Source: Scyliorhinus canicula (Eukaryota). Taken from it: 64,000 bases of DNA. Under the pieces are notes generated by a model. That model did no database searches. It had not been told where the DNA came from and saw only the letters and a program-made list of their open reading frames with translations. This document shows positions 1 to 64,000 of the stretch, piece by piece. The position numbers were made by a program, and so were the translations under genes. The DNA is taken from positions 310,001 to 374,000 of the forward strand of contig NW_024056010.1 of NCBI RefSeq assembly GCF_902713615.1, read 5' to 3'. The number at the start of each line of letters is the position of its first letter. The stretch's first letter is position 1.

Positions 1-1382
1 ACAACATGAACGGAAAACTTCAAGTTGTAAGTATTTTTTTTATTATCCCTGCAAATATTTCAATAAGACATTCTGATTCCAATCAGTGTTCAGTTTCACA
101 AGCAATTTTGAAGTAATTGTTATATCCCAGGCTAAAACAGATAAATGAACATTCGCATTTACTTACATAGGAGTTTTATATTGCATTTTGGCAATATATG
201 CATCCGGTTATGATATTATTTGTGTGCAGCCGCAACTATATTATCCCATCAATTTTATTTGTACTTTGACAGTGAGGTAATTATAATTAACCTAATCCTA
301 AACGGTTTTGTGAAGGAATTGTTAATAATGATGTTATGTAAATAGTTGGTGTATTTTCATATGGCTTGAGATTTGCAAATAAAACAGGAAAGTGAGCGAA
401 TTATTTTAAATCAAAAGTCTGCCAATAGCATCGAACCTGAAATCAATACCGTCTCCTATAACTGTGCTGCACACAGGAAAGAATCAGAGCTGAAATACTG
501 ATTATATCTGACCTTTATGGTTAGTTCTTTACTAAATATTACATTGAACAAGGAAATCGCGCCTTACTTTCTAGCAAACGTTCTGAATGAATTGTTCCCA
601 AGATTTAGATGCTTCAGTTTGGCTCTTCTCGAATTAATAATATATTTATTAACATATTTCCGGCAATTGTGTGAATTGCAGGTGTAATTTTGAAAAATTG
701 CCCGAGTTATTAAATCCAGGTAGTACCGTTACCGCTCACAAACTGCGGATATATATAGGCCCTGACAGTTTCTGATCAATAAAGTTGCTGCCTGCAGGTT
801 ATAACACAGACATTTTTTAAATATTCACTCCTGTAATAATATATATAGTTACGATTTACGACAATATTTAAATATGAGAGTCTTGTTTTGCCAACCAGCT
901 GATATTACAGCCCATAAACCGACCGTGCGAAGTGGCCCACTCAAAATTAGGAACTACTTAAAATATTCCACTCAAATGCATCATGTAAACCACTTACAGA
1001 GAATTAATTGAGGTTATAAAACATGAACGTCTTTACGAATATTTTAGTGTTTACATGTTTGTCGGTAAAAAAGGGCAGTTATAGGTATTGCCCATTTTAA
1101 ATTCTTAAAATGTGATTAGATTTAAATAAAATGACATATATGTCTCAATATTTCCCTCTGTTAATTTTATTTGTATTGCGTAACATAGGTTAAGTGCCAT
1201 ACTAATTCAGTTTACCCCAATTATTTCACAAAGTATTAGGCAGAAACATATTTTGAAATGTCAAAATTATTTTTTATTATTGAGTACAAATCTGTTAACA
1301 AGCAAATTAACTGTAACCATAATAACTCGAACTTATTCTACACACATGTGATCTCCTACAACTGAGTAATTTCAGTGAGCTC

Positions 1383-1560
1383 ATGGCCCCGGCCGTTAGG
1401 ATTCACTCTTCCCGCCGGCGGCGCACCCCCTCCGGCGGCTTTCCCGACGGAGTGGGGTGGCTTAAATGGCAAATCCTATTGGCAAGTGGCAGGAGGGGAG
1501 AATCCCCCCGCCAACGAGCGGTGCGGCACCGAGCAAACGCTTCTCTTGGATGGGAAAAAC
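1383..1560. mobile_element. GC-rich MITE-like remnant
   Basis: GC island in AT-rich intron; contains ggagaatcccccc, resembling the TIR of the MITE at 60250-60884; no complete termini. Confidence 0.35.
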
Positions 1561-2371
1561 CAGTCCCAGATCTCAACGTTTAGGAAGAATGTTTAATTGC
1601 ATCCAAAATAAATTGAGAAAACAACACATATATTTCGTCAACTGTAAGGTGCTCGGTAAGGAGCTTGGCCTTGATTTCTTTGTTAGCTACATTCCATTAC
1701 GAAATTATTATGTCAAACCAGTGGAGAATGAGTTTTGAATATGAATGCTTCCCGGTTTGTGTGTTGCTTCCCCTGTCACTGCGTGTCTTTTGAGAACATC
1801 AAATTATCCCTAATCTGCAAAGCTTGATATGCTCATATTCAGGGGAACTAAATCTATGTTTTTTCAAGATTGAATGTCAAAGGCGTTATTATTGTAGTAA
1901 TGGATCATTGATCAAATAGAATCACAGTTTGAATGAAATTGACAGACTGAACGTACTTATCTGCTGGAAACTCGGTTGTAGCACTGCTTGTGTCTGTTCA
2001 GATCTGTGCGCGTGGTCACTGTGTTGTACCAGGAACCTTGCTGACTGGTTGTAAACCTTCCGCTTCCTTCTCCTGTATTTCAAGGCGTGCAATCGGATTC
2101 ATTTCTTCAAAAAGTATGCATGATCAGTGTGAAAGTTTGACTTCATATTTAATTGTATGCATCAGAAATCGGACTCCTGACAGACCGGGAAAATCACACA
2201 CAATCGACAGCCTAGCAAAAGAGTTTAGTTCGATTTGTAACCAGTAATATTGGGACTGTTGAATTAGGCAATTTGAAGTGAATTTTACTCTACATTTAAC
2301 TTTTGCTCCTAATGTTCTCTGAATGAGATGGTGCAGAAGGAGTGAACAGACGGCATGAAAAAGTATACAGA

Positions 2372-2544
2372 GGGCTGGTTTAGCACACTGGGCTAAATCG
2401 CTGGCTTTTAAAGCAGACCAAGGCAGGCCAGCAGCACGGTTCAATTCCCTACCAGCCTCCAATTAAAGGCGCCGGAATGTGGCGACTAGGGGCTTTTCGC
2501 AGTAAGTTAATTGAAGCCTACTCGTGACAGTAAGCGATTTTCAT
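2372..2544 (+). mobile_element. tRNA-derived SINE (gggctggtttagcac family)
   Basis: A-box-like ggtttagcac and B-box-like ggttcaattcc; near-identical second copy at about 44901-45063. Confidence 0.75.
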
Positions 2545-2849
2545 ATTGATCTAAGATTACATGGCAAGGCCAGCATTTTTTGCACTTTTCTAGTTTAGTT
2601 TCAGAAAGTGTCGTTGAATCCTATAGAGTCTATGGAATCCTTTCAGTGCAAAAGAAGGCCATTCGGACCAACGAAAGTGTAGTTACCCTCTTAAAGGGCA
2701 CGTTACCTCGGCCGACTACGCGACTTATCCCCCTAACACCGTAGCCCCACCTAGCCTGCACATGGTTGGACTATGGTGGAACCCCGGAGCACCTGGAGGA
2801 GTCGCATTCTTAAACCGCTGAAACAATGTGTGTCAGTACACTCAAAGTA

Positions 2850-3300
2850 ATGTTAGGAAGCGAATTGCATGATTATCCCCAGGTAAGAGTAAAGAAATGA
2901 TTATATAGTTCAAATCATGATAATTGTGTATTCAAGGAGCACTGAAGGTTACACTATCGTCAGTAGGAGCCATTCCACTTTCAGCTGGTGGAGGGACGTG
3001 GGTTGGGAAGGAGCTTTGTCGAGTCGCTGTTGTAAGGGACACTGTGCACCGGAGGTAGAGAGTGAGTTTTTAAGGTGGTGGGTGTGGTGCGAATTTTGCT
3101 GGCGACATTGTTCTTGACAGCGTCGAATTTATTGAATGTTGTTGGATTGGCATTCATAGAGGCATATGGAATTTATTCAATAGTTGTCCCCCTTTGTGTC
3201 TTCTCTAGATGATGGTCGGCTTTGATATAAAATTGTTGAGTTACTCCGGGAGTTGGGGGTTTGGTGGTGGAAGGAGGCGGAGAGACAGGACTTGGGGCGG
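2850..3300 (-). mobile_element. Old CR1/L2-type LINE 3' remnant
   Basis: Minus-strand translation ASMNANPTTFNKFDAVKNNVASKI aligns by eye to MNAAPTTLKKLDTIQDKAARLI of the LINE at 10572-10901. Confidence 0.5.
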
Positions 3301-4107
3301 GAGGGTATTCAGAGGCAGGAGAGTCAGGAGAGGTCATAACTTCATAATTGTCCTGTGCCTGACCTGAACGTCTTCTCCCCACATCATTAAACACATTTAA
3401 TCAGCTTCTATCTCAATAAGTATGTTCGTAAACACAAATTCTCCCGTTACTCCTGTGAACTAATGCACTTTAATTGATTTTAACAATCTTTCTAAAAAAT
3501 GAACATGCATGCATTTTACTGAATTAATTATGTTTAGGCATTTGAGTACCAAATAATCATTCCATGAGAGCGACCGGACTTTGAACGCGGTTTTATAATA
3601 CTTTCAGGAAGTGAGAGCAACGCTCCAGCGAGCGGCGTCTGTTCTGGTCTGATAGGAAGCTGCAAGTTATTTTCACTCCCCAAATAGAGAATGATTAGAC
3701 GCCTATGCCAAATAACCAACATAAGAAACTTTTGGTTCAAATTATTATTTCATTCTATTCTTTGAAATTGTTCACTGACAAAAATAACAGGATCGAGGTG
3801 CAAGTATCCCACTGGGCCACCATACAGAGTATAAAGCCACAAAACTACATTTCTGTCACATATTTCAAGTGCTGCATTTAGTCTGAAATCGGCTGTTTCA
3901 TCATAAACCTAATTCCTTGTGTGCATTCGATTGACTCAGTTACCTCAGATTAATCAGATCCCTTTATTTTAACGTAAGTTTCCATTATTCCAAACAATAT
4001 AATGGTATCAAAGAGCTGCAAGGGAGTATTAAACATTTTCTCCCATCAAATGAGAAAGAATGTGTCCAATGAGTCCTACAGACTGGTAGAATTATGCCGT
4101 AGATAAC

Positions 4108-4332
4108 TTTTTTTTTATAAATTTAGATTACCCAATTATTTTTTCTATTAAGGGGCAATTTAGCATGGCCAATCCACCTACTCTGCACATTTTTGGGTTG
4201 TGGGGGCGAAACCCACGCAGACACGGGGAGAATGTGCAAACTCCACACGGACAGTGACCCAGAGCCGGGATCGAACCTGGGACCTCAGCGCCGTGAGGCG
4301 GTTGTGCTAACCACTAGGCCACCGTGCTGCCC
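4108..4332 (-). mobile_element. HE1-like tRNA-derived SINE with target-site duplication
   Basis: Reverse complement starts gggcagcacggtggcctagtggttagc; flanked by atgYcgtagataac at 4094-4107 and 4333-4346. Confidence 0.85.
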
Positions 4333-5830
4333 ATGTCGTAGATAACTGAGTAATTCGGCTCATTATGCCCATTTTGACTCTAAAATAGTTCCAATTTGGA
4401 CCCACAACTCGTAAATCTGTTAATTAATTGACATATCAAATCACTTTATTCATTCCAGATGCAGCGAACCGGGGCAGACACAATGATCTGGATGATCTTC
4501 TCATTTGCAGTAACCACTCTATAATTCCAAAGTCAACACCTTCTGACTGGAGCAAAACACGTTCTGCATCACCCTAAATTTCCTAATTATTTTGTCAATT
4601 GTTTCCTTTTGATAACCAGCAGAAACATTTTCTCCTCAACTATTATATTAACAATATCTCATCATTTTGAACATATCTCTCCAATAACCCCATAAGACAC
4701 ACGGTTAGAACGTGAACAAGTTAGCTGGTGTAACCTCTCTATAATATTGAACTCTCCCACACGTGATATCACCTTAGTACATCCTCTCCGTATTCTCCAC
4801 AGGGACTTGACCATTTCCCTAAAGTGGTGGTCAGAAGTTTTCAGAAGATAGCGCAGCCTGGTCAGTGCTTGAAAAACGTCATCATGAATTTCTCCTTGTC
4901 GGTGTTCCTATTTACAAGACCAAGTCTTCCATTCGCTTTTCAAGCCACCTTAACAACCTTTCCTGCTGCTTTCAAAAACGTTGTCAATGTGCATCCCTCT
5001 AATTCTCCACCGTGACAAAAATTAGTAATCCTTGATATTCCATACTGTAGAGTGTTATTTCCGAATAACTCAGGTATCTGAATCATCCACAAAACAGAAG
5101 TGCGAGTTGATCATATCAACAGACTAGATGATTCCGTTCTTTTATCTATGTAACCCATTGACATCTACTCGAATTATGACGTTTAATGAGTGCAAGCGTT
5201 GATATATACACAAAATGTCTGTCCTGTGATCAAACAGAAACAGCTGGTAAAATAAATAAGAGGTAGAACTTAGGAAGTTAGATTGCTAAATGAAATAGAC
5301 TATTTAAACAATGGCGTTTTATATTTTCAACGCATGGAATTGTGCTCAATTAGTAGTATTAATTGAGTTGTCGGGCTGGGGTGCGGGGCGACCAAACTTG
5401 AGATAGACATTCAGTAGATCTGTGTAGAGAATGTATGGGAGAGCACGACTCTTTTTCAGAAGGAAATAGATAAACTAGATTAAATGACTATTCACACAAA
5501 AATTCAGTTCCAGGTATTAACGTTTGTAAAATTATCCCTCGCAACGCCAATGTCAAATGTACATTTATATGTGAAAGGAGTCATCGACCAGTTATTTCAA
5601 ACATCCATTACTGTCATGAGAACAAAGAAAATTAGGATGAAATCTGGTGGAGGTGTTTTGTACAACAGAAAGGGTTTCTTCTTACTGGAATTCAAGAAGT
5701 TATTTCCCCAAATCAGATGTTGGTCTATAAAATATATTTTGTTTAAATAAACATGGAAACATTTAAGGGAGAAAGGATTGCAATTTATAAACGCTTGGTT
5801 GTTAGGACCGGATATGGCCTGTCAAAAAGT

Positions 5831-7294
5831 AGATACAGAGATAGATAGAACATTACAGTGCAGTACAGGCCCTTCGCCCCACAATGTTGCGACGAGCTGT
5901 GAACCCCCTCTAATGCCCATGTACACTATTCCCTTATCATCCATACGTCTATCCAATGACCATTTGAATGCCCTTAGCGTTGGCGAATCCACAATTGTTG
6001 CAGGCAGGCCATTCCACGCCCTTACTACTCTCTGAGTAAAGAACCTACCTTTAACATCTGTCCTATATCTATCTTCCCTCAATTTAAAGCTATGTTCCCT
6101 CGTGCTGCACACCACCAGCCCAGGAAAAAGGCTCTCACTGTGCATCCTTTCTAATCCTCTGATCATCTTGTGTGCCTCAATTAAGTCACCTCTTAATCTT
6201 CTTCTCTCTAACGAAATCAGCCTCAAGTCTCTCAGCCTTCCCTCATAAGATCTTCCCTCCATACCAGGCAACATTATGGTGAATCTCCTCTGCACCCTTT
6301 CCAATGCTTCCACATCCTTCCTATAATGCAGCGACCAGAATTGCACGCAATATCCAAATGCGGCCGCACCAGCGTTTTGTACAGCTGCAACTTGACCTCA
6401 TGGCTCCGAAACTCAACCCCTCTACCAATGAAAGCTAACACACCGCACGTCTTCTGAACAACCCTCTCAACCTGGGTGGCAACTTTCAGGGATTTATGTA
6501 CATGGACACCGAGATCTCTCTGCTCATCCACACTACCAAGAATCTTCCCATTAGCCCAGTACTCTGTCTTCCTGTTTTTCCTTCCAAAATGAATCACCAC
6601 ACACGTTTATGCATTAAGCTCCAGTTGCCATCTCTCAGCCCAGCTCTGCAGCTTATCTATGTCCCTCGGTAACTTGTAACATCCTTCCGCACTGTCCACT
6701 ACACCACCGACTTTAGTGGCATCTGCAAATTTACTCACCCATCCTTCTACGACCTCCTCCAGGTAATTTATAAAAATGACAAACGGCAGTGGCCCCAAAA
6801 CAGATCCTTGTGGTACACCACTAGTAACTGGACTACAGTCTGAACATTTCCCATAAACCACCACCCTTTGTCTTCTTACAGCTAGCCATTTTCTGATCCA
6901 TACTGCTAAATCACCCCGAATCCCATGCCGCCGTATTTTCTGCAATAGCCTACCGTGGGGAACCTTATCAAACGCTTTACTGAAATCCATATACACCACA
7001 TCAACTGCTTTACCCTCATCCACCTGTTTGGTCACTTTCTCAAAAAACTCAATACGGTTTGTGAGGCACGACCTACCCTTCAGAAAACCGTGTTGACTAT
7101 CTCTAATCAAATTATTCCTTTCCAGATTATTATACATCCTATCTCTTATAAAACTTTCCAAGACTTTGCCCACAACAGAAGTAAGGCTCACTGGTCTATA
7201 GTTACCGAGGTTGTCTCTACTCCCCTTCTTGAACAAGGCAACAACATTTGCTATCTTCCCAGTCTTCTGGCACTATTCCTGTAGACAAAGATGA
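5831..7294 (-). mobile_element. CR1-clade LINE, 5'-truncated RT fragment
   Basis: ORFs 6607-7236, 6274-6600, 5822-6346 carry CR1 RT motifs (NYRPVSLTS, QHGF, DFSKAFDKVPH, GVPQGSVLGP, FADA); atag-repeat tail. Confidence 0.92.
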
Positions 7295-8459
7295 CTCAGT
7301 GGAATGCGTAATAGTTTGGTAAAATTGAACTTTTGAAAGGAAGATCAAAGTCATGATCAACTGAATAGCTTTTTTCCCCAGACATTATATTTCATAATTT
7401 ATAATGCTGTTATTCTTAAAGAGCATGCAATGATTTGTTTTAAACATGTGATAACTTGTATGACTATAAGTAACATCTATAATGAAGAAAAGTAAACCGA
7501 TCCAAAAATGTTTTTTAAATCCTCTAAATTCAATAGTGAGCTGCAATTGTATGACCACTGCAATGTAGTGCGACGCCCCAAACATTTTCCTCGACCTTTA
7601 CAAGAGATGACCTACCCCGAGTCATATAATGAGAAGTTATGGCAGTTCCCCACAAGCTTTGTCCAAGAGGAAGGTTTAAGGCAGCTTTTAAAATGGAATG
7701 ACGGATGAAATGTAATATCAAGAATGGGAGAATCTGTGCAGATGTCAGGAGGCTGGTAGTAAATGTATGTAGGAGGTGTCCAATGGACAAAATGTGGAAC
7801 AGTCTAACTCTAAAATATTTAATACTGAAATATAAAATATTTGGGGAGTTAAGTGAGTTTCTCCACAGCAAACAAGATCTGAAGAAAATCGACGATTCAA
7901 TGTTCCGAATTTGCTCGAGAAAGCAACCTCATGGTCAGAATGCACCTTTCGGAATCATGGCCTTCATTTTCTGCAAGACTGGAATTATTTGAAGGTGTTT
8001 TACATTTGGTCTCACAACCCACTTTAGCTCCAAGGGCACTGCAGGTCATGATTAGAAAATGTTGGAATTACTTTATCTTGTACTCAGGTTTAGAGTTGTA
8101 GGGCTATTTTATAAGCACTCCCTGCCAAGCACCGTTTGAATCGGAGTTATTATTTTGTGAGGGCCATGGGGCTGGAGTGGCAAATTTCAATAAGGCCAGT
8201 TTCCAGTGCAACAACCTGACGACGAGAAAACACTTTGTTCTTCACGAAAATGTAAATATTTTTGAAATGGTAGTTGCAATATTTGGAAAATGTTCTGCTC
8301 TTCTATTTTAATCTAACGAAGTCGACGTCATTCAGCTAAAATCAACATTTTAAAAAATGTGTCAGAGGCAGAGAAAGTGAACATGGGAAGAACAATTCAT
8401 AATGGTACTGATGGAAACTCAAATGCGGATGTACAGATTACTGTCAAAATAATGGAATA

Positions 8460-8692
8460 GGGCAGCACGGTGGCACAGGAGTTAGCATTGCTGCCTCACG
8501 TCGCCGAGGTCCCCGATTCGATTCCGGCTCTGGGTCACTGCCCGTGTGGAGTTTACACATTCTCCCCGTGTTGGCGTGGGTGTCACCCCCACAACCCAAA
8601 CATGTTCAGGGAAGGTGGATTGGCCACGCTAAATTGCCCCTCATGTGGAAAAAATGAAGTGGGTAATCTAAATTTATTTTTAAAAATTGAAT
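8460..8692 (+). mobile_element. HE1-like SINE
   Basis: Starts gggcagcacggtggcacaggagttagc; same family as 4108-4332. Confidence 0.8.
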
Positions 8693-8786
8693 AAATGTAT
8701 AACTATAACCTAATTTTAAGTTGTTTGGTTACGAATTAAAAGCAAACAATTGGATCTGACATGTTCAATCCGTCTTTCTTTTCCAG

Positions 8787-9086
8787 CGACGCCGTCTCAA
8801 CCCACTCTCTACAACCTGGCCCCCTCCTGTCAGCAACACAACACCGACGGCTCCGTGACCTACGGCTGTTTGGCGATGGACTACTCCCCAGAAATCAGCA
8901 GCCTTACCTGGAAGAAAGATGGGCAGCCGATCACCACTGGATTGAAGACTTATCCGGCAGTGAGAAACATAAAGGGAACCTACACCCTGAGCAGCCAGTT
9001 AACCATCCCTGAGTCAGAGGGGGCATGCAGCAAAATCAGCTGTGAGGTTCGACACAACGGCTCAGACAAGAGCATTGGAATGACAT
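8787..9086 (+). CDS. IGHM: IgM heavy chain constant exon Cmu1
   Basis: Acceptor ttttccag (AG 8785-8786), donor gtaagt 9087; phase 1/1, 300 nt; [32 protein letters not shown] is a C1-set Ig domain typical of shark mu. Confidence 0.95.
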
Positions 9087-9296
9087 GTAAGTGTTGTGGA
9101 ACCAGTACAAAATAGGAAATCTATGAATACCTTGTGTAAGGTCTTGGTTATAACGCAGTTATAGTAATCACTGTATTCCTGATCCCAGGAAAATCCAGGT
9201 TCGTGTCTGTTGACCACAAAAACTGGCATGTATAACAGCTCATTTTATTTATTCTAAATTTCGTCTATAAGAAATATCTAACACTTGTTTTTGAAG

Positions 9297-9611
9297 GTCG
9301 TAAAAATGACAAACCTCCAAATCTTCTCCTCACTGTGAGTTCCAATGAAGAAATCACACGCACTAAATTTGCAACCATCGTCTGTTCAATCATCGATTTC
9401 CGTCCAAAGTCAATGGCGGTGAAGTGGTTGAAGAATGGACAACCCATGGGTTCAGGAATTCTCACCTCTCCCGCCTGTGAAGTGAACGAGAACTTCTCGG
9501 CGAGCAGTCGGCTGACAGTCTCCGCTGGGGAATGGTTCAGCAAAGCGGTCTATACCTGCCAGGTCACTCATAAAGGGCTCACACAAAGTCGGAATATCGG
9601 CACATCTGAAG
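9297..9611 (+). CDS. IGHM: IgM heavy chain constant exon Cmu2
   Basis: AG 9295-9296, donor gtaaga 9612; 315 nt, in phase; [28 protein letters not shown]. Confidence 0.95.
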
Positions 9612-10109
9612 GTAAGAGAATCAAACCGGGGAAATATTGATCATTCTATGCTGCGATTTTAAGCATTATGCAGAATTTTATTAAGCTACAACTTCTAATT
9701 TATTGCCATGTTCTTTGTGCTTCACTCTGATGTAAGAGCTGTATTAGATTGCTCAACATTCAGGATTTGATCACATCAGCAAAGACATGTTCCCTCGAGA
9801 CTGATGTTATTCAGTGGCTGAGTTTCAGTCATTATTGACTTGCCTGGATAAGTGCAGCTCCAACGACACTCAAGAAGCTTGACACCATCTAGGACAAAAG
9901 AGGCCGCTTGATTTGCACCTCTTCCACAAACATTCATTTCCTCCACCTCCAACATAGAGCAGCAGCAGTATTTAGAATCTGCAAGATACAGTTTGCGCAT
10001 TCTCCCTGTGTCTGCGTGGGTTTCAATCTACAACCCAAGGATGTATTAAATAGATTTGCCACGCTAAATTACCCTTTGAAAAGATGTTAAAAAAATAATC
10101 TACAAAATA

Positions 10110-11245
10110 CACTGCAGGAACTTACTGTGCCTCCGTTAACAGAATCTTCAAATCCTACGACCGCTACCATCACGAAGGACAAGTGCAGCAGGATGACTAC
10201 CTTCTGGAATTTGCCCCCCAAGTCACTCACCATTTTAAGGTCAGAAGAGCGGATGACTGCACAATGTTCAGCACCATTCGTAACTCCTCAGATAATGAAG
10301 CTGTCCATGTCCAAATGCAGCAAGACCAGGACAATATCCAGCAGTAATAAAAAGTGGTAAGTTGCATTCGCGACCATCTCCTACAAGAGAGGATATAACC
10401 ACCGCCCCTTGACATTCAATGGGATTACCACCACTGAATCCCTCACAATCAACATTCTGGGAGTTACCATTGAATCCTCCAGCAAGCAACTGACCTCCTG
10501 ATCCCCCAAAGCCTGTCCACCATCTACAAGGCACAAGTGAGGAGTGTAAAGTAATACTCTCACTTGTCTGGATGAATGCAGCTCCAACAACACTCAAAAA
10601 GCTCGACACCATCCAGGACAAAGCAGCCCGCTTGATTGCTCCCCCTTCCACAAACATTCAAACCCTCCACCACCGAAGAACAATGGCAGCCGTGTGTACC
10701 ATCTACAAGATGCACTGCAGTAACTCACCAAGGCTCCTCAGACAGCAACATACAAACCCACCATCTCGAAGGACAAGAGCAGCAGATACCTGGGAACCTC
10801 ACCACCTGGATGTACCCCTCCAAGTCACTCACCACCCTGACTTGGAAATATATCGGCGCTCCTTCACTGCCGCTGGGGAAAATCCTGAACTGCCTCCCTA
10901 ACAGCACAGTGGATGTACCTTCACCTCAGAGACTGCAGCAGTTCAAGAAGGCAACTCAACACCGCCCTCTGCAGGGCAGCTAGAAATGGGCAAGAAATGC
11001 TGACCTAACCAGCGACGCCCACATCACATAAATGAATAAAAGAAAGAACATCTCGACCTCGAAATTTCTCACCATCCCTTCACTGTTGCTGGGCCAAAAT
11101 TCTGGAATTCGCTCCATAACAAGGCTGGGGATATATACACCACATGGACGACAGTGGTTGAAGAAGACAGTTGACCTCCACCTCTCAAGATAAATAATGG
11201 ATAGGCAATAAATGCTGGCCTAGCCAGAGACGCCGACATCGCATT
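10110..11245 (+). mobile_element. CR1/L2-type LINE 3' fragments
   Basis: ORF 10572-10901 resembles a LINE ORF2 C-terminus; 3' tail gacgcccacatcac..gaataaaa near 11015-11045; a second tail to about 11245 and another piece at about 9835-9975. Confidence 0.75.
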
Positions 11246-11480
11246 GATTTCTGGAACCGTTTACTGGTAACAGCTTCTGTTCAAAGCATTGGAAAGTGAA
11301 TTTCTAAAACGGTGTCACGTACGGAGGAAGCTGGTGTACCATTGTATATTGAAGATTTAAGGAATTGTTAAGGGTTGATACATCGAGGTTGGTATAGTTT
11401 CCTTTAGAAAGTGAAGGCTGAATACTGCTGTCCTGATTCTAAAGATGGAATTTGGGTTGATTTTAATTTGTCATTCACAG

Positions 11481-11789
11481 AGCCTGCCCCTTGCACTGAT
11501 GTCTCAGTAAAAATACTGCCTCCGTCAATAGAACAGGTCTTACTGGAGGCGACTGTAACCTTAACCTGCATCATTTCGAATACTCCTTATGGAGTCAACG
11601 TGTCCTGGAGTGAAGCGAAGAAGCCGCTGAAATCAGAGATTGCTGAACAGCCTGGGACAGATACTGGGAGTGTGGTGAGCAAATTAAACATCTCGACACA
11701 AGCCTGGCTGAGTGGGGCTGTGTTTGGCTGCGAGGTGAGCCACCAGGATCTGCCAACGCCCTTTAAAAAATCCATCCACAAAGAAGAAG
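11481..11789 (+). CDS. IGHM: IgM heavy chain constant exon Cmu3
   Basis: Acceptor tcattcacag ending 11480, donor gtgaga 11790; 309 nt; [36 protein letters not shown]. Confidence 0.95.
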
Positions 11790-12404
11790 GTGAGATTGAA
11801 GCAAAGGCCTGTCCCTTATATTTGGTGTTTAATGGACCACATTGATAATTGTTAATTCCAATAACGAAATCCTCCGAAAGCGCAGATCATAGATTTAAGG
11901 AGAAATTGGATAAGTGAACGAATGAGAAAGGAACAGAAGGATTTAACAATAAAACAAATAAGGTGCTGAACCTAAACAGAAGCATCGAGCAGTTGCGCTG
12001 AGTGGCCTGTCTCTATGCTCTAATTGCGATTCAATTGTCATAGAAACATAGTAAATTGGAGCAGGGGAGGCAGTTGGGCCATTCATTATGAACATGGCTG
12101 ATCACCCAATCCAATAAACTGTGCTGGCTTTCCCCCAATATCGTTTGATCCTTTTAGAGTTATACCTGACACTGTCTCGATAATATGCAGTGTCTTAGCT
12201 TCAACTGCTTCCTATTGCAGCAAATAACGCAGTCTTACCACTCTCTGGGTGAAACAAAGTTTCCTCCTTTCATCCAAAAAGGTGCCTTAGACTATGACTC
12301 GGTTTGTGAAGAACCCACGATCGGGAATATCCTTCGTGCCTCTACGCTGTCTAGTTCTATTGGGATTTTATAGGTTTTCCCCTCAATCTTCCATCCTCTA
12401 GCGA

Positions 12405-12731
12405 ATATAGAACATAGAACATACAGTGCAGAAGGAGGCCATCGGCCCATTGAGTCTGCACCGACACACTTAAGCCCTCACTTCCATCCTATCCCCGTAA
12501 GCAATAACCCCTCCTAACCTTTTTTTGGATACTAAGGGCAATTTAGCATGGCCACTCCACCTAACCTGCACGTTTTTGAACTGTGGGAGGAAACCGAAGT
12601 ACCCGGAGGAAACTCACGAAGACACGGGGAGAACATGCAGACTCGGCACAGACAGTTGCCCAGCAGGTAATCGAACCTGGGACACTGGTGCTGTGAAGCC
12701 ACAGTGCTAACCACTATGCTACCATGCTGCC
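12405..12731 (-). mobile_element. HE1-like SINE with CR1-type tail
   Basis: Reverse complement starts gggcagcatggtagcatagtggttagc and ends in atagaac repeats. Confidence 0.8.
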
Positions 12732-15700
12732 CTATAATCCTAAAGAACTATACCTCTCCTCATACACGAGTCCTACGAGCCCAGGAATCAGTCTGGTAAA
12801 CTGTTTCTGTGCTCCCTCTACAGCATGGAAATCTTTGCTCAGATCAGGAGACCAAAACTGCATAGAATATTCCAAATGTTGCCCCCCCCCCCCCCCCCCC
12901 AAAGAACTGTATAATTACAGCAAGTCATCTCTGCTCCTGTACTCGAATCCTCTCGCTGTAAAGGCCAACATAGCATTTGCCTTCTTCAGTGCCTGATCAC
13001 TTGTATGCTTACCTTCAGAGCTTGGTATACGAGAACACCCAGATCTCGTTGCACATGTCTCTCTCTTAATTTATAGCCATTCAGATCATAATCTGCAGTC
13101 CTGTTTTTGCCATCAAATTGGATAGCTTCACGTTTATCAACACTGCACTACATGTGCCCGCATTGTCTACTCACTCAGCTTGTCCAAATCACATTGACGC
13201 ATCTCTGTATCCTTCTCACAGCCTGCCCTCCCACCCAGCTAGGTGTCATCTGCAAGTTTGGAGATATTGAATTTAATTCCCTCGTCAAAACCATGAATAT
13301 TTATTGTAAATATCTGGGCTGCAAGCACCAATCCCGACAGTTCACCAAATGTCACTGTCTACCATTCGGCAAAATTCAATCCTATTCTGTTTCTTGTTTA
13401 CCAAACAGTTTTATATCCATCTCAATATACTAACCCCAAACCGATGCGCTTTAATTTTATAGACTAATATTTTATTTGGCCTTTGTTGAAAACCTTCATA
13501 AAATCTAAACAAAGCACAGGCCCTGACTCTCCCTCAGTAACTGTACTCGCTGCATCCTCAAAGGATTCCAGTAGAATTGTCAAGCACAAATTCCATTTCG
13601 TAAATCCATGCTCACTGTCCGATTCTGCAGTTTTTCAAATCCATTGCTACAAACTCTTCAATACATAGAAACGTACATAGAAAATAGAAGCAGGAGGGGG
13701 CCATTTGGCCCTTCGAGCCAGCTACCCCATTCATTGTGATCATGACTGATCATCAAGTTCAATACCCTGATCCCGCCTTACCCCACATCACTTTGCCCCA
13801 AGAGCTATATCTAATAACATCTTGAAATTACACAACGATTTGGCCTCAACTACCTTCTGCGGTAGTGAATTCCACAGATTCAGCACTCTCTGGGTGATTA
13901 AATGTTTCCTCACCTCAGTCCTCAGAGGTTTATCCCTTATCCTCAAACTATGATCCCTAGTTCTGGACTCGTGCAACATCGGGAACTTTCTTTTACAAAT
14001 CTGCACTGTCAAATATTGTGTAGGTTTCTATGCGATACCCTGTCACTCTTCTAACCTCCATTGAATCTAATCCTAACCGACTTAACTCTCTCCTCGTATG
14101 ACATCGCCATCCCAGCAATGATGTCGGTGAACCTTTGCTGCACTGCTCCATAGCAAGATCATCCTTGCTCAGATAAGGACACCAACACGGCAAACAATAC
14201 TCCAAGTTTGGCCTCACCAAGGCCCTAAAGAATGTCAGTAAATCATCTGTACTCCTGTACTCAAATCCTTTCCCTATGAAGGCCAACGTAGCATTTGCCT
14301 TCTTTACTGCCTCCTGTACCTGCGGGCTTACTTTCAGCGACTGATAATGGGTCTAGAATTTGCATCTCTGCCGATGGCAAGGTGACTGGTCAATAATTCT
14401 CTTTTCTATTTACATCCCTATGTAAGTAATGGTGTTAGATTAGCTATCATCTAACCTGGAAATGGGTGGCACGGTAGCATAGTGGTTAGCACTGCTTTGT
14501 CACAGCGCCAGGATCTCAGGTTCGATTCTTGGCTTTGGTCACTGTCTGGAAGTTCTCATCGTGTTTGCGTGGGTTTCCTCCGGATTCCTTACACAAGTCC
14601 CGAAAGACGTGCTTGTTAGGTGAATTGGAAATTCTGAATTCTCCCTCTGTGTACCGGAACAGGCACTGGAGTGTGGCGACTAGGTGCTTTTCGCAGTAAC
14701 TTAATTGCAGTGTTAATGTAAGCCTACTTGTGACACTAATAAAAGATTTTATGATAATTATTATTTTTTTAAAACTGTTCCAGAGACAATTGTATATTGG
14801 AAGGTGACAACCAATACACCTATCACTTCTAGGGTCACTTCCTTCAACATTCTCGTATATACATTATCAGGTCCGGTGTCTATATGGACCATCAATCCTA
14901 TCAATTGACCTAAAACCATTTATCTACTAATATTAATATTCTTCAGTTCCTCCCTCCCACCAGACCCTGTGTTCCCCAAAATATCTGGTATGTTATTTCT
15001 GTCCCCCGTTGTGAATGCAGAACCAATGTATTCATTTAGTTGGCAGCCAGTCCTTTGTTCCCAATTATAAATCCCTCTGTTTCTGACTATAAGGGGATTA
15101 CATTTATCTTCACCAATCTTTTTCGCGTCACATACCTGTCGAACGTTTTACAGACAGTGTGTATATTCCCTGTAAACTTACTCTCGTCCTCTGTTAAGCG
15201 CTTCTGAATCAAACCGTTGGTTCCCTTTTACGGAATTCTAAACTGCTCCTGTTGTTTTTTCCTGGCCAATTTTTATGCAACTTCCTCAGATCTAATACTG
15301 TCACTGATTCCATTGTACGCCACCGTTTGGTCATCTTTCTCCTTTTAGTTTACGCCAGACAGGAGTGACGAATTGTTGCAACCACCCATACACTCTTAGA
15401 TTATTTGCCATTTCCGATACACCGTCATCCCTTTACGTAATGTTTCCCAATATCTTATAGCTAACTGGCACCTCATACCATCCACGTTTCGTTCATTAAA
15501 GTTCAGGACCCTATTCTCAAACTCAACTACGTCACTCTCCATCCAGATTCAAAATTCTATCATTTTATGGTCGCGCATCCCCACGGCGTCTCGCACAACT
15601 GTATTTCAAATTATTCCTTTCACGTTACACAACATCCATTTTGGAATTATCTCCTCTCCCGTTGGTGGTTCAACGTTTTGGTTCAGAAAACCATTCCGGA

Positions 15701-17100
15701 TATACTCCAGGAATTCCTCCTCTACAGTACGATTGTCCTTTTTGATCCTGTTCGTAGATTTCTTTGCCTGTCACTTTTCTTATTCCCCTGACTGTCGTTA
15801 GTTCGTGTTCCTGATTCCCCCTTCTCTAACTACTTGCATATATTCCCACACCCTTGTCATTTTCGATTCAGCCCTCCCCAACCACTCAGAAAATGCTCCC
15901 CCAAGGACAGTTTGTCTTGGTCCCACCTCCTGTTCCAGCTCCGAAGTCCACAACATCTTAAACCTTCCCACTCGCGCCATATCATCAGCCATTCATTCAT
16001 CCTATATATCCTGATATTTCGACGGTGACAAGCATATGGCACTAGTATTGATCCTGAGCTCACCATCTTTCAAATGCTAGTTCTCAACTTTTTACGTAAC
16101 CACCTATATTTTGATTTTTAGGCCCTCATCCGTTTTTGTACCTGTGTGGTTTGTGTCAATATGTACCATGATCACTAGCTGTTGATCCACAATGTTCTGT
16201 AAATGCTCCAAGACATTGTTGACCCGAGCACCAGGGAGGCAATACCTTGCTGAATTCGCGCGTTTGCGGCCACAGAAATGCCTACCTATTGCCTTCCCTT
16301 GAAAGGCAGAATCGCCGATAGCTATTGCACTTCCACACTTCTACCTGCTCCTCTATGCAGCGGAGCCAACTGACGAGTAACGGATTTGGCTTTTGCCATG
16401 TTACCACAGAGGTAATTCTCCTCAACAGTATCTAAAGTGGTATCTCAGTTTTTCAGTGGAATGGCCACAGAATGAACTACCTGTCTAGTCCCTTTGCTCT
16501 TTATGTTGGTTACCCATTCCGTTCCTGCCCCTGGAGTGTGTGCTTGCGGTGTGACGACCTCTCTATTGGTGCTATCCACTTCACTCTCCGCCTTAAGGAT
16601 GCACACCACAGTGTCCCCAGCCGCCTCTTGGTCTCCGAATGCAGATTTCCAGGAGGTGAAGCTGGACGCAATTCCTGCGAGCCCCTGGCAATGGAAATGT
16701 TCCCAGCTTCCCACGTGGAACACAAGGAGAAAAGCCACGCCTTTGTTTTTTTCTGCTGCGACTTTTAAATTAAACCTTTCGTGGATGCTTGATGTCAGAC
16801 AATATCCATTATTCTCGGGCACTTCTCTACTGGTCCACGTTGCTATAGACTATTTCCCTTATAAACTATAAACCACAAAAAGTCCTTATAAACTATAAGT
16901 GATAAAAACAGTAAATATTTACCCGACGTTACCCACTACTTACCAAACTGCTCTCCCTTTTGCCTTTATTGCTGCAGCAGGGTAAGGCCACTCTCTGAAT
17001 ATTTTTAAAAAATTAGAAAGCAAACACAAAATATGAAAAAGGCAGCACTTTCCTCTCTGCATCGAATTGTGCTCCTAATTCCCGATACCCACACTCACTC
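12732..17100 (-). mobile_element. Fragmented, degenerate CR1 LINE sequence filling the Cmu3-Cmu4 intron
   Basis: ORF2 remnants (13788-14012, 13993-14286 RPNLEYC) and CR1 ORF1-like N-terminal remnants (16445-16822, 16510-16725); interrupted by a SINE; may be more than one copy. Confidence 0.7.
14464..14765 (+). mobile_element. tRNA-derived SINE
   Basis: gggtggcacggtagcatagtggttagc head; gcctacttgtgacactaataaa tail with att repeats. Confidence 0.8.
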
Positions 17101-17416
17101 TGGCTGTGTCACGTACTGAAATAGAACTGAAGTAAGATGAGATGACTCATGCGCCAGTTAAACATCAATAGCAATCATGGTCAAATTAGTCCCTCGTTAG
17201 GATTCATGTGACTGGCAGATAATTGTCACCAACTCTCAGTTTACAGAGAGACGGACTGCGCCCGCCCATACACCGGGATGGATAACAGGACAAACAAGAA
17301 AGAGGGATAGGAAAACATGTTAAATTGAGGGCAATGCACATTCGTCTCACACCGAGCCACCTGCGCCAATGTCTCTGGAATTCTATTTTTTAACATTTGT
17401 TGTACATTTTCTGCAG

Positions 17417-17808
17417 ATCCCAATCCGCGGGAACCGTCCGTCTCTGTCCTCCTGCCCTCGGCTGGAAGCGTCTCCGCTCAGAGATTCGTCTCCCTCAGCT
17501 GCTTAGTGAGAGGTTTCTCCCCCCGAGAGATCTTCGTCAAGTGGACCGTCAATGACAAGCCGGTGAATCCCGGGAACTACAAGAACACCGAGGTGATGGC
17601 GGAGAACGGCAATAGCTCCTTCTTCATGTACAGCCTGTTATCCATTGCAGCGGAGGAGTGGGTCAGCGGCGCTTCTTACTCCTGTGTGGTGGGACATGAA
17701 GCCATCCCCTTGAAGATCATCAACAGAACGGTTGATAAATCCAGCGGTAAACCCAGTTTTGTGAACATTTCCCTCGCTCTGATGGACACCGTTAATTCAT
17801 GTCACTGA
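17417..17808 (+). CDS. IGHM: IgM exon Cmu4 plus secretory tailpiece
   Basis: Acceptor ttttctgcag ending 17416; [40 protein letters not shown]; tail [20 protein letters not shown] with N-glycan sequon and penultimate Cys; internal donor AGCG/GTAAAC at 17746/17747 for the membrane form. Confidence 0.96.
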
Positions 17809-17836
17809 GAACCAATCAGACACATTTCGGTTCTTA

Positions 17837-17852
17837 AATAAAATACAATAAA
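17837..17852 (+). terminator. Secretory-form polyadenylation signals (two AATAAA)
   Basis: AATAAA at 17837-17842 and 17847-17852, about 30 nt after the TGA. Confidence 0.8.
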
Positions 17853-18628
17853 GGCCTTTCATTCAAAACTTAGCTATATGCACAATCGCTCACTTAATCC
17901 TGTGTAAATATGTCACGGAAATAATTATCTGCCTGGAGTCGTAAATTCTACCTTCCTCTGGCACAAGTCTTACATCCACCGCTCGCAGTTCAGATGCACC
18001 AGAGACTAGAGATGTATTGGAGTTCATTCATTACATGATTCCACAGAGTATTTTCTGTAACATGCCTCCTGCTGAATTCGGATAGTTTTCTATTCCTCAG
18101 AAACAGCTGCAGCAAATTGAAATATCGGTGTCCCTGGTTCGTTCATTATCTATCACTCAGAATTGGGGTCAGTTGTCAGTTTAGCATCGTGCGCCTAATG
18201 GGAATGGAGTGACGGCCATATAGGAACACGTTCTGCTGCTCATCAAAGAAAGTAGAAAGGTTAATTTGTTAACCCTCTACTCCAAACTGGAGAGGATAAT
18301 TGATGATTGTTAACACGCTTTAACCTCGAATCCCAACCCAGGCAGCAGAGAGAGCGCAAGGATGAATTGAAAAATGAAAACCGCTTGTTATCACAAGTAG
18401 GCTTCAAATGAAGTTACTGTGAAAAACCCCTAGTCGCCACATTCTGGCGCCTGTTTGGGGAGGCTGTTACGGGAGCCCAGTACTCTTACCTGTGTACTGT
18501 GTACCCCTTGATAGGGGTGGGGGGCGTTGACAGAAATTATTAACCCATTGTAATCACATTTCTCCATCAGAGTAACAAAAAAGGACAAATGTTGGCACAT
18601 TGTTTTTTGAATTCCCTCCGAAGGAGTT

Positions 18629-18830
18629 TAAAAAAAATACATTTAGAGTACCCAATTATTTTTTCCAATTAAGAGTAGCCAATCTACCTATCCTGCACAT
18701 CTTTTGGGTTGTGGGGGTGAAACCAACGCAGATACGGGGAGAATGTGCCAATTCCACACGGACAGTGACTCGAACCCGGGTCCTTAGGGTTGTAGGCAGC
18801 AATGCTAACCACTGCGCCACCGTGCTGCCC
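18629..18830 (-). mobile_element. HE1-like SINE with 16-bp TSD
   Basis: Flanked by tccYtccgaaggagtt at 18613-18628 and 18831-18846. Confidence 0.85.
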
Positions 18831-19172
18831 TCCTTCCGAAGGAGTTAATCAATTAACTTGCATTCTGCACCAGAAGGAGGGGAAAGGCCAATTATTACTG
18901 AAGAAGGCAAACACTCCCTCGTTACATAATCGGCTTCTAGCTCACTGTGCGGCTGACGATCCCAACCTTTCCACTTTTTTTGGAGATATGTTCATATTTA
19001 AACATTCTGGTAATTTTAAAAAACTTATATAACAGATAATCATATTCAACCGGTTGAACTCCAATAGTCTATCCTCCAGGGCGCTTTCACAGTTCTGTGA
19101 TTTATATTTCCAAAGGTAGTCCCGTGATTATTTTGGGATATTTCAGCAGATGTCATATTGCATCTCTCAAAT

Positions 19173-19322
19173 AGTAAGAAGTCTTACAACACCAGGTTAA
19201 AGTCTGAGGAAGGAGCTGCACTCCGAAAGCTCGTGTTTGAATCAAACCTGTTGGACCTTAACCTGGTGTTGTAAGACTTCTTACTGTGCTCACCCCAGTC
19301 CAACGCCGGCATTTCCACATCA
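19173..19322 (+). mobile_element. Penelope-like terminal repeat fragment with hammerhead core
   Basis: 32-nt inverted arms 19173-19204 and 19254-19285 (1 mismatch); CTGAGGA-A-GGAG..CTCC-GAAAGCTC core; same repeat at 46497-46598 and 49914-50040. Confidence 0.7.
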
Positions 19323-19767
19323 TCTCTCTAGTAACATGCTTTTGCACAGAGCTGTGAATACTATTCCCTATCATGCACGCCACCAGAACCAGGCATAGCT
19401 GTTGGTGAAACTTGTAGCAAAAATCAAAAATACCCACATGCAAACACACGCACAAACACAACCGCAGATAATATGCCATCACAAGCATGCACGCAAGCAG
19501 GGACCCACAGGTAAACATTAACAAATGCACTTGCAAACTCTAACAAACACAATAATGTAGACATGACGACAAATATTATCTTGGAAATGAACACATATAT
19601 GTGGACACAGATGCATGAACACTAACAGGCACATACAGCGACACGCATTTCATAGATAAACTAACATTAACAAATTCACAGTGACACACATAGGCGCAGA
19701 TGTTAACAGACATGCATAAGGTCACAAATATATACGGCAAAAACAGACATTACCACATAAGTCCAAG

Positions 19768-20008
19768 AACATAGAACATAGAACATTACAGCGCAGTACA
19801 GGCCCTTCGGCCCACGATGTTGCACCGTCCTGTGAAACCCTTCTAAAGTCCATCTACACTATTCCCTTATCGTCCATATGCCTATCCAATGACCATTTGA
19901 ATGTGTTTAGTGTTGGCAAGTCTACTACTGTTGCAGGCAGGGCATTCCACGCCCTTACGACTCTCCGAGTAAAGAACCTACCTCTGACATCTGTCCTATA
20001 TCTGTCTC
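19768..20008 (-). mobile_element. CR1 LINE 3' tail
   Basis: agaacatagaacatagaacattacag tail, highly similar to 5845-6070. Confidence 0.8.
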
Positions 20009-20854
20009 AATAATAATAATCACTTATTGTCGCAGGTAGGCTTCAATAAAGTTCCTATGAGAAACCCCTCATCGCCACTTTCTGGCGCCAGTTCGGGGAG
20101 GCTTGCACGGGAATTGAACCCTGCTTGTTCTGCATTCCAAGTCAGCTATTTAGCTCACTGTGCTAAATCAGTTAATAATAAGAGGCGGCACAAATTGCCA
20201 CAGTGGTTAGCATTGCTGCCTCACAGCGCCAGGGCTATGGCCTTGCATGACTATCTGAGTGGAGTTTGCACATTCTCCCCTTGTGTGTGTGAGTTTCCTC
20301 CGGGTTCTCCGGTTTCCTCCCACAGCCCATAGATGCGCTGATTGGGTGGGTTGACCATGCTTACTTTGCCCATTAGTGTCCAAAGATGTGCAGATTAGGC
20401 AGGGTTACAGGAATAGGGCAGGTTAATCGGGTTAGGTCGGGTGGTCTTTCGAATGGTTGGTGCAGAATCGATGGACCGAATGGCCTCCTTCTGCCCTTTA
20501 GGGGTTCTATGAATAAACAATTTAACAGGATCATAGTCAAAAATATTAACATACCCACAAATGGAAGGTCGAATGCATGCAAAAAGTCGTATATTGCACA
20601 TCCAGACACTTAAACAGAGATAAATGCAAAGATCAATTTATAAACATACATATCAGCACAGCAACACATTAACGAGAAACACATATTCAGATCATGCATG
20701 TTCATTGATATGCTACCACAATGCACACACACAGATGCAGACGTAGATGCATTAATATATCCATCAATCCTCATTAGAATGTTTCCGACACTAATTAGAA
20801 CTCATACAAACACAAGGGCAGAATAATTCAAATGAAACGATACTGATGCATATT

Positions 20855-20929
20855 AGAGCGACAGAGAGATAGCGAGGGAGAGAGGGAGAGATAGAGAGTG
20901 AGGGAGAGAGAGAGAGAGAGAGAAAGACG
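20855..20929. repeat. (GA)n-rich microsatellite
   Basis: Visible imperfect GA run. Confidence 0.85.
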
Positions 20930-21467
20930 AAATCAGAATTCTGACGGACATTTTTTACAGCAACATTCGACTGTTTCGACAGCAATTGTCGTTAAATGAC
21001 ATGCACAAAAGCCAGATAACAGATTACAACTGATTTTATTTAATGATATACCAACCATTTCCATCACACACAAAAACATGTGTGAAACTCTGTTCGAATA
21101 GCTCTATTCACTGTCTTGTCTGAAGTAATTATCTGAAACTATCATTACGGTGACCATTATCAATGTGTAAATCTTCTTCTGGGTCTCACCATAATATTCC
21201 CTGATGATAGACCATTTAAAAATTGATTCGCAATTAAGTTGCATCTGAAGGTGAAGAAAAAATACAACATTTTCAAACACAGATGTATCATTGTTTGCTG
21301 TTACTGCTTGCTTTGTGAGCTAGAACCTGTCGATGTTGCAACATGCAAGGCACAGGATGTTCCCATGCGTGCTACATTTGATCGAACCAGCAACAAGAGC
21401 GTGACTCATTGCAGCGTTTTGATAGGTCACCCAGATCAGGTCAAGGGTTAGTGAAGATCCGTGCAAG

Positions 21468-21800
21468 GGAGGCAGTGGCGTTGTGGTATTGTCACTGGAC
21501 TAGCAATCCAGAGACCCAGGGTAATGCGCTGGGGACATGAGTTGGAATGCCACCAGGGCAGATGGTGGAATATGAATTGAATAATAATCTGAAAGTAAAA
21601 TCCTAATAACGACCATGAAGCAATGGTCGATTGTTGCAAATACCCCATCTGGTTCGCTATTGTCCTTTAGGGAAGGAAATCTCTCATCCTTACGCGGTCT
21701 ACATATGACTCCAGACACACTGCAATGTAGTTGACTCTTAAATTCCCTCGGAGATCGGTAACAAATGCTGACCCAGCTGCATCCCACGAACGAATCCAGA
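21468..21800 (+). mobile_element. tRNA-derived SINE with LINE-shared 3' tail
   Basis: ggcagtggcgttgtggtattgtcactggactag head; tail aaatgctgacccagc..catcccac resembles the LINE tail near 11000. Confidence 0.65.
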
Positions 21801-22129
21801 AAATCTGCAACAGGATAATAGGTTCCATGCACATAAACTGCTGCTGTCAATCACGAGAAGCTGAGTTGACAGGCTCAAAAACAGGAAGGCAGAACCACAG
21901 GCAAGTGAACTTAATATATGTTAGAGCATGGGCATAATCTGCACATTTTTGGATTGTAAGTAGGAATATAAATTGTGAGTAGGATATACAGAGGAGACTG
22001 GTGACTAAGATATTTTCAGTAACTGTCGTCACAACCAGATAATATAATGAGAATTGGGAAATTGTCAAATATTTGAGGAACAAATTTAAAATAAGCACAT
22101 TAGCGAATGTGTGGGAGATTGCAGAGCAC

Positions 22130-22950
22130 TGCGATTTAGAGAGGACTATATTTCCTCAAGTGTGAAATGAAAACGGTTAGTATGCAGGGCCAGCGAGTAA
22201 TCGGGAAAAAAAGAATCTAATTTTATCATGTGGGTAATTGAATACAAAAGTAGCGATGCACCGCATCAGTTACACAGAGAGTATACTAGATCACACCTGG
22301 AGTCATTGCGCACAATCCTTTGTATAAAGTCGGGATATATCCTTTCCTAGAATCAGTTCATGGTCACAATCTGACTTTTAATTCCATTTTTTTATTCTAC
22401 TCAAATTTCACCACCTGTCATGATGAGATTTGAACCCAGGACCACAGCTCATTCTCCTGCTTTGCTGAATTACTAGCGCAGCGGCAGTATGATTACGCCA
22501 CTCCCCACTCCTTGCTGAAGGAAGGATGTAATTTCGCTAGAAGCAATGTTTGCCAGAGACTACCATGAATACCACCGGTTGTTTTATGATCAAAGTTTAT
22601 ATACGCTAATGTTATATGCACTGGAGATTAAAAGCATAAGAAACAAGTTGATTGAAACATATATAATGCTGAGGTGTCTTGACATAGTCTCTGTGGAAAG
22701 GATGTTTGCTCTGCTGGGACAATCGGGAACGAGAGGTCACTGTTCAGATATAAGAGGTCGCCAATTTCAGGTAGAGTTGAGGGGAATTGTTTTGTCTCTC
22801 AGAAAGTCGTGAGTCTTTGGTCCTCACTGCCTCAAAAGCCGATAGAAACTTTGAATGTATTTGATAGAAAGATAGATAGATTCTTCAGAAGCAAGGAGTG
22901 ATAGGTTTATTGGGTTCGGCAGGAATGTGGGGGTGAGGATACAGTCAGAT
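22130..22950 (+). mobile_element. Degenerate CR1 3' fragments
   Basis: ORF 22546-22812 C-terminus (MFALLGQSGTRGH) resembles the CR1 ORF2 end. Confidence 0.55.
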
Positions 22951-23925
22951 CGACCGTGATCTCATTGCGTAGTCGAGCAGGCGGTCGGGGTTGACGGACC
23001 TCCGCCAGTTCTCAGGATGCATAGTTCGGGAGAAGACCTGGAGAGCAGGAAAGGCAGCAGATGTGTGGTGGCTTCCTGATGCGCTTCGAGAAGCCAACGG
23101 TGACCCTTTGGAAACATGGCGATCTTCTATATCTGGCTGAGAGTTGGTGCTGGAGTTTAGCCTCAGGAATCCATGGGAACGTTGTCGCAAGAAGCGCGAT
23201 TGAAAACCTGGCAGGTGAGAAGTCGTGGAAGCAGTCCGGGGGATTTACACAGTAACTTCATTGCAGTGTTAATGCGAGCCTACGTGTGCCAATAATAAAG
23301 ATTAGTATTATTAGAAGGAGCTATTTTTAAAGGCAATTCAGAGGTTCGATATTTGGAAAGGAATGCTCGAGTTCCCTCTTGAGGGGAGATAGTTTGAACC
23401 AGTATCGTGTAACACATAATTGATAAGGACGCCTGGCTGTGTTGTGTCGGGGTCTGTGGAATCTATGTTCGTCACATCGACCATGCATTGTGCAATTTTG
23501 TGTGTTCGACTGCAGATTACCTGTTAATTCAAATGTGCCACGTGTTGATTCTGAATGTTTTTGATTAAGATAGGTATTGCAAATAACCACACTTCTTTGG
23601 CTTTGTAGAGTGATGTTTAATTTGTTTGTGCAAAGACTGTATGGCTTGGAGTGTACATTGGATATTAAACTTTGCAAACATAAAACCGAATCATACCAAA
23701 AACCTGGTGGTCTGATCTAGGATCATAACAGAACATATTTATGGAATACAGCGGTGGTATTAAGTATTAGATATGTATTGATAAGAGAGATTAACTTAGC
23801 ATGTTGACCCCGGTTGAAAGTTTAATTATAGAACAAATTGCACTTTAAGGAAAGTAAAAGAGGAAGTAGAACATAATTAGGATTTTAACCGACTGAAATA
23901 CGTTTCAACTTTCCCATCTCCGTAG

Positions 23926-24053
23926 ACATTAGAGGCCACATCTGGATTGAAGACGATGGGGATGATAATGGTAATATCGGGACAACCGCTTCCACATTTA
24001 TCACTCTGTTTGTCTTCAGCATATTCTATAGCACTGCAGTGACTCTGGTGAAG
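23926..24053 (+). CDS. IGHM: IgM transmembrane exon TM1
   Basis: Acceptor ttcccatctccgtag ending 23925, donor gtgaga 24054; phase 1 matches the 17746 donor; DIRGHIWIEDDGDDNGNIGTTASTFITLFVFSIFYSTAVTLVK with TASTF and FYS motifs; not in the ORF track. Confidence 0.92.
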
Positions 24054-24176
24054 GTGAGAAGATTCAATCCATTCACTCTACCATCTCTCCACATTTCTAC
24101 AAGTTTAATTTAAAAAGAAATTGATAACTGCAACGGATCACTAAATATTTGTTTCATTCTTTTATCTCTCGTACAG

Positions 24177-24185
24177 ATCGAGTGA
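24177..24185 (+). CDS. IGHM: IgM TM2 exon coding part (IE*)
   Basis: Strong pyrimidine tract and cag ending 24176, 123-nt intron, ATC GAG TGA, AATAAA at 24248-24253. Confidence 0.8.
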   Translation: ME

Positions 24186-26007
24186 TCAGTTGAAGTTCAG
24201 GCGCCGTTCGTTTTCCTCAGTGTTTATAGGCACCTCTGGATTACAATAATAAACATCTTCTCTTGATCACTCTTAAAGAAAGACGTCTTTATTTTATGAT
24301 GCCAGTTTCTTTTGTGACGAGAGAAACATCTTGCTGAGGTTCTCCATTTTGCACATCCAGAATCTTCGGAATCATACCTGTGTTTTCAGCAATATTCAAG
24401 TGCAGAGTGATCAAGCGACTGTTTCGATTCGTAACCTGTAGTTGAAAAGAATCATGATTGGACATCTTGCGTGTTTTTGTTTCGTTGTTCATTTTTGCGG
24501 GATGTGGGTTTCGCTGGCTGGGCCACCATTTGTTGCCTAACCATAATTGCTCTTCAGAAGGTGGTGGTGAGCTGTCTTCTTGATCCGTTGCAGTCCATGT
24601 TGTGCAGGTACATCCACTTTGCTATTGGGGAGGGCGTCATCATTATACGGTTAAGGTAACTTCGATTTTCACTTTAGTTTTTGTTAATGTGCTCATAAAT
24701 AGCTTTTCTGGCTCCTGTGCTCAGATGTTTCTTCCTTTTATGTCGCAGTTATATTTGCTCACTGGTATGTTACAGGTGTAGATAGTGCTGGTAGCTCAGA
24801 CCCCAAGTGCTCTTTTCTCAATTACTCTCTAAGCTGTTGTATCCTCTTAGTGTAAGTTTGAAACATACGTTCTCCCGAACATACTCTGTGTGAATTTGTC
24901 AATAAATTGTTAAATTAATTAACTTGAAATTGTTTGCATTTCTTTTTCTAAGGTTCCTCCCCAGCTTTCGATTTTCCCTATTAAAGCCTCCCCCCCCCAA
25001 CCCACTCCGCACTGCCCCCTCCCCCCGCACACACACACGGGGGGATCATGGCAGCCCATCACTTTCGCATGATGTTATCAGAAAACGCAGAGGCAGAATG
25101 ACCACACAGCCAGAAGAACCTCTCTGAACTCTTTCATATGATGATTCGTCAAAATCACATGCCAGTTTCTTGTAAAGGGCACTACACTGATCCATCCCAG
25201 CCCGAGCAGAACGGAAATTGGAAAATTAAAACTGCCTGTACAGTGTCTCAGTCAAACGCTACGGTGCAGGCACAGCATGGGGTTAGATTCAGAGTAACGC
25301 GGCTGTAGACTGTGCCAGCATACATTCCCAAGGCATTTTCAACTTACCCGCAGTTCCAATTTAACCATTTGGGTTGTGGATACCCTCGGATCTAATATCT
25401 AATATATTCCATGATAGATACACAGTGAAGTTCCTTCTTCAACGGCCAATCAGTGGCTTTCCCGACGGGTACATTCGGGGTTAGATAGAGAGAGAAACTC
25501 CCTTTCTGCTGCACCTCTCAAACACGGCGAGGACAGGTTTAGTGCTGGATTAGATAGACAGTAAACCCCCTCTATATAGAACCATAGAAAAGGTACCGTG
25601 CAGAAAGAGGCCATTCAGACAATAGTGTCTGCGCCGGCCACGACAAGAGAAAATCCACTAGTCGCTCATTTCTCTATCACTTTCCAGCAACTGGTCCGTA
25701 ACCTTGCAGGTTACAGCACTTCAAATGCACCCCCAGGTATCGTTTAAATTAGTTGAGCTTTTCAGCCTCAACGACCTTCCGAGACAATGAATTCCAGACA
25801 CCCACCACCCTCTGAGTGAAAAAAAATTCATCACGCCCCCGCTAATTGTTCTCCCAATCATCTTACTACAATGCCTCCGAGTACTTCACGACAAACCTTA
25901 CAACATGCCAAACATCAGCTGGCCAATACTGTTACTTGTTTCGTGCTCAGACGAATTAATTTCCATATTGCTACTATCCATTATATTATATGAGCTCCAT
26001 ACTTAAT

Positions 26008-26653
26008 ATCACAATCCCAGGCCAGACCCCAATAGTGGATAGGATACTTGACCGAACCCCCAATGTTTTATTTTAATTTTGTAAAACTATGATGAAACGA
26101 TACCTTGCTCCAGGAGTGATTGCACGAAGAAATCGAGATATGGTCTATTAAAACAAACAAACTTTATTACTAACACGATATTAAAATCTTTAACATAATA
26201 CCCGACAATAGCTGTCAGACATTCTAGCTGCATGTCTTCAAAGGCTGTTTCAACGGGCTTGTTTCAGCTCACCAGCGTCCTCAGGCATATCGGCACTTCT
26301 TTACATACGGTTAATCTCTTTTAACTAACTTACAGTGGGGATTTCACTGTGCGCATAGCTTCGGCCAGATCAGAACAGAATCCAAACTCCTTCCTCAAAC
26401 TATCTGATGCCTTAGTTCCACCCAGCAATGACAGCATCTCCCCAAGCTGAAAACGAATTGACTCCATTAATCAAAACAAAATTGCATTGCCCAAGCTTTT
26501 TACGATGGTTAATCAATCTCTAGCTCCCAAAAGCGTGTTGTCTTGAAACTTTAGAATCTTTGAAAACATTGTTTCAGCAGTCAACACACTCTAACCCAGG
26601 CGTTTAACCCTTACTTCTCCAACACATAATACAAAATATCTAAAATTCCTACA
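26008..26653 (-). mobile_element. Possible solo LTR
   Basis: Minus strand starts TGTAG, ends GTGATA (degenerate CA), AATAAA about 155 nt from the 3' end (tttatt 26163-26168). Confidence 0.45.
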
Positions 26654-26974
26654 CTCATCACAACTCCCTCGGCTGTGGTGCAGCACATTTTCTAAAGACT
26701 TCTCGAAGCCCATCAACAGAAATGGCCGCATTAACCATATGTGTGACTCATCATAAAAGTCAACTAAACTTAATTAAACTTAATTTGCCATTACCAAGTC
26801 ATTGTTGTATTAATTGATCAAGAAGTCGGTTCCAGCTGGTTCCACTGATGTGCCACCTTATCAACATTCCTGGAGTTTCCAAAAGTTAGATTGTGCATAA
26901 TTGCGGATCAATGTGGCTGATTTGTGAACATTAAGGTGTGTGACGGGGCCAAGTATCTCAGTTGAACAAATAAC

Positions 26975-29635
26975 AAATAATAAAGGAAAGTACAGCTCAG
27001 GAACAGGTCCTTCAGCCCTGCAAGGCTGTGCCGTCCATGCTGCCCGCCAAATCTGAAACGTTTTACAATTCCGAGTTCTGGATCCCTCTATTCCCATCCT
27101 ATTTATGTACATGACAAGACGTCCCTTAAATGTTTCTATGGGACCTGCTTCCACCATCCCCTCCGGCAGCCAGTTCCAGGCAACTACTACCCTCTGTGTA
27201 AAAAAACGTCCTTCGCAGATCTCCTCTAAACTTTGCCCCTCACATCTTAAACCAATGTCCCTTCGTAATTGACTCTTCCACCCTGGGAGAAAGGTTCTGA
27301 CTATCCAATCTGTCCATGCCCCTCATAATTTTGTAGACTTCTATCAGGTCGCCCCTCAACCTCTGTCATTCCAGTGAGAAGAAACAGAGTTTATACAACA
27401 TCTCTTCATAGCTAATGCCCTCCATACCAGGCAACATTCTGGTGAACCTCTTCAGTACCCTTTCCAAAGCCTCCACATCCTTCTGGCAGTGTGGCGACCA
27501 GAATTGAACATTATATTCCAAGTGGTCTAATTAATGTTCTATATAGCTACAGCATCACTTGCCAATTTTTATACTCAATGCCCCGGCCGATGAAGGCAAG
27601 CATGCCAGATAGCTTCTTGACTACCTTCTCCACCTGCGCTGTCACTTTCAATGACCTGTGGACCTGTACACCCAGACCCCTCTGCCTGACAATACTCTTA
27701 AGGGTTCGGCTATTTACTGCATATTTTCCACCTGTATGAGACCTCCCAAAATGCGTTACCTCACATTTATACCGATTAAACATCATCTACCATCACTCCG
27801 CCCACGTTTCCAACCAATATCCTGCTACATCCTCTGACAGTCCTCATCACTTTCTGCAACTTCAAGAGCCCTTATGTCATCCGCACAGTTACTTATCCGA
27901 CCAGTTGCATTTTCCTCCAAATAATTAAAATATATTACAAAGAGCAAAGGTCCAAACACTCATCCCTGCAGAACACCACTAGTCACAGCCCTCCATTCAT
28001 AAACGCACCCTTTCCACTGCTACCCTCTGTCTTCTATGGCTGAGCCAGTTCTGTATGCATCTTGCCAGCTCACTTGTAATACCGTCTGACTTCACTTTCT
28101 GAACCAGTCTGCTGTGATGGATCTTGTCAAGTACCAAACTGAAGTGGATTTAGACATCATCCACTGCCCTGCCGTCATCAATCATCTTTGTTACTTCCTT
28201 CAAAAACTTAATCAAGTTAGTTTTCTCTCTTTCACAAAACCACACTGTCTCTCGCTAATACATCCATTTGCTTCCAATAGGGAGTAAATCCTATTTCAAA
28301 GAATCCTTTCCAATAATTTCCCTACCACTGACATGAGGTTCAGCAGCCTGTAATTTCCTGAATTATCATTGCTACGCTTCTCAAACAAAGGAAAAACATT
28401 GGCTATTCTCCAGTCCTCTGGGACCTCATCTGTAACCAGCAGGAATGCAAGGATTTCTGACAAGGCCCCAGAAATTTCCTTCCTTGCCTCTCTCAGTACT
28501 CTGGGTAGATCCAATCAGGCCCTGGGGACTTATCTCACTTAATGTTTTTCAAGACGCTCAACACCTTCAACTTTTCGATCTCAATGTGACCCAGAGTATT
28601 TGCACATCCTTCCCCAGGCTCATCAACACCAAGTCTTTCTCTTTCGCGAATACTGATGCAAACTATCATTCAGTACCTCGCCAATTTCCTCTGGTTCCAC
28701 GCATAGATTCCATCCCCTGTCCTTGAGTTGACAAGCCCTTTCCCTGGCTGTCCTCTTGCTCTTTATTTACGTGTAAAAATCCTTGGGATTTTCCTTAAAC
28801 CTATTTGCCAATGACTTTCCGTGGTCGCTTTTAGCTCTCCTGACTCCATGCTTTAGTTCTTTCCTACTTTAGTTGTATTCTCACGGGCTTCCTCTGTTCT
28901 TCGCCTTCTAACCCTTACAAATGCTTATTTTTTCCTTTGGACGAGGCTCACAATATCCCGCGTTATCCAGGGTTCCCAAAACGTCCCATATATATCCTTC
29001 TTCCTCACAGGAACGTCCCTGTCCTGAATTTCGAGCTGCTGACATTTGAAAGCCTCCCACATGCCAGATACTTATTTAATCTCAAATGTCCGTGCCCGAC
29101 CTCGGGTCTTCAGTTCCCGCGAATTTGTATATAAATGGCCTTCCCCCAATTTAGCACCATCAGCCGAGAACTACTTGATCTTTGTCCAGCAGTACCTTAA
29201 AACGTACGGAATTATGATCTCTGTTGCCAAAATGCTCCCCTACTGAAACGTTGACCACCTGGCCCGGTTCATTTAACAACACTAGATCCAGTATGTCCCC
29301 TTCCGTAGTTGGACTAGCAACATTTTGTTTCGAGAAACCTTCCTGGATGCAACTTACAAACTCTGCATCATCCATTCCCCGAACACAAAGGGAGTGCCAG
29401 TCATATAGGGGATGTTAAAATCACCCACCACACCAATCCTGTTGCTTTTACACCTTTCCAAATTCTGCCTACATATCTGCTCTTCTATCCCCCTGGCTGT
29501 TGGAAGGCTTATAGTAAACCCTCAGCATTGTGACTGAACTCTTCCTATTCCTCAGCTCTACCCATATTGCATTGTTGCATGAGCCATCTGAGGTGCCCTC
29601 CCTGAGTAGACCTGTGATATTCTCCTCAACCATGA
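26975..29635 (-). mobile_element. CR1 LINE ORF2 remnant (endonuclease to 3' tail)
   Basis: ORF pieces 29469-29657, 29160-29375 (DILDLVL, DHNSVRF), 28296-28514 (VPEDWRIANV, NYRLL), 27547-27786. Confidence 0.85.
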
Positions 29636-29639
29636 TGCC

Positions 29640-30420
29640 AGAAGTCTTTGTGACCAAGGTGAGAGGGCAGGAGAGGAGGCATGGGGAGATGCCATTTCAA
29701 GTGATGGGAGGGAGTTTTCAATACTTGGGAATTCAGGTGGCACGGGGATGGGAGTAGTTACATAAATTAAATCTGGCCCGATTGGTTGAGTAAATGAAGG
29801 AGGATTTTTGGAGATGGGACATGCTCCCGCTGTCACGGGGGAGGGGGGGGGGGGGGTACATACCCTAAAAATTATGGTTTTGCAGAGATTTCTGTTTATT
29901 TTCCAGTGTGTCTCTGTTTTTATTCCAAAAGCTTTTTTTAAGATGGTCAATGCAATGATTTCTGGGTTTGTATGGGCGGGTAGAACCCCGCGAATAAGGA
30001 AGCTGCTGTTGGAGCGGAGCAGCGCGGGGGAGGGGCTGGCTTTACCGAACTTCAGGAATTAATACTGGGCGGCAAATGTAGCTATGATCAGGGAGTGGGT
30101 AGTGGGGGAAGGTTCGCTATGGGAGCAGGTCGAGGCGACATCATGTAGGGGCACAAGTTTAATTTCACTGGTGATGGCATCGCTGCCATTCTCGCTGGCT
30201 CGGTCCTCCACAAGCCCGGTGGTAGGGGCAGCTCTGAGAGTTTGGGGGCAGTGGCGGAAGCAGATGGGAGTGGAGGGAGCGGTGGCGCGGGCTCCAATTT
30301 GTGGGAACCACGCTATGTACTGGGAAGGTTGGAAGGAGGGTTTGGGGGGTGGCATAGAGCAGAGATTGAGAGGCTGGGCAACATGTTTATTGATGGGCGC
30401 TTTCCTTGTTTGGAGGATTA
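29640..30420 (+). mobile_element. Tx1/L1-clade LINE ORF2 fragment
   Basis: QYLGIQVAR, FLFIFQCVSVFIPK, GLALPNFRN, WGQWR; homologous to 58318-59256. Confidence 0.85.
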
Positions 30421-30755
30421 GGGCAGCACGGTAGCATGGTGGTTAGCATAAATGCTTCACAGTTCCAGGGTCCCAGGTTCGGTTCCCGGCTGGGTCACTG
30501 TCTGTGCGGAGTCTGCACGTCCTCCCCGTGTGTGCGTGGGTTTCCTCCGGGTGCTCCGGTTTCCTCCCACAGTCCAAAGATGTGCGGGTTAGGTGGATTG
30601 GCCATGCTAAATTGCCCGTAGTGTCCTAAAAAGTAAGGTTAAGAGGAGGGGTTGTTGGGTTACGGGTATAGGGTGGATACGTGGGTTTGAGTAGGGTGAT
30701 CATTGCTCGGCACAACATCGAGGGCTGAAGGGCCTTTTCTGTGCTGTACTGTTCT
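30421..30755 (+). mobile_element. Young full-length HE1-like SINE
   Basis: gggcagcacggtagcatggtggttagc head; near-identical inverted copy at about 45470-45812. Confidence 0.88.
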
Positions 30756-31919
30756 ATTCTACTCTATTTGTAGGAGGAGGTGGTCTTTCAAGGGTCTTTA
30801 GGCTCGTTCGGCCTAATGGCCTCCTTCCGCAAGGCAAATTCCATGATTCTCTGATTATCACCTGTAAAGTAAAATGAGAAAATATGTCATTGGAAACATG
30901 GAAGTCTGACAAAACCTGAGGGTACATTAGAAAATGTAGGGAAAATCTCACGAGGGGTTAACAGCAGCAGTAAAAGAAGGTAGCCTTTATGAAACAGGCG
31001 TTAAGAAAACAGCTTCTGACAGCTCATTATGTAAAACTGATGCCTGTCTTTCAAGTTAAAGCAGATTGATCTTTTAATTACATGAAGGGATACAGTATTT
31101 CGCACCTTCTTTGAAGTTAATTATTTTAGTAAGCAGTTAAAAAAGAATTGCGAGGATATCCAGTTGTATTGGGTGACAAACGATTAGGTGTGAAATCCTG
31201 CTGACACCAGTTGAATATGGGAAGCCAGAGACGATGTGTCCACGAGAGCACAAGTTAACACCAAGTCGTGGTCAGAGGTCTGACAAGCTAAGGGCACTAT
31301 TTGGTAATAAAACAACTTTAGAAGTGACAGGAGCCAAATGTAACACCCCTCTAGGATCAAAGCACTTTTGAACATTACAAGGAAAAAAATGTAATCAGAG
31401 TTCGATGAACTAAAGTCATGCTCATCATGAAAACGTAGTTGTGTTAAATGTAATTAAGATTAAAGGTACACTGAACAGTCAAGAGCAAAACGAAGTTACT
31501 TTACGATAATGTCATAAATTTAACTACTGTTAGAAGGGCAGTTTAAACCCTGAATGGCTAGCAGCCAGCAGAGTCATCTCTCATAGCTGCCCTCGGTCAT
31601 GGGACGGATAGAACACGAAAACCGAGCAAAACAGCAAATTATACCGGGGGATAACTGGAAATATTAGTTTTACCCAAATACAGTAGCACCTACTTAAGTC
31701 TGCATCGGAGTCAGGGAGTGAGAATCCCTGTTCACCATTTAGAATATCTTGATTTTTATTGGCATAGGGGGAATTCTAAGAATATTGGTGAGTTTTTTTA
31801 CTTCACACCTCCTGCAACGTGGAATGCGCCAGCTGGTGGGTGTCTTGAGCATACCTCATTTTAAATCCATGAGAAGTCTCACAGCACCAGGTTAAAGTCC
31901 AACTGGTTTTCAAATGGCA

Positions 31920-34900
31920 AAGTTTCCAGCTTGATGAACCCTGCCATATCATTAATCCAAACTTTCATGCTTGGGGGCTTCATATCCCTCCACATTAGTA
32001 GGATCCTCCGCCGGGCTACCGGGGACGCAAAGGTCAGAACACCAGCCTTTTGTTTGGCTCCTGCACTCCCGGCTCGTCTGATACCCCAAATAATGCTATC
32101 CCCAGCTCGGCTTGACTCGGGTGTTCACCACTTTGGACATAGTCCTCGCAAAGCCCCTCCAGGACCCCTCCAGCGCCGGGCACGTCCAGAACATATGGGC
32201 GTGATTTGCTGGGCTCCCCGAGCACCTCACACACCCCAAAGAACCTTCTCATCCTCGCCCCTGTCATATGCGCCCTATGAACAACTTTGAACTATATGAG
32301 GCTAAGCCTGGCGCAAGAGGAGGAATTAACCCTACTCAGGGCATCAGCCCACAGATCCTCATCCAGCTCCTCCCCGAGCTCGTCCTCCCACTTGCCCTTT
32401 AACTCCTCCACCGAGGCCTCCTCCACTTCCTGCAGTTCCTGATAGATCGCCGTGACCTTGCCTTCTCCAACACACACACCCGAAATCACCCTGTCCTGAA
32501 TTCTACGTGCTGGGAGCAGCGGAAATTCCCTCACCTGCCATCTCACAAATGCCCTCACATGCATGCACCTAAAAGCATTCGCGGGAGGTAAACCAAATTT
32601 ATCCTCTAGCGCCCCTAGGCAAGCAAAAGTCCCATCGATGAATTGGTCCCCCATTCTTTTAATCCCTGCCCGATGCCAGCTCAGGAACCCCCCATCCTAC
32701 ACGGGACGAACCTGTGGTTCGCTCGTATTGGGGACCAGACCGAGGCCGCCAAATCGCCCCTATGTCGCCTCCACTGCCCCCAGATCGTCAGAGTCGCACC
32801 ACCACCGGACTCGTGGTGTATCTTGTCAGCAGGAGTGGCAATGGTACCGTCACCAGCGCCCCCAGACTTGTACCCACACAAGACACCACCTCCAGCCTCT
32901 TCCACGCCACTCGCTCCTCCTCCATTACCCACTTGCGGATCATCGCCACATTAGCTGCCCAATAATAGCCACATAGATTTGGCAGCGCCAGCCCCCTCTG
33001 TCCCTGCTACACTCCAAAAACACCCTCTTCACCCTCGGGGTCTTATTCGCCCATACAAATCCCATAATACCCTGCTGACCCATTTTTAAAAAGCCTTGGG
33101 GATAAGAAGGGGCAGGCACTGGAACACGAACAGGAACCTCGGGAGGACCATCATCCTGACCGACGGCACCCTGCCCGCCAGGGAAAGTGACAGCACATGC
33201 CATCTCTTGAAATTTTCCTCCATCTGTTCCACCAACCGTGCCAAATTGAGCTTATGAAGGGCCCCAAGCTCCTAGCTACCTGATCCCCAGGTATCAAAAG
33301 CTCCTCTTCGCCCTCTTCAACGGTAGCTCATCTATCCGCCTTCCCTGGTCCCCCGCATGCACCACAAAAAGCTCACTCTTTCCCGCGTTGAGCTTATAAC
33401 CCGAAAAGTCCCCAAACTCCTCAATGATCCGCATAACCTCCACCATCCCCTCCACTGGGTCTGCAACAGAGAACAACAGGTCATCAGCAGAAAATGACAC
33501 CCGGTGTTCCACACCGCCCCCCCCCCCCCCCCCCCCAGACCAATCCCCTCCAGTTCCAAGATTCCCTCAGTGCCATGGCCAGCGGCTCAATTCCCACGGT
33601 ACAACCTGAAATACTCCGACCTCCAACGTTTCATAGCCACGCTCGCCACTGGGGCCCTATATAACAGCCTCACCCATCTTATGAACTCTTCTCCAAACCC
33701 AAACCTCCGAAGCACTTCCCAGAGATACTCACACTGCACCTGATCATAAGCCTTCCCCGTGTCCATGGCCGCCACTACCTCCGCTTCCCCCTCCACCGAG
33801 GGCATCATGAACATATTTCAGAGCCTCCGCACATTTGTATTTAACTGCCTGCCCTTCACAAACCCCGTCTGGTCCTCGTGGATCACCCCTGGGACACAGT
33901 CCTCAATCCTCGTAGCCAGAACCTTCGCCAATAACTAAGCATCTACATTGAGGAGCAAAATCGGCCCATACGATCCACATTACAATAGATCCTTCTCCCG
34001 CTTCAAAATCAGTGAGATCAGTGCCCGGGACATTGTTGGGGGCAGGGTCCCCTCCTCCCTCCCCTCATTAAAAGTTCTCACCAGCAACGGGCCCAGCAGG
34101 TCCACATACGTTCTGTAGAATTCAACCAGGAACACGTGCAGTCCTGGAGCTTTCCCCGCCTGCATGCTCTCCAATCCCTTAACCAGCTCCTCCAGCCCAA
34201 TCGGTGCCCCCAAACCAGCCACCTGCTCCTCCTCCACCCTCGGGAACGTCAGTTGATCTAGAAACTGCTGCATCCCCACCCCCGGGGGCTCAGACCTATA
34301 CAGATCCCCAGAGAAATCCCTAAGCACCTCGTTTATTCTCACCGCACTTCGCACCATATTCCCCCCTCTATCCCTAATTCCACCAATCTCCCTCGCTGCC
34401 TCCCTCTTACGAAGCTGATGTGCCAGCACCGGTTCACCTTCTCCCCATACTCATATACCGCCCCCTGCATTTTCCTCCACTGCACCTCTGCTTTTACCGT
34501 GCTCAATAGATCAAATTCCATTTGGAGGTTTTGTCGCTCCCTAAGCAGCCCCTCCTCGGGAGCCTCTGCATAGCTCCTGTCCACCCTTAATATCTCCCCC
34601 ACTAATCTCTCCCTCTCCCTCCTCTCTCTCTTCTCCCTATCGGCCCTAATGGAAATGAGCTCTCCCCTAACCACCGCCTTCAAAACCTCCCAGACTACCC
34701 CACCTGCACCTTCCTATTATCGTTGGTGTCCATGTATTTTTAAATACACCCCCCGGACCCGCTCGCACACCTCCTCCTCCCGCAACGCCAGGTCCACCCA
34801 ATGCAGGGCGTGGTCCAAGATGGCTATAGCCGAATATTCCATTCCCTCCACTTTCGGGATTAGAGCCCTACTAATTATAAAGACATATACCCGGGAATAG

Positions 34901-36862
34901 GCGTTATGGACGTGGGAGAAAAAAGAAAATTCTCCGGCCACCGGCCTGGCAAACCTCCACGGATCCACTCCCCCCACCTGGTCCATAAACCCAGGTGGGG
35001 GGAGGGGGCATAAGCATTCACCAGTACCAACCGCATCCCCTGCAACCTACCACTCACCATCACATCCCGACCTCCATTATCCACCACAATATTCATCGCC
35101 TGAAACGACACCCGTTTCCCCACCAGTATTGCAACCCCTCTATTCTTTGCATCCAGCCCTGAGTGAAAAAATTGCCCGACCCATCCCTTTCTCAGCCTAA
35201 CCTGATCTGCCACGTTCAAGTGTGTCTCCTGTAGCATGACCACGTCTGCCTTCAGTCCCTTTAAGTGCGCGAACACCCGGGCCCTCTTGACCAGCCCCTC
35301 ACATTCCATGTTATCAGCTGGATCAGGGGGCTATTCGCCCCCCCCCCCCCGTGCTGACTAGCCATCCCCTTTCGTAGGCCAGCCACGTGCCTGCGCATCC
35401 CGCACCCTCCACTCCCCCAGGCGGCGGACCCCCACCCCGACTCCCTCTTCTACCTCCAGCTCCCCTTTGGCCGATACAGCAGCAACCCAGTCCCCCCCCC
35501 CCCCAGCCAGACCACCGTCCAGTCATTCTGCTCCCCCCATTATGCTCCCTTAAGTCAGCTGACTCCTGCTGGCCCAGCCCCTCCCTTCCTTAACGCGGGA
35601 AAAAGCCAACGCTTTTCATCCGAGCCGGCCCCGCCCCCAATGGCACAGCTCTTTTTTCTGCGACCTCGCCCCAGCTCCCCAACCTGGGCTTCCAACCCCC
35701 CCCCCCCTTCATCAGCGGGGACCTGCCCCTACAGTAACGGCGCCCACACTCTCACACAGCCCCCATATCATACTCCACTCACCCCTTCCCATGTCCCCTC
35801 TTCTCAACCTGAAACCAGCAGAAGAACACCCCCACAATACAGTGAACACCCCCCACAACAAACCCTCAGCGCGAGTCCAGCTTTTCAGTCTGAATAAAGG
35901 TCCACGCCTCATCTGGCGCCTCAAAATATTGGTGATGGTCCAGAAACATAACCCACAATCGCGCGGGCTGCAGCATTCCAAACTTCACTCCCTTCCGATG
36001 GAGAACCGCCTTGGCACGATTAAAGCCAGCCCTCTTCTTGACCACCTCCACACTCCAGTCCTGGTAGATTCGGATCTCCATATTCTCCCACCTGCTGCTC
36101 TGTTTTTTCTTCGCCCATCTCAGGACGCACTCCCTATCCAAAAAGCGGTGGAACCTCACCACTGCAGCCCTTGGCGGCTCGTTGGCTTTGGGCCTCCTTG
36201 CCAGGACTCGATGAGCCCCGTCCAGCTCCTGGGGCGTCGGAAAAGCTCCCACGCCCATCAGCGTTTTGAGCATTGTAATTACATATGCCCCAGCGTCAGA
36301 CCCCCTCCACTCCTTCAGGGAGACCCAGAATCCGAAGATTCTTCCTCCTCAACCTGTTTTCCAGGTCCTCAAACTTCTCCTGCCACTTCTTGTGTAGTTC
36401 CTCGTGCGCCTCCACTTTCTCTGCCAGGCCCAGAATCTCGTCCTTGTTCTCTGAGGCCTTCTGCCACACCACTCGAATCGCTGCCCATTAGGCCTTCTGG
36501 GTCTCCACCAGCTTTTCTATCGACGCCTTCATTGGCGCCAGCATTTCTGCTCTCAGCTCTGCAAAGCAGTTTTTGAGGAACTCCTGCTGCTCCAGCGACC
36601 ACAGCGCCCACGCTGCTTGATCTCCACCCGCCACCACCTTTCTCTTCCTGGGCCACTCTCTTCGCTGCTCCAAAACCACTTTTTTGATCGCTCCACTCCT
36701 GGTCCACTCCATACAGTGCTGGCGGAACCTTACTATCACCTGCCCACACTGGGAACCGTCGTACCAGTGCCGCTGGGGCTACTCAAAAGGGCCCAAAAGT
36801 CCGTTCTTGGCGGGAGCTGCCGAACGTGCGACCTAGCAAAGCATGGCCGCAACCGAAAGCAC
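31920..36862 (-). mobile_element. Near-full-length Tx1/L1-clade LINE, degenerate
   Basis: ORF1 pieces 35866-36273, 36369-36749; APE 34875-35309 (MLQETHL, RGVAIL); RT pieces 33980-34429, 33587-33814, 33294-33512 (SADD in place of YADD); many frameshifts. Confidence 0.92.
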
Positions 36863-37042
36863 GGACTGTAAAAATTGTCCTGCTCTGTTCACCGGGATCC
36901 ACCTTGTGGACATTTTCCAAATAAGAAATTGGGGGCTGGTTCCGCTCATTTGCCTGGACAAATGGTTTGTGATGCAGAGCCAGTCCAACAGCGTGGGTTC
37001 AATTCCTCTACCGCCTGAGATTAGTCATAAAGGCAGAATCCA

Positions 37043-37260
37043 GGACCAGTAAACTATTCCGAGGAAACTCACCTCCCGTCCCGGAGATCAGCATCTCCCT
37101 GATATGGGACCAGTAAACCATTCCGAGGAGACTGTCACTGCCAGCCCCAGACAGCAGCACCCCTCTGATCCAGGATCAATAAAACATTCCGAGGAGGCTG
37201 TTACCTCCAGCCAAGGAGATAAGCACCCCCCTGATGTGGGTCCAGTAAACTGTTCCCACC
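37043..37260. repeat. Minisatellite, about 3.3 copies of a 64-66 bp unit
   Basis: ggaccagtaaac..ttccgagga-like unit starts at 37043, 37107, 37173, 37239. Confidence 0.8.
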
Positions 37261-37414
37261 TGATCCAGGGCCATACGTCTTTTCTGTCTATTTAGCTGTT
37301 GCATTAAATGTAAACTGTTGCTTCTTAATCAACTGCTTTAAAATCACCTATGATTTCGACCCCCTTTTTGGATAATCTGTGACTCCCGGACACTTGTCCG
37401 TGAGAGTAAGGGAA

Positions 37415-37840
37415 GGTCTTATCTCTGAGTCAGGAGGTTGTGGGTTCAAATCCACCTCCAGAAACATGAACATCAAATCCAGGTTGATATTCTGATGCAG
37501 TCCTGAGGGAGCACTGCACTGTCAGAGGTGCCGTCTTCCAGATCAGACCTTTAACTCTGGCCCCATCTGCCCTCAGTTGGGTGTAAACGTTCCCATGATG
37601 TTATTCCAAAGAGCAGGGGAGTTCTCCCTGGTTTACTGCTTAATATTCATCCCTCAACATACATCACTGAACAGATTCTCTGGTCACAATCACATTTATG
37701 TTTGTGGGATCTCGCTGTGCACATTTGGTGACTATTTCCTACATTACAACAGTGACTACATTTCAAATGAAGATCATTGTCTGTAAAACACTTTGGGACA
37801 TCCTGAAGTTGTGAAAGGCGCTACATAATTACAAGTCTTC
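37415..37840 (+). mobile_element. Deu-domain SINE (SacSINE1/AmnSINE-like)
   Basis: tRNA-like head tctgagtcaggaggttgtgggttcaa; Deu-like core gcactgcactgtcagaggtgccgtctt..cccatg..gagcaggggagttctccc; tail gtgaaaggcgctacata. Confidence 0.7.
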
Positions 37841-37959
37841 CATTAACAAAGGAGAAAAGACCCAACAATGGAACAGTCGGTAAAAGGACATTAATCAGTC
37901 TCCTCTTATCTTCGAGAAATCAAGGTCTCCAACACTGTGTGTTCGACACAAAGCTGATT

Positions 37960-38298
37960 TAATTCATCTATATACAGAACATTAAACTCCAGTTACAGGG
38001 ATTATTAACATCAACAGAAACAAACTCCAACTGTCAGAATGAACATGGTTCAGTCCTGGATGTGACTCACAGCAGCAATAACAGCAGAATCCAACTCCTG
38101 TAACTTGTGAAATCGCTGGTGTATCTGCAGGGTGAATGAATGAGAGAATCTCTTCCCACTCTCGGAGCACTGAATGGTCTCTCTCCAGTGTGAGCACTGT
38201 TGGTGAGTCAGCAGATTCATTTTGCTTCTAAAGCTCTTCTCACAGTCAGAACACATAAAATGTCTTGTGTCAGAGTGAACATGTTGGTGTGAAGTGAG
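37960..38298 (-). pseudogene. C2H2 zinc-finger 3' fragment 1
   Basis: CSDCEKSF..HQ, frameshifted linker, degenerate last finger, shared 3' element. Confidence 0.85.
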
Positions 38299-38394
38299 AT
38301 GGGTTCGAGTAATAGGGTTTTAAGCACAGAACAAGGCCCTTTGTCCCATTGTGTCTGTGCCGGCTATCAAGCACCAGTCTATTCTAATCTGTTT

Positions 38395-38862
38395 CTGGGA
38401 TTATTAACATCAACTCAAACAAACTCCATCTGACAGAATGAACATGGTTCAGTCCTGGATGTGATTTAGGTTCAGTCCTGGATGTGATTAACATCAATAA
38501 CAGCAGAGTCCTGGAGGCACTTGTGAACTCGCTGGTGTGTCTGCAGGGTAGATGCCCAAATGAATCCCTTCCCACGTTGGGAACAGATCAACACTCCCTC
38601 ACTGCGCTGAATGCGCTGGTGTTTCAGCCGGAGGGAATGCTGTGCGAATCCCTTCCCACACACTGAGCAGGTGAACGGCCTCTCTCCAGTGTGACTGCGT
38701 TGGTGAATCAGCAGATCCATTTTACCTTTGAAACTCTTCTCACAGGTGGAACATTTAAAAGGTCTCGTGTCAGAGTGAACACGTTGGTGTGAAGTGAGGT
38801 GGGCAGAGTGAGTGAATCTCTTTCCACACTCAAGGCAGGGTAATGGTCTTTACCCAGCGTGA
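38395..38862 (-). pseudogene. C2H2 zinc-finger 3' fragment 2
   Basis: [16 protein letters not shown], degenerate fingers, paralogous to fragment 1; 5' end replaced by SINE sequence. Confidence 0.85.
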
Positions 38863-39682
38863 ACGCGCTATAAATTGCCCGAGTGTCCAAAAGGTGAAAT
38901 GGGGTTACGGGGAGAGGGCAGGGGAAGTGCGCCTGTGTTGCGTGCTCTTTTGTCGGGTTGGTGCAAGCTCAATGGGCCAAATGGCCTCCTTATGCACTGT
39001 AGGGATTCGACAATGCTGCCAGGCCTGTGGAGTTAATCTGGCATTTTCAGTTTTAACTCTAGATTACACACATTTGTAATCCACTAATTATATCTACGAG
39101 GAGCAGTGTGCTGATGTTTCAGCTATTCCGGCCTTGGGTGACTGTGTGGAGTTTGCACATTCTCCCCGTGTCTGTGTGGGTTCCCTCCGGGTGCTCCAGT
39201 TTTCTCCCAGTCCAAAGATGGGCAAGTTAGGTGGATTGGCCGTGCTAAATTGCCCCTTAGTGTCCAAACAAAGGTTAGGTGGGTGAGGCATGGGCTGAAG
39301 TAGGGTACCATATCCGATGGCCGGTGCAGGCTCGATGGGCTGAATGGCCTCCTTCTGCCTGAACCGATGGATGTGACTGGTGGGATTTCCCTGGGGGTAG
39401 CACAATTGATTCACAGCACCAGGGTTCAGAGTTCAATTCCCACTTGTATCACTGTCTGTGTGGAGTCTGCACGTTCTCCCCATGCCTGCATGGGATTCCT
39501 CCGGGTGCTCCGGTTTCCTCCCACAAGTCCCGAAAGACATACTTATTAGGTGAATTGGACATTCTGAATTCTCCCTCTATGTACCCAAACAGCCGCCGGA
39601 ATGTGGCGACTAGGGGCTTTTCACTGTTACTTCATTGCAGTATTAATGTAAGCCTACTTGTAACAATAATAAAGATTATGTG

Positions 39683-40010
39683 TTTGTGTATTTTAGGTAG
39701 AACTTCCTTGGTTCTACCTGTTGTTCCTTCAGATATTCCATCTGTTTTTGGTTAATGTGTCTGGAGTCTGAGTTCTTCCAGTCTGTCTCCAATTCTCCTT
39801 CCTGTCTGGGGTATATTGGTGTAGGTAGCTTGGTGTTGTGATTCATGCTGTTTAGTTGTCTGTCTGTCTCCAGTAGGTATTGTTGTCCCTCGATAATGAC
39901 TGCTGCTACCCTTGTCTTCTGATCTTATGAACATATCAATGTTGGATCCAAGCTCCCAGATTGTCTGTCTTTCTCTCCGGGTGAGATTCTGTTTGTTTCT
40001 TGTATTTCAC
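39683..40010 (-). mobile_element. Penelope-like RT fragment
   Basis: Degenerate frame ending ..KIHK; continues as PPG-like codons at about 39380-39400 beyond a SINE (about 39395-39680); paralog at 52305-52642. Confidence 0.65.
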
Positions 40011-40550
40011 TGTGACAGGGCAGAGACCTGATTGAAGGGACTCAAACATGGGAGTTTTGGGAAAGATGGGCAAGGATTTGGGAGGTGGCAATATGTTTTG
40101 GAAAGGAGAGGGAGGTTGAAGATGGGGCAGTAATTTGTAAGGATGGCAGGGTCAAGGGTTTGTTTTATGGAGGAGGAGGTGATGATGGCAGATTTGAAGG
40201 ATAGAGGGACACTTGAAGAGAAAAATGTTGACAATATCCGTGGACTCAGTAGTTGGCTGATCAGTAGCTCAGTGGGAATATGGTCAATGAAGCAGAAGCT
40301 GGGTCTCATGGACAAGATGGGCTATGAGAGGGAACGAGGGGAGATGGGAGAGAAACTAGAGAAAGATGTGGGTTCAGGGCTTGGGGAAGGATGACATTTA
40401 GAGACAGTTTGGTCCGGTGGGTTTGTGTAAGGGAGGGAAGCAGCAGAGGCAGCTGATCGGATTGATTCAATCTCAGTCACAAAGAAGCTCCACAAGCTCC
40501 TCACACTTCTTGTTGGAGGTGAGGATGGAAGAGACAGGGGAGAGCGAGAG
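40010..40550 (-). mobile_element. L2-clade LINE fragment
   Basis: ORF 40007-40315 LDPAILTNYCPIFNLPLLSK, resembling the L2 RT motif NYRPISNLP. Confidence 0.7.
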
Positions 40551-40989
40551 TACTTCAAAAGGAACTAACTTGTGTCAGAGATATTAAAAAGTTTCAACAC
40601 ACTGCGTATTTCACACAAATCTGATGTATTTGACTTTTAGCCAGAATATTAGCCCCTGTAAATGGGCTGGAGTTTGTTATCAGCAGAAAGAGACCCAAAT
40701 GAACATGGTTCAGTCCTGAATGTGAAGAACAGCAAAAATCAAACACTGCACAGCGATCAAAGAACAATACAGCACAGGAACAGTCCGTTCGGCCCTCCAA
40801 GCTTGTACCGGTCATGATAGCTACCTTGGCCAAAACCCTTGTGCCATATCCCACTATATCCATCTTGTCCATGTGTTTGTCAAGATGCTTTTTGAATGCC
40901 GTTAAGGTAACTGCTGTGTGGCCTCGTTGGTGTGTCAGGAGGTGGGATGAAGCGGTAAATCCCTTCTCACATTTGGAGCAGGTGAACAG

Positions 40990-42285
40990 TCACTCTCCAG
41001 TGTGAACTCGCTGGTGCCTCTGCAGGGTGGATAAGTGAGTGAATCCCGTCCCACACTTGTGGCAGGTGAATGGCCTCTCTCCAGTGTGAACTGGCTGGTG
41101 CCTCTGCAGGTCGGATGAATCAATGAATCCCTTCCCACACCAGGAGCAGGTGAATGGCCTCTTCCCAGTGTGAATTCTCTGGTGTCTCCGCAGGGCTGAT
41201 GACTGAGTGAATCCCTTCTCACACCAGGAGCAGGTGAATGGTTTCTCCCCAGTGTGAACTTGCTGGTGTTTCTCCAGGTCGGATGACCGAGTGAATCCTT
41301 TCCCACACTTGGAGCAGGTGAATGGCCTCCCCCCAGTGTGAATTCGCTGGTGCTTCTCCAGGTCAGATGACTGAGGGAATCCCATCCGACACCAAGAACA
41401 GGTGAATGGCCTCCCCCCAATGTGAATTCGCTGGTGTTTGCGCAGGGCCGATGACTGAGTGAATCCCTTCCCACACTGAGAGCAGGTGAATGGCCTCTCC
41501 CCAGTGTGAATTCGCTGGTGGTTCCGCAGAGTGGATGACTGAGCGAATCCCTTCCCACACTGAGAGCAGGTGAATGGCCTCTTCCCAGTGTGAATTCGCT
41601 GGTGTGACAGCAGGTTGGATGACTGAGTGAATCCCTTCCCACATTGGGAGCAGATGAACGGCCTCTCCGCAGTGTGAATTCGCTGATGTACAGTGAGGTA
41701 AAATGATCGTGTGAACCCAGTCCCACAGTGAGAGCACCGGAATGGTTTCTCGTCAGTGTGAACACGTTGATGGATCAGCAGTTCCGCAGAACATCTGTAG
41801 CACTTCCCGCAATCTGGACATTGAAAAGGTCTCTCATCAGTGTGAACTCGCTGGTGTTTGCGTAGGGCGGATGGCTGAGTGAATCCTTTCCCACACTTGG
41901 AGCAGGTGAATGGTCTCTCCCCAACATGAATTCGCTGGTGTTTGCGTAGGGCGGATGGCTGAGTGAATCCTTTCCCACACTTGGAGCAGGTGAATGGTCT
42001 CACCCCAATGTGAATACGCTGGTGTTTGTGCAAGTGGGATAACTGAGTGAATCCCTTCCCACACTTGAAGCAGGTGAATGGTCTCTCTCCAGTGTGACTG
42101 CGCCGATGAATTTCCAGCCTGGATGGGTAAGTACATCCTTTCCCACAGTCCGCACATTTCCACTGTTTCTCCTCAGTGTGACTGCATTTGTGGCTTTTGA
42201 GGACCGATGATCGACTGAATCCTCGTCCACACACACGACACGTGTACGATTTCTCCCCACTGTGAACGATACTTTTTTCTTCCAT
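40990..42285 (-). CDS. C2H2 zinc-finger protein A, 15 fingers, 431 aa from MEEKS; no KRAB seen
   Basis: Open ORF with TGERP-type linkers; acceptor ttcacag/ places the exon start at 42393; an upstream coding exon cannot be excluded. Confidence 0.9.
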
Positions 42286-44579
42286 GTTCAAAATCCGCAG
42301 ATATTCAGGATTTGATGAATTGAGGGCTCTGTCAGATCCTGATGTGATGCTTGGTTTGAGTTTCCAGACTTTGAATCCTCCCCTTCGAACACCCTGTGAA
42401 ACTGATTTAAAACAGAAAATAGGGAGTGAGAGAGAACCCACAAAAACACAAAGGCAGGTTGTGAAATTGAGCTGAATGAAGCTGGTCATTTGTGGGGCCG
42501 GCTCTGGGAAAAAGTGACCATGAGAGCTGGTGGATTGTCATAAAAACCCAACTGGCCTGTTTGGGAGGAGAGAGAAAGAGGCGAAGAGAGATTTTGTACA
42601 TCTACAAGACATAGCGAGAGAGTAATTGGCAAAGCAAACTCGACCTTGAGCTTCATAATTAGAAATATTGATACCGAAACAGGATAGCTAGGCTTCAGGT
42701 GGCACAATGATTAGCACTGCTGCCTCACAGTGCCAGGGACTCGGGTTCAATTCCGACCTTGGTGACTGTCTGCGTGGGTTTCCACCCGGTGCTCAGGTTT
42801 CCTTCAACAATCCAAAGAAGGGAAAGTTAGGTGGATTGGCCTTGATAAATTGCCCGTTAGTGTCCAGGGATGTGCAGGTTAGGTGGGGCTATGGGGTTAC
42901 AGGGACAGGGTAAGGGTGTGGGCCTTGGCAGGGTGCCCTTTCAGAGAATCAGTGCAGACGTGATGGGCCGAATGGCCTCCTTCTGCACTGTAGAAATTCT
43001 ATGGTTCTAATTCAATTCAATGAATCTTTATAAAGCTCTGGTTACCACTCTTCAGGAAGGATGTGAAAATTATTGGAGAAGGTGCAGAGGAGATTTAACA
43101 GAATGGTTCCAGCAAAGAGGTTGAGGGGAGATTTGATTCAGGTCCACAAGATTATGCCAGATTTCCATGGGGTGGATAAAGAAACTCTGTTTCCATTCAC
43201 TGATCGTACAAGCAGTTTTGCGTAAAACTTGGATTGAACAATATAAGATCCTGAGGGGTGGATATGGAGAGGATGTTTCCTCTTGTGGGAGAATCTGGAA
43301 CAAGGGTGTCACTGTTGCAAAGTGAGGGGTCACCCATTTAAGATGGAGATGAGGATTTATTTTTCTCTTGAGGGCTGCAAGACAGTGGGTGGCATAGTGC
43401 GTAGCACTGCTGCCTCACAGCACCAGGGACCCAGGTTCAATTACCACCCTGACTATGTGGAGTTTGCAGTTTCTTCCCGTGTCTGTGTGGGTTTCCTCCG
43501 GGTGCTCCAGTTTCCTCCCACAGTTCAAAGATGTGCAGGTTAGGCTGAATCGGTTAGGATTGTATTCACTAGAATGAGAATTCAGAAGAAAGGGGGGGGG
43601 GGATCTCATAGAAACCTATAAAAAGTGGGTGGCGCAGTGGTTAGCACTGCTGCCTCATGTCGCCAAGGACCCGGGTTCGATCCCTGCCCCGGGTCATTGT
43701 CTGTGTGGAGTTTGCACATTCTCCCTGTGTTTGCATGGGTCTCACCCCACAAATCCAAAAATGTGCAGGGTAGGTAGATTGGCCACGCTAAAACTGCCCC
43801 TTAATTGCAAAAAAAAAATTGGGCTCTCTAAATTTATGTTTTAAAAAAAACAGGGCGAGACAGAGTAGATTCAGGAAGGATGTTCCCGATAGTGGTGTGT
43901 TCAGAAATAGGGGTCACAGTCTGAGGATACGGGGTAGACCATTTAGGGCAGAGATGAGGAGAAATTTCTTCACCCAGAGAGCGGTGAGCCTGTGGAATGC
44001 GTCGCCACAGGAATTAATTAAAGCCAAAACATTGCATGTTTTCAAGAAGTAGTTAGATACAGCACTGAGGGTGAAGGGGATCAAAGGATACGGGGGGAAA
44101 GCGGGATTAGGCTATTGAGCCTAATCAGCTCTGATCGCTATGAATGATGGAGCAGGCTCGAAGGGCCAAATGGTCTCCTCCTGGTCCTATTTTCTACATT
44201 GCTCCATATCTGTGCCTGTAAATGGTCCAGAAGGTATGAGGAAGAATGTTTTTACACAGCCAGTGGCAATGACCTTAAACTTGCTGCCCAGGACAGTGTT
44301 TGGAAATAGACACAATAAATGATTTTTTTTTTTTAATTGGATAGAAACCTGAGAGAAATACCTGGGACCTCGGCGCTGGGAGGCAACAGTGCTACTCACT
44401 GCGTCACCGTGCTGCCAGCTGACATTGACATTTTAGTCTAATCTCGCCTTGTAATTTAACCCCGGGGGGTTCAGATATCACTCGGGTAAATCTGTGCTCA
44501 CTCCCTCCAAGGCCATTCTATCCTTCCTCAGGTTTGTTGCCCAGAACTGAACACAGTTCTCCAGGTTTGGTCGAACCAG

Positions 44580-44775
44580 AGTTTGTGAATCTGGGGGCTT
44601 TTCCAGTCACACTGAGACCTGAAATCTTCCCTCACAGACAGAACAGACAAACCTTTTACCTTCCACACCCAGATGCTGCTGAAATTCTGGTTCTAATGAA
44701 CCGAGTGACTCTGTCAGATCGCGATGTGACGTTTGGTTTGCGTTTCCCGTCTGTTAAACCTCCACTTCCAGTATC
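44580..44775 (-). pseudogene. 5' remnant of a ZNF main exon
   Basis: Acceptor aatttacag/gatactgg; DLTESLGSLEPEF..FVCSVCEGRF then stop; homologous to 42300-42393 and 50252-50340; truncated by a CR1 piece. Confidence 0.65.
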
Positions 44776-45469
44776 CTGTAAATTTACAGAAACCTCACTG
44801 TCAGTTTAGGATAGAAATTCACAACATTCTCTCCTTGCCAACTTTGATTAAATGTGTTCCTGGAGGTTTGATCACATGACCTGTCACCATCCTGGGTGGT
44901 GGTTTAGCACACTGGGCTAAATCGCTGGCTTTTAAAGCAGGCCAGCAGCACGGTTCAATTCCCATACCAGCCTCCTGAACAGGCGCCGGAATGTGGCGAC
45001 TAGGGGCTTTTCACAGTAACTTCATTGAAGCCTACTCGTGACAATAAGTGATTTTCATTTTCATTTCCTCCAGCCATTAATCAGTCAACACATCCATCTT
45101 TGTGACACACTGCCTTCCTTGGCCAATTGGGAAGCAAAAGGACTCCTGACCTACCAGGAAAATGTTTGACTTGGGCAGCACGGTGGTGCAGTGGTTAGCA
45201 TTGCTGTCTCACGGCGCTGAGGTCACAGGTTTGCTCCGGGTCACTGACCGTGTGGAGTTTGCACATTTCACCCCCACAACCCAAAGATGTGCAGGTTAGG
45301 TGGATTGGCTAGGCTAAATTGCCCTTTAATTTGAAAAACTGAATTGGGAATTCTAAATTTATTTTAAAAAAGTAAAAAAGATTGACTGTCAGCCAAACAA
45401 CCTTTATCTCATTTTCAATATTTTCCTATCCGCTGAGGAGAAATGTTCAAAAGTATTTTTTACTGTCTT

Positions 45470-45812
45470 AGAACATAGAACAGTACAGCACAGAACAGGC
45501 CCTTCGGCCCTCAATGTTGTGCCGAGCCATGATCACCCTACTCAAACCCACATATCCACCCTATACCCGTAACCCAACAACCCCCCCTTAACCTTACTTT
45601 TATTAGGACACTACAGGCAATTTAGCATGGCCAATCCACCTAACCCGCACATCTTTGGACTGTGGGAGGAAACCGGAGCACCCGGAGGAAACCCACGCAC
45701 ACAGGGGGAGGACGTGCAGACTCCACACAGACAGTGACCCAGCCGGGAATCGAACCTGGGACCCTGGAGCTGTGAAGCATTTATGCTAACCACCATGCTA
45801 CCCTGCTGCCCA
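45470..45812 (-). mobile_element. Young full-length HE1-like SINE
   Basis: Near reverse complement of 30421-30755. Confidence 0.88.
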
Positions 45813-46119
45813 AATGACCCAAAATTAATATCTTTACTGTCCAAATCATGTTCCAGTCACAAAAATATTTTATACTGTCCCAATGATCTTCCTGCCTCCC
45901 AGATCTGAAACTAACCAAGGCAGAAGGTATAATTTGAATTCATTGAAATTTTACTTTTTAAAAATAAATTGAGTGTACCCAATTCATTGTGGCGCAACGC
46001 CTGTTCATCCGCTGTCACAGCGTCTGCATGGTCTAGCCAATGTACCACGCTTCGGGAGCTTATTGGGGGTTTGTGAATCCTCCCCGCCCACCTGCCAGGG
46101 TTTCCTTCCCAGGCAGTTC

Positions 46120-46598
46120 CCTTGCAGTCGGGGAACACTTCAGCAGTCAAGGGCATTCAGCCTCTGATCTCCGGGTAAGTGTTCTAAGGCAGCCTTTAGG
46201 ATGCGCGACAACACAGAATCGCCGAGCAGACTTTTAGCCAAGTCCCGCACACATGAGTACGGCCTCAACCGGGACCTTGGATTCATGTCACATTACATTC
46301 AACCCCCCACCATCTGGCCTGGGCTTGCAAAATGCTACCAACTGTCCAAGCTTGAGACAATTCACACCTCTTTAACCTGGATTCCCCCTCTCTCTGGATC
46401 TGTCAAGACTTAATTACCTGCAAATGCTCGCATTCAAAGCATTGTCTGGCATCTTTGACTTTCCCTATGTATATATTTCTGGAACATACCTCTTCATTCA
46501 CCTGAGGAAGGAGCAGTGCTCCAAAAGCTAGTGATTTGAAACAAACCTATTGGACATTAACCTGGTGTCAGACTTCCAACACCGGCATCTCCACATCA
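46120..46598 (+). mobile_element. Penelope-like element 3' end (GIY-YIG C-terminus plus terminal repeat)
   Basis: VGEHFSSQGHSASDLRVSVL and RTHEYGLNRDLGFMSHY; degenerate hammerhead at 46498-46534. Confidence 0.8.
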
Positions 46599-46610
46599 GT
46601 GTCACAATGC

Positions 46611-47150
46611 CCAGGGACTGATTGACGGCGGGTTCGGACCAATAGAAAGAGGGGGCGGATCTGGAGGACCGAACAAGGGCGGCTGGTCCTCCAGCCAATC
46701 AGAGTGAATGGGAGGCGGAGCAAAGCCGGGCCTTCACTCCCTCCGCATGCGCCCGGCCACCCGGGCCTGTCTCGGGGAAAAGCCCGAACAGCGATCGCCA
46801 ATTCAACTCCCATATCCGAGCTTCGTAATCCGAATTTAGGGCCTACACGGAGTGTTTATGAAACCTCCCGACCCATCCACTGGCTCCATCTCTCCCTTAT
46901 GACTCACCGATCTGAAATTGACCGGCTGATAATTTCCACCCGACCGCCAAAATCCTGAACTTACACTGCGCATGCTCTAATACAGGATGGTGATTGGGGC
47001 TCAGTCACGTCCCTGATTCACTCTGATTGGTTGGAGGAGGGGTTGGGTCCTCCAGCCCCGCCAGTTTCTTTCTATTGGTCTAGAGCTGCCGTCAATCACT
47101 CCCCGGGCATGGTGATGTGGAGCATGCGCAGTGCCGATGCTGGACTCGGC
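46611..47150. promoter_or_regulatory. CpG-rich promoter-like region with inverted CCAAT/GC-box modules
   Basis: Several CCAAT/ATTGG, a gggggcgg box, NRF1-like gcatgcgc; minus-strand donor cg/gtgagt at 46908/46907. Confidence 0.65.
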
Positions 47151-47789
47151 TGAGAGGTTTCGCCGGAATCAAACCCGCGTCCCTGGTGCTGTGAAGCACC
47201 AGTGCTAATCACTGTGCCATCGTGGGGTACAGGAGCAGAGGTCATTAAAGGTGGTAGGATAGGTGAAGACAACAGTTAAGGCATATGGGTCAGCACGGTA
47301 GCACAGTTGTTCACAGCTCCAGGTTCGGTTCCCATCTGGGTCACTGTCTGTGTGAAGTCCGCACGCTCTCCCTGTGTCTGCATGGCTTCCCTCTGGGTGC
47401 TCCAGTTGTCTCCGACAATTCCCGAAAGATGTGCTTGTTAGGTGAATTCCACATTCTGAATTCTCCTTCCGTGAACCCGAACAGGTGCCAGAATGTGGTG
47501 ACTAGGAACTTTTCACTGTAACATCGTTGCAGTGTTAATGTAAGCCTACTTGTTTCAATAAAAATTATTAAAGGTTATTATAATATTCAATAATAAGGGC
47601 ATGGAGTACAGTAGCAAGCTGGTTATGCTAAACTTATATGAGACACTAACTGGACCACAGAACTGTACACAATATTCCAACGGTGGTCCATGGAGGACTT
47701 CTTCCAACTAACAACAGGAGACCCAGGGACAGGCAACAATAGGTAATTTCAATTCAAGCATGGAGGGAACTATCCTAGTGAATCGTTTG

Positions 47790-48620
47790 TAGGAGCACCT
47801 TCCCCTGAACCAGATGTTTGACTTTCCAACCTAAATGTTTAATATTACCTGGCTGGAGGTCAGAAAGGAAAATTTGAAGAGTGGTGATCGTATGACATTG
47901 CCCACGAGCATGGTGACCATCCACATCTAGTCCCTTTTGGATAAAATCAAACATAGTACTTATTCTCAATCTAGTTATCAGACTTCTTAAATTTTGTACC
48001 TGACACACTTATTTCCATAGTAAGATAGATACCGTGCTTCCTTCCCTCAGTTCTGAATAGCACATAAAAGACTTGTTCTTCCCAATTTATCCCGACCATC
48101 ATGTGGAACTTCCCAATTAGTCTTCCTGCTGCATGACCGGATTAGTTTGGACACAGGTTCAGGTGCTGATAAACATCCTGGTGTTTCCTCAGCCACCAGT
48201 ACTAATTATGAGCATATGGGGACATGAAAGTGAAACACTCACCCAATTTGATCCCTAAACAAAAAATCTTTTTGTAAGACATCCAGATGTGACCCAAATC
48301 GAATTAGAGCCTCTTTGTGATAGAAAACCTCATCGTGTAGGATGGGTGAGTCCTTGCTGTGAGAGATAAGGGAAAGTCTATCACCTCTTTACCATTCTCA
48401 CGCTAGGGTATGGGTCCTGACAAGTGTTTTAAATCAGGTTTATCTGGAGTCTGTCATACCGGTGCCAATTATTGTAATTTGGGTGGATCCCATGGACCTT
48501 CCTCTGGAGCAGCATTCCTGGTGAGTCAGACTGCCTGGTTATTACCATCACCCTCTTCACCAACTCCTGCTACTGATGTACCTTCACCTCGCAAATAACA
48601 ACTAGTTCTGGACAATTACT
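47790..48620 (-). mobile_element. Very degenerate LTR-retroelement integrase remnant
   Basis: Broken frames GINWEEQVFYVLFR and FHVP resemble integrase core C-terminal motifs. Confidence 0.4.
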
Positions 48621-49409
48621 AGCAACATCCGAAATCATTCAGAGTTTGGACTGGTGTGTGAGTGGTTTCCTTTCTGCTGTGGAGAAGCTGTGTGTTTTTT
48701 TGCTTGATAAATATGTTTTCACTGAGAGTGTTACAACTAATGGAGCTTTCAGAATTGTGGTTGATTCTGTCAACAGTTTCAAGGGCAATAATAATGATGA
48801 TGTCCTCAGATTGATAGGCTAAATGCTGTGATGGTGTGGAGTTTGCACATTCTCCCGTGTTTGCATGGGTTTCGCCCCCACAACCCAAAGATGTGCAGGG
48901 TAGGTAGATTGGCCACGCTAAATTGTCCCTTAATTGAAAAAATGAATTGGGCATTCTAAAAGAAAACGGGCAAATCATTGTTTTCCACAGGGGTGAATGT
49001 GACTATGAACAATCCAATTGGAAAACAGCAGATACACATTGTTCTCACTCTGCCAGCAGGGCTGTGGGATTCAATGAAGAGATCTTCCAAAGAGCCAGTA
49101 CAAGTCTAATGGGCCAAACGACTTCCATTCATGCAGTATCATTCTGTGAAACACTGAATATTCAGTATCAGGAATAGAGCGAGAAAGCGAGAGGGACCAG
49201 TGACGGCGCGATTGAACCCAGCCAGAGTCAGTACCATGAGAGGAGGTAAGAGAGGAAACAGCATAGAAGCTTGAACACCTCTGCGTGGTCACACAAGAGA
49301 ACACTGAGAAAACGGAACATAGTAGATCACCAATTCACAATTTGAGATTTTTAATTAATTAATCTCAAATCGTAACAAAGTTATTTGGTTGAGTGTTTCG
49401 GATTTGATT

Positions 49410-49885
49410 GGTAGGACTATTACCAATCATTCCCTGCGGTTGTGAATGTGCCCTATTCACTCCACAGGAGGCCAGTGAGCAGGCGCAGTGCTGTATCCGG
49501 AGCATGCGCAGTGGTGTCTCCGGTGCATGCGCAGTGGAGGCTGTATCTGGAGCATGCGCATTGTCACTTTGTTCGGAGCCCTGTCCTTGCTGGAGCGCCT
49601 TTGTGGTGGGTTAGAGTCGGTGAGGCGGAGTGAGTAATGGAGCTGTGAGTCCGGGTGGAGAGGGAACGGAGGCTTCATAAACAACAGGTACAGGCCCCAC
49701 GGCCGGAATCAGATCCTGCATGTCCCGAGTTTGCAGCTGCGGAGGTTCTATCCGGGAAAGGCCCAGTTCCAGCGGCGCCATCTCTGTTCAACAGGGAGCG
49801 GGGCGCATGCGCGGTCATTTTTGCGGAGCAGCAGATTCAGGGTCCCGGTGACCAGGAGAGAAAATGTTTGAGTAAATGAAAGGTG
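49410..49885 (+). promoter_or_regulatory. CpG-island promoter and first exon of ZNF gene B
   Basis: CCAAT near 49422; three tandem gcatgcgca motifs 49501-49560; perfect GCGCATGCGC (NRF1 consensus) 49803-49812. Confidence 0.65.
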
Positions 49886-49913
49886 CGAAATACGGGCGCC
49901 CTCTTTATATGAT

Positions 49914-50040
49914 ATGGAGATGCCAGCGTTGGGCGGGGGTGGGCACAGTACGAAGTCTTAGAACACCGGGTTAAAGTCCAACAGGTTTGTTTTGAATGGC
50001 TGGCTTTCGGAGCACAGCTCCTTCCTCGGGTGAATGAGGA
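49914..50040 (-). mobile_element. Penelope-like terminal repeat with degenerate hammerhead
   Basis: Minus strand reads ttcac-ccgagga-a-ggagc tgt gctcc-gaaagcc..aaacctgttggactttaacc. Confidence 0.7.
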
Positions 50041-50338
50041 GAAATTTCTTCCCTCAGAGGGTGGTTAGTTTTTGCAATTCTCTTCCCCAGAGAACAGTGG
50101 AGGCTGCATCATTAAATATATTCGGAGCAGTGGGTGGAAAGTTACAGCATTTGGGGAATGAGATAGGAAAGCATGTTTCACAGTGTCAATTGTCTGTTCT
50201 GAATTTGTGAGCTGTACTGATAGTGATGACATTTCTAATCTCCTTTAATAGAATATTAAAAGCAAGATCTGACGGCGTCATTCGGCCATTTTACGATCAG
50301 TGTGACTGGAAAAGCACCGAGACACGGACACCAGCACT

Positions 50339-51601
50339 ATGAGGAAACCATGGAAATGTGGAGATTGTGGGAAGGGATTCACTTTCCCATCTGAGCTGGA
50401 AACTCATCGGCGTACTCACACTGGGGAGAGACCATTCACCTGCTCTCATTGTGGGAAGGGATTTACTAATTCGTCTGACTTGTTGAGACATCATCGAGTT
50501 CACTCTGGGGCGAGCCCATTCATCTGCTCCATGTGTGGCAAAGGATTCAGAGATTCATCCAGCCTGCTAAAACATCAGCGAGTTCACACCGGGGAGAAGC
50601 CATTTACCTGCTCAGTGTGTGGGAAGGGATTTACTAATTCATCCAACCAGCTGAGACATCAGCGAGTTCACACTGGTGAGAGACCATCCACCTGCTCCGT
50701 CTGTGGGAAAGGATTCAGAGATTCATCCTGCCTAATGGCACATCAGCAAATTCACACTGGGGTGAGACCATTCACCTGCTTACTGTGTGGGAAGGGATTC
50801 ACTAATTCATCCAACCTGCTGATACACCAGAGAGTTCACACTGGGGAGAGACCGTTCACCTGCTCTCAGTGTGGGAAGGGATTTACTAATTCGTCTGACT
50901 TGTTGAGACATCATCGAGTTCACTCTGGGGAAAGACCATTCACCTGCTCCATGTGTGGCAAAGGATTCACAGATTCATCCAGCCTGCTAACACATCAGCG
51001 AGTTCATACCGGGGAGAAACCATTTACCTGCTCAGTGTGTGGGAAGGGATTTACTAATTCATCCAGCCAGCTGAGACATCAGCGAGTTCACACTGGGGAG
51101 AGACCATCCACCTGCTCCGAATGTGGGAAAGGATTCAGAGATTCATCCTGCCTAATGGCACATCAGCAAATTCACACTGGGGTGAGACTATTCACCTGCT
51201 TACTGTGTGGGAAGGGGTTCACTAATTCATCCAACCTGCTGATACACCAGAGAGTTCACACTGGGGAGAGACCATTCTCCTGCTCTGTCTGTGAGAAGGG
51301 ATTTACTATTTTATCCAACCTGCTGACACACCAGCGAGTTCACACAGGGGAAAGACCATTCACCTGCTCCGTGTGTGGCAAGGGATTTACCAATTCATCC
51401 AACCTGCTGACACACCAGCGAGTTCACACTGGGGAAAGACCATTCACCTGCTCCGTGTGTGGCAAGGGATTTATCAATTCATCCAACCTGCTGACACACC
51501 AGCGAGTTCACACTGATGAGAAGCCATTTATATGCTCCGTGTGTAGGATAGGATGCAGAAATGCATCCTATCTGCGGAGGCACCAGCGAGTTCACAAGTA
51601 A
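50339..51601 (+). CDS. C2H2 zinc-finger protein B, 15 fingers, 420 aa; no KRAB seen
   Basis: Uninterrupted ORF; acceptor ctcctttaatag ending 50251 with an in-frame upstream TGA, so 50339 is the first ATG. Confidence 0.9.
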
Positions 51602-52304
51602 TTAGAGGGGTTGGATTCTGCTGTTAATCACATCCAGGACTGAACCATGTTCACTCTGACATTTGGTGATCAGGGAAGGTCAGAGGGTTTCCCTCTCGAC
51701 TGGTCGGTCTTCCAATTTTCACTCCAGTGAACTGATTCTCTTTGAGCAAGAGCACGTTTCCACTGCAATGATCTGCAAATGCAGATATAGTACATTAATT
51801 TTATCCTGTTTAGTAAATAGTCTTTCGTCTACCGCAAAAGGTGTCCTTTTGTCTTTCATCCGTCCTCATTCCGAGTGTTGGCCGCTGTCTAGACAGTCTT
51901 TCTCACTGATTTCTCCGCTGCTCTCACTGCCCGTCCCATCGAGAGGCCAGTCCACATTCTGACATTATCCACCCAGGCCACCTTTGGGCTTTCCTTGTAC
52001 ACAGTTTCCAGGTGCCTGCCATTGCCTCTTTGTCCAAACACTCCCTTCCTATTCACAACGCATGTCCAAAATACGTGAGCTTCCTTGATATCAGTGCCTC
52101 AAACAGGTTCCTCCGAACACCAGCTTTCTCCAGCTCCCACTCATTCATCCACTTTGCCATCTATGACAGACAGAATACCTGTCTGAGTCCGCTCAATCCT
52201 CTCCAAACTCTTTGAACTTGTTGTCACCTGCCAAATCCTTACCCATCTTTTCAAGAACTCTCATGTTTTAATCCCTTCAATCAGGTCTCTGCCCTGTCAC
52301 AGTA

Positions 52305-52642
52305 GTGAAATACGAGAGACAAACACAATCTCACCCGGAGAGAAGGACAGACAATCCGCGAGTTTGGACCCAACACTGATCTGTTCATAAGACCAGAAGA
52401 CAAGGACAACAGCACAGTCATTATCGAGAGACAACAATATCTGCTGGAGACAGATAGGGAACTAAACAACATGAATCACAACACCAAGCTATCTAGACCC
52501 ATATTCCCAAGACAGGAAGGAGAATTGGAGACAGACTGGAAGAACTCAGACTGCAGATACATTAGCCAAACGGATGGAATATCTGAGGGGACAACAGGAC
52601 GAACTAAGGAAGTTATATATACTCCTTAAAATACACAAACAC
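52305..52642 (+). mobile_element. Penelope-like RT fragment
   Basis: Degenerate frame with PEDKD..TVI and RTKEVIYTP/LKIHK; inverted paralog of 39683-40010. Confidence 0.65.
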
Positions 52643-55600
52643 GGAGACTTCCGGTGGCTGTGATGGAGTAGGAAGCCACACATTTGAGAGCTCCCGTTTT
52701 AAAGAGACTTTTCGGCTCTTTTGAGAGCCCAAAACGGAAATTTCTCGATGTCTCCCGGTGGGGGAAGGTGCGCTGAACGACTTTCCCCGCAGTCCATGCC
52801 TCGAACTCGGAGTGGAAAGGGGGAAAAAAACGGCAGCAGCTCCTCAGAAAAAACGGGGGAAGGAATCCAAGATGGCGGCCGGGGGAGCCCCAGAGGAGTG
52901 GAGGCTGTGGGCCCAGGAGCAACAAACTGATCTCCTGCGCTGCTTTAAAGAATTCAAGGATGAGGTACTGAGATCTCTGCAGGAAACGAACAGAAGGCTG
53001 TCAGAGATTCAGTCCACCCAGGGTGCTGCCATCAAGGAGTTGCAGACACAGGCCACTGAACGAGAGGAGGAGGCCATGGTCCTCTTGAGTAAGGTGGAGG
53101 GGCACGAGGCACTCCACAAGAAGTGGCAGGAACGCTTCGAGGACCTGGATCACCGCATGAGGCGGAAAAACCTGCGGATCCTGGGCCTTGCGGAGGGGCT
53201 GGAGGGGTCGGACCTGACAGCCTACGTGGCTGTAGTGCTGAACTTGCTAGTGGGGGCCGGGTCTCTCCATCTGCCCTTGGAGCTGGAGGGAGCGCACAGG
53301 GTGCTGGCCAGGAGGCCTAAGGAGAATGAACCCCCGCGTGCGGTGCTGGTGAGGTTCCACCGGTTCAGTGATCGGGAGTGTGTGCTGCGCTGGGCCAAGA
53401 AGGTGAAGAGCAGCAAGTGGGAGAATGGGGTAGTGCGGATCTACCAGGATTGGAGTGCGGAGGTGGCTAAGCGGCGGTCCGGATTTAATCGGACGTAAGA
53501 GGTGCTTTATTGAAAAAAGATAAAGTTCGGAATGTTGCAGCCCGCGCGCCTGTGGGTAACTTATTCGGACCGGCACCATTATTTTGATTCCCGGAGGAAG
53601 CGTGGGCCTTCGTGCGGACGGAGAAACTGGATTTGAACTAGGGGTTGGGGGTTGCGAGGTCGGCTGTAATATATTAGTGCTGGATACTGCTGTTGCTGTG
53701 TTCTCTTTTTCTTCTGTGTTTCTCTTCTTGTTTTAGTACTTTTGCAATTTTGATATGGTTATTTACGGAGGGGTTGTTCTGCTATGTTTTTGTTTTTGTG
53801 CTTGGGGCATTGTTTGGGCTGTGTATCTTGCGGGGAGGGTCGGGGGGTCTGTTGTATTCTATGTCGGAGTGGGGGTATGGAGTGGGGCTGATATTTGGGA
53901 GCTGCGTCAGAAGGGTGTGGTGGGGCAGGGCGAAAGCGCGGGCTTTCCTCTGGTTTCCCGCGCTGCGGGGCTGGGGGGTGGAGACGGTGACGGGGGAGGC
54001 GGGGCCTTAACTGGTTCTTCCCCGCGCTGGAGCGGTGCCTGGAGGAGGGATAGATTGGGGGATGATCCCACTTCGGGAGGGATCGGGCTATTGGCGGGAG
54101 TTTCCGGGGTCAGCAGAAGTTAGCTGACCCACGGAAGTACAATGGAGGACGGTTCGTGGCTGGGAGGGTTCCTAGCCTGGGGGGGAAGGGAGGGGGGGGA
54201 AAGGGGAATACCGGGTTGCTGCTGGTAGGGTCAAGAAGGAGCTGGTGGGGGCTAGAGGTGAGGTGTTGTTGCTGTGGGGACTGGGTCAGCGGGGGGTGCT
54301 GGTCTGGGGCGGGCAGTCGACGGGCTATGGCTAGTCGACGGGGGAGGGGGCGGGACGCCCTCTGATCCGGTTGGTCACCTGGAATGCGAGAGGATTGAAT
54401 GGGCCGGTGAAGCGGTCGAGGGTACTTGCTCATCTGAGGGGGCTAAAGGCAGATGTGGCAATGCTTCAGGAGACCCACCTGAAGGTGGCGGACCAAGTCC
54501 GTCTGAGGAAGGGGTGGGTGGGGCAGGTTTTCCACTCTGGGTTGGATGTGAAGAACCGGGGAGTGGCGATTCTGGTGGGGACAAATGTGTCGTTTGAGGC
54601 ATCTGAGGTGGTGGCGGATAAGGGGGGTAGGTATGTTATGGTTAGGGGCAGGCTACAGGGTGAGAAGGTGGTACTTGCTAGTGTGTATGCCCCAAATTGG
54701 GACGATGCGGGCTTTATGAGGCGTATGCTGGGACGGGTCCCGGATCTAGAGGCGGGAGGTCTGATTATGGGGGGGACTTCAATACGGTGTTGGATCCTTC
54801 ACTGGATCGGTCCAGCTCTAGGACGGGTAGGAGGCCGGCGGCGGCCAAGGTACTGAGAGGGTTTATGGACCAGATGGGAGGGGTGGATCCATGGAGGTTT
54901 GTGAGGCCGAGGGCACGGGAGTACTCTTTCTTCTCCCACGTACATAGGGTATATTCTCGGATAGACTTCTTCGTGGTGAGTAGGGGACTGATTTCGAGAG
55001 TGGAGGAGGCTGAATATTCGGCCATTGCAATCTCCGACCACGCTCCGCATTGGATAGAGTTGGAGATGGGGGAGGTGCGGGGCCAGCGCCCGTTGTGGCG
55101 GTTGGATGTGGGTTGTTGGCGGAGGAGGAGGTGTGTAGGAGGGTCCGGGCAAGTATTGAGGGGTACCTCGAGGTGAATGATACGGGGGAGGTCCGGGTGG
55201 GGATGGTCTGGGAAGCCCTGAAGGCAGTGATTCGTGGGGAACTGATATCGATCCGGGCACAGAGGGAGAGGAGCGAGAGGAGGGAGAGGGATAGACTGGT
55301 GGGAAAGGTGCTGGAGGTAGACAGGAGGTACTCAGAGGCACCAGAGGAGGGACTGTTGGGGGAGAGGCGCAGCCAGCAGGCTGAATTTGATTTGCTGACC
55401 ACTAGAAAGGCGGAGAACAGTGGAGGAAGGCACAAGGGGCAGTGTACGAACATGGTGAAAAGGCGAGTAGGATGCTCATCAGGGGCGCCATGTGCTAGGG
55501 GGGGCTCATCAGCTCCGCAAGCGGGATGCGGCTAAGGAAATTGCTGGAGCGAGAGACAAGAGTGGGAATGTGGTGCGGAAGGGGGTAGAGGTTAATGAGG

Positions 55601-58600
55601 TCTTCAAGGACTTTTACGGGGAACTGTACCGGTCGGAGCCAATGGGGGAGAGGAGGGGAATGGAGAGGTTCCTCGATGGGCTTTCTTTCCCGAAGGTGCA
55701 GGAGGAGCAGATGGAGGGGTTGGGTGCGCCGATTGAGCTGGAGGAGCTAGTTAAGGGGATCGGGTAGATGCAGTCAGGGAAGGCGCCGGGGCCAGATGGG
55801 TTCCCGGTGGAATTTTATAAAAGGTTTGTGGACCTAGTGGGCCCCTTGCTGGTGCGGACTCTTAATGAAGCGTGGGAAGGGGGGACTTTGCCCCCGACGA
55901 TGTCGCGGGCGCTAATTTCATTAATCTTAAAGAGGGACAAGGACCCCCAGCAGTGTGGTTCATACAGGCCCATATCTCTCCTCAATGTGGATGCCAAGGT
56001 GCTGGCAAAAATCCTGGCCACCAGGATAGAGGACTGTGTGCCAGGGGTTATACACGAGGACCAGGCAGGGTTTGTGAAGGGAAGGCAGCTGAACACGAAT
56101 GTGCGGAGATTGTTGAATGTCATCATGATGCCGGCGATTGAGGGGGAGGCTGAGATAGTGGTGGCGCTGGATGCAGAGAAGGCCTTCGATAGAGTGGAGT
56201 GGGGGTACTTATGGGAGGTGTTGGGGAGGTTTGGATTTGGTGAAGGGTTTATTAGATGGGTGAGGCTGCTATATGAGGCCCCGATGGCGTGTTGGCCACG
56301 AATGGGAGGAAGTCGGAGTACTTCCTGCTTTACCGAGGACCAGGCAAGGTTGCCCCCTGTCCCCTTGTTGTTTGCAATGGCAACCGAGCCGTTGGCAATG
56401 GCGTTGAGGGATTCAGGGAGGTGGAGAGGTTTGGTGCGGGGTGGGGAGGAACATCGGGTGTCGTTGTATGCCGATGACCTGTTACTGTATGTGGCAGACC
56501 CGGTGGAGGGATGCCGGGGGCAGGGCCGGCTCAAGGTACCGGGCAACTCGGGGCAGTCGCCCGGGGCGCCATGTGCTAGGGGCGCCATCAAGGAGTGCGT
56601 GACAAAGACAAGGAAATTTCCACAACCGTCAGCTTTACACGTCACCTAAGGTGGGTCGCGGGCGGCTGAGGACACGGGCATAGTGACCGTCCTTGTCTAT
56701 AAGACTTTGCATATCAACATGTGGCGTAGGTCAGGTGAGAGTGGAAGGTGTGGGTGGGGTGGGGTCACCTGGGTTGGGCATCAGCCACATCAGTTGTCTT
56801 TTTGTTTCTTGAGACTGTGGACCGTCTGATTACTTAAACTTGTCAGGACTCAAGACCAGGAGCTGCATAGGCTCGGCAGCACAACTGCTGAAATGTAGAC
56901 ACGGACAAATCACAATAACCGTGAAGAGCATTATATGAAGAAAACCCACACTGGTAGACAGATTTATTCTGGACGTTTCAAAGGCAACTGCCTTCCTCAT
57001 CAGACTAGAACAAAAAGACCAGTAGCTCTTTATGAACTTTCAGAAATGCCTGCTTCTGATCCTGCAATGCGACATGAAGCAGAGACTCTTGTAACACAAA
57101 TAGAAGATTACAGTTTCCTAGTGATGATGAATGTCTGGTATGATGTCTTAGGCAGAGTAAATTGTTGTCAGCAAAACTATGCAGAACACCTCTGTGGAAC
57201 TGTCTACCACAGTTTCATTAATGAACAGTGTCACTGATTACTTAATTGATTATCGTGCAAATGGATATGAAAAGCACTAGAGTCAGCAAAAGAATTAGCT
57301 ACAGAATTAGATGTAGAGCCCATTTTTAGAAGTAAAGAATAAGCAGAAAAGGAGGCTGTTTGAATACGAGTGCATTGACGAGGTTCCAAATGCAGATGAC
57401 CCAGAAAAAAGATTTAAAAATCATGTGTTCAATGTAATACTCGACAGAGCTATTAATTCTTTATCAGAGAGATTTGAACAGTTACAAAGTTTCAATAACA
57501 CTTGGGGATTTTTAAATAACCTAAAAGATCTGCCAGATAAAAATAAACTCAAAGTAGCATGTCAAGGTTTGGAGGATAAGTTAAGGTACCAAGAAAATAG
57601 TGATATTAATGGATGTGATCTCTTGACTGAACTGGATATTGCAAAAGAATTATTTCCTGAAGATGTAAAGCTTCCAATAGAAGCCGTTAGGTTCATAAAC
57701 ACTAATAAGTTACAGGCTGTCATGCCAAATCTGTGGGTTGCATTAAGAATAATGCTTACAATACCTATTACTGTGGCCACCGTAGAGAGAAGCTTTAGTA
57801 AACTAAAGCTTATAAAGACATACTTACGGTCGTCCATGACTCAAGACAGATTAAATTCTTTGGCAATTTTGTCAATAGAAAATGATCTTGTAAAGAAGAT
57901 AGATATAGAAAGTGCCATGAAAAGATTTGCACATCTAAAGGCTAGAAAAAAAATGTTTTAGGTAGGATAATAAATGTTTTCCAGCATCTGTTCATTTGTT
58001 CATACTTTTTATTAGGAGAAAATTCATTACAGCTACAGTTTTTATCATCGTGAACTTACGGAATATAGTATGCTTCTCAGTTTGTTCAGATTCTGTACAG
58101 ATTTGAATGCCTCGATTTTGTAATATTGTAATAAACTCTTTATGCTACATTTTCAGTTTTTCTCCTTGTGAAAATTTTTAAAAATTATACTTGTAAGGGC
58201 GCCGAAGTTCAGCTTGCCCGGGGCGCCAGCAACCCTAGGGCCGGCGCTGGCCGGGGCTGATGGAGCTGCTGGCTGAGTTTGGGACTTTTTCAGGCTATAA
58301 ACTAAATTTAGGCAAGAGTGAGGTGTTTGTGGTGCACCCTGGAGACCAGGAGGAAGGAATTGGTAGGCTCCCGCTTAGGAGGGCAGGGAGAGTTTAGGTA
58401 CCTGGGGGTGCAGGTGGCCAGGGACTGGGGGACTCTTCACAAGCATAATTTCACCAGACTTGTGGATCAGATGGAGGAGGAGTTGAAGAGGTGGGACATG
58501 CTCCCATTGTCGTTGGCGGGGAGGGTGCAGTCCGTCAAAATGACGGTGCTTCCGAGGTTCTTGTTCCTCTTTCAGTGCCTGCCCATCTTCATCCCCAGGG

Positions 58601-60127
58601 CCTTCTTTAGGAGAGTGACTAGCAGTATTTTGAGCTTTGTGTGGGCACATGGGACTCCGAGAGTGAAGAGGGTTTTCCTGGAGCGAGGGAGGGATAGAGG
58701 CGGGCTGGCGCTGCCCAACCTTTTGGGGTACTATTGGGTGGCCAATGTGTCAATGGTGCGTAAATGGGTGATGGGGGGGGCGTGGAAAAGAATGGAGATG
58801 GCATCTTGTAGAGGTACGAGCCTGGGTGCCTTGGCAACGGCGCCGTTGCCGCTCTTTCCTAAGAGGTATACCACGAGCCCGGTGGTGGCGGCGACCCTAA
58901 GAATCTGGGGACAGTGGAGACAGCACAGGAGGGAAACAGGGGGCTCGATGGAGGCTCCATTGGGTGGAAATCATCGGTTCATCCCGGGGAACAATGATGG
59001 GGGATTTAGGGGGTGGCAAAGGGTGGACATCAGTAAATTGAGGGACCTGTTTATTGGCGGGAGGTTTGCGGGCCTGGGGGAACTGGAAGATAAATTTGGG
59101 CTCGCCCAAGGGAACATGTTCAGATACTTGCAGGTAAAGGCGTTTGCTAGGCGACAGGTAGAGGAGTTCCCTTTGCTGCCCTCGCGGGGGGGCGATGGAC
59201 AGAGTGTTTTTGTGGGTGTGGGTCGAGAGGGAAGGTGTCTGACATCTATAAGGTAATGCAGGAGGTGGAGGAGTCGTCAGGGGAGGAGCTGAAGGCTAAA
59301 TGGGAGGGGGAACTTGGGGGCAGATAGAGGACGGGAACTTGGGCGGATGCCTTGGAGAGAGTCAACTCTTCCTCCTCATGTGCGAGGCTTAGCCTCATCC
59401 AATTTAAGGTGGCTGCACCGGGCCCACATGTCCGGGACTAGGATGAGTAGGTTCTTTATGGGGTGAGGACAGGTGTACCAGTGTTTCGGGGAATCCAGCG
59501 AACCATGCCCATATGTTCTGGGCATGCCCCAGCACTGGAAGAATTCTGGAAGGGGGTGGCGGGGACGGCGTCGAGGGTGGTTGGATCCAGGATCAAACCA
59601 GGGTGGGGACTCGCGATGTTTGGAGTTGCGGTGGACCGGGAGTGCAGGAGGCGAAAGAGGCCGGTGTCCTGGCCTTTGCGTCCCTAGTAACCCGGCGGAG
59701 GATCTTGCTGCAGTGGAAGGACGCGAGGCCCCCAAGTGTGGAGACCTGGATCAGTGACATGGCGGGATTTATAAAACTGGAGAGGGTCAAATTTGCCCTG
59801 AGAGGATCAATACAAGGGTTCTATAAACGGTGGCAGCCTTTTCTGGACTTCCTGGCTCAAAGATAGGTATCTTGGTCAATAGCAGCAGCAACCCGGGGGG
59901 GGGGGGGGGGGGGGGGGGGGTGTCCTTATTATATGTTCTATATTTTTTCTCTACGGTTATGTAACTTAACATTGTGTTAATTTAAGTTGTTGTTAATATG
60001 TTGTGTTGTTCATTGAGGAGGGGCGAATGTTTATGGTTGCTATCATTATTGTTATTGTTGGTATTTTATTATGGTTCGATGTTGTATAAATTCAAAATTT
60101 TCAATAAAAATAATTTAAAAAAAAAAG
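52643..60127 (+). mobile_element. Full-length Tx1/L1-clade LINE, inactivated and interrupted by a hAT
   Basis: 5' UTR; ORF1 MAAGGAPEEW from 52871 (L1-ORF1-like LRILGL, PRAVLVRF); ORF2 APE 54371-54856; RT 55768-56520 (APGPDG, YRPISLLN, LDAEKAFD, YADD); 58318-59256; 59513-59866; 26-G run 59895-59920; A-rich end. Confidence 0.95.
56521..58249 (+). mobile_element. hAT DNA transposon, internally deleted (Tip100-like by inference)
   Basis: Imperfect TIRs cagggccggctcaagg / cagcgccggccctagg (13/16); 8-bp TSD gccggggg 56513-56520 / gccggggc 58250-58257; ORF 57425-57961 has the hAT dimerisation motif TIPITVATVERSFSKLKLIKTYLRSSM. Confidence 0.92.
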
Positions 60128-60249
60128 AAAATACATGAATTAATTAACATGCATTTTATAGAGTATGGCCTTGATGCATTACAAATTTTAGGCTTAGAAG
60201 CAAATAGCAAATGGTCAACGCCACAAAGAAAAGACGGTGAAAGGACATT

Positions 60250-60884
60250 GGGCGCGATTCTCTGCCCCCCACGCCGGGTGGGAGAATAGCGGGAGGGCCT
60301 CCCGACATTTTTCACGCCCTCCCGCTATTCTCCCCCCCCCCACGCCACGAATCGCCGCTCTCTCCGTTTTTTTACGGCCAGCGGGCGATTGTCCGAGGCC
60401 GATGGGCCGAGCGGCCGGGCCTACACTCCCGTTTCAACACGGCAGCAACCACACCTGGTCGCTGCCATCGTGAAACGGGCGGCAGATGCCCGTTTGGGGC
60501 TCTAGGGGCCCAATTGGCACAGCAGTACCACGGCCGTGCTCGGCGGGCATAGGCCCGCGATCAGTGCCCACCGATCGTGGCCTTGCGTCCGTAACGGACG
60601 CACTCTTTTCCCTCCGCCGCCCGGCAGGATCAAGCCGCCACATCTTGCGGGGCTGGCTGAGGGAAAAGACGCCAACCGCGCATGCCGTGTTGGTGCTGTC
60701 CAACCTGCGCATGCCGGCTGACTCATCGTGCGAGTCAAGCCGGTTGTGACGCCCGGGGCCCCGCTCCTAGCCCCGCCCGGGGTGGGAGAATCGGGTCCCA
60801 TGAAGTGGGCGCGGAGGCTGCTGTGGTGACGGCCTGTCCCACAACAGCCTTTACGATTCTCCGCATTTGCGGAGAATCTCGCCC
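60250..60884. mobile_element. PIF/Harbinger-like MITE
   Basis: TIRs gggcgcgattctc / gagaatctcgccc; 3-bp direct repeat ATT on both sides; GC-rich non-coding interior; terminal hairpin gattctccgca-tt-tgcggagaatc 60855-60878. Confidence 0.75.
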
Positions 60885-61177
60885 ATTGGATTCAAATCTT
60901 AGAACAAAGTCCTTTGAACGGTCAAAATGAACAGAATTTTCAAACATGAATACATATTTCCTCGATAACAACACTTACTCAGTCTTTCATCATACCCTGA
61001 CCACACACCCCTAACCCCCGAGTCTAGACCTTAACCTTAAACCCCTGACCTGGGCCCCTGTCCTTGATCCCCACCCTAATACCTTGGGCCTTGAGCTTTG
61101 TGCCTTGGACCTTTGGGCCTCACCCTTATCTTAACCATAACTCTATCCCTAATCGTAGCCCTAACTAGGGTAGAGTT

Positions 61178-62163
61178 TGTAGAAGTCAGGTATTTTAAAT
61201 ACACTTAATATAGGTAAGAAGACTGTTTATGACAGAAATATTAAATCCCAGTTTTAAAATGAAAGAAATATACAACTTCCAAACTCAGACATGTGTTTGG
61301 GAAAAACAGAACCACTGATAAAAACATCACATTCTTTCAAGGGCAGCAGCAAAATCCCATGGGTTTTAAGGTGGTATAATCAAAGGTTCCATTGTTCTGA
61401 ATTCTGGCCACTTGTGATAACAGCCTGAACCACATTCCATAACGTATGCAAGCTGAAACATTTTAGACTGTGTCAAAATACAGTTTCATTTATTTTCGAA
61501 ATAATAGCATGAGATGACATAATGTCTTAATTGTTGCAGATAAGCAACAATTGGAAGTGGCGTTGCATTGGGAGGATGGATGGCTTGTTATCAAATCAAA
61601 TGTGTTTTGAATATAGGTTAAACCAATTAGGATTATATTGGGGTGTGATCGGATCGCTTAAGACAGATATCAAAGAGTATATCCATGGATGATTTGGCCA
61701 CCATTTTAGACGAGAGACAAGACGAGAGACGAGAAGAAAGACAAGTCAGAAAGACAAGAGAAAAGACAAGAAGACAGAAAGTCAGAAAGACACAGAGAGA
61801 AAGAGACAGGAAAGAGACAAAGAGAACAAGACAGAAAGAGAGAGAGAGAAAGTAAAGGAAGAGAATTAGAAAAGAGTTCTGTATTCCTATTTCATTTTCA
61901 TACTTGACTTCAGCCTTTGACTTTTAAAGTTGTGTTCAGGCTATTGTCTCAGAAGATAATTCCTGTGATTCTTTGAAGAAAATCAAATTGTCTACAAACT
62001 ACCTTTTTCATTTTCAAGTTGTAACCAATGAACTTCAATAAAACAATTCTATTTGCACCTGACAAGTTTTTAACTTGCTTTTCTACTGAGTTTCAGCAAT
62101 GTCTCACCAACAACCGGCAACCGTAAATTAGATAAAACTGGATTCAAATCCTAAGATACTACA
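61178..62163 (+). mobile_element. 5' LTR of an LTR retroelement / ERV
   Basis: TGTAG...CTACA inverted termini, AATAAA 62037-62042, followed by a 2-nt spacer and a PBS. Confidence 0.8.
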
Positions 62164-62165
62164 AT

Positions 62166-62177
62166 TGGCGTAGTCGG
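62166..62177 (+). promoter_or_regulatory. Primer-binding site complementary to tRNA-Ser 3' end
   Basis: TGGCGTAGTCGG matches the complement of vertebrate tRNA-Ser ..CCGACUACGCCA for 12 nt, then degenerates. Confidence 0.8.
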
Positions 62178-62482
62178 GCAGCAGGGGAGGAGTTCTGATT
62201 CGACCTTCGGAGAGGTTCGGAAAGCTTTGTGAGAAATCGGAGGAGGATCAGGCGACGACGGAAGCTTCGGGAATAATCGGAAGAGATCGGAAGACAGTCG
62301 GAATCCACGGCTAGACTGGGGTAAGAAATATCTTTTTCACCCATTAAAAGTCTTAAAGCCGCATCAATCAGTGCTTCGACCCCTGAAAAGGACATTTTTA
62401 TAGACTGTGTTAAATCAATCAGCTGGTGGTTGTTGAGACTAACGCAGCCTACACACAAAAAGTTAAGTGAAAGGTTGAATTT

Positions 62483-64000
62483 ATGGCTGATCCAGTTGAA
62501 AGTATAGATTTAGACCCTTTAGAAGGCAGAAATTTACTCCCTACGACGGTAAAAGGAGGAACTGGGATACCAGATGTGTCCATTGAAGATATGTTGGGGG
62601 ATTTTGGGTCTTTCTTTCGTAAACAATTTGACCTATGTGTAACCTCAAAAAAAATTGAATCAAAGTATAATATCTGCAGAGGACAGTGGTCCTTTGATAA
62701 TATCAAGAGAGCATGGGGAAAAAGCACACGATTGCACAGTGCAGAACGTGTTAAATGGTCCCTGGCAATTATGGGACAATTACGCAGACAGCAAGAGATA
62801 ATTACTAAAAATAAAACTGATCATGAATATAGGACCACTAAAGACCAACTAATTGCAGTTGTTGAAGAATTGCAAGATGCAAAGGCAAAACTTGAATCTG
62901 ATGATGAAACTGGAACTGATTTGGAAAACAAAATCTCTGAACTCCAGCAGTTGCCTGTTCAAATAGCAGAAGTACAAAATCAAATTTTTGAGGTGGACTT
63001 AAAGAACCAAAAGCTGCTAGCAAAAACTGAGCAAATTGAACTTGAAAATTCCAAGTTAATTGAAGAAAACTGTGTTTTAGAAAAAGAATTGCGAGATGCA
63101 GAATTCAGTTTTGAACAGGATGATGCCAAATTCCAACAGTTATCTGTTCAATTAGCAGAATTCCAAAATCAGATTTTTGAGGTGGACTTAAAAAACCAAA
63201 AGCTGCTAGCAAAAACTGAGCAAATTGAACTTGAAAATTCCAAGTTAATTGAAGAAAACTGTGTTTTAGAAAGAGAATTGCGAGATGTAAATTCCAAATT
63301 TGAACAGGACGATGAACTTAGAACATAATTGCAAAACAAAACTTCTAAACTCCAGCAGTTATCTGTTCAAATAGAGTTCCAAGATCAAATTTTTGACGTA
63401 GAGTCAAGATACAAACAGTTGCAATCAAAAACTGATCAAACTGAACTTGAAAATTCCAAGTTAATTGAAGAAAAATGTGTTTTAGAAAAAGAATTGCAAG
63501 ATACAAAAGCAAAACTTGAACATTATGATGAAATTGGAACAGAATTGCATAACAAAACTTCTAAACTCCAGCAGTTATCTTCTCAAATAGCAGAATTACA
63601 AAATCAAATTTTTTCAGTGGAGTCAAAATATCAAAAGTTGCAATCAAAAACTGAGAGAATTGAACTTGAAAAATACAAGGTAATGGAACAAAAATGTGTT
63701 TTAGAAAGAGAACTGCAAGATGCAGAATCTAAACTTGAACATTATGATGAAATTGGAACAGAATTGCAAAACAAAACCTCTAAACTCCAGAAGTTATCTA
63801 TTCAAACAGCAGAATTACAAGATCAAATTTTTGAAGTTGAGTCAAGATATCAAAGGTTGCAATCAAAAACTGAGCGAATTGAATATGATAATTGCAAGTT
63901 AATCGAAGAAAGATATGTTTTAAAAAAGATTTAAATATTGCCACTGAAAGCGGCAAGGTCCTAAAAGACTGGATTCAAACAGCAGCTGAAGTAACACAAA
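62483..64000 (+). pseudogene. Gag-like first ORF with coiled-coil tandem repeats, disrupted; runs off the window
   Basis: ORFs 62483-63328 and 63329-63934 share one frame; the internal TAA corresponds to GAA in sister repeats; a frameshift near 63920 leads to an open -1 frame to 64000; first ORF after LTR-PBS. Confidence 0.65.

What the first reader, a model, noticed from the sequence alone, without database searches (positions are those of the whole stretch)
61178..64000. tRNA-Ser-primed retrovirus-like element whose first ORF is an expanding coiled-coil array
A 986-bp LTR (TGTAG..CTACA), a Ser PBS, a leader with about seven TCGG(A/G) repeats (62207-62303) and a strong donor G/GTAAGA at 62321, the position where retroviruses splice to env. 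The first ORF has about 130 unique residues, then five heptad-rich repeats with spacings of 189, 216, 219 and 219 nt (anchors 63071, 63260, 63476, 63695, 63914). I do not recognise matrix or capsid motifs in the visible part. A long repeat-built coiled coil at the Gag N-terminus is unusual. It could mark a poorly described lineage (lokiretrovirus-like, SnRV/spuma-related or Ty3/Gypsy; unresolved). Only two lesions are seen (TAA 63326-63328 and a 1-nt loss near 63920), so the insertion may be young.
Basis: partly seen in the sequence, partly recalled or inferred. Interest (0 to 1): 0.7.

Follow-up and report, generated by a model that had tools for sequence, protein, structure and literature searches.

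The report
Shark retrovirus with stretched coiled Gag
This is the front end of a multi-copy shark endogenous retrovirus whose structural (Gag) protein carries a predicted coiled rod of about 360 residues, built from four or five repeated units; it is likely a stretched version of the short coil already known in related fish retroviruses.

Summary
In detail: 986-bp LTR, Ser-type primer site, TCGG repeats, and five repeat anchors at the stated places. Beyond the window the ORF continues as a true Gag (capsid, one zinc knuckle), followed in the -1 frame by pro-RT-RNase H-integrase. Other copies add a gamma-type env, a second LTR and 5-bp target duplications. RNA reads join the 62321 donor to an acceptor just before env. 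At least 67 copies keep the leader; 55 have Ser-type, 10 exact Arg and 2 mixed primer sites. The RT sits in its own shark-teleost clade on the snakehead-retrovirus/foamy side, not with epsilonretroviruses. It is not Ty3/Gypsy, and its env is not of the lokiretrovirus type. An N-terminal Gag coil is already published for SnRV, Ovex1, ERNI and Bik-1; what is unusual here is its length and repeat construction (4 or 5 units among copies, one or differently expanded units in a sister shark species). The two 'lesions' are probably assembly errors, and the locus is not especially young (about 2% LTR divergence). Verdict: new variant of a known kind, moderate interest.

The parts
61178..62163 (+). 5' LTR, 986 bp, TG..CA; AATAAA at 62037
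   Evidence: paired with a second LTR in sister and other copies
62166..62183 (+). Primer-binding site, tRNA-Ser(AGA) type (12 consecutive matches)
62207..62302 (+). Seven TCGG(A/G) motifs in the leader upstream of the donor; role not shown
   Evidence: no unusual fold
62321..62326 (+). Splice donor used for the env mRNA (intron of 6282 nt in sister copy L004)
   Evidence: 7 raw reads in 2 RNA runs plus 1 contig; acceptor context; donor present in 23 of 23 copies
62483..62864 (+). Gag N-terminal region: small predicted helical domain (residues about 34-100) in the matrix position; second residue is Ala, so no myristoylation signal
   Evidence: aligned counterparts in teleost relatives; no named family
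62865..63932 (+). Five-unit coiled-coil array (63, 72, 73, 73 residues between anchors); broken in this assembly by a stop at 63326-63328 and a 1-nt loss near 63922
63933..64000 (+). Start of the linker to capsid; capsid, zinc knuckle, frameshift site and pol follow beyond the window (L001:2900-7124)

Best explanation
The stretch is the 5' LTR, leader and gag start of a multi-copy endogenous retrovirus (LTR-gag-pol-env-LTR, about 10.3 kb), and the repeat array is likely the short matrix-to-capsid coil of its fish-virus relatives, lengthened by in-frame tandem duplication into a predicted self-associating stalk. Shown: gene order, domains, pol in the -1 frame behind an A_AAA_AAC heptamer, spliced env RNA, 5-bp target duplications, 4 or 5 units among copies, and Ser- and Arg-type primer sites. 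Inferred: Pol is made by -1 ribosomal frameshifting; the array grew by template slippage or recombination during reverse transcription; the coil bundles neighbouring Gag molecules between the membrane-binding domain and the capsid lattice and is cut away from capsid at the Ala-Pro site before the predicted capsid beta-hairpin; its exact length matters little provided frame and helix are kept. The window's copy is one of at least three assembled duplicates of a single insertion in a zinc-finger gene cluster.
For: Domains. Capsid fold: Foldseek MLV capsid E 1.4e-5; best predicted viral matches WEHV2, WDSV and Rhinella marina ERV Gag; profile matches 97%, 97% and 84% to reference Gags L057, L072, L060. 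Model pLDDT 80-94 over most of the N-domain and capsid, helix from 86 to 520 with four short breaks, beta-hairpin 558-584. Teleost Gag relatives have the same N-domain / short coil / capsid order. Heptamer intact in 17 of 18 copies that hold the site; three related Gags end in a GN stop, which fits a slippery site (inference). Unit-scale indels are 210, 189, 21 and 9 nt, all in frame, in 9 of 20 comparable copies; pN/pS in the coil 0.35, capsid 0.25, pol 0.41. TSD of 5 bp in 6 of 7 testable copies, 5 distinct sites. Splice joint.
Against: No direct test of oligomer state, particle shape or frameshifting. No stable RNA structure follows the heptamer (z -0.60). Coil confidence is uneven (pLDDT under 50 at 272-326) and pTM is 0.28. 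Between repeat units dN/dS is 0.78-0.85 in 8 of 10 pairs (0.41 and 1.45 in the others), so residue-level constraint is weak. The pN/pS values sum 15 non-independent pairs, and 4- versus 5-unit alignments can inflate pS in the coil. A straight 360-430 residue coil would be about 55-65 nm (0.15 nm per residue, recalled), hard to fit radially in an ordinary retroviral particle, so 'simple spacer' needs folding or tilting. I did not search protein databases with the coil itself.
Confidence: 0.72

Rival explanations
1. The length is itself an adaptation: the long coil sets an unusually wide membrane-to-capsid distance or larger particle, or is a multivalent handle for a host trafficking protein.
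For: Independent expansions with different units in the sister shark species (17- and 11-residue units) and in a shad relative (P0141); youngest duplication (units 1-2, dS 0.10) is present in 15 of 23 copies; all unit-scale indels keep frame.
Against: Four- and five-unit forms both spread; a one-unit form exists in the sister species (P0004); inter-unit dN/dS near 0.8. Repeats slip easily, and frame-keeping follows from gag being essential.
Confidence: 0.17
2. This locus is a host-co-opted Gag (as Bik-1, ERNI or Ovex1) kept for a cellular role.
For: Sister copies C273 and C517 have identical open 949-residue gag genes while C517's pol is broken; NCBI annotates a gene there (P0001); family RNA is present; coil-bearing Gags have been co-opted in zebrafish and chicken.
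Against: Identity is explained by recent duplication (flanks 98-99.6% identical); gag is open in 7 of 23 copies and pol in 6 of 23, the pattern of a recently mobile family in a slowly evolving genome; read depth over gag is 0-4 and cannot be assigned to a locus.
Confidence: 0.07
3. The array is a captured cellular coiled-coil gene (one copy is annotated 'CFAP58-like').
For: NCBI name of P0005; weak Pfam hits to many coiled-coil families.
Against: None of the 25 Pfam hits shown reaches its cut-off; P0005 is itself a family copy (91% identical over the part matched); relatives have a short coil at the same place; the units are internal duplicates (dS 0.10-0.30).
Confidence: 0.03

Closest known systems
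Snakehead retrovirus (SnRV) and SnRV-like ERVs; reference contig L060 (named from layout and length, recalled)
   Same: Non-myristoylated Gag with a coil before capsid (PMC2717909 passages), one CCHC knuckle, the identical 18-nt Arg primer site found in 10 of 67 copies, same side of the RT tree.
   Different: RT only 41% identical; L060 has gag and pol in one frame separated by a stop, an env of over 1100 residues, and an unrepeated coil of about 65-100 residues. A joint clade with SnRV is not resolved (foamy+SnRV branch 61/23).
Epsilonretroviruses WDSV/WEHV (L057-L059; names recalled) and Xen1-like elements (L072)
   Same: Best capsid matches by profile and fold; RNase H and integrase score best against L072.
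   Different: RT clade with L057/L058 rejected (AU p 0.004); in-frame gag-pol in L057; different env; no accessory ORFs of 100+ residues seen here.
Unnamed teleost ERVs (carp, fathead minnow, Cirrhinus, pike, shad, Coilia, Astyanax)
   Same: Pol 50-64% identical, one clade at 100/99 for RT and 99-100 for IN and RNase H; same Gag layout.
   Different: Their coils are about 50-180 residues by a crude measure against 331 here.
Coil-bearing Gags Bik-1 (lokiretrovirus), ERNI/ENS, Ovex1, foamy Gag
   Same: N-terminal coiled coil ahead of a capsid fold (PMC12067270 and PMC2717909 passages).
   Different: None is described as a tandem-repeat array in the passages read; this element keeps a zinc knuckle, pol and a gamma-type env.
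XtERV-S (Xenopus)
   Same: tRNA-Ser(AGA/TGA) primer, class I env, env start overlapping the pol stop (PMC8278194 passages).
   Different: XtERV-S has in-frame gag-pol, no Cys-His motif and a 530-residue Gag.
ERV-Spuma.0-Sca (catshark, PMC10699275)
   Same: Same host species, gag-pol-env with long LTRs, placed on the foamy side.
   Different: 9220 nt, LTR 866, 671-nt leader, gag 2259 nt, env 123 nt after pol (supplement rows), against about 10.3 kb, LTR 986, 319-nt leader, gag 2850 nt. Its sequence was not compared, so a looser kinship is open.

Membership tests
Retroviridae (endogenous retrovirus) | LTR-PBS-gag-pro-pol-env-PPT-LTR with target duplication | tested here: met
   on sister and other copies; the window's copy is cut by a gap inside integrase.
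Retroviridae (endogenous retrovirus) | Spliced env mRNA from a leader donor | tested here: met
   GT..AG joint, 7 reads in 2 RNA runs of 2 studies, plus 1 contig.
Gamma-type envelope | Immunosuppressive domain, CX6CC, furin site, SU CXXC | tested here: met
   TLV_coat E 1e-14; motifs read.
SnRV-like ERVs | RT forms one clade with SnRV | tested here: inconclusive
   Inside a 13-row clade with L060 and foamy viruses (100/99), but its own 8-row clade stands apart and the fork is open.
SnRV-like ERVs | Coil between non-myristoylated N-terminus and capsid | tested here: met
SnRV-like ERVs | gag and pol in one frame separated by a stop; large non-gamma env | tested here: not met
   Pol is in the -1 frame and env is 459 codons, gamma-type versus L060.
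Epsilonretrovirus | RT clade with WDSV/WEHV | tested here: not met
   AU p 0.004. Integrase tree leans that way without a star and does not reject the RT grouping (p 0.48).
Epsilonretrovirus | In-frame gag-pol, epsilon env, accessory genes | tested here: not met
   PMC passage on epsilon env in bioRxiv 2021.11.23.469661.
Spumaretrovirinae (foamy) | Gag without Cys-His box, Gag_spuma domains, 4-nt TSD | tested here: not met
   CCHC present, no Gag_spuma hit (controls hit); TSD 5 bp versus 4 (PMC5210030).
Lokiretrovirus | Env resembling negative-strand RNA virus fusion proteins | tested here: not met
   Env is TLV_coat gamma-type; criterion from PMC8922424.
Lokiretrovirus | RT sister to all other retroviruses | not tested
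   No lokiretrovirus reference in the tree.
Ty3/Gypsy | Single RNase H, Ty3-type RT and Gag, no gamma env | tested here: not met
   Tether plus second RNase H, MLVIN_C, env; MLV RT 418 bits versus Ty3 166.
ERV-S / ERV-L (class III, clade Huo) | RT clade with ERV-L/ERV-S | not tested
   No ERV-L or ERV-S reference could be fetched; Ser primer and class I env match, Cys-His motif and frameshift differ from XtERV-S.

The most novel reading that the evidence does not exclude
An unnamed shark-teleost retrovirus lineage between SnRV/foamy and class I viruses, with frameshifted pol and two alternative tRNA primers, whose Gag uses a repeat-tunable coiled stalk of up to about 60 nm, giving a particle architecture unlike any described retrovirus.
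Probability: 0.2. Interest if true: 0.72.

Novelty: new variant of a known kind. Interest (0 to 1): 0.42.

Why it matters
Fish retroviruses between SnRV and class I are poorly sampled, and this clade combines traits usually kept apart: RT on the SnRV/foamy side, epsilon-like capsid, -1 frameshift, gamma-type env, 5-bp TSD. Its Gag is a natural length series (1, 4, 5 units and other expansions) of the matrix-capsid spacer, which bears on how much distance retroviral assembly tolerates. Ser and Arg primer sites in a family 97-99% identical show primer switching. Copies also mislead annotation (a 'CFAP58-like' gene is this Gag). If the length is mere slippage, it is one more ERV family.

Tried and rejected
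Single-sequence structure prediction was uninformative (pLDDT 41). VIA second look returned only generic long helices, so the N-domain has no fold assignment; the Atlas gave no family for it (best 0.89). No solved structure matches Gag by sequence beyond the knuckle. Single-protein scan of viral contigs found nothing. RT/IN chimera: considered because RNase H and IN score best against class I, but not shown (AU p 0.48; RNase H tree unresolved). Stimulatory RNA structure after the heptamer and a special leader fold: not found. A tRNA matching the commonest variant primer site beyond 15 bases was not among the 59 hits. A read-based check of the window's two lesions was not obtained, so the assembly-error reading rests on copy comparison. 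The original SnRV paper is not held. Eight literature searches listed no description of this family or of a repeat-built Gag coil; Repbase/Dfam, subscription papers and the supplements of bioRxiv 2021.11.23.469661 (which names ERV lineages from 6 cartilaginous fish) were not seen, so it may already be catalogued. Earlier scan findings: none on this family.

Full report
Observation. The repeat region has a 3.46-residue hydrophobic period far above shuffles.

What lies beyond the window. The window is G000:C618:310001-374000. Downstream the ORF continues into a capsid region and one CCHC knuckle; pol follows in the -1 frame, overlapping the gag end at an A_AAA_AAC heptamer, with protease, RT (YVDD), tether, RNase H and integrase, until an N gap at about C618:378125. 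Two other contigs, C273 and C517, hold the same insertion with the same flanks. In both, gag is one open frame of 949 residues from the ATG; they continue into a gamma-type env (TLV_coat; CWVC, RKKR, immunosuppressive domain, CX6CC) and a 3' LTR that lacks its last 13 bases, so the target duplication of this locus cannot be read. NCBI names on protein hits give the host as the small-spotted catshark.

Lesions and age. Over 5961 internal bases the window's copy differs from C273 by 4 substitutions and 14 small indels, 12 of them losses of 1-3 bases in the window's copy. That skew is typical of unpolished long-read sequence (established knowledge), so the two lesions probably carry no age signal; reads could not be checked. 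The window's 5' LTR differs from C273's 3' LTR by 2.0% substitutions and from C517's by 5.9%; those two 3' LTRs differ by 5.9% from each other, so at least one copy is mosaic. At the rate assumed in PMC10699275 (0.5e-9 per site per year; Methods section read) 2.0% is about 20 million years. Eight other full LTR pairs differ by 0.26-3.5%, so the family was mobile more recently than this insertion.

The family. The leader/gag start has 370 first-look candidates (40 scored, 96-100% identical) and a strict leader pattern finds 67 copies. I examined the top 20 further copies. Of 23 copies, gag is open in 7, pol in 6 and env in 4. Six of 7 testable copies have a 5-bp target duplication, at 5 distinct sites, one in a rearranged copy; one copy has none; 13 could not be tested. 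Primer sites among the 67: 10 exact tRNA-Arg(ACG), 3 exact tRNA-Ser(AGA), 52 Ser-type with a variable 3' part, 2 mixed. Unit number is five in 15 copies, four in 7... more exactly: five in 14 of 23 plus the sister duplicates' shared layout is given as five anchors in L004, L007, the window and 11 others (14), four in 7, and fewer in 2 deleted copies. Unit-scale indels are 210, 189, 21 and 9 nt; three copies, the window's among them, have small frameshifting indels. Proteins from a sister shark species have one unit (P0004) or expansions of 17- and 11-residue units.

Expression. In three raw RNA runs and one contig set, reads cover 29-30 of 30 bins at low depth, mostly on one strand inside the element. 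Seven reads in two runs, and one contig, skip 6282 bases between GT at the position matching window 62321 and an AG about 200 bases upstream of the env start. Reads are 92-100% alike and come from many copies, so this shows family splicing, not activity of this locus.

Gag anatomy. With 13 aligned relatives the model has mean pLDDT 64.6: a small helical domain (34-100), a helix from 86 to 520 with four short breaks, a disordered linker, a beta-hairpin (558-584) right after an Ala-Pro site, a two-domain capsid (591-777) and the knuckle. Foldseek's two hits under E 0.001 in solved structures are MLV capsid; among predicted viral structures the best are WEHV2, WDSV and Rhinella marina ERV Gag. 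Teleost relatives (minnow, Cirrhinus, pike, shad) share the order N-domain, coil, capsid, with coils of about 50-180 residues by a crude composition measure against 331 here.

Placement. Pol relatives fall from 50-64% identity (carp cluster, Coilia, Alosa, Astyanax, unnamed) to about 42%. In the careful RT tree of 32 rows (26 of 58 rows left out for time) the element is in an 8-row clade (100/99) inside a 13-row clade with an SnRV-like reference and two foamy viruses (100/99); the fork within is open. A clade with the WDSV-like references is rejected. Integrase and RNase H quick trees keep the 8-row clade but do not place it firmly, and integrase does not reject the RT grouping (three partial or long rows dropped in 114). 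Foamy, delta and lenti references were confirmed by Pfam; the names SnRV, WDSV, WEHV, SSSV and Xen1 for L057-L061 and L072 are recalled from layout and length. No ERV-L, ERV-S, loki or Ty3 reference was in the trees.

How it likely works. Shown: layout, splicing, target duplication, unit variation in frame, pN/pS below 1 in coil (0.35), capsid (0.25) and pol (0.41) among copies with open frames (non-independent pairs). Inferred: -1 frameshifting at the heptamer (intact in 17 of 18 copies with the site; no stimulatory structure found); growth of the array by slippage during reverse transcription, units 1-2 being the latest duplication (dS 0.10 against 0.15-0.30); a self-associating stalk between membrane domain and capsid that tolerates a change of one unit. 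A straight rod of this length would be about 55-65 nm (recalled rise per residue), so it must tilt, fold at its breaks or enlarge the particle; that is the open question.

Literature. Passages read: PMC12067270 (coil in Bik-1, ERNI, foamy Gag), PMC2717909 (coil in Ovex1 and SnRV Gag), PMC8278194, PMC5210030, PMC8922424, PMC4977317 (an elephant-shark lineage clusters with SnRV), bioRxiv 2021.11.23.469661 (passages and part of Results), PMC10699275 (passages, Methods part 1, supplement rows). None describes this family as far as read.

Verdict. A real, multi-copy, env-bearing endogenous retrovirus of an apparently unnamed shark-teleost clade. The Gag coil is a known kind of feature taken to an unusual, repeat-built length. 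New variant of a known kind; interest 0.42.

Noticed in passing
family leaders; L016-L018, L024, L027, L029: Ser- and Arg-type primer sites and mixed forms in one family; the three Arg copies with an intact array, and the one mixed copy examined, all have four units and the longer LTR variant.
   Followed up: partly
L020, L011, L010 (gag 3' end): A second length-variable repeat, 21 nt (EEPYPRR-like, with PxxY/YP motifs), after the zinc knuckle; strongly expanded in L020.
   Followed up: no
P0008 cluster (carp): The closest Pol is in a cyprinid cluster at 63-66% identity, high for a shark-teleost split; suggests cross-class transmission.
   Followed up: partly
P0005 (contig C17), P0001 (C517): Gag copies are annotated by NCBI as host genes, one as 'CFAP58-like'; P0006 fuses this Gag to host-like exons in the sister species.
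   Followed up: no
L022: Internally deleted copy with gag start fused in frame to the env 3' half (419-codon ORF).
   Followed up: no
window 40990-42537 and 50306-51601: C2H2 zinc-finger arrays; the provirus sits in a duplicated zinc-finger gene cluster shared by C618, C273 and C517.
   Followed up: partly
window 52725-59256: L1-like LINE pieces (ORF1 and RT) interrupted near 57317-57961 by a hAT-like transposase C-terminal fragment (identified by eye, not searched).
   Followed up: no
G000:C6:207686055-207817555: Tandem array of tRNA-Ser(AGA)-type 3' ends at about 2-kb spacing.
   Followed up: no
G000:C9:158957225-158959585: Two family LTRs in inverted orientation about 380 bases apart.
   Followed up: no
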